A DNA stretch of 64,000 bases from Aulosira sp. ZfuVER01 (lineage in GTDB: Bacteria > Cyanobacteriota > Cyanobacteriia > Cyanobacteriales > Nostocaceae). Under the pieces are notes generated by a model. The model was not told the DNA's origin and made no database searches. It saw nothing but the letters and a program-made list of their open reading frames with translations. The number at the start of each line of letters is the position of its first letter. Position 1 is the first letter of the stretch. The position numbers and the translations under genes were made by a program. Shown here one piece after another: positions 1-64,000 of this stretch. Location of the stretch: contig JAVRCV020000036.1 in the NCBI GenBank assembly GCA_034530615.2, positions 1 to 64,000 of the forward strand, written 5' to 3'.

Positions 1-289
1 CGAAAGCACATTCTTGAGGCTCTATCTGTTGCCGGATTTTAGAGAATTGGTATAAATTAATACTAAGGAAGTAATTGTATGTCGCTTGTAGCCTGGAGTA
101 TGCTATTACCAATCTATCTAAAGAATCAGCTTGCCTAATTACATTAAATCTTCCACGAACCTGTTCTTCAAATGTAATAATTGTCACAGCTAGGTTTTTA
201 GGAGAAGTTTCACCAATACGCTTACTAACAATAGGGTGTCCATTTTGGAAAAGTGAGACACAATCCGTATCTAATATCCACAAACTCAC
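1..289 (-). CDS. vapC: VapC/PIN-domain toxin, runs off the window edge and is possibly interrupted
   Basis: Not in the ORF track. Manual translation from GTG at 289 gives MSLWILDTDCVSLFQNGHP...AVTIITFEEQVRGR, with the PIN LDT motif and conserved E. The start overlaps the antitoxin stop (GTGA). Confidence 0.8.
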   Translation of the reverse strand, partial: MSLWILDTDCVSLFQNGHPIVSKRIGETSPKNLAVTIITFEEQVRGRFNVIRQADSLDRLVIAYSRLQATYNYFLSINLYQFSKIRQQIEPQECAF

Positions 290-666
290 GCTTCTGTTCC
301 CTCTTCTGCATCAAGTTTGCGATAATATTCTGCCATTTCTGCATCGAGTTCTCGACGGTATTCGTCAATATGTGCCAATACCTCATCGAACATTGGATCA
401 TCCTTAAACATCCCTGAAAATTTCATCCAAGGATGTTCGGTTTCTGGCGCTTCTATTTCTTGAACAATGATTTCTACATTTTTGAATCGATTCTTCACAA
501 GTTCGTGCAAATTATTTAGTGCATCTTCCCGCGTTTGTGCAAATACCTGACAGTCTGGTAAACCCCAAACTGTTGCTTGATATCCGCTTTCTTTTGCTTC
601 TACTAATACTGAATAGTTAAGTTTAGATGAGTCATTAGCTATATTTTTCGGCAAATTTATCGTCAT
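286..666 (-). CDS. HicB-like type II antitoxin
   Basis: YQATVWGLPDCQVFAQTREDAL HicB-like fold and a HPWMKFSGMFKDDP tail; translationally coupled to the PIN toxin. Confidence 0.75.
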   Translation of the reverse strand: MTINLPKNIANDSSKLNYSVLVEAKESGYQATVWGLPDCQVFAQTREDALNNLHELVKNRFKNVEIIVQEIEAPETEHPWMKFSGMFKDDPMFDEVLAHIDEYRRELDAEMAEYYRKLDAEEGTEA

Positions 667-739
667 AAAATTTCCCTGTTTGTCTTGTCGTGGCTAGATA
701 TATTGTAAATCCGCTGTGGAATTAGCTATCAGATATCAG

Positions 740-815
740 GCGTAGACACGAAGTGGCTTGTCGTACTCCTACGGAGAAGCAAGCTACGCGCAGCGTCTCG
801 AAGAGAAGACATCGC
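740..815. repeat. Cluster of small dispersed repeats sitting within a split HIP1 (GCG...ATCGC)
   Basis: GC-rich short palindromic modules between GCG at 740 and ATCGC ending at 815, in AT-rich intergenic DNA. Confidence 0.55.
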
Positions 816-1250
816 ATTTTTCATGATGTGCTGAAAAGTTATAGCAGTTCTGATACATCAAAATTTTAAGTAAAATTTGCTACCTAATCTAGAAAATTTA
901 ATATATTGTCAGAAAATTTTTATACATCTTTAATTTGAAATTTTAGATGAAAGCGTCTTTAAAACAAGGTTTTGAGACTCAGTGTTCCTAAATCAAGTCT
1001 TGTCAAGATGCTAATTACGCAAGCCAAAAAATGACATCATGTTGTAATTTTTTGGTAAAATCACTTCATACATTTTATGGATTTCACATACATACAAAAA
1101 TCAAATAAATTAACCCAAAATTAATACCAAGCTTGGGAAAACTTCATCATATAAATATCAAGCAACTAAGCAGACGGTGATTCACTACATCAAGCAAACT
1201 CTACAACAAAACTCTAACTTGTCATCAATTTAGTAGGTAGGATACGCCAC

Positions 1251-2459
1251 ATGCGTCAGTACCCTCGCATTAGAAAAACACTCAGGCATCACTACGATAC
1301 TGTGACACAGTTAAAGAGTAGAGTATCTGGTGGTATTACTTACTTGCTATCAGGCGGAACACTCAATAAGCAACAGTATCCTTTAATCAAAAAAATACTG
1401 AAGAATCGCTTTCAGATTGTCAAACTCTTGGCTAGGGGAGGATCTGGCGATACCTACTTAGCTATCGATCTGGATTTACCAGGGCAACCCCATTGTGTTG
1501 TCAAACATTTTTATCCTAAACATCCTCATCCTGCTGTTGTACCGATTGCCAAAACCCTCTTCGATCGCGAAGCAGAAAGTTTATATCAGCTAGGCAACAA
1601 CCATAACCAAATTCCGACATTGTTTGCTCACTTTCATGAAGATGGGGATTTCTATTTAGTACAGGAATTCGTTGATGGTTATGACTTGACTCAAGAAATT
1701 GTCCGGGGTAAACCTTTAAGCGAAGATGTGGTCTTTAATTTATTGAAAGATATCTTGGAAGTGTTGACCTTCGTTCACCAACACAAAATTATTCACCGAG
1801 ATATTAAGCCCCAAAATATCATGCGGCGGCACTCCGATCAAAAGATTGTACTGATTGATTTTGGCAGCATTAAAAAAATAGGTATTCGCGGAGCCACCCT
1901 CACAATTTCTGTTGGCACTCCTGGCTATATGCCAAGCGAACAAGCTAAGGGAAAGCCGAAACTTAGCAGCGATATTTATGCAGTCGGGATGATTGGGATT
2001 CAAGCTTTAACAGGTCTAATGCCTGAGCAACTACAAGAAGATCCCGATACTGGAGAAGTCATCTGGCGTGACAAAGCTCAGGTAAGCGATCGCCTAGCAG
2101 ACATTTTAGACAAAATGGTTCGCGAACGCCATAGTCAGCGTTACCAATCGGCAGCAGAAGCTTTGCAAGCACTCATTCCCGATCTGGAGTTGCCACAGTA
2201 CATAGAATCTGTTGGTCAAGATGAAAATGCTGATGATGAATATTTACTAATTTATAGAAAGTTTATTTTGTTACTAGGGATGGGTCTGGGAATTATTACT
2301 AGTGCGTTAATACTAGTTTTAATATATACATTTTTGCGCATGAGTATATCGCCGCCAAAGCAACCCACTCCAACACATACGTTTATAGAAAAGTTTATTG
2401 ACTCGCCATCGATTCGTGTGAATCAGCTAGTAGTCCAAAAACGGTTAAATAAAAACTAG
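1251..2459 (+). CDS. Membrane-anchored Ser/Thr protein kinase
   Basis: ARGGSG loop, VVK, HRDIKPQN, DFG, GTPGY and a C-terminal TM helix. Confidence 0.93.
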   Translation: MRQYPRIRKTLRHHYDTVTQLKSRVSGGITYLLSGGTLNKQQYPLIKKILKNRFQIVKLLARGGSGDTYLAIDLDLPGQPHCVVKHFYPKHPHPAVVPIAKTLFDREAESLYQLGNNHNQIPTLFAHFHEDGDFYLVQEFVDGYDLTQEIVRGKPLSEDVVFNLLKDILEVLTFVHQHKIIHRDIKPQNIMRRHSDQKIVLIDFGSIKKIGIRGATLTISVGTPGYMPSEQAKGKPKLSSDIYAVGMIGIQALTGLMPEQLQEDPDTGEVIWRDKAQVSDRLADILDKMVRERHSQRYQSAAEALQALIPDLELPQYIESVGQDENADDEYLLIYRKFILLLGMGLGIITSALILVLIYTFLRMSISPPKQPTPTHTFIEKFIDSPSIRVNQLVVQKRLNKN

Positions 2460-2600
2460 TAATTGAATGATTGAAATAACGATAAAAGAGCAAATTCAAT
2501 CTAATAAAACGAGTCATCAACTGTTAATTACAGGGTGCTTTATAGATTCTAAAATCCAACGATTTTTGTAGGCTCAATCAAAAACAACAACATTAATAAT

Positions 2601-3659
2601 ATGGACAATACAAACCAAGGAAAATCTTTGATTAAGGGAGACGTTGCCATCTTCCTCAGAGGTTTAATTATTGGCAAAGTACTAACAATTATGGTGATTG
2701 GCGGGCTGCTCTGGTGGTTGCTCAAGCCGGAATTATTGTCTCGCAACAACGCTGATTCTTCTAGTCAAAGTTTAAAACCCACCTCTAGTACTGTATCCAC
2801 CTTTGAGTCACTTGCTGATGTGCCAACCGACTCATTCAACTACGGCGGTAGCACAGCTTGGGCACCTATTCGGCAAGTGGTAGATTCTCAAATCCTCAGC
2901 GCTCGCCCTGAACTCAAGTTGCGTTACCTAGACCCTGTGAACGCTAGCCCTGGTTCTAGTGCAGGTATCCGGATGTTGCTTGAGGGAAAATTGGACTTTG
3001 TTCAATCTTCTCGTCCCCTCACAGATGAAGAACAAGCCATTGCTAAACAGCAAGGTTTTACCCTTGAGCAACGTCAGGTTGGTATTGATGGGATAGCAGT
3101 GGTAGTTAATCCATCGCTGAAAGTGCCTGGTTTAACTGTTAACCAATTGCAGCAGATATATTCAGGTCAGTTGACTAACTGGAATCAGGTAGGAGGGCCA
3201 AATCTACCCATCACACCTTTTTCTCAACGACCAGAGAATGCAGACACAATCATTTTGGAAAAACAAGCACTTGGCTCTAATGTCAAGTATGTCTACTCAA
3301 CTACAGAGGCAGTGCGCCAACTTAGCAAAACGCCTGGTGGCATATATTACGCTTCTGCCCGTGCAGTTGTACCTCAATGTAGCGTGAAACCTTTGCCACT
3401 GGGTCGTACTGCTGCCGATTTAGTTTCCCCATACCGCGAATCTCTAGTATCACCTGAGCAGTGTCCGCGTCAACGCAATCAGGTAAATACTGAAGCCATT
3501 AAGAATGGTAGCTATCCCATCACCACTAACTTGTTTGTGATTATTAAACAAAACAAAGGTCAAGAACAGAAAGTTGGAGATGCTTATGCCAATCTTTTAC
3601 TGACCGACCAAGGACAAAAGGCTATTGAGCAAGCTGGTTTTGTCGGGGTGCGCCAGTAA
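2601..3659 (+). CDS. PstS-family (PBP2) substrate-binding protein with N-terminal membrane anchor
   Basis: GGST, GSSAGI, SSRPL, DGIAVVVN, IYSGQLTNW and YPI motifs. Confidence 0.88.
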   Translation: MDNTNQGKSLIKGDVAIFLRGLIIGKVLTIMVIGGLLWWLLKPELLSRNNADSSSQSLKPTSSTVSTFESLADVPTDSFNYGGSTAWAPIRQVVDSQILSARPELKLRYLDPVNASPGSSAGIRMLLEGKLDFVQSSRPLTDEEQAIAKQQGFTLEQRQVGIDGIAVVVNPSLKVPGLTVNQLQQIYSGQLTNWNQVGGPNLPITPFSQRPENADTIILEKQALGSNVKYVYSTTEAVRQLSKTPGGIYYASARAVVPQCSVKPLPLGRTAADLVSPYRESLVSPEQCPRQRNQVNTEAIKNGSYPITTNLFVIIKQNKGQEQKVGDAYANLLLTDQGQKAIEQAGFVGVRQ

Positions 3660-3744
3660 CAAGAATGGATGTGTTTCCTTGGCGAAACACATCCCAAAAA
3701 GTTTTATGATGAACTTGCTAGTTACGCTTTGTGCGCGATCGCTC

Positions 3745-3855
3745 ATGATTCACATATTTGCCTTTGATGACTGGCAAGAATGGCTAACTGTCTCTGCATA
3801 TTTAGGGTTAATGGTCTTTGTCATCTGGGGTGTATTCACCGCGCAGAAGAGATGA
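3745..3855 (+). CDS. Putative 36-aa single-TM small protein
   Basis: ATG at 3745 gives MIHIFAFDDWQEWLTVSAYLGLMVFVIWGVFTAQKR: hydrophobic helix with a basic tail, filling the gap between two genes. Confidence 0.4.
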   Translation: MIHIFAFDDWQEWLTVSAYLGLMVFVIWGVFTAQKR

Positions 3856-3858
3856 ATA

Positions 3859-4158
3859 CTACTTCTTGAAGAAACTGCATATCAGCTCGCCAGGGTCTTT
3901 GTACCCAAATGGCATAATAGTTCCATCCTGTTGAATCTTTACTCGAGAGCGACAGTTATAGACTTCGATAGGTGTTTTTACATCATCTACACTCACGGTG
4001 GCTCTGTATTCCCAGTAATTTTTAGCGCTACGTTGGATACTGAGAATGCAAATCCGATGTCCATTGTAATTTCTGCATACAGAAGCAGTAGCTGGAAGTG
4101 CTACCAACAAAGAAAGTATCAGCAGCAGTAAAAAAGTTACACATCTAATCGCACTCAT
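3859..4158 (-). CDS. Small secreted hypothetical protein
   Basis: Signal peptide (..ALPATA-S) and Cys-containing mature region with RSAKNYWEYR. Confidence 0.75.
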   Translation of the reverse strand: MSAIRCVTFLLLLILSLLVALPATASVCRNYNGHRICILSIQRSAKNYWEYRATVSVDDVKTPIEVYNCRSRVKIQQDGTIMPFGYKDPGELICSFFKK

Positions 4159-4384
4159 CTGATGTCAATTCTCATTTACGGGAAATAATATCACTTAGCC
4201 AAAGCCGCATAGCTGTTTTTATGGGATTTTGCTTGAATCTAGCTACAGAGTCCAGATTTTTGCATGAAAAAAGTAAGACTTTGCCTTGGAAAATCTGTAT
4301 TGCACTCAACTAATTGAATGCTAAGTTGCAATATAAACATTAGAGTAATGCATTATTTGCATAACACGGTGTTAATCTTAGCCT

Positions 4385-4449
4385 CGAAAATGCGATCCTC
4401 ATTAGTGGGAATAAAGATGAACGCCCCTGGTAATAACCGGGGGCTTTTT
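4385..4449 (+). ncRNA. Candidate ~65-nt sRNA
   Basis: Extended -10-like TGTTAATCT (4370-4378) followed about 45 nt later by an intrinsic terminator, with no credible ORF on this strand. Confidence 0.35.
4423..4449 (+). terminator. Rho-independent terminator
   Basis: GCCCCTGG-TAATAA-CCGGGGGC stem followed by TTTTT. Confidence 0.75.
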
Positions 4450-4850
4450 GTTTGTAGGTTGAAAATTGCAACATCACGACAGAGTTACAAGTCAAGTAGA
4501 AACTAAACCTTGCTACTCTACGCACCATATTTCAGTAGTTGATTTTCAGTAAAGGGGAAAAAGCGATGGCTCCGCCAACGCCTTCGACGAACGCAATTTT
4601 CAGAAGATGTGAGAAGCGTTATATCAAGGTTTTTAGCAATATTTGGATGTCTTCGCAAGATTCAAATTAAATTACTAATACAAGCTCAGATGCTTAATGT
4701 ACCAAGTTAGTAAAAGCAGTCTCTACTCATCTGAGTGTGCGATCACTCTCATTCTCTAATAAATAGTGATCTCTTTCCTCTACTCATGTAAAGGGCGGTG
4801 ATAAATAGCAGATACTAAAAATGCGAACTCGTATGTTTTAGTTCAGTTAG

Positions 4851-6610
4851 CTATATAATATTCCATACTTTTTTTGCTAATTTCGTCAGTATTTCTTGGC
4901 GATATTCAATTGATTTAGAATCCCATACATCAAAATCTTTTAACTCCTTCACTGCCCGATCGACTGCTGTATTAATACCAATCTTTATCGGTTCAGCTAT
5001 AGATTTAGTAATTAAAAATTTTGAACTTTTATAAGCATTTATTTTATATTCAAATGGCTGATGCTTAATTGATTTATTAATTGATTCTTCTAGTAGAGTA
5101 AGATTTCCAAGTCGCTGGATGTAGTTTTCGATTTCTTCTGGTTTATCAAACGAAGTTTTTAATTTATTAAATTTTTGAGGCAGAATATGTTCAATTGTTA
5201 CTTTTGGATTTATATAATTGCTTAAATCAGTATGTGTTCCGATACTGCCATAAGCTTCTTCATCAACATACTGTGTAAGTTTTGCTAAAATATACTGCAT
5301 TATCTTTTTTTGTACAGACGATTCATCCAGCTTTCGGAAAGCAAGTTCAAAACGCTCAGCTAGCCTTTGTTTGGATGGTTGAATATTTTCATTTATAAAT
5401 GTGTCTAGATCTAATTTATTATTAACTTGTCGTAGTTTAGCAGCCCATTGAGTAAATAAGCTTTCAACCTTGCTAGTACGCGAGTAATTATATACACAAA
5501 TAAGAAACTCTCAATCTGTTTACATAGTTCTGTAAAAAGTTCTATAGATAAATTTTGAGCAGCTAATAGTAGCATCAGATGTTGCGTTGTAGAGAAATAA
5601 GATATATTTAATAAAAAGCGATTGACTTCCCCAGATGCGTCTCTGCCATTTTTGAAATGGAAAAAAGCTGTTGCCGATTTTACAAGTTCATTAATAAACT
5701 CAAAAGGCTTTTCTTCATATTTACATATTTTTTTATTTTCAATAAACCAATCATAGATTCTATCTTCTCTAATCCGTTTTTCTGCATCATATCTTGCCAT
5801 GATAAAGTAGCGAAGAAATCTTAGAGGTTTTTCTTGAGCTTTAAATAATATATCTACCATTTCCTTCCATTGCTTTTTGAGTTTATCAAAATCTTGCGCA
5901 TCGAGTTGCATAAACATTAAATTTTTCAGTAAGTCCATTGCGTTAAGACCAACACCACGATTATTGATAGTTGCAAAAACCGTCAATGCATGTGACCTAC
6001 TTTTTGTCTCAACTCGAACTAGTTTCACATTTTTTATAAAGCAAGCATAAAATTGCTTTACTTCCTGGACAGCAGATTCATCTTCACCAAACTCCTTTTT
6101 AAAAAAATCTAAAGCAACTTGGTAAGCTTTTTTTATTTTTTTGACTGAGCTAGTATCTTTAATATCATTAATATCATTTTTTCTTGCAATTTTCTCTAAA
6201 ACTCCGCGACTGTCTTCATACTGAAGTTCAACCCTATCTCGAAATCTTTCGTTTCCATTCTGATCAACATGTGAAGAAGCAATAAGTACTTTTAGTGAAT
6301 CTAAAGGTTCTTGGGGTTTGATTTGTTCTCGATAATCTCTTATTGCACAGAAAATCAAGTAAGTAGTAGTCATTCGTTGCTGACCATCAATAAGTTCATA
6401 TACACCTTGAGAGTCACATACTATAATACTTCCAATAAAATACTCCCAATCTGAACCAGATTTATTGTCAGAATACTGCTTATAAACATCTTCAAGAAGT
6501 TCTCCAACCTGTTTCTCTTCCCAAACATATTCACGTTGGTAATCTCGAACTACATAAAAATCTTTAAAAAGTTGTTCTAAAGTATAGTCTCGTGATTCAA
6601 TTATCGCCAT
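4851..6610 (-). pseudogene. GmrSD-type (DUF262 + DUF1524 HNH) restriction nuclease split by a frameshift near 5480
   Basis: YQREYVW, DGQQR and F..IN.RG in 5411-6610; EHILPQ and LGNL in 4851-5300. An alternative frame (RTSKVESLFTQW...) is open from about 5480 into the second ORF. Confidence 0.85.
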
Positions 6611-6786
6611 TGATATTTTATTATTCCTAAATACTAATGTTTATGTGTGTTGTACTAATTTAACTTAAGTAAGGAAATAAGTACTATGTATTGTTAGAAC
6701 ATTAGGAGCGTTACCTTAAAGTTAACGCTCCTGAATTGATAAATTAGAGTGTGCTACATTATACTAACTATCATTAACATATTTAG

Positions 6787-8232
6787 TCAGGCTTTAAAAG
6801 TCAACACGGGACTCAATCTCGCCACTACACCCACCATTTTCGCCTCAACCTGCACATCAATCACAGACTGAATTGGCTTGTAAGCGGCGGGTGCTTCTTC
6901 AATGCGGCGTTCTTCTCGTAAGGTAATGCAGTCAACTCCAGTTAATCCGAGTTCGGCTTCGCTTTGAGATGCACCTCTGCGATTGAGATCAAAACGTGAC
7001 TTTACTCTCCCCGCACCATGTGATGCAGAATTGCAAAATGCGGGATTGCCTTTCCCTACCATTAAGTAAGAGTAAGCACCCATTGAGCCGGGAATAATCA
7101 CTGGTTGCTCTGGATATGCTGGACAAGCACCTTTGCGCGTTACCCATCCCTGACCTTCGGGCAAAGTAATGTTGTGTGGTAAGTCGTAAACTAAAGGTGC
7201 TTCCACATCACCGTAAACTTCACGCAAACGCAGACGTAGTAGTTCTGCTAACAGTAGGCGGTTGATAAAACCATAGTTAGCAGCAGTTGCTTCAGCTTCT
7301 AAGTAACTGGCGACTAATTCGGGATGGGAAGCCGCAGAAAGGGGAAAAATCTGAGATTCTAGATATTTCAAACCTTTTGGCCAAGCAGCTTTTGCTCTAT
7401 CTCGCCACATTCCGCCAATGTACTTACCCACATTGCGCGAACCAGAGTGAATCATAAAAGCTAACTGTCCCTCGCGCACTCCCCAAGCGTGAGCAAGTGC
7501 GCGATTTTCAACTTTATCTACCCGTTGCACTTCGACAAAGTGATTCCCAGAACCGATAGTTGCTAGTCCGCCATCGCGTACTAGTCCATCATCGGGAACT
7601 AATTCTGCGGGTGCAAGTTGCCAGTTACCATCCATTGAACCACCTAAGAAGATGCGGGAGCGTTCGCTTTCTTCGGCCAGTTGTTGCACATCAGACTTAA
7701 CTACACTCCCCGTAGGTTTATCCAGCATGATATCCAACCAACTGGGAACTCCATACTGAAACAATGCACGCATTGCATGAGCAGTCATTGTCACATCTCG
7801 TGTGCCAAAGAAGTAATCTCCTTTCATGCGTTCGACAAATAGATCTCGTTTGGCGAGAAATTCATCGATAGTTAAATCGGCAACATGAAGGCGCATCCCA
7901 CAATTAATATCAGAACCGACAGCACCAGGAATAACTTGACCGACGGTTTCCACAACTGATCCAATGGCAACACCTGCATCACCAGGGTGAAAGTCAGGCG
8001 TAGCACAGGCTCGGCAAACACATCCCCCGGCTGGATGGCGAACGCGAGCTAGATTTGCTAACTGCTTGAGTGCCTTAGCTTCTACGGGGAAGCCTTCAGG
8101 TAGTAGTACTTCTGCTACTGGTGCATCAGGAGAATCACTTAAGCGGACAGAATAAGTGCTATTGCTATAGCTAACATCCAAACCTTGGCGCGCTAAAGCA
8201 CGCAAGAGACGTTGAAGATTTTTTGGCTGCAT
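6787..8232 (-). CDS. rtcB: RtcB-family RNA ligase
   Basis: PDFHPG, VGSDINCG, GSGNHFVE, HSGSR, HN, RKGA, IPGSMG, SHGAGR and EEAPAAYK motifs. Confidence 0.93.
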   Translation of the reverse strand: MQPKNLQRLLRALARQGLDVSYSNSTYSVRLSDSPDAPVAEVLLPEGFPVEAKALKQLANLARVRHPAGGCVCRACATPDFHPGDAGVAIGSVVETVGQVIPGAVGSDINCGMRLHVADLTIDEFLAKRDLFVERMKGDYFFGTRDVTMTAHAMRALFQYGVPSWLDIMLDKPTGSVVKSDVQQLAEESERSRIFLGGSMDGNWQLAPAELVPDDGLVRDGGLATIGSGNHFVEVQRVDKVENRALAHAWGVREGQLAFMIHSGSRNVGKYIGGMWRDRAKAAWPKGLKYLESQIFPLSAASHPELVASYLEAEATAANYGFINRLLLAELLRLRLREVYGDVEAPLVYDLPHNITLPEGQGWVTRKGACPAYPEQPVIIPGSMGAYSYLMVGKGNPAFCNSASHGAGRVKSRFDLNRRGASQSEAELGLTGVDCITLREERRIEEAPAAYKPIQSVIDVQVEAKMVGVVARLSPVLTFKA

Positions 8233-8474
8233 GAAAGTTCCTGAGGAGTCTAAAAAAAGACTCTTAGTATTGATTTGAAGAGGTTAGGAGACTTGGGTTC
8301 AGCAGCCGCGTCTCAATTGAGTTATTTTCCCAGAGTTGTAGGGAAAACAACAGGTAATATAACCTTCATAACATAAGCTTTGATCGGTTGACAAGAATTT
8401 TGTAGTACGTTGTGTTGCAGTGAGACAAAGCTTGTAAACAAACTTTAAATTTAGCGAAAACTTGTCATACACCC

Positions 8475-8506
8475 TTGACTCTCCAGTGGAGTAGAGATTT
8501 TAGGAT
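8475..8506 (+). promoter_or_regulatory. MerR-type promoter/operator
   Basis: TTGACT, a 20-bp spacer with imperfect dyad TCTCCAGT..AGTAGAGA, then TAGGAT, upstream of metal-handling genes. Confidence 0.65.
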
Positions 8507-8616
8507 GAAGTTAAGGTAAATCTCAGCCAACAATCAGTAACAGCACAACTCGAATTTCTGATTTTGGATGGATAAGCCCCAACAGCGATCGTTCCTTTGG
8601 AAAAAGGAGCAAGAAT

Positions 8617-9261
8617 ATGATCACCAAATCAGCAGTTTATGGGCTTTTAGCTTTACTTGCAGGTAGTGCCATTACAGGTGGAACAATTATTTACAGAGCC
8701 AGTGCTGAACAAAAACCTCAATTAACCTCTCCTCCTGCTTGTGTGAATAACACCATGTCACAGCAGATGCGTGGGAGACAGGAGATGGATCGGCATTTCA
8801 TCGAAATGATGATTCCCCACCATCAAGACGCAGTCGAGATGGCGGACTTAGCTTTGCAAAAAGCTAAACGTCCTGAAATTAAAAAATTGGCAGCAGCGAT
8901 TAAAACAGACCAGACTAGAGAAATTGAACAGATGAAAGCCTGGTACAAACAGTGGTATGGCACTGATGTTCCTGCTAATTCTATGAATAGTATGGGAATG
9001 GGTCACGGTAGGAGTCAGGGGTCGATGCACTCAGGCATGATGGGTATGAATATGAACCTGGAGTCATTGAAAAATGCCTCTGACTTCGACAAGGAATTTA
9101 TCCGTCAGATGATTCCCCATCACCAGATGGCTGTAATGATGTCACAAATGACTTTCAATAGAGCTACTCACTCACAAATTCGTGACCTTGCTCAAGCTAT
9201 CATCAAATCGCAAACTGCTGAAATTCAGCAAATGCAGCAATGGTACCAAGCTTGGTCTTGA
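8617..9261 (+). CDS. DUF305 (CopM-like) exported metal-binding protein
   Basis: Signal peptide, duplicated D..FI..MIPHH..AV.M motif and a Met-rich linker. Confidence 0.88.
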   Translation: MITKSAVYGLLALLAGSAITGGTIIYRASAEQKPQLTSPPACVNNTMSQQMRGRQEMDRHFIEMMIPHHQDAVEMADLALQKAKRPEIKKLAAAIKTDQTREIEQMKAWYKQWYGTDVPANSMNSMGMGHGRSQGSMHSGMMGMNMNLESLKNASDFDKEFIRQMIPHHQMAVMMSQMTFNRATHSQIRDLAQAIIKSQTAEIQQMQQWYQAWS

Positions 9262-9289
9262 TTCGTTTTTCCTTCGATATCTTAAACTT

Positions 9290-9484
9290 ATGACACTTAA
9301 ACTCACAGTTCCCAACATGGCTTGTTCGGCTTGTGCAAACACTATTACCAACGCACTGAAAGCAGTCGATGCCAATGCAAATATTCAGGCAGATCCGAAA
9401 ACTAAGCTTGTGAGTGTAGATACTCAAGCTTCAGAAACCGCCATTAAGGAAGCGTTAGCTGCGGCTGGTTATCCAGTTGCCTAA
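9290..9484 (+). CDS. HMA-domain copper chaperone (CopZ/Atx1-like)
   Basis: From ATG 9290, 64 aa with an MACSAC motif and AAAGY C-terminus. Confidence 0.88.
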   Translation: MTLKLTVPNMACSACANTITNALKAVDANANIQADPKTKLVSVDTQASETAIKEALAAAGYPVA

Positions 9485-9574
9485 TTCTTTACAGCTTTGA
9501 GTGTAGAGACGTTACATATAACGTCTTTACACAATTTCAACCTCAACCATATAACAATAGGGGTTGAAGTAGCT

Positions 9575-11686
9575 TCATGTTCTCAAAGCGATCGCCTGCT
9601 GCAAGAATGTTTCTAAGTTCTGAGTAGCCGTAGGATTGTCAAATAGAACATCGATTGAGCGTTTGAGTGCTTGACGAACTGAGTATCGCCAATCCAAATC
9701 TACCGCTAATCGAATTGCAATCTGAATATATTGCCAGACATCATCTGCAATTGTCTCTGTGACACCGATAGCTTGCAAGAAACCATAGGAGTGACGCCCT
9801 CGCATCAACTCACCCTGACAAGTAACAATCGGTAAGTGACAAGCGATCGCATCTAGTGTTGTGTTTCCACCTGCCCAGTCTAATGTATCTAAATAAATGT
9901 CTGCCAAAGAAAGCAAGTCAAAGTAATCTTCACGGGGTAAAACCGAAGAAAATACACAATAGTCTTGACTGTCTAACCCCACAGATGCGAATGCTCGTTT
10001 CAGGCGTTCTTGAGGAATTCCTGCGCGGAGGAACATAAACTGAGCATTGGGAACTTGACGGGCGATTTCTGCATAAATGCGATCGTGCTGCGGTAAATAT
10101 TTGTAGGCAGCTTGACTAGAGATGTAGACAATAGCATCTTCTCGTAATCCAAAAAATAATCGGTTGCGACGAACTGCATCAACTTTAATAGCAGGATAGG
10201 AAATGCCAACACCAGGCAAACGCACAAGGCTTTCGCTGTAATGATCTTGCCCATTCATCGGCTCCATCAGTTCGCTGGATAAGAAATAGTCAATAGTGGG
10301 TAGTCCAGAAGTTACAGGTTGTCCCCAAGCCATACATTGGATCGGTGCTAAACGCAGTCCTGCAATACATAATGTTGTGGCATCCATGCCGATTTCTGGA
10401 AAAATTAACACATCCAGTTGGTCATCAATCACCTGCTGACAAACCTGTTCTAAACTATTCGGCAAATGATAGAACTTTCTACTATGGGACTGAAATAATT
10501 GAGTAGCAGCATCAATTTGATGCCCTATATGATACGAATAAATTTCAAATTTTTGATTATCTGCATATTTAAGCCAGTTTAAGAATAAAACTGTGCCACT
10601 CCAGCCACACAAAAAATAGGAAAGATAGCCAACTTTAATTCGTTGATTCTTACTAATAGCAGAAATCGGGCGCGCTTGAATCCACTGCGGATAATTTGCC
10701 GCCATAATTTTGTGAACGAGTTGTCCATATTGCTGCTGTAGAAATACATCATTTTTGCCCTGATATGCCAGAAAAAAGTTTGTATGATGGCTAATTCCTA
10801 TTAAGGCTTTTTTCTGCTCATCGGGGCTATTAAGAGTTATTTCTTGAATAAGTTTTTCTAGGCCTTGTTGAAACCAAGTCCGATATGTATCAATCTCCTG
10901 AGGAGTATGATAAATTTCTGGTAGCATCAGATGGCTCAACATCTTAAAGATATAGTTTTCAGGAAATTTCTCCGTAACCTGCTGCGCGAAGTTACGAGCT
11001 TCCAGATAGTTGTGGCTTTGCTTGAGACGAATAATCAGCCAGAAATACAGTTCTTCTGCTTGAGGACAATTGCTAATACCATTCTGCAATGTTTGGATAG
11101 CCGCTTGCATCTGACCAGTTTTATAAAAAACATCACTTAGTTTTAAATAATAGTCAATCTGGTGCGGACAACTGGATAAATACTGGTTGTAATATGAAAT
11201 AGCATTTTCGGATGATTCGCTACCTGCGAAATATTCACCCCATCTGCGCCAAGATTCTATCCGAGCAGCTTCATAAACACTTTGCTGGCAAATTTCTGAC
11301 AAATTACATATGGGAAGTTGGGCAATTTCTTGTTGCTGGATAATGTAGCTATCTTCGTTATTAATGGGGATACGAAAGTTAATTAATGATTTGAGCGCAG
11401 ACCACTCTTTTGTGGTTAACTGACCCGTAAGCCCTACATTCAGGTCTTCAGAAACAGCATCCTCTAAGCTAAGTTTCAGAACTGTCTCAAAAAGTAATGA
11501 GTTAGCATTATCCTGTAGTTCATTTGGTAAACTTTGGCTGTCAATTAGCAGTGTTATATCTTGTCTAGCTGGATGTGCGCAAAGAGTTCTGAGAACATTG
11601 AGCAAATCTTCTGCGATCGCTGTTTCTAGATTAGACCAGTCAGGAAAAATAATAAAATTAATATCTCTTAATTCATCAATTAACAT
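9575..11686 (-). CDS. TPR-containing GT41 / SPINDLY-like O-glycosyltransferase
   Basis: TPR helices, then IKVGYLS, RLAPIQC..WG.P.TSGLPTIDYF, DIYLDT and GGNTT. Confidence 0.85.
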   Translation of the reverse strand: MLIDELRDINFIIFPDWSNLETAIAEDLLNVLRTLCAHPARQDITLLIDSQSLPNELQDNANSLLFETVLKLSLEDAVSEDLNVGLTGQLTTKEWSALKSLINFRIPINNEDSYIIQQQEIAQLPICNLSEICQQSVYEAARIESWRRWGEYFAGSESSENAISYYNQYLSSCPHQIDYYLKLSDVFYKTGQMQAAIQTLQNGISNCPQAEELYFWLIIRLKQSHNYLEARNFAQQVTEKFPENYIFKMLSHLMLPEIYHTPQEIDTYRTWFQQGLEKLIQEITLNSPDEQKKALIGISHHTNFFLAYQGKNDVFLQQQYGQLVHKIMAANYPQWIQARPISAISKNQRIKVGYLSYFLCGWSGTVLFLNWLKYADNQKFEIYSYHIGHQIDAATQLFQSHSRKFYHLPNSLEQVCQQVIDDQLDVLIFPEIGMDATTLCIAGLRLAPIQCMAWGQPVTSGLPTIDYFLSSELMEPMNGQDHYSESLVRLPGVGISYPAIKVDAVRRNRLFFGLREDAIVYISSQAAYKYLPQHDRIYAEIARQVPNAQFMFLRAGIPQERLKRAFASVGLDSQDYCVFSSVLPREDYFDLLSLADIYLDTLDWAGGNTTLDAIACHLPIVTCQGELMRGRHSYGFLQAIGVTETIADDVWQYIQIAIRLAVDLDWRYSVRQALKRSIDVLFDNPTATQNLETFLQQAIALRT

Positions 11687-11857
11687 AGCGTTGTCATGAC
11701 TAATGGCAAGCTGCCTTGCATATAGGCACTACTATATGCACTTCTATTTGATTTGTAAACTTACCACTAGCATCATCTAGCACAAAATCTTAAACAGTCT
11801 CCTGTAGTATCTAGCAATCCCAATATTGGGATAGTTTGATAGCAAGCTATTTAATGG

Positions 11858-12430
11858 TTAAGCGGATCTGTTACCTTGCGAGACAATTTGCGCCAGAAGA
11901 TATCCACTAATATCTAAAAACTGATCTAGTAAACTGCCAATAACACCAATGTAGAGTATTGCCTGAATTATGTAATTGGTGTTGCCAATCTTATAAGCAT
12001 CCCAGGCGAGTAAGCCCAGTCCTTTGGGCCCGATCAACATTTCTGTAGCAATAACTGTAAACCATGCTACCCAAATGCCTACTTTTAAAGCATGAAATAT
12101 ATGAAAGATTGCTGCTCGAAAGTTATTGTTCTGTCTGTAAAAATGTCGCATTCCGATTGCGGTATTCACAATCATTGACCAGAGTGTGCCAATGAAAATT
12201 ACGGACACGGCTGCGGCTTCGCTATCTTTAAATAATATGAGCGCAACAGGTAATAAGGCTATGGGAGGGATACTATGAGGGATTTGAAATATCCGCTTGA
12301 ATAGCTGATAAATTGTGTTATTTATACTGATTACGTATCCAATAAAACTACCTAAAATAGCCGCAGGAATGTAACCAACAAATAATCTTTGCAGGCTAGA
12401 TAAAACATCTAGGAGTATACTGTGTTCCAT
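11858..12430 (-). CDS. Short NrtB/CmpB-like ABC permease, orphan
   Basis: SLQR...IPPIALLP...NTAIG...IATEM...GLG motifs. Confidence 0.75.
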   Translation of the reverse strand: MEHSILLDVLSSLQRLFVGYIPAAILGSFIGYVISINNTIYQLFKRIFQIPHSIPPIALLPVALILFKDSEAAAVSVIFIGTLWSMIVNTAIGMRHFYRQNNNFRAAIFHIFHALKVGIWVAWFTVIATEMLIGPKGLGLLAWDAYKIGNTNYIIQAILYIGVIGSLLDQFLDISGYLLAQIVSQGNRSA

Positions 12431-12690
12431 GCCTCAGTTCTCGTTTAGAAAGTCTGGGGAATACTGCGGCAATTGCAAGAAATGGTGAATAGACAAACAA
12501 TTAAAAAGGTGTAAAAGTCTGTTTAACTCAAATTTAACAAAAATTGCAAGCTAACTTAATAAATTAAATAAAATTTCAATAATTCACTTTTGAGATGTTT
12601 ATAACTTAAATAATCCCAAAATTACATTAAATATAATTGAATCCTGTTACCCAGTAATCAGTACGCAAATTACTGAGTACTGGTTACTAT

Positions 12691-13266
12691 TTATTTACCG
12701 AGATTTCGTTTCATTTGTTCTAATTCATCCTGAGTTTCCCAACGGCGAAACTTTTCTTCTAAGTCGTCAAAACTACTAGAATAATTGCTTGTTGCTTTTG
12801 ACCAACCATCGGTTTCTAAGCGTTGTTGAGCTTGAGCTTTTGCACGTGCTGTTTGCGCCTCAGTAGCTTTGGCTTGCACTTCTTGGCGTCGAACTTGAAT
12901 TTTGTGTAGTAATTCCTTCGATTGGTTAATGCGTTCTTTTAACCCTTGCATATGTCCCCAGCGCTGATTTCCTTCGCGCAATAAGGCTGCTTCTCTTTCT
13001 TGCGCCGCAACTGCTAAATCTTCTCTACCAGCAGCTTTCGCCTTTTGAACGCGGATGTGCCAACGCTGAATTTCTTGAGCAGTGGACAGAATTTCTTCTT
13101 GCGATCGCTTTTCTTGTAATTGTAAATCTGCAACCAGCTTTAACGTATCTTCCTCTTGCTCGCGCAGCTGTTCTAACAGCGCTTCTAATTCCAAATGGGG
13201 ATTATTACGCAAGAATTCTTCTAAACGGTTTTCCAGAAACCGACTTAAATCATCAAATAAGCCCAC
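12691..13266 (-). CDS. TIGR04376-family (PspA/Vipp1-like) coiled-coil protein
   Basis: MGLFDDLSRFLENRLEEFLRNNPHLEL start, GREDLA motif and LEEKFRRWE...LEQMK end. Confidence 0.8.
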   Translation of the reverse strand: MGLFDDLSRFLENRLEEFLRNNPHLELEALLEQLREQEEDTLKLVADLQLQEKRSQEEILSTAQEIQRWHIRVQKAKAAGREDLAVAAQEREAALLREGNQRWGHMQGLKERINQSKELLHKIQVRRQEVQAKATEAQTARAKAQAQQRLETDGWSKATSNYSSSFDDLEEKFRRWETQDELEQMKRNLGK

Positions 13267-13485
13267 TGTTAGAACTCCAGAGTCAGGTGTGTGACTTTAT
13301 TGTAGTAATTATTATCGTGGGAGAAAAGCTACTTGTAACAGTTCAGGGTAACTGAAAGTTTTGGTAACAAGCTGAACAAAGCAAGTCTCTACCCACCAAT
13401 TTGAGGTTTGAGTACTTGCCGCACTTAAAACACGTCCCCTCGATGTGTATTTTTCCAACCTTAACTTTTGCTTTCATTTGGTGAT

Positions 13486-13832
13486 TTACTCTAGTAAATA
13501 ACGATATGTAGCTTTAACTATTTGTGCTAAGGCATAAGCTGTACCTGGCTCAAGTCGTCTGTCACCTAAGAGTAAAAGTATGATTTCCTCTGAGGTGTCT
13601 AGCTCTAATTTTTGTTCTTGGCGATCGCTGACGAATAAATCACCAGGGCGGACTTCTAACCAGTTGCAAAGCGCTATAAATGTCTCCATATCAGGCGTAT
13701 GCGATTTTCAATCCTGGATAGGGTGGATGGGCTGACATTGCCAATTTCTTCAGATATTTTGCGCAATCCTTTACGACCACATTTACTCCGGACTAGTCCT
13801 GCTAGTCGTCCTGTGTCTAAATAGCTTTCCAT
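13486..13832 (-). pseudogene. XRE/HTH transcriptional regulator, frameshifted
   Basis: ATG 13832 gives MESYLDTGRLAGLVRSK...VSPSTLSRIENR; a frame change near 13700 continues as TPDMETFIALCNWLEV. Confidence 0.7.
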
Positions 13833-13904
13833 CTGTTAATTATTCAAGCCATAATGACAACAAACACCTGTGGTTGCAGGACATCGGGTGTTTTTTCATG
13901 CTGT

Positions 13905-14474
13905 CTAGAGCTTGTCTAGGTGTGTCTGGTCAATTCGCCAGCGAATGCGATCGCCTTCCCCTTCAATTTCACCAATGCCCCTAGAGGCTAATCCCTGGAA
14001 TATCAGCCGAATATCCTCTAGGTTGATAGTTCTCAGCGATTGCGTTAGGTTGTGGCATTTCCACGCGGCTACCCAGTCACCGGCTTGCTTCAGCCCTATC
14101 TCTACAATCTCCAGTTCTGGGTATTCCAGGGTTTTGAGAAGTTCATCTGGTGTTATGCCTGTCTCCCTTCTCTCCCTGACCTCCGCGGCCGTGGGGGAAA
14201 GTGCGATCGCACTACTTCCCCAAGTGCTTAAATCCAGTTCACAGGGCAAGTCATCCACCATGAACCGCTTTTTACCACCTGCTTTTAACCACTGCTCAAG
14301 CTGAGTATTCTTCAGCGTCGATCGGGCGTCATCTTGGGCTTTCTTCCCTAACCGAATACGAACAAAGCAGGTATCCGGTGTGTCAGCATCTCCCTTTAGC
14401 GCGAAGTTAGCAGCTGTGTCATTCTGGGCTAACACCATGATGAATTGTTTTCGTTTAAAGCGAGACGCGATCGC
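13905..14474 (-). pseudogene. C-terminal fragment of a mobile-element-type hypothetical protein
   Basis: The ORF begins abruptly at a HIP1 site with no convincing start, is more GC-rich than its neighbours and abuts an integrase fragment. Confidence 0.45.
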
Positions 14475-14690
14475 CAACGATATCGCCTTAGGAGCTTTCG
14501 ACCCGACGCTAGAAAAGTATCAGTTTCGGGCCAGTGCGATCGCGCCTACAGCCATTCCACCTAAAAAAGCAAAGCAGAAATACACCTTGGGCAAACTCTG
14601 GGATAAATTCACAGAGTTTCAATCCCACCAACTGGAGACAACCACAATCAAAGGAAACTATCACGCGATCGCAAGGTGCATTAAACACTC
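14467..14690 (+). pseudogene. Tyrosine-integrase N-terminal (Arm-DNA-binding / DUF3596-like) fragment
   Basis: AIANDIALGAFDPTLEKY...TLGKLWDKFTEF...LETTTI matches the cyanobacterial integrase N-terminus; no catalytic domain follows. Confidence 0.7.
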
Positions 14691-14801
14691 GTTCACCCAG
14701 AAGTCACCAAAATTGATTGTCCAGATTTTTGAATTTTTGCTACTCAAATGCTACTCATTAATAAGTGAGATTCAGTCTAAAAAAGGTCTATAGAAGCCCT
14801 C

Positions 14802-16202
14802 ATGCAGTTTACTATCCAGAATGTTTTAATTCCCACCGATAATGCTTATGCATTTGTTGATGTCCAAATTGTAGATGGAAAAATTGCGGCGATCGCTCCA
14901 GATCTAGATGTTGTAGGTACAGCAATTGATGGTACACATCAATTATTACTTCCTGGCTTTATCAATGCTCATACCCACTCTTCCGAAATGTGGCAACGGG
15001 GAGCAATTCCACCATTACCTTTAGAATTATGGTTGGCGGAACTCTACGATTTTACCCCCCTGGATTTACAAAAGGTTTACCTCAGCGCTTTGGGAACGGC
15101 GGTAGAAACTCTCCTTTCTGGAGGTACGAGTGTCGTAGATCATTTGGTGTTAATTCCCGGACAAGAGTTTGAAACTATTGGTACTGCTGCTCGCGCTTAC
15201 AAAGAAGTGGGAATTCGGGCTTTTATTGCTCCTTTAATTCAAGATGAATCCCTGACAGCAGGAATACCATCCGGGGAAGCACAACAAACTCATGAGCCTT
15301 ATTTTCGCTCAACCCAAGCAACCCTAGACATCATTGAAGAAGCGGTAAAGCAGTTGCATCGCCCCGATGAGGGTGTAAATATTTTAGTTGCACCTACGGG
15401 AATTCAACTGTGTAGTGATGCTTTATTTACTGGGTGTATTGAATTAAGCGATCGCTATAATCTGTGTCGTCACTCTCACCTGCTGGAAACCAAAGCACAG
15501 GAAAAACTTGCCCAAGAAAAATACGGTTGTTCGGCTGTAGAACACCTCAAACGGATTGGCTATTTAAGCGATCGCACTTCTCTTGCTCATTGTGTCTGGT
15601 TAAGCGATGCTGATATTAAGATTCTCGCAGAAACTCAATCTACAGTCGTTCACAACCCCTTGAGTAATCTCCGTTTAGGTAGCGGTGTTGCCCCAATTTT
15701 AAAATATCAACAAGCTGGAGTAAATGTTACTTTTGGTTGTGATGGTGCTTCTAGTAATGACTCACAAGATTTATTAGAAGCTATCAAAATCGGCTCTATT
15801 TTGCACAACATTACAGACTTAGATTATCAGCACTGGATTACACCCCGGCAAGCAGTAGAAATGGCATCCTTAGGAGGTGCTAAAGGATTAAATCTTGCAG
15901 ATCGACTTGGTTCTTTAACTGTAGATAAACAAGCCGATTTAGTAGTTTACGATCTGACTAATTTATCTCTATTACCCCGTACAGATCCCATCAGTTTATT
16001 AGTATTAGGTCGCCCCACCAATGCTGTTAACCATGTTTGGGTGAATGGCAAGCAAATTGTCGCTGATGGCAAAGTGACTACAATCAACGTTGACGACTTG
16101 CGACAAGAAATATTTAAAAACAGCCAATGGCATAGTCAACGCCCATCTCCAACTGTCGCCCAACTTGCAGCCCATTATCGTAAAGTTATGGGCTTGTCTT
16201 AA
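14802..16202 (+). CDS. Amidohydrolase (AtzA/TRZ-like deaminase family)
   Basis: PGFINAHTH, HSHLLET, AHCVW, HNPLSNLRL, GCDG and ADL motifs. Confidence 0.9.
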   Translation: MQFTIQNVLIPTDNAYAFVDVQIVDGKIAAIAPDLDVVGTAIDGTHQLLLPGFINAHTHSSEMWQRGAIPPLPLELWLAELYDFTPLDLQKVYLSALGTAVETLLSGGTSVVDHLVLIPGQEFETIGTAARAYKEVGIRAFIAPLIQDESLTAGIPSGEAQQTHEPYFRSTQATLDIIEEAVKQLHRPDEGVNILVAPTGIQLCSDALFTGCIELSDRYNLCRHSHLLETKAQEKLAQEKYGCSAVEHLKRIGYLSDRTSLAHCVWLSDADIKILAETQSTVVHNPLSNLRLGSGVAPILKYQQAGVNVTFGCDGASSNDSQDLLEAIKIGSILHNITDLDYQHWITPRQAVEMASLGGAKGLNLADRLGSLTVDKQADLVVYDLTNLSLLPRTDPISLLVLGRPTNAVNHVWVNGKQIVADGKVTTINVDDLRQEIFKNSQWHSQRPSPTVAQLAAHYRKVMGLS

Positions 16203-16296
16203 TTGATAGAGAAGGGACAAGGGGGACAAGGAGAGAAGTCGGAGCGTCGGCTTCCGGCGATCTGAACTTCGGGGGGACAAGGGTGTAGGAGTAGAA

Positions 16297-16335
16297 ATGC
16301 CCAATGCCCAATTCCCAATGCCCTATGCCCAATGA
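16297..16335. repeat. STRR-like heptamer array (ATGCCCA)n
   Basis: Tandem heptamers between convergent genes; similar arrays at 19816-19872 and 58932-58963. Confidence 0.8.
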
Positions 16336-16341
16336 CAAATC

Positions 16342-16848
16342 TTATTTACACCCCAAACTCTCCCTTGTAGACACACCAGTAACTGGATTAACTCCATCAG
16401 CGCGATCGCATAATAACGCGACTTGATAGCGGTCAATCAAGGCATCTGTAAAATCAGCACCAGTGATCGCTGCATCGTAAAAGCGGCTACTGGTCAAAGT
16501 TGCTTCTGTGAAAATCGCATTTTTTAGATTTGCACCATCCAAAGTTACCCGATCCACCAAAGCCCCTGTCAAGTTCGCACCTTCTAAATCTGCTTTTAAT
16601 AAAACGCCCTTAGTCAGAATGGCATTGGTTAAATTTGAGCTTTGAAAATTTGCTTCCCGCATTTCGGCTGCAACAAAAGTCGCACCAGCCAAATCAGTGT
16701 GGGAAAAGTCGCGATTTTCTAAATGAGTATTGTTATAGTTGATTGTCTTTGCTTGTGCAAAAGCTGGTTTAGGAGTAAAAATCACCCATAAACCAGCTAG
16801 GAGCAAAATCAGTATTAAACTCAAAAAGCGTAGCCAGAACTTTTTCAT
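16342..16848 (-). CDS. Exported pentapeptide-repeat protein
   Basis: Signal peptide, A(D/N)LxG repeats and [16 protein letters not shown] end. Confidence 0.92.
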
Positions 16849-16911
16849 AACTTTTTTCTAGAGTCAATAGTCCAAAGTGATTAATTTTGACTCTTGACTC
16901 TTGACTAAGGA

Positions 16912-18423
16912 CTACTTCCAATCTTTACCAATCCGAATTGTCAAATCAGATTCTAAATCGCCGGTAGCTGAAACTTCGATTTGACCTAAACCAACAATTT
17001 GTTGTAAGTCAATTCCAACTTCTCGCTTACCTTTTTGGACAATAATTTGAGTTTGGCGTTGGGTATCAGGCCAATCTGGCGCTGCGTAAACACTGGTGAA
17101 GCCTTTTTGTTTGAGATATTTGATAACTTTTTCAGTTAACTGAGGTTGATTAGAAGCATTTTGAATAGCAATTTTGAGTTTAGATACAGGTCGCACGTCA
17201 GGCTTGAGACCAGGTACATTTACCCCAACATAATCATTCAATAGGTTCTGTTGTCCAGTCATATTCAACCAATAACTATTGGGGTCTTGGCTGAAACGGC
17301 TGAAGCCACCAGGTAACACGGTCATTTGAAAATTATCCCTATCTTGGTTAATAGAGAAATTCACCAATGCCATCATTTCTTCGATTTTCAGGTTGGTATC
17401 AAAATACTTCCGCATAATTCGGGTTAATTGTGGCAACCTGGGTAATACAGTAGGACTATTAAGGCGTTCTAGTAACGCTTTCATGAGTGCTTGCTGCCGT
17501 TGTACCCTCGATAGATCCCCCAAACCTGGTTCGCGGTAACGCACAAATAGTTCTGCTTGTTCGCCGTTAAGAGTTTGCCAGCCGCTAACTAAATTAACGG
17601 ACTGTCGCCCAGAAGTGCCTTCATAAGACATGGATTTGGGAACGAAGACCTCTACCCCACCCAATTGATCGACCAACTGGCGTAAACCACTGGTGGAGAT
17701 GCGCATATAGCGATCGATTGGTGCATTATTTAAAGTCCGGCTGACTACCCGCGCTGCCAAAACTGGGCCACCTTGGGCGTTAGCATCGGATACTTTTGTC
17801 AATCCCTTTTCGGGAATCGCAATCATCGTATCCCTAGGAATAGAAAGCACTTTAATCGATTTATCGCCGGGATTAAGCCTCACCATCAGCATGGTATCGC
17901 TTTTGCCAGAAAAACTTTCAGGTGAGCCATCAACAGTACCTTTCACTGGTTCAATCCCCATAATTAAAATATTCATGGGTTTTGAAAGTTGATACTCAGA
18001 GATTTTGCCCCATAGTTCCCCAGGCAGAGGTATTTTTTGCTGATCCTTACTAGCTACGCCTGCGTCTTCATCAGTTTGATCGAGATTGCTCCATAAAGGA
18101 GTCCACAACGCCAAGGTAGATACCAGCAGCCCAGATAAAACGATCCCCAAAACAACCGTTAAAATCCATAACAGCCATCGCGGCATAGTTAAGCCCAATC
18201 GCTCATAAAGCTGATTGGGGATTTCACCTACGGAAACATGAGCTGGTTCTTTGAGTCTAACTTCTGGCTCTGGTGCTACTACTTCTTGAGGTGTAACCTG
18301 ATGGTCTGACCGTTGTAATTGCTGAGGTGTAGCCTCATCTAAATCTAAACCTGGTACTTGTTGAGGCGTGACTTGATTTTCCGCCCATTGCATTTGTTTA
18401 ATTACCATTATCTCCCCACTCAA
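16912..18423 (-). CDS. conR: LCP (LytR-CpsA-Psr) family protein, probable ConR orthologue
   Basis: TM helix, SDTMLM, SIPRDT, R.R...GDL.R..RQ and a LytR_C tail. The context between a pentapeptide gene and manC is as I recall for the Anabaena conR locus (unverified). Confidence 0.7.
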   Translation of the reverse strand: MSGEIMVIKQMQWAENQVTPQQVPGLDLDEATPQQLQRSDHQVTPQEVVAPEPEVRLKEPAHVSVGEIPNQLYERLGLTMPRWLLWILTVVLGIVLSGLLVSTLALWTPLWSNLDQTDEDAGVASKDQQKIPLPGELWGKISEYQLSKPMNILIMGIEPVKGTVDGSPESFSGKSDTMLMVRLNPGDKSIKVLSIPRDTMIAIPEKGLTKVSDANAQGGPVLAARVVSRTLNNAPIDRYMRISTSGLRQLVDQLGGVEVFVPKSMSYEGTSGRQSVNLVSGWQTLNGEQAELFVRYREPGLGDLSRVQRQQALMKALLERLNSPTVLPRLPQLTRIMRKYFDTNLKIEEMMALVNFSINQDRDNFQMTVLPGGFSRFSQDPNSYWLNMTGQQNLLNDYVGVNVPGLKPDVRPVSKLKIAIQNASNQPQLTEKVIKYLKQKGFTSVYAAPDWPDTQRQTQIIVQKGKREVGIDLQQIVGLGQIEVSATGDLESDLTIRIGKDWK

Positions 18424-18520
18424 CCACTCCCTAAAAGTATGTTAATGCAACCTACAAATCTTGCCAGTGGGTAAGCCCACTGTAAACTTGTAGTGTTCTT
18501 TCGTAGGCACGTATGACAAA

Positions 18521-19585
18521 ATGATTAACTCAATGTTCCCGGTAATCCTTGCTGGTGGTAAAGGTGAACGTTTTTGGCCATTGAGTCGTTCTGGACGACC
18601 CAAGCAATTTTTAAGCCTTGATGGTAGCTCTAGAAGCCTACTGCAAGCAACCGCCGATCGACTGATAAAAATCGTAGGCGGATGGGATTCTTTGTTTGTC
18701 ATCACTTCTAAACAAATAGCTGAAGGAGTGCGTCAACAACTGCCACAACTGCCGTCACAAAATTTATTGATCGAGTCAGAGGGAAGAGACACTGCCGCAG
18801 CTGTTGCTTGGACAAGTTTAGAAATCAAGCAGCGTTATGGAGAAGACGCTATCATCGGTTTTTTCCCCGCTGACCACTGGATTGACGATCAAAAAGCGTT
18901 TGCAGACACATTAAATGCTGCAAGTGCTTTGGCGGCAAGTACAGAAGCGATTGTCACACTGGGGATCAAACCTACTTTCCCATCAACTGGTTATGGCTAT
19001 ATCGAACAAGGCGCAAAAATTGGTAGCTTTAATGAGTTGCCAGCTTATCACGTCAACCGCTTTACTGAAAAGCCCAACCGCGAAACGGCTGAATCTTTTT
19101 TATCAACGGGGCGTTTTAGCTGGAATAGTGGTATGTTCGTTTTTCGGGCTGGGGTAGTTCTGAAGGAACTTTATACCCATGCACCGGAAATTATCGAACC
19201 TTTAGCACAAAATGGTCCTGATATTTATCCGCAGTTGCCTAAAAAAAGTATAGACTATGCTCTTATGGAAAAGACCACTTTAGCATACGTCTTACCAGTG
19301 GCATTTGGTTGGGACGATCTAGGCGATTGGAATGCTATTGAGCGCTTACTGAAAACAGAAGAGACTCCCAATGTAGAACTTGCTACCCATGTTGGACTGG
19401 ATACCAAAGGAGCACTGCTTTACGCCACCGATCCCGAAGACGTAATTGTTACCATAGGCTTAGAGGATGTTGTGATTGTGCGCGATCGCAATGTCACCCT
19501 CATAGTCAAAAAAGACCGTACCCAGGAAATTAAGCAGATACTCAAAACACTCCAAAGCGATCCCCGATTTACCGACTTGCTATAG
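18521..19585 (+). CDS. manC: Mannose-1-phosphate guanylyltransferase
   Basis: VILAGGKGERFWPLSR..PKQF, PADH, TGYGYI, FTEKP, SIDYALMEK and WDDLGDW. Confidence 0.93.
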   Translation: MINSMFPVILAGGKGERFWPLSRSGRPKQFLSLDGSSRSLLQATADRLIKIVGGWDSLFVITSKQIAEGVRQQLPQLPSQNLLIESEGRDTAAAVAWTSLEIKQRYGEDAIIGFFPADHWIDDQKAFADTLNAASALAASTEAIVTLGIKPTFPSTGYGYIEQGAKIGSFNELPAYHVNRFTEKPNRETAESFLSTGRFSWNSGMFVFRAGVVLKELYTHAPEIIEPLAQNGPDIYPQLPKKSIDYALMEKTTLAYVLPVAFGWDDLGDWNAIERLLKTEETPNVELATHVGLDTKGALLYATDPEDVIVTIGLEDVVIVRDRNVTLIVKKDRTQEIKQILKTLQSDPRFTDLL

Positions 19586-19721
19586 CTGTAAAACTTAAAA
19601 CCCTCGGCAGAGGCTAAAATTCTGCTGCTTTCATTATAACTTGATATAGGCGAGTGACTAGAGGCTAGGGACTGGGAATTGGAAGAAGGACAAGGGGGAC
19701 AAGGAAGACAAGGAGGATGAG

Positions 19722-19826
19722 GGAGTGTGGGGAGAGAGGGGAGAAACGAACCACTCTTTCTTTATTAGCTCCCTCCGTCTTCCCCATCCTCCGACACTTC
19801 CCACACTACTTGTTTGCCCAATGCCC
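19722..19826. repeat. ~100-bp composite dispersed repeat, copy 1 (copy 2 at about 34101-34204)
   Basis: Shared core GAGAAACGAACCAC.CTTTCTTTATTAGCTCCC with G-rich and C-rich arms. Confidence 0.75.
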
Positions 19827-19882
19827 AACGCCCAATGCCCAATGCCCAATGCCCAATGCCCCATGCCCCATCCCCAAAAAAA

Positions 19883-21529
19883 ATGTTCCTCACTCAAACA
19901 GTTCCTCGTCAAAGAGAAATTATCGAAGTAGTCCTACGTAATGGCTGGGATTATATGCGCAGGCTACTGACTGGTGGCAAAGCTGATGAACCACAGTTAC
20001 CCACACCTGCGGTGTTAAAAAATATCTTGGTAGATTTGGGGCCAGTCTATGTCAAACTAGGTCAGCTACTTTCTACTCGTCCAGACTTACTTAGTGCTGG
20101 CTATATTGACGAACTATCGACGCTGCAAGATGAAGTTCCACCAGTTTCCTGGACAGAAATAGAAATACTGTTGCGCCAACAGCTAAAAACCCCGCTGGAA
20201 CAAACTTTTAGGACAATTAATCCTGTACCAGTAGCGGCGGGATCAATTGCCCAAACCCATCGCGCGACATTAGCGGATGGACGGGAAGTTGCTTTAAAGG
20301 TGCAACGTCCGGGGATCGATATTACAGTTGCCCAAGATATTGCTTTAATTCAAGGGATTGCCGATTTAGTCGCCCGAACTGATTTTGGCAAAACTTACGA
20401 AATTAAATCTATTGCGGAAGAATTTACCAAAGCGCTAGAAGCCGAGTTAGATTTTACACGGGAAGCAGGATATACAGACCAATTGCGGCAGAATTTATCT
20501 CATAGCCGCTGGTTTGATCCCCAGCAAATAGTAGTAGCTCAAATCTATTGGGAATTAACTACCGAAAAATTAATGGTGATGGAATGGCTGGAGGGTGTAC
20601 CAATACTTTCAGCCAATTTCAGTAGTAATAATAATGGTAAAGATCCCGTTACAGAACGCAAAGACATCACGAGTTTACTATTTAGAGTTTTTTTTCAACA
20701 ACTATATATAGATGGATTTTTTCACGCCGATCCCCATCCGGGGAATTTGTTTTATCTTCAAGATGGGCGGATTGCTTTGTTAGATTGTGGTATGGTGGGA
20801 CGACTCGATCCCCGCACCCAGCAGATTTTAACAGAAATGCTGTTAGCGATCGTGGATTTAGATGCTCAACGATGTGCGCAGTTAACTTTACAATTAGCAG
20901 ATTCTAGCCAACCAGTAATTTTAGCTCGCTTGGAAAATGATTATGACCGGATGTTGCGCAAGTATCTCAACGTCAATTTATCGGAAATTAATTTTAGTCG
21001 AGTAATTTACGAAATTCTGCAAGTCGCCCGGAATAATAAAATTCGCTTGCCTAGTAATATGGGCTTGTATGCCAAAACCTTAGCTAATTTAGAAGGGTTG
21101 GCGCGGGGATTTAACCCAGAATTGAACTTTGTTGATGAAATTCAGCCCTTACTCACAGACTTGTTTCGCCGCCAGCTGGTAGGGGAAAATCCTATGCGAT
21201 CGCTTTTAAGAACCGCATTGGATCTTAAAAGTCTCTCTTTACAATCTCCCCGCCAAATTGAACTGTTACTAGACAGAGTAACTTCCGAAACCTTGCAGTG
21301 GAACTTATCTCTGCGGGGTTTAGATGGTGTACGCCGGACTATGGACGATGCAGCCAACCGCTTGTCTTTTAGCATTCTGGTGGGTTCCCTGATTATGGGT
21401 GCAGCAATCATTTCCAACCACGCACAGACAACTCAACTATCTTTTTTGAGCAGTGTCTTGTTTGCAGCAGCTAGTTTGTTGGGGCTGTGGTTAATTCTGA
21501 GTATTTTGCGCTCAGGTCGTTTAAAATGA
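19883..21529 (+). CDS. ABC1/AarF/UbiB-family atypical kinase
   Basis: LGPVYVKLGQ, AAGSIAQ, VALKVQRP, FFHADPHPGN and DCGMVG. Start placed at MFLTQ because the upstream extension is STRR sequence. Confidence 0.92.
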   Translation: MFLTQTVPRQREIIEVVLRNGWDYMRRLLTGGKADEPQLPTPAVLKNILVDLGPVYVKLGQLLSTRPDLLSAGYIDELSTLQDEVPPVSWTEIEILLRQQLKTPLEQTFRTINPVPVAAGSIAQTHRATLADGREVALKVQRPGIDITVAQDIALIQGIADLVARTDFGKTYEIKSIAEEFTKALEAELDFTREAGYTDQLRQNLSHSRWFDPQQIVVAQIYWELTTEKLMVMEWLEGVPILSANFSSNNNGKDPVTERKDITSLLFRVFFQQLYIDGFFHADPHPGNLFYLQDGRIALLDCGMVGRLDPRTQQILTEMLLAIVDLDAQRCAQLTLQLADSSQPVILARLENDYDRMLRKYLNVNLSEINFSRVIYEILQVARNNKIRLPSNMGLYAKTLANLEGLARGFNPELNFVDEIQPLLTDLFRRQLVGENPMRSLLRTALDLKSLSLQSPRQIELLLDRVTSETLQWNLSLRGLDGVRRTMDDAANRLSFSILVGSLIMGAAIISNHAQTTQLSFLSSVLFAAASLLGLWLILSILRSGRLK

Positions 21530-22518
21530 GGCTTATGCCGATAATTGTGGCTGAAAACCTCAGCAAATTTTATCCAGTGGCGGTGAAAGAACCTGGAATT
21601 AAAGGGACAATTACCCACTTTTTCCGCCGTACCTACCGTCCAATCAAAGCAGTTGAAGATGTTTCCTTTGAAATCGCTACTGGGGAAGTAGTAGGTTTTC
21701 TCGGGCCAAATGGTGCAGGTAAAACCACTACCCTGAAAATGCTGACGGGACTGATTTATCCTTCTAGCGGTAGCGTTAGAGTCGCGGGACAGGTTCCCTT
21801 TCATCGCCAAGAGGCATTTTTGCAAAAAATTACCTTGGTGATGGGACAAAAACAGCAGTTGATTTGGGATTTACCAGCACTCGATTCTTTAAGAATTAAC
21901 GCTGCTGTCTACAACATCTCTGATAATGAGTTCCGGCGACGGGTAGGCGAATTAGCGGAAATGCTTTCTCTAGAAAGTAAGCTTACCCAACCAGTTAGGA
22001 AACTATCTTTAGGCGAACGGATGAAGGCGGAACTGTTAGCCGCACTGTTGCATCGTCCCCAGGTATTGTTTTTAGATGAACCCACTTTAGGGTTAGATGT
22101 GAATGCGCAAGCAGGAGTGCGTGATTTTTTACGCGAGTACAATCAGCGTTACCAAGCAACTGTATTATTGACTAGCCATTATATGGCTGACATTACAGCT
22201 TTATGTCAACGAGTGCTGTTAATTCATCAAGGTAAACTGATGTATGATGGCAGCTTGGATGAACTTCTAGAACGCTTCGCACCTTACCGAGAAATTCACG
22301 TTGAGTTAGCCCAATGTTTGCCACGAGAAAAACTTGCATCCTATGGTGAAGTGCAACTTTTAGAAGGGCGAACTGTGCGTTTTTTAGTTCCTCAAGAAAT
22401 GCTAACTCAAACCGTATCGCAGATTTTGGCTGATTTGGAGGTAGTCGATTTAAAAGTAACTGAACCGCCTGTAGAAGAAGTTATCGGTAAAGTATTTCAA
22501 GCAGGAGTTGTAGAGTAA
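21526..22518 (+). CDS. ABC-2 type transporter ATP-binding protein
   Basis: GPNGAGKTT, LSLGE and FLDEPT. The start is ATG 21526 (ATGA overlap) or 21535. Confidence 0.92.
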   Translation: MRLMPIIVAENLSKFYPVAVKEPGIKGTITHFFRRTYRPIKAVEDVSFEIATGEVVGFLGPNGAGKTTTLKMLTGLIYPSSGSVRVAGQVPFHRQEAFLQKITLVMGQKQQLIWDLPALDSLRINAAVYNISDNEFRRRVGELAEMLSLESKLTQPVRKLSLGERMKAELLAALLHRPQVLFLDEPTLGLDVNAQAGVRDFLREYNQRYQATVLLTSHYMADITALCQRVLLIHQGKLMYDGSLDELLERFAPYREIHVELAQCLPREKLASYGEVQLLEGRTVRFLVPQEMLTQTVSQILADLEVVDLKVTEPPVEEVIGKVFQAGVVE

Positions 22519-22525
22519 GTGCTGA

Positions 22526-22598
22526 GTAGGGTGGGTACTGCCCACATTATGTTTAAATATTAATTAGATAAGCTCTTGGTGGGCGATGCTCACCCTAC
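22526..22598. repeat. Inverted pair of GTAG-type REP-like elements (REPIN-like)
   Basis: GTAGGGTGGGTACTGCCCAC ... GTGGGCGATGCTCACCCTAC. Confidence 0.7.
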
Positions 22599-22647
22599 AA
22601 TTTCTAGTTTAATTCTTTTCAATTAGCTATAAAATTGCAATTAATAA

Positions 22648-23436
22648 ATGAAACGGATTATTAGAAAAGCCCTAACTTTGCTATCAGTTTACTACGCTTA
22701 TATACTTGAGTACCGGGCAGAAATGATTTTCTGGGTTTTGTCTGGTTCCTTACCTATTATTTTTATGGGTATTTGGATACAGGCGGCACAGAATGGACGC
22801 TTAAATTTAACACCTGTAGATTTTGCTCGTTACTTTTTAGCAGTTTTTATTATTAGACAATTTACTGCTGTTTGGGTAATTTGGGATTTTCAAAAAGAGG
22901 TAGTGGAAGGTAAACTATCACCCAAACTTCTACAACCCATCGATCCTGTATGGCACCATGTTGCAACCCATGTCGCTGATAGATTTGCTCGTCTTCAGTT
23001 TACATTTCTATTAATACTATTATTCTTTCTCCTATATCCTCAAGCATTTTGGTTGCCCAGCTTGGCTAAATTCTTATTGTTTCTTTTATCTGTAGCCCTA
23101 GCTTTTACTTTACGATTTATTATTCAATACACATTTGCAATGTTCGCTTTTTGGACAGAACGGGCTACTGCTTTAGACAATCTTTGGTTGTTATTTTATT
23201 TATTTTTATCTGGTTTAATTGCGCCATTAGAAGTATTTCCTGAAGGTGTGCGGACGGTACTAATGTGGACGCCTTTTCCTTATTTAATTGATTTTCCGGC
23301 GAGTATTTTGGTAGGATTAACTGTGGATTTAGGACGAGGATTTTTATCTTTAGTTGGTTGGTCATTAATATTTTTCGTTATTAATCGCTGGCTGTGGCGT
23401 ATGGGCTTGAAACAGTATTCTGGAATGGGGGCGTAA
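22648..23436 (+). CDS. ABC-2 family permease
   Basis: Six TM segments, EGKLSPKLLQP, SGLIAPL..FP and YSGMGA end. Confidence 0.9.
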   Translation: MKRIIRKALTLLSVYYAYILEYRAEMIFWVLSGSLPIIFMGIWIQAAQNGRLNLTPVDFARYFLAVFIIRQFTAVWVIWDFQKEVVEGKLSPKLLQPIDPVWHHVATHVADRFARLQFTFLLILLFFLLYPQAFWLPSLAKFLLFLLSVALAFTLRFIIQYTFAMFAFWTERATALDNLWLLFYLFLSGLIAPLEVFPEGVRTVLMWTPFPYLIDFPASILVGLTVDLGRGFLSLVGWSLIFFVINRWLWRMGLKQYSGMGA

Positions 23437-23583
23437 AGAGTTTTCAATTCAAATTTGAGACATTTAAGGATTTAGTTAATTAAGTTTAATCAATCTAAAA
23501 TACCTAAATATTTTAGTGCTTTTTCGTTCATGTGACAGCTTTTAAGGCATGATTTTGTAAGTAGACAAAATCACAAAATTACT

Positions 23584-24357
23584 ATGATCAAATTTAAAAA
23601 CTTACTCCGATTTATTCCTAATGCTATATTATTAAATCTATTAATAGGTAATGCACCATCCCAAGCCAATTGTGCAGATCAAATTGCGACTTTAGCAAAG
23701 GTTCAACCTGTTATGGAACGCCATTGGCAACAATTGCAGCAGCAGAAAACTTATCCTTGGGGTGAAGCGCGTCCTTACGGTAAATTAAAAGGCGATCGCA
23801 TTACTCTCACTTCAGCATTCGATCGCTTGACGAGTTCCCAAAAGGAGCAAGCATTAAACACATTACTGTCTTATAATTTGACACCTCAAGAGCAACAGGA
23901 CTCATCTGGTAGTTACATTGGCGCACCACCGTTTAAAGTTTATGCTAACGATGGTCGTGCTGTCTCTATGCCTTACGATGGTTGTACTCGCTTTACTCTA
24001 CTGACTGAAAGGGCAAGATATGGTTATTATTACAACACCATCTACGGCTTTAATCACACTAACTCGATTTTAGAGCAATTGCGTAATTCAGGGCGTCCGT
24101 CGTGGCGAGAGGTAAAGTTCCCGATTTCAGCAGCACAAGAAAAGAAAACCCGCTTGCAATTTTGGAATATTATCGGCTGGAAAACTGGTGAAAATTGGTG
24201 GATTGCTTGGGTACCAGAAAACGGCTACTTTGAAATTAACGTTCCTGTTGGGTATGAGCAAAGTCGTTTGCAGCGTTTCTGGCAGGTTGCACCGCGCCAG
24301 TATCGTTATGTGGTTGTAGCAAATGATGGCAGAGTTTTGCTAGAAAAGAAGTTTTAA
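23584..24357 (+). CDS. Secreted hypothetical protein
   Basis: 257-aa ORF with a signal peptide and Trp-rich WWIAWVPE region; no family recognised. Confidence 0.7.
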   Translation: MIKFKNLLRFIPNAILLNLLIGNAPSQANCADQIATLAKVQPVMERHWQQLQQQKTYPWGEARPYGKLKGDRITLTSAFDRLTSSQKEQALNTLLSYNLTPQEQQDSSGSYIGAPPFKVYANDGRAVSMPYDGCTRFTLLTERARYGYYYNTIYGFNHTNSILEQLRNSGRPSWREVKFPISAAQEKKTRLQFWNIIGWKTGENWWIAWVPENGYFEINVPVGYEQSRLQRFWQVAPRQYRYVVVANDGRVLLEKKF

Positions 24358-24384
24358 TTAGGGAATCGCACTCACACACATTCC

Positions 24385-26076
24385 CTACAAATTACTCGGT
24401 ATGGTCTTAAACTTTTTTGCCGAACCCAAGGAATAATCTTCTAATTTGAAATCAGCAAAAGGTTTCTTCTCTAACCGATTTCTCAAAGCTTCATCGAGAA
24501 TTACACCCTGTGATTTCTGCTTCACGCCAATAATAATAATACTTCTTTGATATGCAGTTAAGTCTTGATTAGGCTGACAATCTTCTCGTTGAAATTGTCC
24601 GAGATTTAATAAGCGATAACCTTTAACGCTGGGTGTATTACTAAATAATTTTTTTGCTAAAAGTTGTATTTGTTGAGAACGTTCTAGCGCACGGCGTTGT
24701 TCAACTGCTACATTACCTTCACAAGAAGCCGTACCTACAGAAATAATCTCATTAGGATTTTCCATTATATTCTGTATACCTTCTTGCTCTAAATTTAATT
24801 TTAAAACTTCTAAACTAATAATTGTATCGTTATATTTAATTTGAAAATTACTACCTAAGAGCCATTTATATTCTACTGATAAAACAGCTATGTTAAATTC
24901 CGCAGTTCTACCTTGACTATCTTTACCTTCGGCATAGCTAAAGTAATCTACCTTACCTTTTCGTTCTGGTACTTGTCCATAATTAGGAACTGAAGGAAAT
25001 TTTAGTGTGCCAAAAAATAAAGCTATGACACCAAGTAATCCTAATGAGGCGAGTAATGCTGCTATTAATGCCAGTAGTGGCATTTTTGCTGGCTGCTTCT
25101 CTGGCGATGAAACAGTTTTGCTAGCTGGGGAAGCTAACTGTTCTGTTTGTTGATTTCCCTGTACAGTTAGTTGTTGTTCAATTTCTCCTAAACGCTGTAG
25201 AATTTCCTGAGCATTGGCAGGACGGTTTTCTATTTCCGGTGCCATTAACCAATCAATGAGATTTAATAGCAAGGTTGAAACATGAGTCGCACGATTCCGC
25301 CAGTGCAAAACATTATGTTGGATATCGTACATATCTAAGGGATGATAACCTGTCAGCAAAAAGACAAAAGTTCGTCCCAACGCAAAGAAATCTGATTGCG
25401 GTACAGCTTGGCCATGCATTTGTTCTGGAGCACTATAGCCAGATGACATAATTGCATTCATCCCAGTTAAAGTTTTTGCCAATTCTTTTGCTGTGCCAAA
25501 ATCAATTAATACCAAATTTCCCCAATCTTCCATACCAAGAGGATCTGGAGAAATACGCAGCATAATATTACATGGCTTAATATCTCGATGCAGGTATTGT
25601 TTGCTATGTAATACAACTAAAATTTCTACCAGCTGTTTCAACCAGGCTATAGCTTGTGTTTGAGAAATGAGGAGATTATTCTGCTGCTTTAGCCATTGTT
25701 CTAAGTTGAGTCCGTTGATTTTCTCCATTGCCAAACAGTGCAACAGCAAGCCATTTCTGGTTTGATACTGGAAGTAACCATCGACTTTGGGTATACCAGG
25801 ATGATTTAACTGTTGCAGTACAGCTACCTCTTGCTGGAATAGTTCTACTACCTTAGCGTCCTGGGAAAGATGTTCCTGAAGCACCTTGAGGATTTTTGGT
25901 ATATCTTGTTCGTATGCTTCATAGACCTTACTAAAGCCAGTTTTGTCACTTAACAGGCGCATCACTCGGTAGCGTCCCAGCAATTCCAACTGGGAACCAC
26001 AATTTTGACAAAAGCGCTGTTCCTCCTGGTCTGATTGATTGGGTTGAGGACAAACTGGATTAATACAAAGGCTCAT
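24385..26076 (-). CDS. Ser/Thr kinase with Cys4 N-terminal prefix, TM and OmpA-like C-terminal domain
   Basis: CINPVC..CQNC, HRDIKP, DFG, YSAPEQ, a TM helix, then SVGTASCEG...ALERS. Confidence 0.85.
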   Translation of the reverse strand: MSLCINPVCPQPNQSDQEEQRFCQNCGSQLELLGRYRVMRLLSDKTGFSKVYEAYEQDIPKILKVLQEHLSQDAKVVELFQQEVAVLQQLNHPGIPKVDGYFQYQTRNGLLLHCLAMEKINGLNLEQWLKQQNNLLISQTQAIAWLKQLVEILVVLHSKQYLHRDIKPCNIMLRISPDPLGMEDWGNLVLIDFGTAKELAKTLTGMNAIMSSGYSAPEQMHGQAVPQSDFFALGRTFVFLLTGYHPLDMYDIQHNVLHWRNRATHVSTLLLNLIDWLMAPEIENRPANAQEILQRLGEIEQQLTVQGNQQTEQLASPASKTVSSPEKQPAKMPLLALIAALLASLGLLGVIALFFGTLKFPSVPNYGQVPERKGKVDYFSYAEGKDSQGRTAEFNIAVLSVEYKWLLGSNFQIKYNDTIISLEVLKLNLEQEGIQNIMENPNEIISVGTASCEGNVAVEQRRALERSQQIQLLAKKLFSNTPSVKGYRLLNLGQFQREDCQPNQDLTAYQRSIIIIGVKQKSQGVILDEALRNRLEKKPFADFKLEDYSLGSAKKFKTIPSNL

Positions 26077-26155
26077 GACTGGCTAATCGGTGATATAAGG
26101 GAAGCAATCTCTAATCTGACTTCTAGCATTCCCGTCAATGATAAGGAGATTTCTC

Positions 26156-27010
26156 TCATTTGTGCTGTTTTAAGAAAGCTTCCACAGTTCGGTTAAATGC
26201 TTCTGGTTGTGTCAAAAATGGCCAATGATTACCAGGAACTTGGCAGATGCTTAAGTTTTTTAGATGAGTTTTGTAGGGTTTAAGTTGCCATTCTTGCCGG
26301 TTTACACCTTTTTGGGGTTGTACAAAGAGAGTTGGTAGATAAATTGACTGTGTTAACCCAGCTACTCGCATGACATCTTCAAAAATGCGATCGCGGGCGG
26401 CTATAGTAAATTTACTTCCCCAACTACCATCGGGTTTTTGTTCAATTCCGGCTTCAAAGACTTTTTGATGTAGGTCAGTCCATCCTTGATATTGGCTTAA
26501 CTGTTGCGCTTGTTGTTCAGCTTCTTCATAACTAGTAAAAGGCCCCATGCTTTTGAGGAAAGGTAAAACGCGGTACAACAGAGGAAATGTCAGCTTGAAG
26601 ACGCTGGGCATTTTCCAGATGAAGATGGGATCGACCAGAATTATACTCAGCAAACGTTCTGGATGCTGCCTTGCCCAAATAGCGGCTAACTTACCTGTCC
26701 ACGAATGACTGACAACATAGGCATTAGTCCATCCTAAACTATCCATGAGGGCTTCTAAATCCGCGATCGCACTCTCAAAACTATAATCATCTTCCGGCTT
26801 GCTACTTTCCCCATGACCGCGCATATCTGGAGCAACTATGTGATACTCTGCCGCTAGATAATCCCCTAAGCTAGACCACACCAAGGCATTATCGGCTAGT
26901 CCGTGTAATAGCAATAAGGGTTCTTGTCCTTGGTGCCACTCTAAGTAAGACAGTTGAATGTCAGACTTGGATAAGGTTTGACGTATAGGCATCATTGCAT
27001 ATCCACCCAT
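26156..27010 (-). CDS. Alpha/beta hydrolase
   Basis: LLLHG, DMRGHG.S, SHSWTG nucleophile elbow and GNHW. Confidence 0.9.
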   Translation of the reverse strand: MGGYAMMPIRQTLSKSDIQLSYLEWHQGQEPLLLLHGLADNALVWSSLGDYLAAEYHIVAPDMRGHGESSKPEDDYSFESAIADLEALMDSLGWTNAYVVSHSWTGKLAAIWARQHPERLLSIILVDPIFIWKMPSVFKLTFPLLYRVLPFLKSMGPFTSYEEAEQQAQQLSQYQGWTDLHQKVFEAGIEQKPDGSWGSKFTIAARDRIFEDVMRVAGLTQSIYLPTLFVQPQKGVNRQEWQLKPYKTHLKNLSICQVPGNHWPFLTQPEAFNRTVEAFLKQHK

Positions 27011-27184
27011 AGATAGAGCTTCGCGCTTATATGTTATCGCGAAAAGAAAAACGCCGGCACTGTGGGGAGGAGGGTGTTGGAAAATCAGGGGTAATACGCG
27101 GTGTATGCTGATATCCCGTCGTCACCATAAAATGGTGCAGCTAATCGCACAAAGCTTGCCTTCGGTTCATTGGAAGTCGGTGAG

Positions 27185-27212
27185 AAACTCCATCCCCTTG
27201 TGGGTGGAGTTT
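27185..27212 (+). mobile_element. IS200/IS605-like subterminal hairpin remnant
   Basis: AAACTCCATCC-CCTTGT-GGGTGGAGTTT hairpin, with no tnpA or tnpB nearby. Confidence 0.4.
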
Positions 27213-27367
27213 TTTATAAAGAATTGGTATCAAACATAAAAATAAGGAACTCATACTTTAGGGAGATACATTGTTGTAAATGTCGCTCCATTAGTAGGAG
27301 GACAGGGAGTTTTGAGCTTTTTAAAATCGGTTCATACGAGAAAAATAGTAGCAACAACTTATTACTC

Positions 27368-28030
27368 ATGCTATTCCAAGACCGAAGTTCGGCAGGTCAG
27401 TTGTTAGCTCAAGAATTGGCAACCTATGCTAATCGCCCAAATGTATTGGTGCTAGCTTTACCAAGAGGTGGAGTACCTATTGCCTTTGAAATTGCCAAAG
27501 TATTAAATGTTGGATTAGATGTTTTGCTAGTACGTAAACTAGGTGTACCGAATCAAGAAGAGTTGGCAATGGGAGCGATCGCTTCTGGTGGTGTACAAAT
27601 AATTAATCAAGATATTGTTAGCGATCTCAATGTCTCTAAGGAAAATATTGCTAAAGTAGCAGCGCAAGAAGAACAAGAATTAGAGCGACGAGAACAGCTT
27701 TATCGGGGAAATTGTCCTTTCTCAAAACTAAAAGGAAAGACTGTGATTTTGGTAGATGACGGTTTAGCAACGGGTGCAACCATGTGGGCGGCAATAATCG
27801 CAGTAAAAAAACAGCAACCTGCTCGGATTGTAGTTGCAGTCCCAGTTGCCGCATCCCCAGCTTACCAACAATTGGCAGAAAAAGTAGATGAAATGGTTTG
27901 TCTGGGGACACCCAAACCTTTCTACAGTGTTGGTCAATGGTATCAAAAGTTTCCGCAAACTACAGATGATGAAGTCCGCGACTTGCTAAGGAAAGCTTTA
28001 AATTTTGGATTGGAAAATGTACCAATCTAA
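27368..28030 (+). CDS. Phosphoribosyltransferase-family protein
   Basis: From ATG 27368: FQDRSSAG, LPRGGVP and the VILVDDGLATGAT PRPP motif. Confidence 0.9.
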   Translation: MLFQDRSSAGQLLAQELATYANRPNVLVLALPRGGVPIAFEIAKVLNVGLDVLLVRKLGVPNQEELAMGAIASGGVQIINQDIVSDLNVSKENIAKVAAQEEQELERREQLYRGNCPFSKLKGKTVILVDDGLATGATMWAAIIAVKKQQPARIVVAVPVAASPAYQQLAEKVDEMVCLGTPKPFYSVGQWYQKFPQTTDDEVRDLLRKALNFGLENVPI

Positions 28031-28050
28031 AATCCAAAATCTAAAATTCA

Positions 28051-29460
28051 TTAATTCGCATCAGCTATTTGGCAGATTAATTCCCAAGCTTGCTGCAAAT
28101 TTAACCTTTCAGTTGTTGCTTGTCCAATTGACATTCGTAAAGTTAGTTTTTGGTCAAGTTTGGTGGAAGTAAGATAGGTTTTACCAGAGGAGTTGAGACT
28201 GTTGATGATGGTTTGGTTAATCTTATCGCCACCTTTGTGGCGAAAACATACCAAATTCAATGGTGGATTAACAGCCAACTCAAAGCGCGAATCTGATTTT
28301 ACCCATTCAGCAAACTCCTGGGCTAAAGCTATATGCTTGCGGACATAATGTTGTAAGCCTTCAATCCCGTAATGGCGAATGACAAACCAAAGCTTAAGGC
28401 TGCGGAATCTTCGTCCTAAGGGAATTTGCCAGTCTCGATAGTCAATTACTGTACCTGATTCGCTGGCTTGATTTTTTAGGTACTCCGGTACAATTGAGAG
28501 AGACTGAATCAGCTTGACGCGATCGCGCACGTAAAAGCAAGTGCAGTCAAAATTTGTCATCATCCATTTGTGGGGATTGAAGCAATAGCTATCAGCTAAC
28601 TCCAAACCCTGATGAATCCAGCGGTACTCAGGACATAATGCGGCGGTACCACTCATTGCCCCATCAACATGAAACCAGATATTGTATTTTTGGGCGATCG
28701 CTCCCAACTCTGGTAAAGGATCGATAGCATTGGATGAAGTTGTCCCCACAGTCGCAGCTAGATAAAAAGGCGTTAACCCAGCTTGAATATCTTTTTCTAT
28801 GCACTGCTGTAGTGCTTCTGGTTGCATGGCATAATCTGCATCAACTTCTATATAGCGCAAATTTTCCCGGCTAATTCCGGCAATCTTGACTCCCTTCTCA
28901 ACTGAAGAGTGCGCTTGCGTAGAAGTGTAAGCAACTAATTTACTAACATCTGCTTTTGCTTGTTCCCTCGCTGCTACCAAAGCCACAAGTGTTGCACTGC
29001 TAGCTGAATCTTGAATTACTCCTCCCCCTGTTTGTGTAGATTTAAAATGCCAGGGTAGCTCCAGCATATCTACTAGCCAATCAAGAACATGAGTCTCTAA
29101 TTCAGTACAAGCAGGAGAAGTAGCCCACAACATTCCCTGCACACCCATACCAGCACTAAGTAATTCACCGAGAATTGAAGGTGCAGAAATTCCAGTAGGA
29201 AAGAAAGCAAAGAAGTTGGGAGACTGCCAATTTGTTAATCCTGGGACAATTATTTCATCGATATCTTTGAGAATAGCTGCAAAAGATTCGCCTTGCACAG
29301 GTGCCGTATTTGGTAACTTTGCTCGAATATCCCCAGGTTGAACTTGCGAAAGCACAGGCAGTTTTTCAACATTATCTAAATAATTGGCTATCCAATCAAT
29401 AGTTTTATATCCCCAATGGCGAAATTCTTCGGGAGACATATGGTAGTTCTGCTGTTCCAT
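28051..29460 (-). CDS. PLP-dependent aromatic-L-amino-acid (group II) decarboxylase
   Basis: WATSPACTELE, AHSSVEK, HVDGA, FNPHKW, DYRDWQIPLGRRFRSLKLW. Confidence 0.9.
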   Translation of the reverse strand: MEQQNYHMSPEEFRHWGYKTIDWIANYLDNVEKLPVLSQVQPGDIRAKLPNTAPVQGESFAAILKDIDEIIVPGLTNWQSPNFFAFFPTGISAPSILGELLSAGMGVQGMLWATSPACTELETHVLDWLVDMLELPWHFKSTQTGGGVIQDSASSATLVALVAAREQAKADVSKLVAYTSTQAHSSVEKGVKIAGISRENLRYIEVDADYAMQPEALQQCIEKDIQAGLTPFYLAATVGTTSSNAIDPLPELGAIAQKYNIWFHVDGAMSGTAALCPEYRWIHQGLELADSYCFNPHKWMMTNFDCTCFYVRDRVKLIQSLSIVPEYLKNQASESGTVIDYRDWQIPLGRRFRSLKLWFVIRHYGIEGLQHYVRKHIALAQEFAEWVKSDSRFELAVNPPLNLVCFRHKGGDKINQTIINSLNSSGKTYLTSTKLDQKLTLRMSIGQATTERLNLQQAWELICQIADAN

Positions 29461-29689
29461 AATAAATCTCTATAAATATGTATTTAATATAAATATATTA
29501 TTAAAAATAAATTCACAATATTTAGTCCCATTTTAATATATTTTATGAATAAATCGCCTAGTTTATTACAATCTAATACTAAAATCTAGGAACATATTCC
29601 TGATTCTAAAATTTGCATATTAATAATTTCTGTGTATGTATTTAGTTAAATTTATTCTGATTATAGAAAGCCAAGATTTAAATTTTACT

Positions 29690-31333
29690 TTATGTACATA
29701 TACCTCGCTGCTGTGAACTCAGAAATAAAGTTGGGGCGGCAACCTGAGCTAGGTCTGATTCTCGAATCCATCCTATATCACCAGGTGCAAGGTCTGTTGT
29801 TGGTACTTGCGTTATGATTTTTCCATTCGCAAATAAGCGCCGATCGCTCACTGAAGCTAGATGTTTATTCAAATTATTTTGAGGTAAAGTAGGTTTAATA
29901 TCAACAACAGCAAATAATAAGAAATTTTTCTGAGTATCATTATTATTTTTTTGATTTTCGGCCAAGCGATCGCTAAATGTTTTAGCTCTAAAGTTAGTTG
30001 AGCAGACTTTTAATTTTAGCCAGGAATTATTTGATCCCGTAGTATCCGTAGTATATACTGAATTATCTCCGGAAACTTGGAGAATACTGCCACTCCTGAC
30101 AGTTCCCGATGCAATCCGTTCAGCAGGTGCTTGAACTTGTAAAATTCTGCCAACTGCGGCAGAACTTCTAGAGAAAGTATTATTAGGTTGAGAGTAAAGA
30201 AAAATGTCACCAGTTATGGTGATGAAATTCCCTACAGCAAAGGATGGATGTGAGTGCCAATAACCATAGTTAAAAATTGCTACTAATCCTAAAAGACTTA
30301 CTGTAACCAATATGAACTTGGGCTTCTGTCTGAGTGCAGAAGTTGAGAGAGATATAGGTGTAGAATTTACTGGTTGTGTTGGCGGAAAAGGGGAATTTGT
30401 GGCTATCGGACGAGAGTGAAGCGTTTGAGATACTGGTAGCTGCAAAGCGTTAAGCATATCTCTAGCACTTGGATAGCGTTCGCGCGGATGATAGCGAATA
30501 GCTTTATCTAGCATTTTTGCAAAGTCTTGGCTCACATTTGAAGCATACCGATGCCAAAAAATTTCACCCGTACTATGGTCTATATCTAACTCTTGCGGTT
30601 GTCTTTGAGTTAGTGCATAAATTGCCGTCAGCCCCAAACTATACAAATCGCTGGAATACAAAGGGCGGCCAGCCGCTTGTTCGCTAGGCATAAAACCAGG
30701 TGTCCCAATGACTATTGAACTAGTAGGGCTACCCTGAGAATTTACGACTGTGCCCATGACTTCTTTGACTGCTCCAAAATCAATTAGCACAGGTTTACCA
30801 TCTCTTAAGCGGAGAATTATATTGTCTGGCTTGATATCTCGATGAATAATATGTTGCAAATGGACATAATCTAGCAGTGATAGCAAACTTGCCAATATGT
30901 CTTTCACAGCACTTTCGCTTAACGCTCCCTGCTGTTGCACCTTTTGGGCTAGAGTTTCACCATCTATCCACTGCTGAATGAGGTAGAAGTTCCCAGCAAA
31001 AGTAAAGTAGGCGTACAAACGAGGAATTTGGTCTTTCTCCTCTCCCAGTTGTTCTAAAATAGCGGCTTCCCGTTGAAATCGCTCTTGTACTAATTGATAA
31101 ATCTGGGAATTACTGGCAATTGGCTTGAGCTGCTTAATCACACACCTACGATTTGAGGGCATTTCAGTATCTTCTGCCAAATATGTGCGACCAAATCCCC
31201 CTCCTCCCAATAGCCTAAGCACACGATAGCGATCTCGTAATAATGGCACTAGTCCTGTACCACAAGTAAGACAAAAATTTGTCCCGTCAGGATTTGCAGG
31301 ATTCGAGCAATTAGGATTAAGGCAGTAGATCAT
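29690..31333 (-). CDS. Ser/Thr kinase with Cys4 prefix, TM and extracellular domain
   Basis: CLNPNC..CLTC, GGGGFG, HRDIKPDN, DFG, GTPGF and a TM helix. Confidence 0.92.
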   Translation of the reverse strand: MIYCLNPNCSNPANPDGTNFCLTCGTGLVPLLRDRYRVLRLLGGGGFGRTYLAEDTEMPSNRRCVIKQLKPIASNSQIYQLVQERFQREAAILEQLGEEKDQIPRLYAYFTFAGNFYLIQQWIDGETLAQKVQQQGALSESAVKDILASLLSLLDYVHLQHIIHRDIKPDNIILRLRDGKPVLIDFGAVKEVMGTVVNSQGSPTSSIVIGTPGFMPSEQAAGRPLYSSDLYSLGLTAIYALTQRQPQELDIDHSTGEIFWHRYASNVSQDFAKMLDKAIRYHPRERYPSARDMLNALQLPVSQTLHSRPIATNSPFPPTQPVNSTPISLSTSALRQKPKFILVTVSLLGLVAIFNYGYWHSHPSFAVGNFITITGDIFLYSQPNNTFSRSSAAVGRILQVQAPAERIASGTVRSGSILQVSGDNSVYTTDTTGSNNSWLKLKVCSTNFRAKTFSDRLAENQKNNNDTQKNFLLFAVVDIKPTLPQNNLNKHLASVSDRRLFANGKIITQVPTTDLAPGDIGWIRESDLAQVAAPTLFLSSQQRGICT

Positions 31334-31684
31334 AAAATTGGCTATGTTTCAGCGGTGGAAACACAGCAAAATTTTCTCTGTCAAACTAGCCTTGAGAGAC
31401 TATTGTTGAACTGGGATAATGCTTGTGTTTCTATTGTGTGTAAGCCTACACCTACTAACTTACATTCAATTGCCGTAACTGATGTGGAGTTGCGACGCAA
31501 ATTCATATAAGTACGTAGCGCGATTGCTAGGCAGTAGCCGCAGTGATTGTATCCTGAGTAAGAAATTCTTTCTATTTGGGGGGATCAAACTTGTTTTGCG
31601 ATCGCAGAATGAGGAATAGGAAGTTGGTAACTATTGCTGATTGCCAGTTCCCATTCCCTTCTTCCCCCATTTTAAAACTTAAAT

Positions 31685-32698
31685 TTACACATCATTCCTA
31701 CCCCATAAACCTAAAGCTGTGACGATACCTAATGCTGCAACTGCTAATGCACCCCATTTCAATGGAGGATTTTTATCCAAATTATCTAAGAAACTTGGAA
31801 TGGACAAGTTCCTAAAGTCGCCTTCAACTCTGTCATAACCTGCAATTGGCTCAAAAACATTGTTTGGCGCATCTTCTGATTTTGGCTCATTGGTGCGCTG
31901 CCCTTTAAAAGCGATCGCCAATAACAAAGAATCAGCTAAGGGTGGTGAAATGCGTTGCACGAAATCTAATATCTTGCCCGCATCCCCAACCACAAAATCA
32001 CGGGTGGGATGTTCGGCTGCATAGAGAATGGCATCGGCAACCAAACTAGGTTGGTAATATGGGGGAACTCCCGTCGGCTTTACCCCCAATTTAGAGCCAA
32101 CTTTATTGTAGAAAGGTGTGTTGATGGTCGCAGGCAGAATTGAAGTAACGCTAATCGGCCATTTTTCGTGTTGTAACTCAACGCGCAAAGCATCGAGAAA
32201 TCCTTCCAAACCATGCTTGGCAGCAGAGTATGGGCTTTGTAAAGGCAGACTGCGCCTACCTTCCATTGAAGAAATATGAATTAAAGCCCCCCGCCCCTCT
32301 TGCTTGAGATAAGGTAGTGCTGCCATTGCCCCATATACCTGTCCCATCAAAGTCACATCAACAACTCTGGCAAACTCCTCTGGTGTAATTTTCTCAAAAG
32401 GACTAATAATACCTGTAGCCGCAGCGTGAACCCAAGTATCGATTCTGCCGTATTCTGCTACAGTTTTATCTGCGATCGCTTTGACTTGTTGAAAGTCACT
32501 CACATCTGCAATTACATACTTTGCGTCACCGCCCAAGCTTTGGATCTCATCTACTAAAGACTTCAGCCCTGGTTCGCTACGGGCGGAAACTAAAACCTTT
32601 GCACCACGTTCGGCAAACTTCACGGCTGTGTCACGCCCAATCCCACTGGAAGCCCCAACGATAGCTACCACTTGCTGATTAATTGGTTTTAATTGCAT
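31685..32698 (-). CDS. SDR-family oxidoreductase
   Basis: GASSGIG and YSAAK motifs. Confidence 0.92.
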   Translation of the reverse strand: MQLKPINQQVVAIVGASSGIGRDTAVKFAERGAKVLVSARSEPGLKSLVDEIQSLGGDAKYVIADVSDFQQVKAIADKTVAEYGRIDTWVHAAATGIISPFEKITPEEFARVVDVTLMGQVYGAMAALPYLKQEGRGALIHISSMEGRRSLPLQSPYSAAKHGLEGFLDALRVELQHEKWPISVTSILPATINTPFYNKVGSKLGVKPTGVPPYYQPSLVADAILYAAEHPTRDFVVGDAGKILDFVQRISPPLADSLLLAIAFKGQRTNEPKSEDAPNNVFEPIAGYDRVEGDFRNLSIPSFLDNLDKNPPLKWGALAVAALGIVTALGLWGRNDV

Positions 32699-32782
32699 GG
32701 TTAATCATTCTTAATGCTTTCCTTCAATCAATAGGTTTGATTTATGCTTGCTGCATCCCTCGCGAGGCTTACGCCAGAGGGG

Positions 32783-32918
32783 AGTGTGGGGAGGGTGGGG
32801 AGTGTGGGAAGTGTGGGAAGTGTGGGGAGTGTGGGAAGTGTGGGGAGTGTGGGGAGTGTGGGAAGTGTGGGAAGTGTGGGAAGTGTGGGGAGTGTGGGGA
32901 GTGTGGGGAGTGTGGGGA
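32783..32918. repeat. Tandem 9-mer array AGTGTGGG(G/A), about 15 copies
   Basis: Read directly from the sequence. Confidence 0.95.
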
Positions 32919-32938
32919 GAAACTGCGTTGTAAACTTA

Positions 32939-33227
32939 TCAGGCTTTTAGCTCCGTTAATGAGTCTTTGAACTCCGTTAATGAAGCTTTTAGCTCCGTGA
33001 ACGAGGCTTTGAACTCCGTAAACGAGGCTTTAAGCTTCGTTAATGAGTCTTTGAACCCCGTTAATGAAGCTTTTAGCTCCGTTAATGAAGCTTTGAACTC
33101 CGTTAATGAAGCTTTGAACTCCGTGAATGAGGCTTTAAGCTCCGTGAACGAGGCTTTGAACTCCGTTAATGAGGCTTTTAACTCCGTTAATGAGGCTTTA
33201 AGCTCCGTGAACGAGGCTTTAGCCTGA
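32939..33227. repeat. 21-bp tandem array (13 full copies plus a partial), consensus AGGCTTTGAACTCCGTTAATG
   Basis: Contiguous units with no spacers; ORFs on both strands encode heptads (SVNEALN / TELKASL). Confidence 0.95.
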
Positions 33228-33255
33228 AAGCTCGAGTTTGACAAATGACAAATGA

Positions 33256-33963
33256 CTAACTTCGCCACAAAGCAATTCCACCCAATAAACCGGTGATATT
33301 AGGGATGAGTTTGACATTTAAGGGTAGCTGGAGATTTACCTTGACAGCTTCACCGCCACCAATATAAAGGCATTCATAATTGAATAAATGTTGCAAAGAT
33401 GCGATCGCTTTTTCTAAACGCCTATTCCATTTTTTCTCACCAATTTTTTCTAAAGCTGCTCGTCCTAGCTGTTCTTCGTAAGTCTCTTCTTTGCGAAACT
33501 GATGATGACCCATTTCCATATTCGGCACTAGCTTACCATCGATAAATAAGGCGGAACCAAATCCTGTACCCAAGGTAATCACTAATTCCAAACCTTTACC
33601 TGATATAGCTCCAAGCCCCTGCATATCTGCATCATTAATTACTCGTACAGGCTTGTTTAACTGCTTTGATAAGGCTGTTTGCAAATCAAACCCAATCCAA
33701 TCTCGGTCTAAATTTACCGCCGTTTCCGTCACTCCATAGCGCACTACGCCAGGAAAACCTACCGAAACACGATGAAATTCACCTTGAGAAGCAGCTAAGA
33801 CTACAATCGCATTGATCACTGTCTCTGGTTTAGCTGGTTGGGGTGTCTCTAAACGCGCCCTTTCTGTTAAGGGATGTCCCGTAATATCCAATACCATAGT
33901 TTTGACACCGCTACCACCAATATCGACTGATAGAGTGCGAATTGAGCCATTATCTTCAACCAT
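33256..33963 (-). CDS. ppgK: ROK-family polyphosphate glucokinase
   Basis: VDIGGSGVK, GFPG, NDAD, TLGTGFGSA, EMGH and YIGGG. Confidence 0.8.
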   Translation of the reverse strand: MVEDNGSIRTLSVDIGGSGVKTMVLDITGHPLTERARLETPQPAKPETVINAIVVLAASQGEFHRVSVGFPGVVRYGVTETAVNLDRDWIGFDLQTALSKQLNKPVRVINDADMQGLGAISGKGLELVITLGTGFGSALFIDGKLVPNMEMGHHQFRKEETYEEQLGRAALEKIGEKKWNRRLEKAIASLQHLFNYECLYIGGGEAVKVNLQLPLNVKLIPNITGLLGGIALWRS

Positions 33964-34100
33964 TGCTTTTTCTCCTCGCCATTTGTGCTAATGGTTATTA
34001 TGCTCTGCCACATCTGCTTCGGGTGCAGATGTTTTGAGTGTCTTCACAAGTTCAACAATTCTTAGCGAGGAGTGGGGACAAGGGAGATATAGGAGTGTGG

Positions 34101-34204
34101 GGAGTGTGGGGAGTGTGGGGAGAAACGAACCACACTTTCTTTATTAGCTCCCCCGTCTTCCCCATCCTCCCACACTTCCCACACTCCTTGTTTGCCCCAT
34201 GCCC
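34101..34204. repeat. ~100-bp composite dispersed repeat, copy 2
   Basis: Near-identical to 19722-19826. Confidence 0.75.
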
Positions 34205-34269
34205 CAAGTATGAGTGATACTCACAAACTGAAAGTCAGTAGCTATACTAACAAAACGTCTATTCGCTAG

Positions 34270-36324
<2,055 letters not shown>

Positions 36325-36842
36325 CCTGAAATATCAATTTAGGAGTTTGCAAAGACAAGGAAGACACAGGGGAATTATTACAGAGGTTTCTCCCTCATCT
36401 TCCTTGCTTCGTCATACTTAGGAAATGATTGGCATTAAAATTTCGTCGCGTCTTGGCAGTTTTTTTTCTTTATGAAACAAACCTTTTATAAAAATATCAA
36501 CACCGTATTAACCTTGGTAAACCCCCGACACTCAACCTTGGGCAAGTGATAGTATTTGATTATAGTTAGCTTCCCTCCTGCCTCAACCCTGAACCAGGAT
36601 GCTGTTGTGGTTTATCTTAGCGATCGCCTCCTGGATGATGTCTTCAAGAAAATTAAATATTTTTTGTCCTGTATAGTTTTATGCTGTTCTGCAATACAGA
36701 GGCAGTTTTTACAGAAGGCTGGAGGTGTTTAACTTAGGTTCCCGTTTTCAGCCTGTATACCTGATTATTTGGTTATTCAGTAGTCAGTCATAAGTTTTTT
36801 GGGTGTATTTATTCACTTAAGTATAAATATTCATTACAAAAA

Positions 36843-37991
36843 GTGAGTCAAGCTATGGCAATAGGCTTTTCTCTCCAGCAAGCCGAACATGATTTGGACG
36901 ATTTTAGTGCATTAAATATCCAAAATTTTTGTCAGCTACAATCTGAACAGTTAACTAGTCAGTATCCAATTTTATTTGCTCGTATTGTCTATCATGATTC
37001 TCTGTTGAAAGCTCATCAAGAAGTAATTAGTTATGCTCAATCACAAACTCCTTTCTCTCAGAAAGAGTTAACTTATCTGCGTTCAGAACAGTGGCTTACC
37101 AACTATCCCTCTGTATTTGACTTACAGGAATTTAAGCTTAATAATTTTCCCGGCTTTTCTTACATCTGTCCTCTAGGATATCGAAATCAAAAACCGGAAT
37201 ATATTCAAATAATTGCTGAACAAGCACTTTCTTCTAGTTTGCAACAATATGTACAGCAATCTGCAATGATACTTAGCAAGTATGCGAGTATATATCTAAT
37301 ATACAGCAGACAAAAAAATGAAATTCAATTGCTAGAAGAAGTTTTACATAAAGTAGGACATCAATTGCGGAATTCCTTAGCAATGATCGGACTTTACGCC
37401 CATAATTTATACTTGGGATTAACAGGTAATCAGTGGCAAGAGCAAGCAATAATTATCCGCGAAAGTATCCAAAGTTTAGATAACAATTTGAATGAGCTAC
37501 TTGATTGTAGTCAAGGAGCGAAATTAAGAACATCTTATCAAGACCTGAGGAGTTTAGTACTGGAAAGTATCAAAGGACTACAACCTTTGATTAATCAAAA
37601 GCAACTTAAAATCTCTATACCCGATACATCTACAAATCTAGTAATAGACCGCTTGCAAATGAAGCAAGTCTTCGATAATTTGCTGAGTAATGCAGTTTAT
37701 TTTAGTCCTAACTCCGCAACTATTACTTGTAATTGGCAGATTTTCCAAGATGAAGTGCTAATTAAAATTGTTGACCGAGGAACAGGATTATCTCCAGAAG
37801 ATATCCAAAAAATATTTACTCCTTTTTATTCCCGTCGTCCAGGAGGTACGGGACTGGGTTTAACTATTGCCAAAAAAATTGTTTTAGACCATCGCGGAAA
37901 CTTATGGGCACAAAGTGTATCAGATGGTGGAGCGCAATTTTGTGTAATATTGCCTCGCCCGAAAATGTCTAGGAGTGTCAAAGATGGTTAG
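36843..37991 (+). CDS. Cytoplasmic sensor histidine kinase
   Basis: H-box HQLRNSL, N-box NLLSNA, D.GTG, F.PF and GTGLGL; no TM helix. Confidence 0.9.
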   Translation: MSQAMAIGFSLQQAEHDLDDFSALNIQNFCQLQSEQLTSQYPILFARIVYHDSLLKAHQEVISYAQSQTPFSQKELTYLRSEQWLTNYPSVFDLQEFKLNNFPGFSYICPLGYRNQKPEYIQIIAEQALSSSLQQYVQQSAMILSKYASIYLIYSRQKNEIQLLEEVLHKVGHQLRNSLAMIGLYAHNLYLGLTGNQWQEQAIIIRESIQSLDNNLNELLDCSQGAKLRTSYQDLRSLVLESIKGLQPLINQKQLKISIPDTSTNLVIDRLQMKQVFDNLLSNAVYFSPNSATITCNWQIFQDEVLIKIVDRGTGLSPEDIQKIFTPFYSRRPGGTGLGLTIAKKIVLDHRGNLWAQSVSDGGAQFCVILPRPKMSRSVKDG

Positions 37992-38661
37992 TAGTCAAAA
38001 ACTTTCGGTTTTGCTTGTCGATGATGAAGAACGTTTTCGCCAAGGAATACGTACCCTGCTGAATTTTTATAATATTAACGCTGCATTACCTATAGAAGTT
38101 GTAGGTGAAGCAGACTCTGTAGAACAAGTTTTAAAACTTACACAACAGAAGTCTCCCGATTTAATCTTACTGGATTTACAATTAAGCGGTAGTGATGGCA
38201 TTACTGTTTTAGTTCGTCTGAAGGAAACAGCTTATACTGGCAAAGTTTTGGTGTTATCAGCGCATCAAGAAGATGATTGGATTTTCCGCGCTATGCAAGC
38301 AGGCGCAGCAGGTTATGTATTTAAAAATCGCTTGGCGACTCAATTGGGTGAAGCGATTAAGACTGTCATGCAATCAGAAATTTATCTACCTTCAGAAGTT
38401 GCTAGCCGATTCTTTCGATTCTTTCAAGCCTACTCCGATTCTTCATTAAAAGCTTGCCATCAGTTACACTTAACAGAAAGAGAACAAGAAGTTTTACACT
38501 GGTTAGCTCAAGGTGCTTCCAATGAAGAAATTGCCAAGCATTTATATGTAACAGTTGCGACTGTAAAAGCTCATCTCACTAGCATTTTTGAAAAGTTGAA
38601 AGTTACTAGCCGGACTCAAGCTATTGTAGCTGCCCTCAAGTTAGGACTTGTAAAGGCTTAA
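37984..38661 (+). CDS. NarL/LuxR-family response regulator
   Basis: VDD, LLD and K receiver residues; LTEREQEVL..NEEIA..TVKAH HTH. Overlaps the end of the HK. Confidence 0.93.
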   Translation: MVSSQKLSVLLVDDEERFRQGIRTLLNFYNINAALPIEVVGEADSVEQVLKLTQQKSPDLILLDLQLSGSDGITVLVRLKETAYTGKVLVLSAHQEDDWIFRAMQAGAAGYVFKNRLATQLGEAIKTVMQSEIYLPSEVASRFFRFFQAYSDSSLKACHQLHLTEREQEVLHWLAQGASNEEIAKHLYVTVATVKAHLTSIFEKLKVTSRTQAIVAALKLGLVKA

Positions 38662-38771
38662 GGGTCAAGAGTCAAAAGTCATATCCAATTTGTTGTGAGG
38701 CAATATAATTTTTACCTCAAATAGTTTTATTAATTTTGAATTTTGAATTTTGAATTTTGAATTCTCCTTAT

Positions 38772-40901
38772 ATGCCTTCATCTGAATATTTTTATCAAGA
38801 ATACCCTTGCTCTTACAACGCTCCTTTAAATTGCGATCGCCCTTTTCAAACGGCTCAAGAAATCAAAGGAGCTAAGTTCTGTTTGGAATGTGGTTTTCCC
38901 GCAACTTTACCACAGGAGGCGGAAATTAAAGGCAATTGGGGCACATATCAGGTGAATGATTTTTTAGGAGTGCGGGGAAATGGTCGGTTATACGCAGGTA
39001 TTCAGGTTAAGGATCAACAGCCTGTAATCATTAAAGAATACCTGCTACCCAGCCGTTGTTTTAATGAAAAAGAAACTCTTGAGCGTAAAGAAACTTTTAA
39101 GCGGCTGGGAGGCGTAAGTTTAGCGGATAGTAGAACCCCAAATTTTCGGCTTGTCAATACTTGGGAAGCGATCGCAGATGAAAAGGGAGAACGTTGTTAT
39201 TTAATTACTAAAGGAACCGAAACATCCCAAACTTTACGGCAATATCTTAACCAAAATGGGGCAATGACAGCACCGCAAGTGCGTGAAGTACTAAATCAGG
39301 CTCTCCAAACTCTAGAATTTCTGCATAGCCAAAAGCTGCGGTTCCCTTCAAATCAAGTACAGCAAGGACTAGCCCACGGAAACCTTAGTTTAGATAGCAT
39401 CTTAATTCAAGTTGAAAATAATCAAAAATATATATATTTTGACGATTTAGCGATCTGGGAAAATGTATTTATTCCTCCCTCTATTTCCCAACCTGCACCT
39501 TGCAAACGCGAGCATGATTTAGAAGCATTAGGATTAGTGGCTTTTTATTTATGGGTAGGAAGAACTAACGATTATAATCATCAGCCTCTCGACCCCAGAG
39601 AAAATGAACACTGGCCTAATAATGATCATGATTTAAAAAAGTTTATTTCCCGCTTACTGCGGCTAGAAAATCCTTTCTCCAGTGCTGAATCTGCTCGTCA
39701 GGTTTTACTGCAACTACCTCAAGAACATCAAGTAAGTAACTTAATGCAATTACTTGAATCTGAAGAAAAATCACATAATCTACGAACAAAAATAGTTTGG
39801 CTAGTAACTATAGCTTTCCTATTAATAGGAGGCGGAATTTGGTATTATCTTTGGCAGCAGCGTCAACCAGTAGATAATAGTAAATATTTTGCTTGGTTTG
39901 GATTATTACAAACTTTCTCGGAAGTGAACAACGTTCCTTCAGGAAAATTCACCTATACAGGCGAAAAGGATGGAACATGGAGCTTTGTTTTGAAACAACA
40001 GGTTGATAACAATAGTTTAGAAGACTTATTAACCAATCCTAAACCAGAAGTAAAAGCAGAATTTAACTATGAACCAGTTGATTCCATAGATTTAGATAAT
40101 TTTAATCAACCTCTAGAAGAAGTAACAATCGGTAAGAAAGACTTTGCAATTACTAGTTTAGTAAATAAAATAACAGATAAATTAGAGGAAAAAGCAGTTA
40201 TTAATGATGGCTTACTTGTATATGTAGCGTTTAACAAAAAAGATACAAATTTAGCGAATGCTCTAGGAGGAAAAATTACTCTGGAGCAATTGCGCCAAAT
40301 TTATACAGGCAAAATTACCAATTGGCAGCAAATTAATCCTAATCTGCCTAATTTAGATGTTAAACCCTTTGCGCCAACCGAACCGGAAGCAATACAAAAA
40401 TTTCTAGAAATAGTTTTGCAAAACGACCCTCAAGACAAAGCTTTATTTGCAGCGAAAGTTGAGAAATTAGATACAACCAAAACCCAAAACCAAATACGCA
40501 GAGAAATTCTCGAAGGGCGAAATACAGGTATCATTGGTTTTGGGATTGTTGGTAAAACATGGGCCCAGTGTACGGGCTATCCTTTAGCTATAGTTGATGG
40601 TAACAAGCCAGCGAGTCAACCGCTATTCCAACGGCGTTACCGTCGCCCAATTAATACCTCAGATGATTTGTGCCAGCACGATAACTATTTTGTTGATGTG
40701 AATGCTTTTCAAAGTTATCCTTTGAGATACCCTATATTTGTGGTGTACCCTAAAGACAAAAGTCGCCAGCCAGCTGGGTCTACATTTGCTGAGATACTAA
40801 CTACTCGTCAGGGCCAGTGTTTACTTAGTAAAGTAGGTCTGATCCCTTTACAACCTATACCTGATGATATAAATTCCTATGCCTGCAAATCGGTGCCCTA
40901 A
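38772..40901 (+). CDS. Cys4-prefix pseudokinase - TM - PstS-like binding-domain fusion
   Basis: Kinase fold with HGN in place of HRD and DLA in place of DFG, a TM helix, then DGLLVYV, LRQIYTGKITNW and YPL.YP. Confidence 0.8.
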   Translation: MPSSEYFYQEYPCSYNAPLNCDRPFQTAQEIKGAKFCLECGFPATLPQEAEIKGNWGTYQVNDFLGVRGNGRLYAGIQVKDQQPVIIKEYLLPSRCFNEKETLERKETFKRLGGVSLADSRTPNFRLVNTWEAIADEKGERCYLITKGTETSQTLRQYLNQNGAMTAPQVREVLNQALQTLEFLHSQKLRFPSNQVQQGLAHGNLSLDSILIQVENNQKYIYFDDLAIWENVFIPPSISQPAPCKREHDLEALGLVAFYLWVGRTNDYNHQPLDPRENEHWPNNDHDLKKFISRLLRLENPFSSAESARQVLLQLPQEHQVSNLMQLLESEEKSHNLRTKIVWLVTIAFLLIGGGIWYYLWQQRQPVDNSKYFAWFGLLQTFSEVNNVPSGKFTYTGEKDGTWSFVLKQQVDNNSLEDLLTNPKPEVKAEFNYEPVDSIDLDNFNQPLEEVTIGKKDFAITSLVNKITDKLEEKAVINDGLLVYVAFNKKDTNLANALGGKITLEQLRQIYTGKITNWQQINPNLPNLDVKPFAPTEPEAIQKFLEIVLQNDPQDKALFAAKVEKLDTTKTQNQIRREILEGRNTGIIGFGIVGKTWAQCTGYPLAIVDGNKPASQPLFQRRYRRPINTSDDLCQHDNYFVDVNAFQSYPLRYPIFVVYPKDKSRQPAGSTFAEILTTRQGQCLLSKVGLIPLQPIPDDINSYACKSVP

Positions 40902-41532
40902 TCCTAATTGTGAATATTTTAATCGGGCTTTGCCCAACAATGCTAAGGTTTGCCCTTGGTGTTCCACTCCCTTGGGTAATGTAATTACACCTACACCAGC
41001 TAGACCCGTTCCGCCTCAAACAACGCCACCACAACCGACTCCACCACAATCAGCGCCGCCCCAACCTGTTCAACCTCAACGACCACCAGCAGTAAATCCA
41101 CCTAGCTATCCACCCCCCGTTGATTATTCCACAGAGTATCAGCAACGAGTTCCTCCATACGTTCCACCTGTACAACCTGCATATACCCCGCCACCGCCCA
41201 GACTACCACTACTGAAGCTAATTCACACTACAGGTAGAGAATTCCAGTGGTCGGGAGAAGCAGGTTATATTGGCCGCCGCAGTCAAAGTATGACAGTTCC
41301 GCCAGAAATTGACTTAACTGGTATTCCCAACGAGGGAATAATTTCTCGTCGCCATGCACGAATTTATTGGGACTGGTCGCAAAATGCTTACATGATTGTT
41401 GATATGAGTACAAATGGTATTTATTTAAATAACACTCTGTTGAATCCTGGCGTGCAATATCGTTTACTAAATGGCGATTCATTGCAGTTCGGTCAGGATA
41501 ATCTTGTACGGTTTACAGCATATATTATGTAG
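40879..41532 (+). CDS. Zn-ribbon / Pro-rich / FHA domain protein
   Basis: CPNPNC..CPWC, then IGR, ISRRH and STNG FHA motifs. Overlaps the upstream gene by 23 bp. Confidence 0.9.
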   Translation: MPANRCPNPNCEYFNRALPNNAKVCPWCSTPLGNVITPTPARPVPPQTTPPQPTPPQSAPPQPVQPQRPPAVNPPSYPPPVDYSTEYQQRVPPYVPPVQPAYTPPPPRLPLLKLIHTTGREFQWSGEAGYIGRRSQSMTVPPEIDLTGIPNEGIISRRHARIYWDWSQNAYMIVDMSTNGIYLNNTLLNPGVQYRLLNGDSLQFGQDNLVRFTAYIM

Positions 41533-41608
41533 GAGCTATGAGAAGCGATCGCCCAAAACCGACGCTCAGACTTCTCACTTTGTTCTCCTGGGATGAAAAC
41601 TGCCTTTG

Positions 41609-42997
41609 TTACTGGCTCTTAGCCTGGGTTGTAACTGTCAATACTTGTGGTGGTGTAGCATCTGGTGGGTAAATCAAGTCTACTTCTACCAATCTGCGAT
41701 CGCCTGCTGGCATATTTAATAAAGTCAAGGGTTCTCCTGGTTGACCTCGCTTTTGTACCAGGTGAAAAAACTTGGTCTGCGCCTTACCTTGGTCATCGTT
41801 ATAACGAACTCGCACTGTACCCCGGAAGAAAACTTGATTAGCTGGTGTACTCAAAAAGCGTAACCCTGGTTTTACCAACCGATCTTCTTTGAGTGGCGTT
41901 TGGATGGCTACGCTCACAGTTTGCAGACTTTGAGTACTATTATATAGTGGTAATTTCAGACTATATTGAATGCCATAGTTGCCATGAGCTAAGTATGCGG
42001 TATCAGGATAGCGCGCCAGCATCTTCGCACTCTGAATTTGATTAGTTCCTAAGGTTCCACCATGCAAGGTACTCAGAGCGTAAGAGAAGGCTTGTCCTGG
42101 CTGGGGAATTGTCAGATATTTAGCTTTCGGATTATCAACTAAGAAAGCTCGCCACTGAGAACCACTAGCTACTCCGGCTACACGTCCATAAACGCGGGGT
42201 TTGCCACTATCTTCTAGGGGAGTGGGAGTTTTATCGCGCGGGCCAGCGACATCACTATTATTGAGTAAATTTTGCCACTCTTCTAAAGTCGGCGGACGGT
42301 CACTACCATCAGGATTTGTTTGTGCAAACATAGCGAGGCTAGCTGCATAGACTGTACCATTACTGCGTAGCCGCATCAACGTAGACCGACCATTTAAAGG
42401 TGGGGTAAGTCCCTGCACCGGAATCGGCAAATTGAGTAACATCTGGCTTTGTCCTGGTGGAATGATAATTTGGGCGGGGAAAATATCTTGTCGCTCTCCT
42501 CGAAGTACTTCGCTGGTGACGCGATCGCCTGGGCCAGAAAAAACTTTACCTAAGGTATTGTCAATAAAAGATGGTAACGGAATAAAGGGTGCATCTGGTT
42601 GACTCAAGTAACTTGCTGCTTGTAACACATTTACAGTTACTGGCGCTGAACCAGGATTATGCAAAATTATACCTAGATACAAAGACCGTAAATTCTCTGG
42701 TGGTTCAGCCCTTGCAACATGATGAGCAAAAATATCAAATCTACCCCGAAAGGGAAAATTCAAATGAGCAGTTGGGACTTTTTTGCCATCTGGGGGAAAA
42801 GTAGAGAGCAAAATCCCTTCTTTTAATACTAATTCTGGGCTATTGCTATTAAATACAGGTACTGTATCGAGCCGTCCTGGTAAAGGACGCACGATTTGTG
42901 GTTGCACTACTTCTTCAGGTGGTAGTGCAGGAATAGTTGATTGCGCAAGGGTCAAACTTAGTAACAATGGCAACATAGATTTAAATTTTTTCTTCAC
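41609..42997 (-). CDS. DUF3370-family exported protein
   Basis: VFNSNSPE..GILLSTFP, FAHH, AHGNYG and YPPDATPPQVL. Confidence 0.85.
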   Translation of the reverse strand: MKKKFKSMLPLLLSLTLAQSTIPALPPEEVVQPQIVRPLPGRLDTVPVFNSNSPELVLKEGILLSTFPPDGKKVPTAHLNFPFRGRFDIFAHHVARAEPPENLRSLYLGIILHNPGSAPVTVNVLQAASYLSQPDAPFIPLPSFIDNTLGKVFSGPGDRVTSEVLRGERQDIFPAQIIIPPGQSQMLLNLPIPVQGLTPPLNGRSTLMRLRSNGTVYAASLAMFAQTNPDGSDRPPTLEEWQNLLNNSDVAGPRDKTPTPLEDSGKPRVYGRVAGVASGSQWRAFLVDNPKAKYLTIPQPGQAFSYALSTLHGGTLGTNQIQSAKMLARYPDTAYLAHGNYGIQYSLKLPLYNSTQSLQTVSVAIQTPLKEDRLVKPGLRFLSTPANQVFFRGTVRVRYNDDQGKAQTKFFHLVQKRGQPGEPLTLLNMPAGDRRLVEVDLIYPPDATPPQVLTVTTQAKSQ

Positions 42998-43016
42998 CTT
43001 ACAGACGCCGACAAAT

Positions 43017-43529
43017 TTATGAAAGTGCCAGTTTGTTAATAATTAATACGAAATCTGCCACAATGCTGACAACATTTTCATGATTTAAAACTGGAACATG
43101 GACAAAGATGCAATGCGCTTTCTGGTGGTATTGACGCAGGTAATCCAATACTGAATAATAAAGACCCTCACAAACAAATTTACCGCAGTCGTGGCTAATC
43201 TCAATTGCCGTTGCTCCAAAAATCAATTGCTCTAAATTCACTCTTGTTTGCAAAACACTTTCTGCACAACTAGCACATACTTCCACGGTTAATTGCATCC
43301 GCTTGGCAGCCATGCCACAACAGATGATGCAATCAGGTTGGAGTTCGTGGATTTTTTTGATTACAGAATCACTGGCTAGCTGCACATCTACAGGTAACTG
43401 ACGCAAAAAAGTCAAATGATGAGGTAGCGTATCAAGTTTGGCTACTTCTAGTAATAGATCATCAGAAGAATTTGACTGTTGATCTTTGAGCCAAGTGTCA
43501 AAAGAAGTTAATAGAAACCTTTTCTTCAT
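43017..43529 (-). CDS. Pyroglutamyl-peptidase I (C15)-like protein
   Basis: LLTSF, N.S, CGKFVCE and FVHVP. Confidence 0.8.
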   Translation of the reverse strand: MKKRFLLTSFDTWLKDQQSNSSDDLLLEVAKLDTLPHHLTFLRQLPVDVQLASDSVIKKIHELQPDCIICCGMAAKRMQLTVEVCASCAESVLQTRVNLEQLIFGATAIEISHDCGKFVCEGLYYSVLDYLRQYHQKAHCIFVHVPVLNHENVVSIVADFVLIINKLALS

Positions 43530-43597
43530 AGGAAATATTATTTAAAATAGAAAAAAATAGAAAACTCCTCCATAATAAATTTACAAGGAGCAGGTCA

Positions 43598-44233
43598 ATG
43601 CCAGTTATTGCGGTCATAGACTACGATATGGGAAATTTGCATTCAGTTTGTAAAGGCTTGGAAAAAGCTGGAGCAATTCCTAAAATCACTCATTCTTTCA
43701 AGGAAATAGAAAAAGCAGATGCAGTAGTTTTGCCCGGAGTCGGAGCCTTTGATCCAGCTGTGCAACACCTGCGAGCGCGCGGTTTAGAGCAACCGATTAA
43801 AGACACGATCGCATCTGGTAAACCGTTCTTAGGTATCTGCTTGGGATTGCAAATTCTCTTTGAATCGAGTGCTGAAGGTACGCAACCAGGACTGGGAATT
43901 GTGAAGGGAAAAGTTAAACGGTTCATTCCCGAACCAGATATCACTATTCCGCACATGGGTTGGAATCAGCTGGAAATAACTCAGCCAAAAAGTATTATGT
44001 GGGAGCATTTACCATCCAACCCTTGGGTGTATTTTGTCCATTCCTATTATGTTGAACCAACCGACCCGCAAATTCGGGCTGCAACTGTTACCCACGGTAC
44101 TCAAACTGTCACAGCTGCGATCGCACTTGAAAACCTGATGGCGGTTCAATTTCACCCCGAAAAATCATCAAATATCGGATTGCAAATCTTGTCTAATTTT
44201 GTTGCGCAAGTACGGGAGAAAGTTGCGGCATAA
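43598..44233 (+). CDS. hisH: Imidazole glycerol phosphate synthase glutaminase subunit
   Basis: DYDMGNL, LPGVG, GICLG, PHMGWN and QFHPEKS. Confidence 0.97.
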   Translation: MPVIAVIDYDMGNLHSVCKGLEKAGAIPKITHSFKEIEKADAVVLPGVGAFDPAVQHLRARGLEQPIKDTIASGKPFLGICLGLQILFESSAEGTQPGLGIVKGKVKRFIPEPDITIPHMGWNQLEITQPKSIMWEHLPSNPWVYFVHSYYVEPTDPQIRAATVTHGTQTVTAAIALENLMAVQFHPEKSSNIGLQILSNFVAQVREKVAA

Positions 44234-44357
44234 TTAAATTTAAATTTCTTGATTTGTCATTTGTTCTTTGTCATTTGTCTTTTGTGATTTGTCATTTGCC
44301 CTAAACTAATGACTAAATAACAATGACCCTTGACCAATAACCAGTGGCTAATAACCA

Positions 44358-44903
44358 ATGAGTCTGAGAATTTACGGCAATCGCCAGTTAAAAACTATAC
44401 CTGGTAAAGACACCAGACCCACTAGTGCGCGCGTACGTGAGGCAGTCTTTAATATTTGGCAGGGAAAAATTCCAGGTTGTCGCTGGCTAGATTTGTGCGC
44501 TGGTACTGGTTCAATGGGAGCAGAGGCTTTGTGTAGAGGAGCCAGCTTTGTAGTAGGTATTGAACAATCGAGCCGCACCTGTAACATTATTCAAGAAAAT
44601 TGGCAGCGAGTAGCTCATGCTGACCAAGAATGGAAAATATTGCGGGGAGATGTACTCCAGCAGTTAAAAACCCTATCAGGCAAACAATTTGACAGAATTT
44701 ATCTCGATCCACCTTATGCTAGTGGATTGTATCAGCCAGTATTAGAAGCGATCGCTCGCTATCAGCTTTTAGATTCTGACGGTGAAATAGCAGCTGAACA
44801 CAGTTCCCAAGATTGGACACCCCCAGTAATTCCCAACTGGGAAATTTGTCGAGAGAAAGTTTACGGTAACACCTCTCTGACTTTCTACAGAAATGTTGAA
44901 TGA
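44358..44903 (+). CDS. rsmD: 16S rRNA m2G966 methyltransferase
   Basis: TRPT..RVREAVFN, DLCAGTG and DPPY. Confidence 0.93.
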   Translation: MSLRIYGNRQLKTIPGKDTRPTSARVREAVFNIWQGKIPGCRWLDLCAGTGSMGAEALCRGASFVVGIEQSSRTCNIIQENWQRVAHADQEWKILRGDVLQQLKTLSGKQFDRIYLDPPYASGLYQPVLEAIARYQLLDSDGEIAAEHSSQDWTPPVIPNWEICREKVYGNTSLTFYRNVE

Positions 44904-44983
44904 GGAACAGGGGGCAAGGGAGAGAGGGAGACAAGGGAGAATAATTGTTATGTTACTTTCTCATCTCCACTCTCTCAGGACTC

Positions 44984-45334
44984 CTACGGTGTACACACAA
45001 GTCTTTTGGAGTTGCTCCACAGGCTTTTTATCCCCCCAACCCCCCCTTCAAAAGCAGGGCCGTTTCATTCGTAATGGTATGTATTTTGTCAATACGATTG
45101 GCGATAAATATCAGGGCAAAAGTCATAAATCGATGACCATTTTGATGCCTAATATTGAATGCCAAGCTTATTTTTCATCTCCTGAACCCTTGCATTTTCA
45201 GGCCTTTTAGGGAATGAAACAGCCCTGCCCTTAAAAAGGGGGGCAAAAACCTCTTAAAGTCCCCCTTTTTAAGGGGGATTTAGGGGGATCTAAGCACATT
45301 TTGCATCTAGCACCGAGATCTGTGTACACCGTAG
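44984..45334. mobile_element. MITE with IS4/IS50-like ends
   Basis: Perfect 14-bp TIR CTACGGTGTACACA / TGTGTACACCGTAG and flanking direct repeat CTCAGGACTC (44974-44983, 45335-45344); no transposase. Confidence 0.85.
45055..45227. mobile_element. Inner MITE with CAGGG-type (ISAs1-like) TIRs
   Basis: TIR CAGGGCCGTTTCATTC / GAATGAAACAGCCCTG (15/16 match); flanks CCCTTCAAAAG / CCCTTAAAAAG. Confidence 0.8.
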
Positions 45335-45366
45335 CTCAGGACTCAGGACTCAGGACTCAGGACTCT

Positions 45367-45480
45367 TCAGCCTCCCAGCTGGTTGGGGCGCTTATATTGC
45401 TTATAGGCAGCGTAAAACAGGCCAGACAGAGTAACCACAATCAAACCAAGCACAATACCTGAGAGTAGGGGTTCAACCAC
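45367..45480 (-). CDS. petG: Cytochrome b6f subunit V
   Basis: Not in the ORF track. GTG start gives [37 protein letters not shown]. Confidence 0.96.
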
Positions 45481-45688
45481 CGTAAATCTCCTCTTTGCAT
45501 TTATTAAAGATTCGTTTCCCGTTTTTGATTTTACCAAATTGCGGATGAATGCCGCTTCCTACACCGTTTTAGATAATGATTGCCGACAAGAAAATCATCT
45601 TTTGTGCTTGCAGACAGAATCAAGAACTTTTAAGCTATGTGTAGGAAATGAAAAACTTTTAGCACACTCGACTTTAACTACAAACCCT

Positions 45689-46063
45689 TTGGATAACCAG
45701 ATTACCAAACCTGAAACTATAATTCAGCGGATCGCTTTGCTGGCTCTGGCCACTCTGCTAGCAATCCCTTTGGGCATTTTTGGTGTTCAAATGGTTCGAG
45801 CATCCGATCCCTATGTCAAGAGTGTTCTCTCACTCACAGGCAATCCTATGCAAGGAAACGCTATCTTTCAAATTAATTGTGCTGGTTGTCATGGCTGGCA
45901 AGCAGATGGGCGAGTAGGCCCCAGTTTGCAAGGAGTTTCCAAACATAAATCCCGGTATGGGCTGATTCGCCAAGTGATTAGTGGAGAAACGCCTCCAATG
46001 CCCAAGTTCCAACCTAGCGCCCAAGAGATGGCCGATCTTTTGAGCTATTTAGAGTCTTTGTAG
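45689..46063 (+). CDS. cytM: Cytochrome cM
   Basis: TTG start (MDNQ..), TM helix, CAGCH, GPSL and TPPMP; divergent from petG. Confidence 0.88.
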   Translation: MDNQITKPETIIQRIALLALATLLAIPLGIFGVQMVRASDPYVKSVLSLTGNPMQGNAIFQINCAGCHGWQADGRVGPSLQGVSKHKSRYGLIRQVISGETPPMPKFQPSAQEMADLLSYLESL

Positions 46064-46071
46064 GGGAAACT

Positions 46072-46260
46072 TCACAAAACACAAGAGCGTTTGATCAGTT
46101 GAGCGATCGCTTCAACCAGCAAATCAAAATCAATTGGTTTAATAAAAAAAGCTTGAGCGTCTGCTTGCATTGCTTGTTGTCGTGTAGAGCTACGAGCATC
46201 AGCCGAACAAATAATCAGGGGTATTGACGGATCGGAGGCGTTAGATAGATATCTTGTAAA
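46072..46260 (-). pseudogene. C-terminal half of a receiver (CheY-like) domain
   Basis: IPLIICSADA...AQAFFIKPIDFDLLVEAI; an in-frame stop lies upstream and there is no start codon. Confidence 0.6.
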
Positions 46261-46627
46261 GAAGATGGAGATATAAGGTCATTGACATCTGCGTGTGAGT
46301 AGTTTATCTAAACGAGTATTGTGCCCATCTAATTACCTCAGTATTATCTTTGTGGAAACTTCATAATAAGCAGCATATTTTTGAAATTACAATTATCTTG
46401 GGTATACCAGAGGCAGCAACTGATACCAATTTTGGCTTTTAGATTAACAGTCTTTACCAAAGGTTGTTTCAAAACGCTAAAACAGTACTATCTAACCAAA
46501 GTTGTGATGAATACTCACCTCTGAGTTTGCTATGGCATATTTGCTGTGCAAGCTAGCTAATCAGCGTCAATAACAAATGAGTGTCAAATCCAACAGAGCA
46601 TATATATTTTTATATACTTAACAGCTA

Positions 46628-47365
46628 ATGACTGAAATGCTAAGAATTGGTAATCGTACAATCACGGCTGATGAATTGATTCCCTTGCTGGCAGGCTACC
46701 AAATGCTGCCACAGTTGCGACGAGAATTAATTATTGATGAAGCGATCGCATCCATAGACTGTACCCCAGAAGAAGTAACACAGGCTCAACAGCAATTTTT
46801 CGCTGAGAGACAGTTAGCATCAGAAGCTGATGTCAAAGCCTGGATGGAATTTCTCGGTCTCAGCGTCAATCAACTAGAAGCACTGACTGTGCGGAAGCTG
46901 AAAGTTGAAAAATTTAAGCAAGTCACTTGGGGTAAAAAACTCGAATCTTATTTTTTTCAGTCTAAAGCCAAACTGGACAAAGTAATTTATTCTCTGCTAC
47001 GCACCCAAGATATAGGAATAGCCCAAGAACTATACTTCCGCATTCAAGCCAAAGAACAGTCCTTTGCAGAAGTAGCGCGGGAATATTCAAAAGGCCCAGA
47101 AGCACAAACAGGGGGTTTAGTTGGCCCCATTGAACTCAACCAACTTCATCCAGCAATGGCGCAATTACTGGCTAATACTCAACCAGGTCAAGTTTTACCG
47201 CCGACTCGTATTGCTGAATGGTTTGTGATTGTGCAGTTAGAGAAATTTATCCCTGCACAACTAGATGAAGCCATGAAAGTGCGCCTTTTGAATGAATTGT
47301 TTGAAGGTTGGATACAAGAACAGCAAAGACAAATGATGACTCCGGCTGCTTCTGTCAGCAGTTAG
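46628..47365 (+). CDS. PpiC/parvulin-type peptidylprolyl isomerase
   Basis: AQELYFRI..SFAEVAREYSKGPEAQTGG. Confidence 0.88.
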   Translation: MTEMLRIGNRTITADELIPLLAGYQMLPQLRRELIIDEAIASIDCTPEEVTQAQQQFFAERQLASEADVKAWMEFLGLSVNQLEALTVRKLKVEKFKQVTWGKKLESYFFQSKAKLDKVIYSLLRTQDIGIAQELYFRIQAKEQSFAEVAREYSKGPEAQTGGLVGPIELNQLHPAMAQLLANTQPGQVLPPTRIAEWFVIVQLEKFIPAQLDEAMKVRLLNELFEGWIQEQQRQMMTPAASVSS

Positions 47366-47544
47366 TGTACCTGAAGAGACAAGGAGGAAAAATCAGGGGA
47401 ACAGGGGAACCAGCGCGGTCTTGGGGGCGAACCTTCACCTCCTGCCTCCTGTCCTCTGCCTTTCTTGGTCAACAAAAAAAATCCTCGACCTTTTCAAAAA
47501 ATCGAGGATGTAAATAACACAAGATTTCCTTTCTTAATTACGAA

Positions 47545-48855
47545 TTACCTAATCTCTTCCAAATCCACCCACTCATCATAAGAAGAGTCGTAATCTAGGT
47601 AATGCACATAGTATTGCTGACCTTGAATTTTCTCAATCTTTGCAGAATACCAATCTTCGTTATCTTCATCCCAAACTTTGATTTTTTGGCTAACTGCAAA
47701 TCCATTGCTATCAGATGCGCCATGTTCGCGAATCCGAATCTCATCTTCGCCTACCCATTCGTTGTAGGATGAACCGTAGCCCAGGTAATGCACAAAGAAT
47801 TGGTCATTTTCGACTTTCTCAATTGTGGCTTGATACCAATCTTCTTCGTCACCATCCCAGACTTCTACTGTTTTGCTGACTGCATACTGGCTGGTATCTG
47901 ATTTCGCCGCCGATGAGGTATCTTGGCGCGACTGTGGCGCATCTTGGGGAGTTTCGGCTTTAACTAAAGAATGCGATCGCAAAATCAAAGTACGAGCTAC
48001 GGTTTGAATTCCTGTATGTTCGTAGTAATTGGTAGTTTGATCCAAAAATGCAGCAACAAAATCTAAATTATCATCAGCAATCTGGATAAAATTACCTAAA
48101 TGGCTAGAAATAGATTGCGGTGTTAAACCTGTCTTGGCTACTAAGTTATTCATCCAGCCTTGCACGGAGTTAAAAGCTTGAGTAATAAAGCCAAATTTCT
48201 CACCAGGGTTATTACCTGGTAAAGAGTTGTTAACTGCTAAGAAAACAGGATTTTGCGCTACTACGCTGCTGGCATCTGCACCACTAATAATGCTATGAAT
48301 CTTGCTGAGGAAGTCGGGGCCTAAAGGTAGCATTCCATCTAGACAAACTAAAGCTACCATCCGCGTTAAGGATGCATCTTTATAGTTTTCTGCTAAAGAA
48401 GTAGCAAATGCTTGAGGATTTGGGCTAGGAATACCATTTAGTTTAGAAAAGGCGATAATTTCGACAGCAATTTTTAAGACTAAATCTATAGTTTGAGTTA
48501 CATCTGCTTTGGGAGTGATATTACTTAAAAAAGAGAGAAACCCGATTTTTTCACCTACTTTATTAGCTAAAGCTGCTGTAGCCATAGCCGTATCAGCTTT
48601 ATCGATAGTTTGATAAAGTTTGATTGCAGTTTGGTAGCCATTTTGCGGATCGTTATACAAAGAAACAGCGTGATCGCGAATTTTCTGAATTACATTGGCA
48701 TCAGTCTCACCAGTAATTGCACGGATACTATTGTCAAACCCCACCATGTTGTTCCACTCGCCTGGGGCAACGTAATCAAGAGCTTTTAAAACCTTGACAG
48801 TAATATTGTCATTTGGTAATTCGTCAACCAACTGAATAATTGACTTATCCATCAA
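47545..48855 (-). CDS. Hypothetical protein with two C-terminal Tudor-knot/Agenet-like repeats
   Basis: Two copies of V.VWD...DWY.A.IEK.....Y/F.VHY..Y.SSY.EWV...EIR. Confidence 0.8.
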   Translation of the reverse strand: MMDKSIIQLVDELPNDNITVKVLKALDYVAPGEWNNMVGFDNSIRAITGETDANVIQKIRDHAVSLYNDPQNGYQTAIKLYQTIDKADTAMATAALANKVGEKIGFLSFLSNITPKADVTQTIDLVLKIAVEIIAFSKLNGIPSPNPQAFATSLAENYKDASLTRMVALVCLDGMLPLGPDFLSKIHSIISGADASSVVAQNPVFLAVNNSLPGNNPGEKFGFITQAFNSVQGWMNNLVAKTGLTPQSISSHLGNFIQIADDNLDFVAAFLDQTTNYYEHTGIQTVARTLILRSHSLVKAETPQDAPQSRQDTSSAAKSDTSQYAVSKTVEVWDGDEEDWYQATIEKVENDQFFVHYLGYGSSYNEWVGEDEIRIREHGASDSNGFAVSQKIKVWDEDNEDWYSAKIEKIQGQQYYVHYLDYDSSYDEWVDLEEIR

Positions 48856-48950
48856 TCAATTCCTCGCAACTCAAAGGTATAGTATTAAATTATACTCAAT
48901 CATTTTGAGTTGTCGATTGCTTATTCAGAGCTAAAGTCCAGACAAGAGAA

Positions 48951-50462
48951 TCATCTCAATTTCTCTAACAAAGCTTCTGTTTGCTGCATCTTCACTAAAG
49001 TATTGGCACATAAAATACCAGATGCAGCTACCGCAGGTACACCAATTCCTGGCATGGTACTATCACCGACGCGATATAAACCTTGTATGGGTGTGTGTGT
49101 ACTGGGGAACATTCCCTTATCTGCGGCTATTGCTGGGCCATAGGTTCCTTGATACCTGCGCAGATAATGAGCATGAGTTAAGGGTGTACCAATTAGTTCC
49201 ACTACCACACGCTCGCGGATATCGGGGATAATCTTCTCTAAGGCGCGATATAAAGTTTGGGCTTTTTGCTGTTTCTTTTCTGCATACTCCTGATTTCTTT
49301 CCCATCCAATGTAAGGTTCGAGAGTGTAAGCATGAACTACATGATGTCCTTGGGGCGCAAGTGTTGCATCCCATACAGTGGGAATTGAAATCATACAGGT
49401 ATTTCCGGGTGTGGCGATATCTTGCTGCGAATCGTGGACTACTACATGATGTCCGGTTAAATTTTCCAACCCATCAGCGCGGATACCTAAATGTAAATGC
49501 ATGAAACTTGGAACGGCTGGAGTTTCTAAAACTGCTTGGCGGTAAGTGACAGGTAAATCTTTGGGACTTAACAAATGATTGTAGGTATCCCAGATACTCG
49601 CATTGGAAATGACAATCGGTGCGTGGAGAATTTCGCCGTTTTTTAGCTTTACACCCACGACTTTGCCAGATTCCACCAAGATTTGCTCAACGTGACATCC
49701 TAAACGCAACTTTCCACCCCAGCGTTCTAAACCCCTGACTAAAGCCTGAACAATTGCGCCACTCCCGCCTACAGGATACTCAACTCCAGCACGGGAACGT
49801 TCGCCCAACATAAAAGCGACTTCGGGTGCAATTGTCCCCTGTGCTTTTAAACCGGAGAGTAAGAAGCATTCTAAATCAATGAGTCGCCGCACCCAAGGAT
49901 CTTGTACTGTTGCATCCATCACATTACCAACTGAACTTTGCACCAGTGGCAAATAGGGCAACATTTTCACTAAAGAAGGGAGGTAACTTTTAAGTAATGT
50001 TAAAATTACCTGCCAATCTGCTCGCAACGCTAGGGTAGGAATATCCCGCATCGCTCCATACAACCCTAACAAGCGTTCTATAAAGCGTTGGAGTTCTTTT
50101 GCACCTTGCGGCGTAATTCTCTCTACCTCATGCCGATAACGCTCTGCATCCTTGTAGACTGCAATAGTGCCTTCAGGAAAATGGTAGTGTCCTAAAGGAT
50201 CATAAGGTATAACTTGAATGGATTCACCAAGCACATCCAAAACTTGTTTTACCGGATTCAAGCTTTGGGCATCAGTCAAACCACAGTAGAAAGAAGGGCC
50301 AGAATCAAATTCAAATCCTCGTCGTCTAAAACTATGAGCCGCACCCCCAGGAATTACATGACTTTCGCAGACGATCGCTCGCTTGCCATAATAAGCAAGT
50401 AATCCCGCAGCACACAACCCCCCGATACCGCTACCAATTACTATGACATCACTATCTTGCAT
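48951..50462 (-). CDS. CrtH/phytoene-desaturase-like FAD oxidoreductase
   Basis: From ATG 50462: VIGSGIGG, PGG.AHSF, FDSGPS, GTPLTH and GDSTMPGIGVP. Confidence 0.88.
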   Translation of the reverse strand: MQDSDVIVIGSGIGGLCAAGLLAYYGKRAIVCESHVIPGGAAHSFRRRGFEFDSGPSFYCGLTDAQSLNPVKQVLDVLGESIQVIPYDPLGHYHFPEGTIAVYKDAERYRHEVERITPQGAKELQRFIERLLGLYGAMRDIPTLALRADWQVILTLLKSYLPSLVKMLPYLPLVQSSVGNVMDATVQDPWVRRLIDLECFLLSGLKAQGTIAPEVAFMLGERSRAGVEYPVGGSGAIVQALVRGLERWGGKLRLGCHVEQILVESGKVVGVKLKNGEILHAPIVISNASIWDTYNHLLSPKDLPVTYRQAVLETPAVPSFMHLHLGIRADGLENLTGHHVVVHDSQQDIATPGNTCMISIPTVWDATLAPQGHHVVHAYTLEPYIGWERNQEYAEKKQQKAQTLYRALEKIIPDIRERVVVELIGTPLTHAHYLRRYQGTYGPAIAADKGMFPSTHTPIQGLYRVGDSTMPGIGVPAVAASGILCANTLVKMQQTEALLEKLR

Positions 50463-50587
50463 TTTTGCCCTTCGTCCTTTGTCAGTTGTCCTTTGTCTAA
50501 AACCCATGACCCTTCGGGTTCGCAGTTGCTCATGGGGGAAACCCCCAAGACCGCACTGACTCACCAATGACCAATGACTAATCACCC

Positions 50588-51373
50588 ATGACAAATGAAC
50601 CATTAATTGAATTAAAAGGCGTGTCTAAGTCCTTTGGTAGTAATAAGGTTTTAGATAATATAGATTTGACCATTTATCGGGGAGAAGCACTAGGAATTAT
50701 TGGGCCTTCTGGGACTGGTAAATCTACAATTCTACGAGTAGTTGCGGGATTGCTGCTTCCTGATGAAGGCGAAATTTATCTAGAAGGGGTGCGGCGCAAC
50801 GGTTTAATTGAAGATGCGGCTGATAATGTTGGAATTGGGATGGTGTTTCAGCAAGCGGCGTTATTTGATTCGTTAACAGTAGAAGAGAATGTAGGGTTTT
50901 TACTGTATCAAAATTCCAAAATACCGCGATCGCGCATTCGCGACATGGTTCATACCAAATTAGAGATGGTAGGTTTGCCTGGAATCGGAGATCTATACCC
51001 ATCTGAACTTTCTGGCGGTATGCGTAAACGAGTCAGTTTTGCTCGTGCGATTATGTCTAACCCCGAAAGCGACCATGAGGGGCCAGAACTTTTACTGTAC
51101 GATGAACCGACTGCCGGACTAGATCCGATTGCTTCCACAGTCATCGAAGATTTAATTCGCCATTTGCAACGGGCACAAGGAGTTTGTAGTACTTACGCCA
51201 TTGTGACTCATCAAGACAGTACCATTCGTCGTACTGCGGACAGAGTTATATTTCTGTACCAGGGTAGAGTACAGTGGCAGGGTACAGTGAGTGAAATAGA
51301 TAGCACAGACCATCCATTGATTAGACAATTCATGAGTGGCAGTGTGCAAGGGCCGATTCAGGTCGTTGGGTAA
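50588..51373 (+). CDS. mlaF: MlaF/TGD3-like ABC ATPase
   Basis: GPSGTGKST, LSGGMRKR and YDEPTAGLDP; adjacent to an MCE gene. Confidence 0.85.
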   Translation: MTNEPLIELKGVSKSFGSNKVLDNIDLTIYRGEALGIIGPSGTGKSTILRVVAGLLLPDEGEIYLEGVRRNGLIEDAADNVGIGMVFQQAALFDSLTVEENVGFLLYQNSKIPRSRIRDMVHTKLEMVGLPGIGDLYPSELSGGMRKRVSFARAIMSNPESDHEGPELLLYDEPTAGLDPIASTVIEDLIRHLQRAQGVCSTYAIVTHQDSTIRRTADRVIFLYQGRVQWQGTVSEIDSTDHPLIRQFMSGSVQGPIQVVG

Positions 51374-51389
51374 TGGATGGAGGAATAAT

Positions 51390-52817
51390 ATGCGATCGCG
51401 TACAGTGAGAGAAGGTTCTGTCGGGCTGTTAGTCCTTATGGGGCTGGGAGTCTTTGGGCTAATAGTCGTGTGGTTGAATCGAGTTAGTGCTAGTCGCAGT
51501 TCATACAAGGCTATTGTGGAATTTGCTAACGCTGGCGGGATGCAAAAAGGTTCAACAGTCCGCTACCGAGGCGTGAAAGTGGGCAATATTTCTGCCATTC
51601 GACCAATGCCCAATAATATCGAAGTAGAAATTGAAATTTTCCAACCCGATTTAATCATTCCTAAAGATGTGGTGGTAGAAGCCAATCAGAGTGGATTGAT
51701 TAGCGAAAGTATTGTAGACATTACACCAAAAGCTTCTTTCCCTCCTGGGACTGTCGCCGCTAAACCCCTAGATAAAGATTGCGATCCCAACCTGATTATA
51801 TGTAATGGCGCTCGGTTAAAAGGTCAAATTGGTATCAGTCTTGATGAACTTATTCGCAGCACAACTGAGTTAGCTACTGTATACAATGACCCCAAATTCT
51901 ATCGTAATGTTAACAGGCTACTAGAATCCTCCACAGCAGCGGCGACTAGTTTTGCTTCTCTGAGTCGGGATCTTCAAAGTTTAACCAAAAGTGCCAAAGG
52001 TCAACTCAACACATTTTCTTCTACCGCAACTTCCGTACAACAAGCAACAACTCAACTTACTGCAACTTCTACTCGTACAGCTAATGAACTTGGCTCGGCA
52101 GCAAAACAATTTAGTATAACTGCAACTCAAGCAAGTCGGTTGTTAACTAACCTTGATAACCTAGTCACATCAAATCGTTCGACCTTAGTTGGTGCTTTAA
52201 ACAATCTCACCGAAACCAGCAACCAATTACGTACTACATTCACTAGCTTATCGCCTGCTGTCAATCGCTTAACTCAAGGAGAGGTCATCAAAAATTTAGA
52301 AACTCTGTCAGCGAATGCAGCACAAGCATCAGCAAATTTACGCAATGCTACTAACTCTTTAAACGATCCCAAAAATGCAGTGTTACTGCAACAAACCTTA
52401 GATTCCGCAAGACTTACATTTGAAAACACGCAAAAAATTACCTCAGATTTAGATGAATTGACAGGCGATCCTAAATTCCGCAGTAATCTGCGTCAATTGG
52501 TGAATGGCCTGAGTAATTTGGTGTCTTCTACCCAACAAATGGAGCAGCAAGCAAAGGTTGCAGTTACCCTAGATGCCCTCAAAGCATCTATTAATAAACC
52601 AGATGCAGTACTTCCCACCCCAGCCATCAAGCAACAGACGGTAACGATTAATTCCTTACCCACTGCTTTGAAATCCCTGGAGAAAAACCCCCAGACAACT
52701 TTCACTTTATCCACCCCACAACCATCTTCCCAAGAGTTATTGCAGCGACTGCGGCAGTATAGTAAAGAACGAGAGCAGGAGAAGATAGCGGACAAGGAGG
52801 AGAAGGGGGAAAAGTGA
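51390..52817 (+). CDS. mlaD: MlaD/MCE-family protein
   Basis: REGSVGL TM segment, GS.VRYRGVKVG MCE domain and a long helical tail. Confidence 0.88.
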   Translation: MRSRTVREGSVGLLVLMGLGVFGLIVVWLNRVSASRSSYKAIVEFANAGGMQKGSTVRYRGVKVGNISAIRPMPNNIEVEIEIFQPDLIIPKDVVVEANQSGLISESIVDITPKASFPPGTVAAKPLDKDCDPNLIICNGARLKGQIGISLDELIRSTTELATVYNDPKFYRNVNRLLESSTAAATSFASLSRDLQSLTKSAKGQLNTFSSTATSVQQATTQLTATSTRTANELGSAAKQFSITATQASRLLTNLDNLVTSNRSTLVGALNNLTETSNQLRTTFTSLSPAVNRLTQGEVIKNLETLSANAAQASANLRNATNSLNDPKNAVLLQQTLDSARLTFENTQKITSDLDELTGDPKFRSNLRQLVNGLSNLVSSTQQMEQQAKVAVTLDALKASINKPDAVLPTPAIKQQTVTINSLPTALKSLEKNPQTTFTLSTPQPSSQELLQRLRQYSKEREQEKIADKEEKGEK

Positions 52818-52875
52818 CGCGGTGACGCGGAGAATGAGCATTGACTGTTGACTATTGACGATTGACTATTGACCA

Positions 52876-53937
52876 ATGACAACTGACAATTTTTTCTTGC
52901 GTAATGTTTGGTATTACGCTTTGCCAAGCGATCGCTTAAAACCCGGTAAGATGCTTGCTCGGACTTTCTTGGGAGAACCAGTACTGCTGTGTCGTAACCG
53001 AGAGGGTAAAGCATTTGCTTTAAAGGATATTTGTCCTCATCGGGCTGTACCTTTAAGTTGCGGTCAATTTGATGGGCAGGAAGTAGAATGCTGTTACCAC
53101 GGTTGGCGTTTTAACCATGCGGGACGTTGCACCGCGATTCCCTCTCTAGTAGAAGGGCACGATGTAGATTTAAATCGCTACAATGTAGAATCCTACGAGA
53201 TTCGCGAAACCCAAGGTAATATCTGGATATTTATGCCAGAACCGGGTAAATCTAAGTCTCCTGCCTCAGCAATGGAAATTCCAGAAATTCCAGAGATTCC
53301 TGGCTTTGGCGATCGCCCGCCGCAGTTAGTGGAAGTGATGCGGTTTCCCTGCTTTATCGATCATGCAGTCTTAGGCTTGATGGACCCTGCCCATTCACCT
53401 TACGTTCATCGGGTATGGTGGTGGCGTTCTGGACAACTCCATGACGAAATCAAGCAATTTGATTCTTCACCTTACGGGTTTACCATGCGTAAACACCAAT
53501 TACCAGCCAATACAGGTGCAGCTTATAAGTTCATCGGCGGCGGAATTCCCGAAATAGAGATTTCGTTTCGGATACCGGGAGTAAGGGTAGAAAACATCAC
53601 AACTGCCAAGCATCAAGTTGCCAACCTGACAGCAATTACACCAATTTCGGAAACAGAATGCGAAGTTAATTTTGCGTTTTATTGGACAGTACCTTGGGCA
53701 GGATTTGCCAAGCCGTTGATCCGTGTATTAACACGGGCTTTTTTAGGACAAGACCGCACAGTAGTTGAAAAGCAGCAGATTGGCTTGAAATACGATCCAG
53801 TGCTGCGGCTGATTAAAGATTCAGATGTGCAGGCGCAATGGTATTACCAGTTAAAGCGAGAATATGCGCGTTCAATCGCTGAAGGTCGTCCATTTGTCAA
53901 CCCAGTGAAGAGTCAAGTATTGCACTGGCGGGCTTGA
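52876..53937 (+). CDS. Rieske non-heme iron oxygenase alpha subunit
   Basis: CPHR...CCYHGW and the D..H...VH iron ligands. Confidence 0.92.
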   Translation: MTTDNFFLRNVWYYALPSDRLKPGKMLARTFLGEPVLLCRNREGKAFALKDICPHRAVPLSCGQFDGQEVECCYHGWRFNHAGRCTAIPSLVEGHDVDLNRYNVESYEIRETQGNIWIFMPEPGKSKSPASAMEIPEIPEIPGFGDRPPQLVEVMRFPCFIDHAVLGLMDPAHSPYVHRVWWWRSGQLHDEIKQFDSSPYGFTMRKHQLPANTGAAYKFIGGGIPEIEISFRIPGVRVENITTAKHQVANLTAITPISETECEVNFAFYWTVPWAGFAKPLIRVLTRAFLGQDRTVVEKQQIGLKYDPVLRLIKDSDVQAQWYYQLKREYARSIAEGRPFVNPVKSQVLHWRA

Positions 53938-53990
53938 TAGAGGCTTCCCTATTGCAATCTGCTAGCGAATGGTAGGTTTACAATTTGATT

Positions 53991-54170
53991 GCATCGGCTT
54001 GCATTGTTAATGCATTGGCTTGTTATGCCAATGCATCGGTCTGTTATGTTAATACGTTGGTCTGTTATGCCAATACGTCGGCTTGTTATGCTAATACGTC
54101 GGTTTGTTATGCCAATACGTCGGTCTGTTATGCCAATACGTCGGTCTGTTATGTTAATACGGCAGCTTGC
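53991..54170. repeat. 21-bp tandem array (about 8 copies), consensus GTCTGTTATGCCAATACGTCG
   Basis: Contiguous degenerate units with no spacers. Confidence 0.92.
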
Positions 54171-54401
54171 AAAATTAACCTGAGAACTTGAATCGGTAGT
54201 GCATTAGGCGTTTCCCCATAACGCACCTAATATCTCTGGAGACTACACCCTGAGTTACTCAGCCTGGCATTTGTTGAAGAATAGGAGCGATCGCCTAAGA
54301 TTCTCTATAGGGGCAAATTCTATAGCAGTCACAAATCATTTGTGAGAAACTACAAATGTCAAATTACAAATGATAGCATACTAAAATTAGTCTAAATATC
54401 T

Positions 54402-55754
54402 ATGAATATATCTAATTATCAACGTGCTAATACTCTTAAAAAAGCCTTCCAAGTGTGTACTTTAGAACCCTTGGAAGGTGAAGACATTGAAAAATATTAT
54501 GTTGATTTATCAGCAGTACGTAAAACTTCAGCCGTTGAGAGCGTTAGTACAATTTTAGACTTTCAAGAACCAGCAGATTTTAGAACGATTTTATTTACTG
54601 GACATCGGGGTTGTGGCAAAAGCACTGAGCTAAAACGCATTCAAAAGCTTTGGAACGAAAGTTATCATGTAATTTATTTAGAAGTAAATGAAGAAACCGA
54701 TATTAACGATGCCAGTTATACGGATTTATATTTAATCGTTATCAAGCAAGTAGAATTTGAACTAAGAAAATTAGGTTTACAATTTGACGAAAAACTCTTA
54801 CATAACTTTGAAGAATGGTTTAAGGATATTACTAAAGAAACTGAAGAAAGTGTTGAAAAATCGGTCAGCATTGAGGGAGAAGCAACACTGAAACCCGAAG
54901 CACCATTTATTGCTAAATTAATGGTCAAATTGCTGGCACAAATTAAAGGTTCTGATAAACAAAAAACGACGATTCGCCAAACTTTAGAAAAAGACTTGTC
55001 TCGCTTAAAAGCAGATATTAATTTATTGCTAGGTGATGCTTACGTTAAACTCAGGAAAAAATATCCAGATTATAAAGGACTACTAATTATATTTGACAAC
55101 ATGGATAGGGTTCCGCCTGCGGTTGCTAACCATTTATTTTTTGACTATGCGGCTCAGTTGCAAGAATTGAACTGTACCATTATTTATACAGTCCCAATTT
55201 CTATTCTATGTTCACCTAAAAACCCCTTGGCTTTGTTTAATGGTAATCCCCATATAGTGCCAATGGTGAATATATACGAATTAGACAGGGATAGTTGCCA
55301 TTTAAATTGCAATCAAGCTGGACTAGACGCAACAGCAAGCTTAATTGAAAAGCGCGTAGATATTGATGCTGTTTTTGAATCTCGCCAAGAATTGCTAGAA
55401 TTAGCCAAAGCTAGTGGTGGCCATGTTCGCCAATTGATGCAAATGATGCAAATTGCTTGTCAAACTGCTAGTACACACAAGCATCCTAAAATTACGGCTG
55501 AAGATGTCACCTATGCTATCAAGCAGCAGCAATTTAATTTTGAAAGGTTTATACCTGAAGAACATTATCATTATTTAGCCCAAGTATGTATCACCAAAGA
55601 TGTGAGTAAAGATGATATTGGTCAGTTAATGTTATTTAACACTTCAGTTTTAGAATACAACGGCAATAAAAGGTGGAATTACCCCAATCCAGTGGTAAAG
55701 CAAAATGAATTCTTCCAAAAAGCACTTGAATCAGCACTCGCAGGAAAATCATAA
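54402..55754 (+). CDS. P-loop ATPase (AAA+/STAND/KAP-like)
   Basis: Walker A GHRGCGKST, Walker B LIIFDNMD and SGGHVR. Confidence 0.88.
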   Translation: MNISNYQRANTLKKAFQVCTLEPLEGEDIEKYYVDLSAVRKTSAVESVSTILDFQEPADFRTILFTGHRGCGKSTELKRIQKLWNESYHVIYLEVNEETDINDASYTDLYLIVIKQVEFELRKLGLQFDEKLLHNFEEWFKDITKETEESVEKSVSIEGEATLKPEAPFIAKLMVKLLAQIKGSDKQKTTIRQTLEKDLSRLKADINLLLGDAYVKLRKKYPDYKGLLIIFDNMDRVPPAVANHLFFDYAAQLQELNCTIIYTVPISILCSPKNPLALFNGNPHIVPMVNIYELDRDSCHLNCNQAGLDATASLIEKRVDIDAVFESRQELLELAKASGGHVRQLMQMMQIACQTASTHKHPKITAEDVTYAIKQQQFNFERFIPEEHYHYLAQVCITKDVSKDDIGQLMLFNTSVLEYNGNKRWNYPNPVVKQNEFFQKALESALAGKS

Positions 55755-57642
55755 CGCCGAACTTGGGCAGTTTATTACACTGAATCAAGATATATTTGCT
55801 GAATTACTCACTTTTATCGACTTTGCCGAAAAATTTACACTGGGTTTTGTAGAAGTTAATTTTCCCCCAGATGCAGACTTATTAATTGCAGCTTTGCGAA
55901 CTCACCCGGAATGTGAACAGATTCAGTTTTGTGTTCTCAACTTCCCCGAAGAAAACTTGCGTTTTCTTCGGGATGAGATTGTCAAAGAATTAGCGAATAT
56001 TCAAGTAGACGCAAACAAGAAATTAGTTTTAGTTGTGCGGGGACTAGCAAAATCTATTGGCGTATATGGCGAATATCCCCCAATTTTACAAGACTTGAAT
56101 TTTGTACGCGATGCTTATAAAAGAACTGTTCCCCATCCAATATTATTTATTCTTCCAGATTATGCCATTACTCGCCTAGCTAAATTCGCCCCAGATTTTT
56201 GGGCTTGGAGTTCTGGAGTATTTCGGTTTAAAACACCAGAAAATACTAAAGAAAATGCGTTAAGCCAAGCTCAAAATACAGAAAGTATTGTAGATAGATT
56301 ACCACCGCCCGAAAAGCAAGAACGGATAGATTTATTAGAGCGTCTGTTGATGGAATATAAACCCACAGGCTATTCTATGCCAAAGGGAGATATCCGCAGA
56401 TATAGTAATGTTTTACATCAGTTAGGAGTGGCTTATCTCAGTCACAGAAAGCCAGAGAAAGCGAGGGAATATTTATCAGAAGCCGAAAAAATCGCTGAGA
56501 ATTTCAAAGATAGTAGCTTTCAAATTGAAGTTATCAACTCTTTGGGAAATACTTATTCTCAGCAAAGACAATTTGAGACAGCAATTACTTATTATCAACA
56601 AGCATTAAATATTGCCCAAAAGCTCAAAAATAAGCAAGAGGAAGCTACGTCTTTGTTTTATTTGGGTAATGCTTACTTAGAATTGAGACAATTTGCACAA
56701 GCTAATGAATATTACCAGCAGTGTTTAAAGATCGAGCAAGAGCTAGGCGATCGCTATTCTCACGCCTCTACCTACGGACAGTTGGGAATGCTTGCCCAAC
56801 AATTACGGGAATATGAGGAGGCACGGCACAATTACCAAGAGGCTTTAGCTATTTTTAGCGAATATGGCGATCGCTATAACCAAGCCAACATCTACCACAA
56901 CTTGGGAATAGTTGCCCAAGATTTGCAGGAATATGAGGAGGCACTGCGCAATTATCAGCAAGCTTTAGCTATTTGTATCGAATATGGCGATCGCTATAAC
57001 CAAGCCAGCACTTACTATCATTTGGGAATACTCGCCCAACAATTGCAGGAATATGAAGAGGCGCGGCGCAATTATCAACAAGCTTTAGCTATTTGTATCG
57101 AATATGGCGATCGCTATAACCAAGCTCGCATCTACCACGAGTTGGGAAGAGTTACCCAAAAATTGCGGGAATATGAGGAGGCGCGGCGCAATTATCAACA
57201 AGCTTTGGCTATTTGTCTAGAATATGGCGACTATTATAACCCAGCCCGCACATATTACCAGTTGGGAATGCTTGCCCAACAATTGCAGGAATATGAGGAG
57301 GCACGGCGTAATTACCAACAGGCTTTAGCTATAAAAATCGAATATGGCGATCGCTCTTCTCAAGCCAGCATCTACCACAACTTGGGAAGAGTTGCCCAAA
57401 AATTGCAGGAATATGAGGAAGCACGGTGCAATTATCAACAAGCTTTGACTATTTTGATCGAAGATGGCAGTCGCTATTCCCAAGCCAGCACTTACGGGCA
57501 ATTAGGATTGCTTGCAGAAGCGGAGAAAAACTTCCCAGAGGCGAGGGCGAATTTGCAGACAGCGTTGGCGATATATGTTGAGTATAAAGATGAATATTGG
57601 GCGGCGGTGGCGCGGGGAATTTTAGAGAGATTACCAGAGTGA
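55705..57642 (+). CDS. TPR protein with APDFWAW N-terminal domain and seven 40-aa tandem repeats
   Basis: LNFVRD..APDFWAW N-terminal domain, TPR consensus and 120-bp DNA repeats at about 56745-57580. Confidence 0.9.
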   Translation: MNSSKKHLNQHSQENHNAELGQFITLNQDIFAELLTFIDFAEKFTLGFVEVNFPPDADLLIAALRTHPECEQIQFCVLNFPEENLRFLRDEIVKELANIQVDANKKLVLVVRGLAKSIGVYGEYPPILQDLNFVRDAYKRTVPHPILFILPDYAITRLAKFAPDFWAWSSGVFRFKTPENTKENALSQAQNTESIVDRLPPPEKQERIDLLERLLMEYKPTGYSMPKGDIRRYSNVLHQLGVAYLSHRKPEKAREYLSEAEKIAENFKDSSFQIEVINSLGNTYSQQRQFETAITYYQQALNIAQKLKNKQEEATSLFYLGNAYLELRQFAQANEYYQQCLKIEQELGDRYSHASTYGQLGMLAQQLREYEEARHNYQEALAIFSEYGDRYNQANIYHNLGIVAQDLQEYEEALRNYQQALAICIEYGDRYNQASTYYHLGILAQQLQEYEEARRNYQQALAICIEYGDRYNQARIYHELGRVTQKLREYEEARRNYQQALAICLEYGDYYNPARTYYQLGMLAQQLQEYEEARRNYQQALAIKIEYGDRSSQASIYHNLGRVAQKLQEYEEARCNYQQALTILIEDGSRYSQASTYGQLGLLAEAEKNFPEARANLQTALAIYVEYKDEYWAAVARGILERLPE

Positions 57643-57684
57643 TGGGGAAATAGTGAAGGGCGATTATAATTTGTACTCTATCTA

Positions 57685-57978
57685 CTATTCTTCTGATCTG
57701 GAAGTGATTTGTTGTGAACCGTGGATAACAGCCAGAACTTCTATTTGCTCAGGTTTGATGTAGTAAATAATTCTATATGAACCTTCAATAACTTCACGAA
57801 TTTGCTCTGTTTGAAATTCTGGCACAATTCGACCTGATAAAGGAAAATTAGCAATCTGTTCTGAACGCCTCGTTAGTCGATCAACTACTCTAGCCGCATA
57901 TTGCGGTGAATTTTGGGCAATGTATGTATAAATTGCTGAAAGATTCTCTACGGCTGTTTCTGTCCAATAAACTTTCAC
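57685..57978 (-). CDS. RelE/ParE-family toxin
   Basis: VYWT..A..L..I..YI, P.SGR.VPE, YRIIY and VIHG. Confidence 0.9.
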   Translation of the reverse strand: MKVYWTETAVENLSAIYTYIAQNSPQYAARVVDRLTRRSEQIANFPLSGRIVPEFQTEQIREVIEGSYRIIYYIKPEQIEVLAVIHGSQQITSRSEE

Positions 57979-58175
57979 TCAGGTAGACCAAATTTTGCTC
58001 TAACTTCTTGCACAGAAGTCAGTCTACCAGCCTGACTGTCAGCCAGTCCAGCTTCTACAACTTGCCTGACGTAAATCTCGTACATCAAATCATCCCATGT
58101 AAAATTGTCTGGCAATCTCTCAATCAATTTTTTGGCTTCTTCTTTGATGTTTAGCTTTTCCATAGATTTTCTCAA
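57975..58175 (-). CDS. Putative antitoxin
   Basis: LP....WDDLMYEIYVRQ..EAGL.D..AGR; ATGA-coupled to the toxin. Confidence 0.82.
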   Translation of the reverse strand: MRKSMEKLNIKEEAKKLIERLPDNFTWDDLMYEIYVRQVVEAGLADSQAGRLTSVQEVRAKFGLPE

Positions 58176-58250
58176 AACTGGCTCTATTACTTGATTGTAA
58201 GCTGAAATTAAATGTCTTAACTCTTCTGGCTAGAGTTTAAGCGCAACTAA

Positions 58251-58874
58251 TCAGCGACTCATTACAAAAATCTGTTCAGCCGTTAAAGGAATGTTCGGAA
58301 ACAATTTAGAATCAATTCGATCCTCTCCTCGAAACACCTTTGGGGGTAAATACTCTGCATCTTCAAGTTGGTAGATTGTAATTGTCGGCTGCTTGGGTGA
58401 GCCAATGAAGCGAATGCCACCAAAAGCAGCATAGTCCACAATGATGTACTCTAAAACCCCCAAGTCCTCATATTCAGCCAGTTTTGTTAGGTAGTCGTCC
58501 TTCCAATTGTTACTAACGACTTCAATAATTCCGGGTGGTGGAATATATGCAGCAGCAGAACTAGAAATAGTTTTCATCCGCTGCCATTCTTCCCTAGCAA
58601 ATATGACAATATTGGCTTTGCGGCTTTTTTCCTTTTCTCCTGGCGCTATCTTAAGCCGCACCTGCTTGGACTGTCGCGACACGTAAGGTAGGTCATTTTC
58701 TTGGCAGTGATTTTCAAGGTAGGCACACAGCCTCTGGATCAAATCCTCATGATTTGCATTTGGTTCTAATAATGGCACAGGAATTCCATCCAATAGCTCA
58801 AACTCTCTGCCTGAACCATCATCCCAGGCAAGAAACTCTTCAAAAGTCAGTGGTTGTGTGACGGTTGCGTACAT
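58251..58874 (-). CDS. Uma2-family (PD-D/ExK) endonuclease
   Basis: From ATG 58874: TFEEFL, ELLDG, IEVVS...D..K..EY...G..EY.IVD. Confidence 0.88.
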   Translation of the reverse strand: MYATVTQPLTFEEFLAWDDGSGREFELLDGIPVPLLEPNANHEDLIQRLCAYLENHCQENDLPYVSRQSKQVRLKIAPGEKEKSRKANIVIFAREEWQRMKTISSSAAAYIPPPGIIEVVSNNWKDDYLTKLAEYEDLGVLEYIIVDYAAFGGIRFIGSPKQPTITIYQLEDAEYLPPKVFRGEDRIDSKLFPNIPLTAEQIFVMSR

Positions 58875-59101
58875 CGCCCTCGCTCCATTGCTGACGGGTA
58901 CTTCACTCAATGCTATCAAGATGTACTGACAATGGGCATTGGGCATGGGGTATTGGGCATTGGCTTCGACTTCGCTCAGCCACCAGGGCATGGATTTTCA
59001 TGCTTGGTTGTGGGATTTTCTCGTGATTGACTGACTTAAAAGACACTTTTTGTTGATATATTCCCAGCAGTTGATACAAAATAGCTGGGTGTTCTCAATT
59101 T

Positions 59102-60295
59102 ATGAACAACGCAGGTAAAACGCCTGTCTCATTAGGGCTGTTGGGTGCAGCTGCTTTTATGGTAATTGCTGATGTGCGGGTAATTGACCCACTTTTGCAC
59201 ATCATCGCTGACGAGTTTAAAGTTGGTGTCGGTAGTGCGGCGATTATTGTCAGCGCTTACACAATTCCTTATGGGCTATTTCAATTAGTCTACGGCCCCT
59301 TGGGCGATCGCATTGGCAAACTCAAGGTAATTACAGCCGCACTAGCAGCCTTTGCTGTAGGTACTGCGGCTTGTGCTTTTGTGCCAAATATCATTCTCCT
59401 AACTTTACTGCGATTTCTCACAGGCATGGTAGCGGCGGGAATTATCCCCGTTACCCTTGCTTATATTGGTGACAATTTCCCCTACGAACAACGCCAAGCT
59501 GCTATTGGCAAATATCTGAGTGCGCTGGTATTGGGGCAAATTCTCGGTGGTAGTTTGGGCGGTATTTTTGGAGAATATGTTAGCTGGCGAGATATCTTTT
59601 TAGTATTTGGGGTTGTGTCCATGATTATCGCGATCGCATTGTGGCGGAAGATGGGCAAACTGAGCAATACGCATCATTCACAAATTCCCTTTGGTTGGGC
59701 AACATTTCGGCCTTATTTCCAACTTATAACGCAACCAGTCGCTCGGACTGTAATTATCGGCGTATTTATTGAAGGCTTTTGTTTGTTTGGGGGATTTGCT
59801 TATGTGGGTGCATTCCTCAGAGACAGATATAACTTGCCCTATGTAGCAATCGGCTTTATGCTGAGTGGTTTTGGCTTAGGTGGATTGATTTACAGCCGTT
59901 CTGTCAAGTGGTTAGTAAGGAGATTAGGAGAACGCGGCTTGATGGGGGTTGGTGGGGTATTTATGTGTATTTCTTTTTTAGCGATCGCATTATTGCAGAA
60001 TTGGGTGCTGTTTATTCCCTTCAATATTCTCATGGGATTAGGCTTTTACATGATGCACAGCACACTCCAGACGCAAGCGACAGAACTTGCGCCAGAAGCG
60101 CGAGGTACAGCGGTGTCGCTATTTGCATTTAACTTATTTATCGGCCAGGGAATTGGTGCGGCGGCATTTGGCAGAATTGTGGATAATTACGGCTATCTTC
60201 CTTGTTTTATTATCACGGGAATTGCGATCGCCTTGCTTTCCTTGTGGTTAGTAAAAGAAGGCAGGAGGCAGATGTCAGATGGCAGAAGGGAATAA
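59102..60295 (+). CDS. MFS transporter
   Basis: About 12 TM segments, GPLGDRIGK motif A and P.ARGTA. Confidence 0.93.
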   Translation: MNNAGKTPVSLGLLGAAAFMVIADVRVIDPLLHIIADEFKVGVGSAAIIVSAYTIPYGLFQLVYGPLGDRIGKLKVITAALAAFAVGTAACAFVPNIILLTLLRFLTGMVAAGIIPVTLAYIGDNFPYEQRQAAIGKYLSALVLGQILGGSLGGIFGEYVSWRDIFLVFGVVSMIIAIALWRKMGKLSNTHHSQIPFGWATFRPYFQLITQPVARTVIIGVFIEGFCLFGGFAYVGAFLRDRYNLPYVAIGFMLSGFGLGGLIYSRSVKWLVRRLGERGLMGVGGVFMCISFLAIALLQNWVLFIPFNILMGLGFYMMHSTLQTQATELAPEARGTAVSLFAFNLFIGQGIGAAAFGRIVDNYGYLPCFIITGIAIALLSLWLVKEGRRQMSDGRRE

Positions 60296-60498
60296 GCTTT
60301 CTTACATAACTTTTTTAACCTTCGTGTCAAGCAGAAGCAGCGTATTGAATTCTAATAAACTGTAATTTGTCATTTGCCATTGGTCATTTGTCATTTGTTC
60401 TTCTTCCCCTCATCTCCTCGTTGTCCTCCTTGTCCTCCTTGTCCCCCCACACTCCCCACACTCCCCACCCTCCCTTGTCGTTCTGCCTTCTACTTACC

Positions 60499-61317
60499 AT
60501 GCCCAGAGTTCACGTTAATGGAATCGATTTATTCTATGACATTAAAGGAACAGGTGAGCCTTTATTATTAATTGCAGGCTTCTTGTGCGATCATACCTAC
60601 TGGTCATTACTGATGCCTTCACTTGTGAAGCAGTATCAAGTCATTCGCTTAGATAACCGCGGCTTTGGGCGAACATCTGCCCCCGATAGTCCCTACAGTA
60701 TTCAGCAGATGGCGACTGATACAGCAGAACTGCTTGAGCGCATTGACATCAAAAAGGTACATTTAGCAGGGCATTCAATGGGTGGGCTAATTGCTCAAGA
60801 ACTAGCATTAGCACACCCAGAAAAAGTACAAAGTCTAATACTACTCTCATCCTTGGCAAAGGGTGATGCTCTATTCAATAGTATTATTGCCACTTGGGGT
60901 GAACTCCCCGCCAATATCGACCAGAAACTTTACCAACAAGTTATATTGCCCTGGATATTTAGCGATAACTTCTACTCAATTCCGGGGATGATTGACATGA
61001 TAGTGAAGATGGCGGTTAATTACCCATTTCCGCCAACCCCTTATGGATTGTTTCATCAAAGCCGCGCTATCCTTGGTTGCGATACTAGCAAACGCCTCAA
61101 TAATATTCAGTGTCCTACTTTAGTTATGGTAGGTAAACAAGATATTCTCACTCCGGTAAAGTTTTCTGAACAATTAGCCCAAGGTATTCCCAACGCTGAA
61201 CTCGTTGTTCTTGACCGTGGTGGTCATGGCTTCTTGATTGAATCACCGGAGGCTGTCGCTTCAGCAATGCTTAAATTTCTCTCCGGTCTTCCGAAAAATG
61301 GGATGTCTTTGATGTAG
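60499..61317 (+). CDS. Alpha/beta hydrolase (PcaD-like)
   Basis: From ATG 60499: DNRGFG, GHSMGG, G..D and GH. Confidence 0.9.
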   Translation: MPRVHVNGIDLFYDIKGTGEPLLLIAGFLCDHTYWSLLMPSLVKQYQVIRLDNRGFGRTSAPDSPYSIQQMATDTAELLERIDIKKVHLAGHSMGGLIAQELALAHPEKVQSLILLSSLAKGDALFNSIIATWGELPANIDQKLYQQVILPWIFSDNFYSIPGMIDMIVKMAVNYPFPPTPYGLFHQSRAILGCDTSKRLNNIQCPTLVMVGKQDILTPVKFSEQLAQGIPNAELVVLDRGGHGFLIESPEAVASAMLKFLSGLPKNGMSLM

Positions 61318-61359
61318 CAACATAACAGAAGCATACATTAGCATCTCAACTTATTATTT

Positions 61360-61746
61360 ATGAAATCTGCTCCCCTAGCCTTAGCTGTTATTATTGGTGC
61401 GCTTACTGTCTCCCAGAGTGCTTATGCTAACCAAAAGAATTCTCCGACTGCTACAAGCAATCAAGCTGCTGTTTTAGCCACAAAACCAGTCACGCTGACT
61501 AGTAGATGGAGTTATAGTATTAACCGCAATAATGGTTTTAAAGCAACTAATAATTCAATTGCACTAGACCAAAGCGGAGAATGCAAAATTCCTAAACCGT
61601 TTGAGATTCTGAAAAACCCGAGTATTTTTTTTAAGCCATGTCAGCAGCCAACAAATCAACAAACTGCACAACTAGCTGAACCAATTGAATATTTAAAAGT
61701 TCCTCGTCTCGATTCTGGTATTAAAGTAACTGTTTCTAAATTTTAA
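61360..61746 (+). CDS. Secreted hypothetical protein
   Basis: Signal peptide (AYA-N) and EPIEYLKVP.LDSG C-terminus. Confidence 0.72.
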   Translation: MKSAPLALAVIIGALTVSQSAYANQKNSPTATSNQAAVLATKPVTLTSRWSYSINRNNGFKATNNSIALDQSGECKIPKPFEILKNPSIFFKPCQQPTNQQTAQLAEPIEYLKVPRLDSGIKVTVSKF

Positions 61747-61781
61747 AAGGTAACAGGAATGTATATCTTAGATGTAGTAAT

Positions 61782-61981
61782 GTAGGGTGTGTTGTCGCGT
61801 AGCGCAACGCACCATCAACAATTCAATGTGCTGTTTCTAAATTTTAAAAGTGACAGGAAATAGAGAATAGGCAACAGTAATTGATATATAACAATCTGAT
61901 TTAATTTTTATACAATTCTAAGTAGAATAACTCACCAATAAAAGCTTTTGGTGCGTTAGGCTACGCCATAACACACCCTAC
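61782..61981. repeat. Inverted pair of GTAG-type REP-like elements
   Basis: GTAGGGTGTGTTG..CAACGCACCA (61782-61814) and the inverted copy TGGTGCGTTAG..TAACACACCCTAC (61949-61981); a related copy lies near 54196-54228. Confidence 0.72.
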
Positions 61982-61998
61982 TTCTCTAATAAGAAATG

Positions 61999-63207
61999 CT
62001 AAATTACCGCTGCGGTTGCTTTTAAGGCAAAAATTCTTTCGATGACATCTTCTACTACCTTATCGGGGGTAGAAGCACCAGAAGTAATCCCCACAACTAT
62101 CTTACCTTCAGGTAGCCAGTTATCTTGGGTGACTATATCCCCAGTTAATTGACGATGTTCAATGGATTTTGCTGATTTGATGCGCTCAACACAATCAATG
62201 TGATAAGAAGGAATTCCTCGCTCAAAAGCTATCTGTTGCAATTGGGTAGTATTGGATGAATTAAACCCACCAATTACAATCATCAAATCTAAATTTTGTT
62301 GCACTAAGTCCAACATTGCATCTTGACGTTCTTGGGTAGCATCACAGATTGTGTTGAAGCTTTGGAAATGTTGATTGATTTCAGTGGGTCCATACTTCTG
62401 CATCATTGTCCGTTCAAACAACTTGCCAATTTGTTCGGTTTCGCCTTTGAGCATTGTTGTTTGGTTAGCAATACCCACTCTTTCTAAGTCTTTATCGGGG
62501 TCAAATCCGGCGGAACAAGCTTTAGCAAATTTCTTTAAGAACTCCTCGCGATCGCCACCATTAAGAATATAGTTGCTAACATATTCTGCTTCCCGCATAT
62601 TCAGCACAATTAGATATTTACCAGCAAAGGAACTGGTGGCAACAGTTTCTTCGTGCTTGTATTTACCGTGGATAATTGAGGTGTAATCGACTTTCTTGTG
62701 CTTCTCAACTGTATTCCAAACTTTCGACACCCAAGGACAAGTTGTATCGACAATTTTGCAGCCTTTATCATGGAGAACCTGCATTTCCTGAACGCTGGCT
62801 CCAAAGGCAGGTAAGATGACTACATCTTCGTTTTCAACTACAGAAAAGTCTTTTATCCCTGCATTAACAGGGATAAATTTAACCTCCATCTCCTGCATAC
62901 GTTGATTCACAGAGGGATTGTGAATAATCTCATTTGTAATCCAAATGCGATCGCTTGGGAAGTGTTGACGGGTTTCATAAGCCATTGCTACTGCACGTTC
63001 CACACCCCAGCAGAAGCCAAAAGCTTGCGCTAACCGAATTGTCACCTCACCTTGTTCTAAGGTGTAGTTGCGATCGCGAATTTGTTGGATTAAGCTACTT
63101 TGATATTCAGACTGTAACTGTGTAGCAACCTCTGCTTGATGACCAAAGCCTTTGCGATTATAGTTTTCCGAGTGTTGCAGGGTACGCTTAAAAGCTTTTG
63201 TATCCAT
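61999..63207 (-). CDS. ispH: 4-hydroxy-3-methylbut-2-enyl diphosphate reductase
   Basis: [34 protein letters not shown] and TSGASTP. Confidence 0.97.
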
Positions 63208-63315
63208 TAGATTGTTTTAGATTAGTTCACCATCTCTCATTTTCTCGCGTTAAGTGTCATTGGTCATTTGTCATTAGTTATTTCTCCCTCATTCCCCTTG
63301 TCCCCCTTGTCTCCC

Positions 63316-64000
63316 TCATCCCCCCACCTTCTCTTTCTGCGGTTCTAATTCTGGGTGGCTATAAATCTGCAATGCAGTCCGCCAGACCATATAACCTTCA
63401 GGACTTAGGTGTAAGCCATCGGTGGTGAATTCACTGCGGAGATAACCTTCCTGATTAGCAAACAGGGAATATAAGTCGAGATATTTAACGCCTTGTGTGG
63501 TGGCGATGGTTTGTAATTGCTGATTCAGCTGCTGAATGCGACTATTCTTAATGGCTAGCAGACGTTCTTTTCCTTCCCAAGTTGATTGTTCTCCCCCATG
63601 CGGCAAAATTGACTGGACAAATATTTCTGCGCTAGGATGCTTCCGGCGCAAGTAACGAATGATTTGCCGTTGATTCTCTAAAATTACCTCATCGCTGACG
63701 CCCCGAATTAGATCGTTAATCCCAATCATCACGAAAATCACTTGTGGCTGGGTGCGGTCAAATAAATCTAATCTTTTCAACAGCCCTTCGGTAGTTTCAC
63801 CAGAAATTGCTTGATTTAGCCAATATCTATTCTCAGGTAATAATTCTGAGGGAAACCACAGACTCAAAGAATCTCCAGCTAGTATGCTCAGATGCTGAGG
63901 AGGTTTTAGTGCAGCTACCTTAGCTTCTGACTTGAGAATTTCTACCCACTGTTCGTAATTGAGTTGGTGACGGGGGCCTAACTCCGGTTTAGCAACTTCG
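63316..64000 (-). CDS. SGNH/GDSL hydrolase, 5'-partial
   Basis: The frame stays open to the window end; AGDSL, ISG, IGINDL and DGLH motifs. Confidence 0.9.
   Translation of the reverse strand, partial: EVAKPELGPRHQLNYEQWVEILKSEAKVAALKPPQHLSILAGDSLSLWFPSELLPENRYWLNQAISGETTEGLLKRLDLFDRTQPQVIFVMIGINDLIRGVSDEVILENQRQIIRYLRRKHPSAEIFVQSILPHGGEQSTWEGKERLLAIKNSRIQQLNQQLQTIATTQGVKYLDLYSLFANQEGYLRSEFTTDGLHLSPEGYMVWRTALQIYSHPELEPQKEKVGG

Follow-up and report, generated by a model that had tools for sequence, protein, structure and literature searches.

Closest described systems

The published system that appears closest to the gene pair described here, with the same logic, is the nSTAND2 two-gene system, a computational prediction (Kaur, Iyer, Burroughs, and Aravind 2021, eLife, PMC8195603). 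According to the accessible portions of that paper, it is a two-gene operon, in which the first gene is listed as “STAND+wHTH” and the second encodes a STAND-type module with eroded NTP-binding motifs, followed by TPRs and variable modules, with a wHTH listed after the inactive module. Its authors propose that the active and inactive NTPases form a hetero-multimer; the inactive module carries variable effector fusions, with GT4 and HEPN the commonest. The systems in the rows accessible there come from Proteobacteria and one member of Calditrichaeota and end in HEPN or GT4; those rows include no cyanobacterial entry and no TPR-only, CHAT, or nSTAND1-WD40 form.

The pair analyzed here, genes A and B, lies in a 64,000-nucleotide stretch of DNA from the cyanobacterium Aulosira sp. 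ZfuVER01 (GenBank assembly GCA_034530615.2, contig JAVRCV020000036.1, positions 1 to 64,000), hereafter the window. It matches the nSTAND2 system, as described in the accessible text, in the order of the genes, in the logic of an active and an inactive member, and in the TPRs, and it consists of two adjacent genes with STAND-type heads, the second with eroded motifs. However, no wHTH was identified in protein B, and neither HEPN nor GT4 domains were found when 54 partner proteins (17 + 16 + 8 + 13) were compared with Pfam, whose models can miss HEPN domains that are divergent. The available supplementary files of PMC8195603 (all except file 13) contained no locus tags of family members, and no nSTAND2 model was among the Pfam families listed (25 of 33) for 87 members of the A family.

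The iSTAND ternary systems (Kaur et al. 2020, eLife, PMC7159879), described in the accessible part of that paper as a MoxR-vWA pair plus iSTAND, resemble the pair in having a constant inactive STAND-type module, variable fusions, a predicted role as NTP-dependent conflict systems, and enrichment in multicellular bacteria. Unlike in those systems, MoxR and vWA genes are absent near the pair, both in the window and among the recurrent neighbors of 80 loci. STAND and NLR NTPases, such as Apaf-1/CED-4, plant NRC, bacterial Avs, and MalT/AfsR, share with protein A the NBD-lid-winged-helix plan and with the pair the fast-evolving C-terminal TPR or WD40 repeats that likely serve as the sensor. In the pair, however, the ATPase and the repeats reside on separate chains instead of the same polypeptide, and the repeat protein begins with a predicted dead AAA+ head rather than an effector. 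No effector domain could be recognized in either protein of the window pair, in line with the earlier note on this DNA.

That note had also failed to recognize a named system here, and PADLOC gave no meaningful match for the pair. The best matches of protein A, mad8 (E value of 1.9e-06) and AriA (2.6e-04), both cover the P-loop region, whereas protein B hit generic TPR models only; Avs and the other STAND defense models in PADLOC-DB 2.0 were not matched significantly. Neither NCBIfam nor PADLOC contains a specific family for A or B, and a protein atlas search returned only unnamed or generic clusters. The pair is not described in the accessible parts of a STAND survey preprint (10.64898/2026.01.04.697583) and a ParA preprint (10.64898/2026.10.19.760177), nor did a full-text search of the literature on nSTAND1, as far as its texts were available, reveal any upstream cognate ATPase.

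Organization of the gene pair

Gene A (positions 54402-55754, + strand) encodes a 450-aa Orc/Cdc6/STAND-type AAA+ ATPase, and gene B (55705-57642, + strand) encodes a 645-aa protein with an unannotated N-terminal domain followed by TPRs. The 3' end of A and the 5' end of B overlap by 50 bp (55705..55754, + strand) in different frames, and such overlaps or short gaps recur at paralogous and orthologous loci. This layout, an intact P-loop ATPase overlapping its partner, had been read correctly from the letters, as had the composition of the partner, in which a domain lacking the Walker A motif (G-x4-GK[ST] is absent) precedes a TPR array; the two strings quoted for that domain, LNFVRD and APDFWAW, are at residues 131-136 and 162-168 of B. 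No terminator-like site was found on the + strand between the genes, and Rfam gave zero matches in the intergenic region upstream of the pair.

Protein A, an intact AAA+ ATPase

The Walker A (P-loop) motif of A (aa 67-75; 54600..54626, + strand) and the Walker B strand with the residues that follow it (aa 227-236, including D232, D235, and R236; 55080..55109, + strand) are both intact. In the 87 family members, G67, G70, G72, and K73 of Walker A and D232 of Walker B are invariant, and N233, D235, and R236 show conservation of 90% or more. The predicted model (pLDDT of 90.3, pTM of 0.89) consists of a base carrying a soluble helical insert (approximately aa 106-220), followed by a lid and, at the C terminus, a winged helix. 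The N terminus contributes short helices only, without an effector or adaptor domain, and the chain ends at residue 450 without sensor repeats, the TPRs being located on B.

In VIA structure comparisons, the best match of A was the Orc1/Cdc6-type protein Cdc6 (1fnn_A; Z of 15.6, rmsd of 7.2, 280 residues aligned), with similar scores for 2qen (14.5, 4.6, 301), NRC4 (9cc9_G; 14.4, 4.8, 285), TnsC (7mbw_A; 14.3, 3.9, 292), and CED-4 (2a5y_C; 13.3, 4.9, 287), the two NLR proteins thus aligning over ∼285 residues. The modeled chain aligns to Cdc6 over residues 11-450 and to CED-4 over residues 23-450, with the C-terminal β-hairpin region included. With both Walker motifs intact, protein A belongs to the Orc/Cdc6-STAND clade of AAA+ P-loop NTPases, and, judging by the model, it has the NBD-lid-winged-helix architecture of a NOD module. 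Sequence searches of solved structures with A alone, with its profile, and with the profile of the N-terminal domain of B revealed nothing beyond P-loop-level matches, and nSTAND_NTPase5 of Pfam was matched in 62 of the 87 family members (best E value of 1.8e-06). Identity of A is 93 to 95% within the genus and 54 to 87% across cyanobacterial orders.

A marginal Pfam match to the KAP family (PF07693; 20.7 bits with a cutoff of 20, E value of 2.7e-04) is shared by 70 of the 87 family members at an E value of ≤0.01. KAP NTPases, as reportedly described by Aravind and colleagues in 2004, have transmembrane helices inserted into the P-loop domain. Protein A contains no membrane-like segment, the maximal 19-aa Kyte-Doolittle mean being 1.17 (0.88 within the insert, 36% of whose residues are charged), so the KAP assignment was dropped.

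Protein B, a predicted dead AAA+ head in front of TPRs

Three parts can be delineated in B, all on the + strand: the first ∼180 aa (B-N; 55705..56244), a helical linker (aa 181-230; 56245..56394), and the array of 40-aa TPR units (aa 231-645; 56395..57642), which matches TPR_12 of Pfam with an E value of 3.9e-70. Residues 1 to ∼225 matched nothing in Pfam, NCBIfam, or PADLOC, all matches of B beginning at residue 227 or later. The predicted model of B-N (pLDDT of 86.0, pTM of 0.78) matched RFC1 (6vvo_A; E value of 6.8e-06) as well as ORC2, Orc3, and the AAA+-like domain of Sir3 in Foldseek; in a wide VIA search, it matched TnsC (7rzy_1; Z of 11.3, rmsd of 3.6, 162 residues aligned), and all 50 among the matches listed were AAA+ or STAND chains. 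B-N is thus confidently predicted to be an AAA+ fold without the ATP-binding loop, and the earlier suspicion of a degenerate P-loop domain at this position is borne out by the model and its matches.

Residues R135, P163, and D164 of B-N are invariant. The B-N family comprises 4,597 representative clusters at an E value of ≤1e-3, and in 148 of the 150 clusters listed the match begins no later than residue 28. Profile-profile comparison of A with B-N gave a probability of 1%, that is, no relation; the AAA+ domains of the two proteins, as modeled, are related by fold only. The linker, modeled as helices at residues 179-196 and 203-214, is 82 to 88% identical across the orthologues from the genus.

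The TPR units evolve faster and change in copy number, making the array the variable part of the pair. It is 75 to 90% identical across the same orthologues, with length changes of 40 or 80 aa, so that B has 605, 645, 646, or 725 aa. A 120-bp tandem repeat inside the array (56782..57490, + strand) has 5.9 copies with 81% matches in Tandem Repeats Finder, and 156 of the 291 nonsynonymous pair differences fall in 10 of the 40 positions of the unit. Four RNA runs from a single study contained pieces of ∼40 bp only, 90 to 95% alike, from the TPR repeats and a 38-bp intergenic stretch, leaving A and B-N uncovered; a flanking string taken from the contigs of these runs was absent from the window.

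Predicted complex of A and B-N

The suggestion that the two proteins should be modeled together returned a predicted interface: the A:B-N complex reached an ipSAE of 0.81 (0.80 to 0.82 in individual runs), compared to 0.01 for the best control. Among 157 solved complexes, 116 attained this mark, compared to 2 among 215 mismatched pairs. At least 94% of the contacts were common to the runs, with a partner pLDDT of at least 83. In the model, residues 132-139 and 163-164 of B, the regions of the invariant motifs, face the P-loop residues 69-70, R236, and the sensor-2 helix (residues 343-358) of A, and B-N is predicted to dock onto the nucleotide face of A. R135 of B lies outside the list of confident contacts in this complex, which was modeled without nucleotide.

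Such a contact would resemble those between AAA+ protomers in ORC or clamp-loader heteromers, which also mix active and inactive subunits; Cdc6 is the best match of A, the inactive or degenerate Orc3, Sir3 AAA+-like domain, and RFC1 are among the best matches of B-N, and the predicted contact is on the nucleotide face of the active subunit. However, the pair comes from a bacterium, has multiple paralogues, and carries fused sensor repeats, shows no sign of origin or DNA binding, and has no detectable sequence similarity to these proteins.

Because B-N is predicted to dock onto the nucleotide face of A, the pair is likely a two-protein NTP-dependent switch. The favored reading, proposed with moderate confidence, is that a TPR-bound ligand controls this switch, most likely in a conflict or cell-fate context. 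B-N could regulate or complete the ATP site of A, possibly via the invariant R135, and ligand binding by the TPRs could license ATP-dependent assembly in an NLR/STAND-like manner. The output would then come through A, by way of its helical insert and winged helix; in relatives, it could instead pass through modules to which B is fused, such as the CHAT protease, NACHT, or nSTAND1-WD40.

Conservation of the pairing

In this genome, B is found downstream of A at all 8 A genes, and in relatives it likewise follows A at 75 of the 80 loci examined (the best-scoring 80 of 124 near-full-length matches in 30 relatives). Across GTDB, the pair was present at 71 of 80 loci (70 of the 74 with room of at least 700 bp), spanning Chloroflexota, Acidobacteriota, Planctomycetota, Thiotrichales, Albibeggiatoa, and one archaeon of the Methanotrichaceae. 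The B-N profile was found in 8 of 300 Gammaproteobacteria, and a search starting from B recovered A upstream at 10 of 10 gammaproteobacterial loci; the 8 partners scanned are TPR-only, with HEPN and GT4 absent. The pairing of A with B is ancient, strict, and far beyond chance, so the two-gene module proposed in the earlier note is indeed conserved. Divergence of A correlates with that of B-N (r = 0.92 over 11,476 locus pairs; shuffled maximum of 0.05). Since related loci are not independent, this correlation reflects coinheritance and is not proof of binding.

The number of A-family matches ranges from 1 to 19 per genome, and no member was found in 4 of the 31 relatives (genomes of 3.5 to 4.8 Mb). 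Of 14 congeners, 5 have the exact orthologue of the window pair, which was not found in the other 9. The orthogroup extends over many cyanobacterial orders.

Fusions of the B head and recurrent neighbors

In relatives, 12 of the 17 partner subfamily representatives carry a second, complete STAND NTPase (nSTAND1) behind B-N, usually together with WD40. In the Microcystis orthologue of B, the head is followed by TPR and CHAT, and in a Schlesneria partner by NNH1 and NACHT. Among 13 proteins scanned, modules behind B-N-nSTAND1 included CHASE2 (3 cases), kinase, Roc-COR, PDC sensor, dynamin, NACHT, and PEP carboxylase. An HTH-like appearance of the last ∼450 aa in the partner of one paralogue (C61) was dropped as a claim, there being no Pfam match at 1e-05.

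These architectures bear on the view that the pair is simply an NLR cut in two, with A as the NOD module, B as the detached sensor, and the N-terminal domain of B as a remnant linker. Such a split would fit the NBD-lid-WHD plan of A, the repeats carried by B, and the overlapping, always adjacent genes. However, B-N is well folded and conserved family-wide with invariant residues, which is not what a remnant looks like, and a fused single chain is not seen as a common form, the relatives' loci including one 1105-aa A-containing ORF (L054). Since nSTAND1-WD40, NACHT, and TPR-CHAT proteins also start with the B head, A is not just a NOD detached from an NLR; with a complete STAND NTPase of its own in 12 of the 17 subfamilies, B gains in A an extra ATPase, not a missing one. 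The simple split is therefore improbable. Of the earlier proposal of a split sensor, the placement of the ATPase and the TPR sensor on separate chains stands, whereas a plain division into NOD and sensor does not, the partner keeping its predicted dead AAA+ head, often with nSTAND1.

A broader reading, offered tentatively, is that the pair represents a large class, as yet unnamed, of NLR-type machines made of two proteins, in which a dead AAA+ docking head on diverse sensors (TPR, TPR-CHAT, NACHT, nSTAND1 with WD40, CHASE2, Roc-COR, or whole enzymes) recruits one live, cognate ATPase of the Orc/Cdc6-like kind as the shared engine or output, the ATPase thereby taking the place of the classical NLR effector domain. 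This would be a new immune or cell-fate switch, ranging from archaea to cyanobacteria, with an expansion in multicellular bacteria. If the heteromer is real, thousands of uncharacterized bacterial “TPR” and “WD40” giants, including NLR-like nSTAND1 proteins already suspected of immune roles, obey one hidden rule: a pseudo-ATPase head comes first and pairs with a live ATPase whose separate gene lies immediately upstream. It would also account for an N-terminal stretch that has until now been listed as “without predicted domains” and add an ORC/clamp-loader-like heteromeric mechanism to bacterial NLR-type biology. The TPR-only form in the window offers a compact, testable two-gene model.

A third conserved gene, as a hidden effector would be, was sought across the 80 GTDB-wide loci, and no gene recurred together with the subfamily of the window pair. 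The only strongly recurrent neighbors there are ftsQ and ftsZ, beside one other paralogue subfamily, plus common signaling genes, namely, PAS-GAF cyclase genes and RR-GGDEF-EAL genes, each near 9 of the 80 loci. The synteny with ftsQ-ftsZ is stable, occurring at 12 of the 80 loci in diverse cyanobacteria, and its pattern looks like that of a housekeeping or developmental gene. This paralogue raises the question of whether part of the family acts in development, not defense, in filamentous cyanobacteria.

Immune or cellular role

The main alternative to the favored conflict or cell-fate reading is a nonimmune signaling or assembly switch, similar to the MalT/AfsR-type STAND regulators or to TPR assembly factors, with TPRs that sense an endogenous protein or metabolite in housekeeping control of division, differentiation, or complex assembly. 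The strong purifying selection on A and B-N, with a conservation of A unusually high for a defense gene, would suit such a switch, as would the spread of the orthogroup over cyanobacterial orders, the ftsQ-ftsZ synteny, and the absence of a defense-model match in PADLOC. Several of the fused modules (CHASE2, kinase, Roc-COR, and PDC sensor) and neighbors (cyclase and GGDEF-EAL) are ordinary signaling parts as well. On the other hand, the exact orthologue was not found in most congeners, and deletion remnants lie at the site, a dispensability unexpected of a core function. The variable number of family members per genome, down to none found in some relatives, and a repeat array with copy number changes and hypervariable positions also speak against it, and the CHAT, NACHT, and nSTAND1-WD40 fusions are hallmarks of predicted conflict systems in the accessible parts of PMC7159879 and PMC8195603. 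A purely cellular switch is accordingly regarded as the less probable reading, though one to be reckoned with. Evidence on an immune role points both ways, the patchy orthologue and the CHAT/NACHT fusions being set against the strong conservation and the ftsQZ-syntenic paralogue; a counter-invader or cell-fate role appears most likely, and a defense role in particular is plausible.

Genomic neighborhood of the pair

Directly downstream of B, as previously noted, are a predicted toxin-antitoxin pair, consisting of ParE (57685-57978; PF05016, E value of 5.6e-19) and a 66-aa ORF with no family match upstream of it (4-bp overlap), and a Uma2 gene (58251-58991; PF05685, E value of 1.6e-26). Their membership in the module, however, did not hold: the ParE pair and Uma2 are missing or different beside the orthologous pair in four congeners (G002, G014, G008, and G003), and in a fifth, G004, the same Uma2 occupies the site while the A-B pair is absent.

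The pair occupies the same chromosomal site in four congeners, a Rieske-MFS interval that is a variable hotspot with changing cargo. This location, along with the presence of TnsC among the best structural matches of both A and B-N, would fit a TnsC-like regulator that selects targets for a transposon or another mobile element. Unlike Tn7-like TnsC regulators, however, which are encoded within a transposon beside transposase genes, the pair has no transposase, integrase, or terminal repeats flanking it in the window. Its constant site, the lack of any third gene recurring with it in the 80 GTDB-wide loci, where transposase genes are not among the recurrent neighbors, and the equal or better matches of A to Cdc6/Orc and STAND proteins make this reading highly improbable, and the transposon identity was rejected for lack of transposase genes. 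Remnants of B persist at the empty site in congeners G004 and G013, and Uma2 has 74 matches in this genome.

The gene pair and its conservation

The P-loop ATPase gene (ORF A, 54402-55754, plus strand, 450 aa) and the downstream gene for its TPR-containing partner (ORF B, 55705-57642, plus strand, 645 aa) are both present where the earlier note placed them; the two, read in different frames, share 50 bp, and no terminator-like site is found on the plus strand between them. The two-gene module is real and strongly conserved, and it belongs to a kind that had been predicted computationally, a pair of one active and one inactive STAND-type protein. A profile scan of the whole own genome (8.03 Mb) recovered eight A-type genes, each with a B-type gene directly downstream on the same strand, plus one orphan B-type domain and one weak match. 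The orphan is a stand-alone domain of 177 aa (G000:C23:20052-20582, minus strand; E value of 3.5e-48 with the family profile), beside which no A-type gene was detected. At one own-genome locus only, on contig C6, a gene is inserted between A and B: a 217-aa ORF without a Pfam family (G000:C6:76163-76819, minus strand; locus L212). The A protein of this locus is 531 aa long and has a C-terminal extension.

Genes of the A type were found, with 1 to 19 matches per genome, in 27 of 31 related genomes, a set that includes the own genome; this query did not detect them in the remaining four (3.5-4.8 Mb). Pairing in the relatives was assessed in the best-scoring 80 of the 124 near-full-length A matches outside the own genome; in 75 of these loci the next same-strand ORF opens with the B-type N-terminal domain (B-N), and two of the five exceptions are at contig ends. 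A GTDB-wide scan yielded 591 relatives of A, and among the best 80, which were kept, a B-type domain lies downstream in 71 (70 of the 74 loci with room of at least 700 bp). These loci include Chloroflexota, Acidobacteriota, Planctomycetota, Thiotrichales, “Ca. Albibeggiatoa,” and an archaeon of the Methanotrichaceae. With B as the starting point, the B-N profile matched 8 of 300 sampled Gammaproteobacteria, and an A-type gene, fragmented in two cases, was directly upstream in all ten gammaproteobacterial B-N loci. Conservation of the pair, which the earlier note had left to be checked, is borne out from the own genome to the Gammaproteobacteria.

Across 152 loci, the divergence of A follows that of B-N (r = 0.92 over 11,476 locus pairs, shuffled maximum 0.05; r = 0.66 among locus pairs with A identity below 50%). 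Because kin are not independent, this co-divergence points to inheritance as a cognate unit rather than to binding. In an exhaustive profile search, the B-N domain was present in 4,597 representative clusters at E ≤ 1e-3 and in 919 at 1e-30, and of the 150 representatives listed, 148 have a match that begins no later than residue 28. Some A-type matches are located inside unusually long open frames (1,105 aa at L054, G010:C180, and 977 aa at G017:C75); fusion, or A genes in tandem, may account for them.

Predicted structures of A and of the N-terminal domain of B

In Pfam, A has only generic, weak P-loop matches (AAA_14, E value of 7.6e-07; KAP_NTPase, 20.7 bits at a cut-off of 20). Its canonical Walker A motif occupies residues 67-75, and the Walker A residues G67, G70, G72, and K73, the Walker B residue D232, R318, and the sensor-2 region G339-G340-x-x-R343 are invariant in 87 family members. 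With these motifs intact, A looks catalytically competent. The predicted model is confident (pLDDT 90.3, pTM 0.89) and resembles, over nearly its full length, Cdc6 (1fnn_A; Z 15.6, rmsd 7.2, 280 aligned) and Orc1, the archaeal ATPases 2qen (Z 14.5, rmsd 4.6, 301 aligned) and 2fna, the plant NLR NRC4 (Z 14.4, rmsd 4.8, 285 aligned), TnsC (Z 14.3, rmsd 3.9, 292 aligned), and CED-4 (Z 13.3, rmsd 4.9, 287 aligned). By these near-full-length matches, A is an AAA+ base with lid and winged helix of the Orc/Cdc6-STAND group. The helical insert at approximately residues 106-220 is soluble (36% charged), and no membrane-like segment was found in A.

The TPR array of B is strong over residues 227-645 (TPR_12, E value of 3.9e-70) and contains a 120-bp tandem repeat in 5.9 copies, while residues 1 to ~225 have no match in Pfam, NCBIfam, or PADLOC. 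The confident model of B-N (pLDDT 86.0, pTM 0.78) is a five-stranded alpha/beta domain, and every one of its best matches is an AAA+ module. Foldseek matched it to RFC1 (E value of 6.8e-06), ORC2, Orc3, and the catalytically dead AAA+-like domain of Sir3. A search independent of Foldseek retrieved TnsC (Z 11.3, rmsd 3.6, 162 aligned), as well as dynein AAA, Pex1/6, Orc3, BrxC, and Avs5, and all 50 listed matches were AAA+ or STAND chains. B-N has no P-loop, and no relation between it and A is detectable at the sequence level. Judging by its predicted fold, B-N is a degenerate P-loop domain, a “dead head,” which answers the question raised in the earlier note. Its invariant residues are R135, P163, and D164; F44, L46, C51, G113, N132, F165, and F175 are nearly invariant.

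Modelling of the A:B-N complex predicted an interface, with an ipSAE of 0.81 (three runs, 0.80-0.82) and 0.01 for the best control. Of 157 solved complexes, 116 attain the mark of 0.81, as do 2 of 215 mismatched pairs; these counts are a rough guide only, as custom alignments were used. Agreement between the runs is at least 94% of contacts, and the partner pLDDT is at least 83. The predicted interface comprises B residues 32-42, 123-139, and 155-174, the latter two holding the invariant N132/R135 and P163/D164, and A residues 12-22, 69-70 (P-loop), 94-102, 236/238 (just past Walker B), 343-358 (sensor-2 helix), 375-383, and 412-413; in the model, its geometry is that of a contact between AAA+ protomers. 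Solved AAA+ heteromers already exist, and part of the ipSAE may mirror likeness to them. The model supports binding, short of demonstration. R135 is missing from the confident contacts and the model contains no nucleotide, so a trans-acting role for this arginine is conjectural.

Domain architectures of the partner proteins

As the earlier note remarked, no effector domain is found in the pair in the window, where B consists of the dead head and TPRs. Four of the eight own-genome partners, this one included, are TPR-only, three are nSTAND1-WD40 giants, of which one is truncated at a contig end, and the last is a TPR protein with an unexplained tail of ~450 aa. Among 17 partner-subfamily representatives from the relatives' genomes, 12 carry a complete nSTAND1 NTPase (PF20703) behind a short TPR linker and usually WD40 beyond it; four others are TPR-only and one has no Pfam match. 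Across phyla, the TPR-only form is dominant (14 of 16 scanned partners). The Microcystis orthologue, from the window's own subfamily, has an extra C-terminal CHAT protease (E value of 1.9e-39), and a Schlesneria partner has NNH1+NACHT.

Local BLAST with query pieces from the own genome detected an nSTAND1-like region in 118 of the 150 best B-N representatives. Thirteen representatives were scanned against Pfam, ten for unexplained C-termini, two with a non-N-terminal head, and one for a NACHT-like region. All 13 contain nSTAND1, followed by TPR (two), CHASE2 (three), Roc-COR, protein kinase, dynamin-like GTPase, PDC sensor, NACHT-NCH2, WD40, phosphoenolpyruvate carboxylase, or nothing recognisable (one). 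The carboxylase protein (P0318, 1,932 aa) ends, after B-N and nSTAND1, in a full-length enzyme (PF00311, E value of 2.6e-294); here an NLR-like protein has captured a housekeeping enzyme as its C-terminal module.

The split NLR proposed in the earlier note therefore stands only in that the ATPase and the TPR sensor are separate chains. Since partners often have their own nSTAND1 after the head, A is not the missing NOD of such a protein; it is an additional ATPase travelling with a dedicated docking head, mountable on many sensor/effector scaffolds.

Genomic site and rates of change

The two neighbours singled out earlier lie immediately downstream on the opposite strand: a ParE-family toxin gene with a 66-aa upstream ORF (57685-58175, minus strand; toxin of 97 aa, PF05016, E value of 5.6e-19; 4-bp overlap) and a Uma2-family nuclease gene (58251-58991, minus strand; PADLOC candidate PDC-S03, E value of 9.5e-64). 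The 66-aa ORF, which has no family match, is likely the antitoxin. Uma2 (PF05685) has 74 matches in the own genome. Of 14 other genomes of the genus, 5 contain an exact orthologue of the pair (93-96% identity), in one case broken by a stop and a contig end; it also occurs, with 70% identity, in a single genome from another family. In the congeners G002, G003, G008, and G014, the pair is downstream of the same Rieske gene. An MFS gene follows directly in G002 and G014, where the ParE pair and Uma2 are absent; G008 has a methyltransferase and Uma2 and lacks the ParE pair; in G003, another Uma2 is present along with further genes. Among the pairless congeners, G004 has the Rieske gene, a 57-aa remnant (74% identical to the first TPRs of B), and then the same Uma2 and MFS genes; G013 has a TPR remnant and a 930-aa ORF of no known family, and G007 has a DMFA2_C protein. 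These remnants and varying contents mark the site as a variable hotspot, from which deletion has removed the pair in some lineages. The ParE pair, absent beside the orthologues in three congeners, is an independent insertion; it and Uma2, which G004 keeps without A-B, are independent tenants of the site, unrelated to the module. Across 80 GTDB loci, the window's subfamily has no recurrent third gene.

Identity among the genus orthologues is 93-95% for A, 91-93% for B-N, 82-88% for the linker, and 75-90% for the TPR array, in which length shifts of 40 or 80 aa result in B proteins of 605, 645, 646, or 725 aa. Among seven 40-aa TPR units, 156 of 291 non-synonymous pair differences fall at 10 positions, and several positions show synonymous change only; the raw totals (291 non-synonymous, 142 synonymous) are not evidence of an overall dN/dS above 1. 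This mosaic fits a repeat-based binding surface under reshaping.

Possible function

It appears moderately likely that the A-B pair works as an NTP-dependent switch of STAND type, made of two proteins, with a likely conflict role. The pseudo-ATPase head of B would dock on the nucleotide face of A, the TPR array would be the ligand-binding part, and ligand binding would control ATP-dependent assembly or turnover of A. In the window's form, A itself, through its winged helix and insert, or further partners would have to supply the output; in relatives, the fused CHAT, NACHT, or nSTAND1 modules may do so. A role against invaders or in cell fate is favoured by the fusions of the dead head, the family's expansion in complex bacteria, filamentous cyanobacteria among them, the patchy presence of the orthologue at a hotspot, and the variable repeats. 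It is disfavoured by the lack of an effector or a defence-model match for the window's pair, the unusually strong conservation of A, and the ordinary signalling modules among the fusions.

A further point against it comes from a paralogous pair outside the window (G000:C4:77125-83772, plus strand), whose partner is a 1,712-aa B-N-nSTAND1-WD40 protein. This subfamily divergently adjoins ftsQ (POTRA_1) and ftsZ in 12 of the 80 GTDB-wide loci (L165, L167, L170, L171, L177, L186-L188, L190, L191, L193, and L197), from diverse cyanobacterial genera, and this conserved arrangement hints that the role of the subfamily is stable and possibly tied to division. Such a pattern resembles a housekeeping locus, as considered in the earlier note; the orthologue of the window's pair is patchy. 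That the pair is instead a non-immune cellular regulator seems less likely, and the conflict switch is preferred.

Relation to described systems

None of the libraries searched (Pfam, NCBIfam, and PADLOC) contains the module, and the lack of a PADLOC defence-model match agrees with the earlier note, which recognised no named system. As far as the available parts of the papers go, the nSTAND2 two-gene system (Kaur et al. 2021, PMC8195603) comes nearest among published descriptions; in it, the second protein has eroded NTP motifs and a hetero-multimer was inferred. Logic and gene order are shared with the window pair. However, the taxa listed in the available part of that paper are Proteobacteria with one Calditrichaeota row, unlike here, and the effectors differ, HEPN or GT4 being found in 0 of 54 scanned partners. 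The window pair is not filed as nSTAND2, the comparison being one of description and gene order, not of family sequence. No upstream cognate ATPase is described in the available portion of the nSTAND1 literature, bioRxiv supplements being outside its scope, and B-N may be behind some of the cases raised in the accessible part of Doré et al.

Intergenic features upstream of A

Between the Rieske gene and A, a 21-bp tandem repeat in 6.7 copies (86% matches; 54021-54161) yields spurious heptapeptide-periodic ORFs in two frames; no Rfam match was found in 53900-54450. An intergenic stretch of 38 bp (54321-54358) has 3 differences from the inside of abundant 2-3.6-kb RNA contigs, obtained from four runs of one study on another organism. 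The flanks of these contigs were not matched in the window, and the stretch is probably a short dispersed element.
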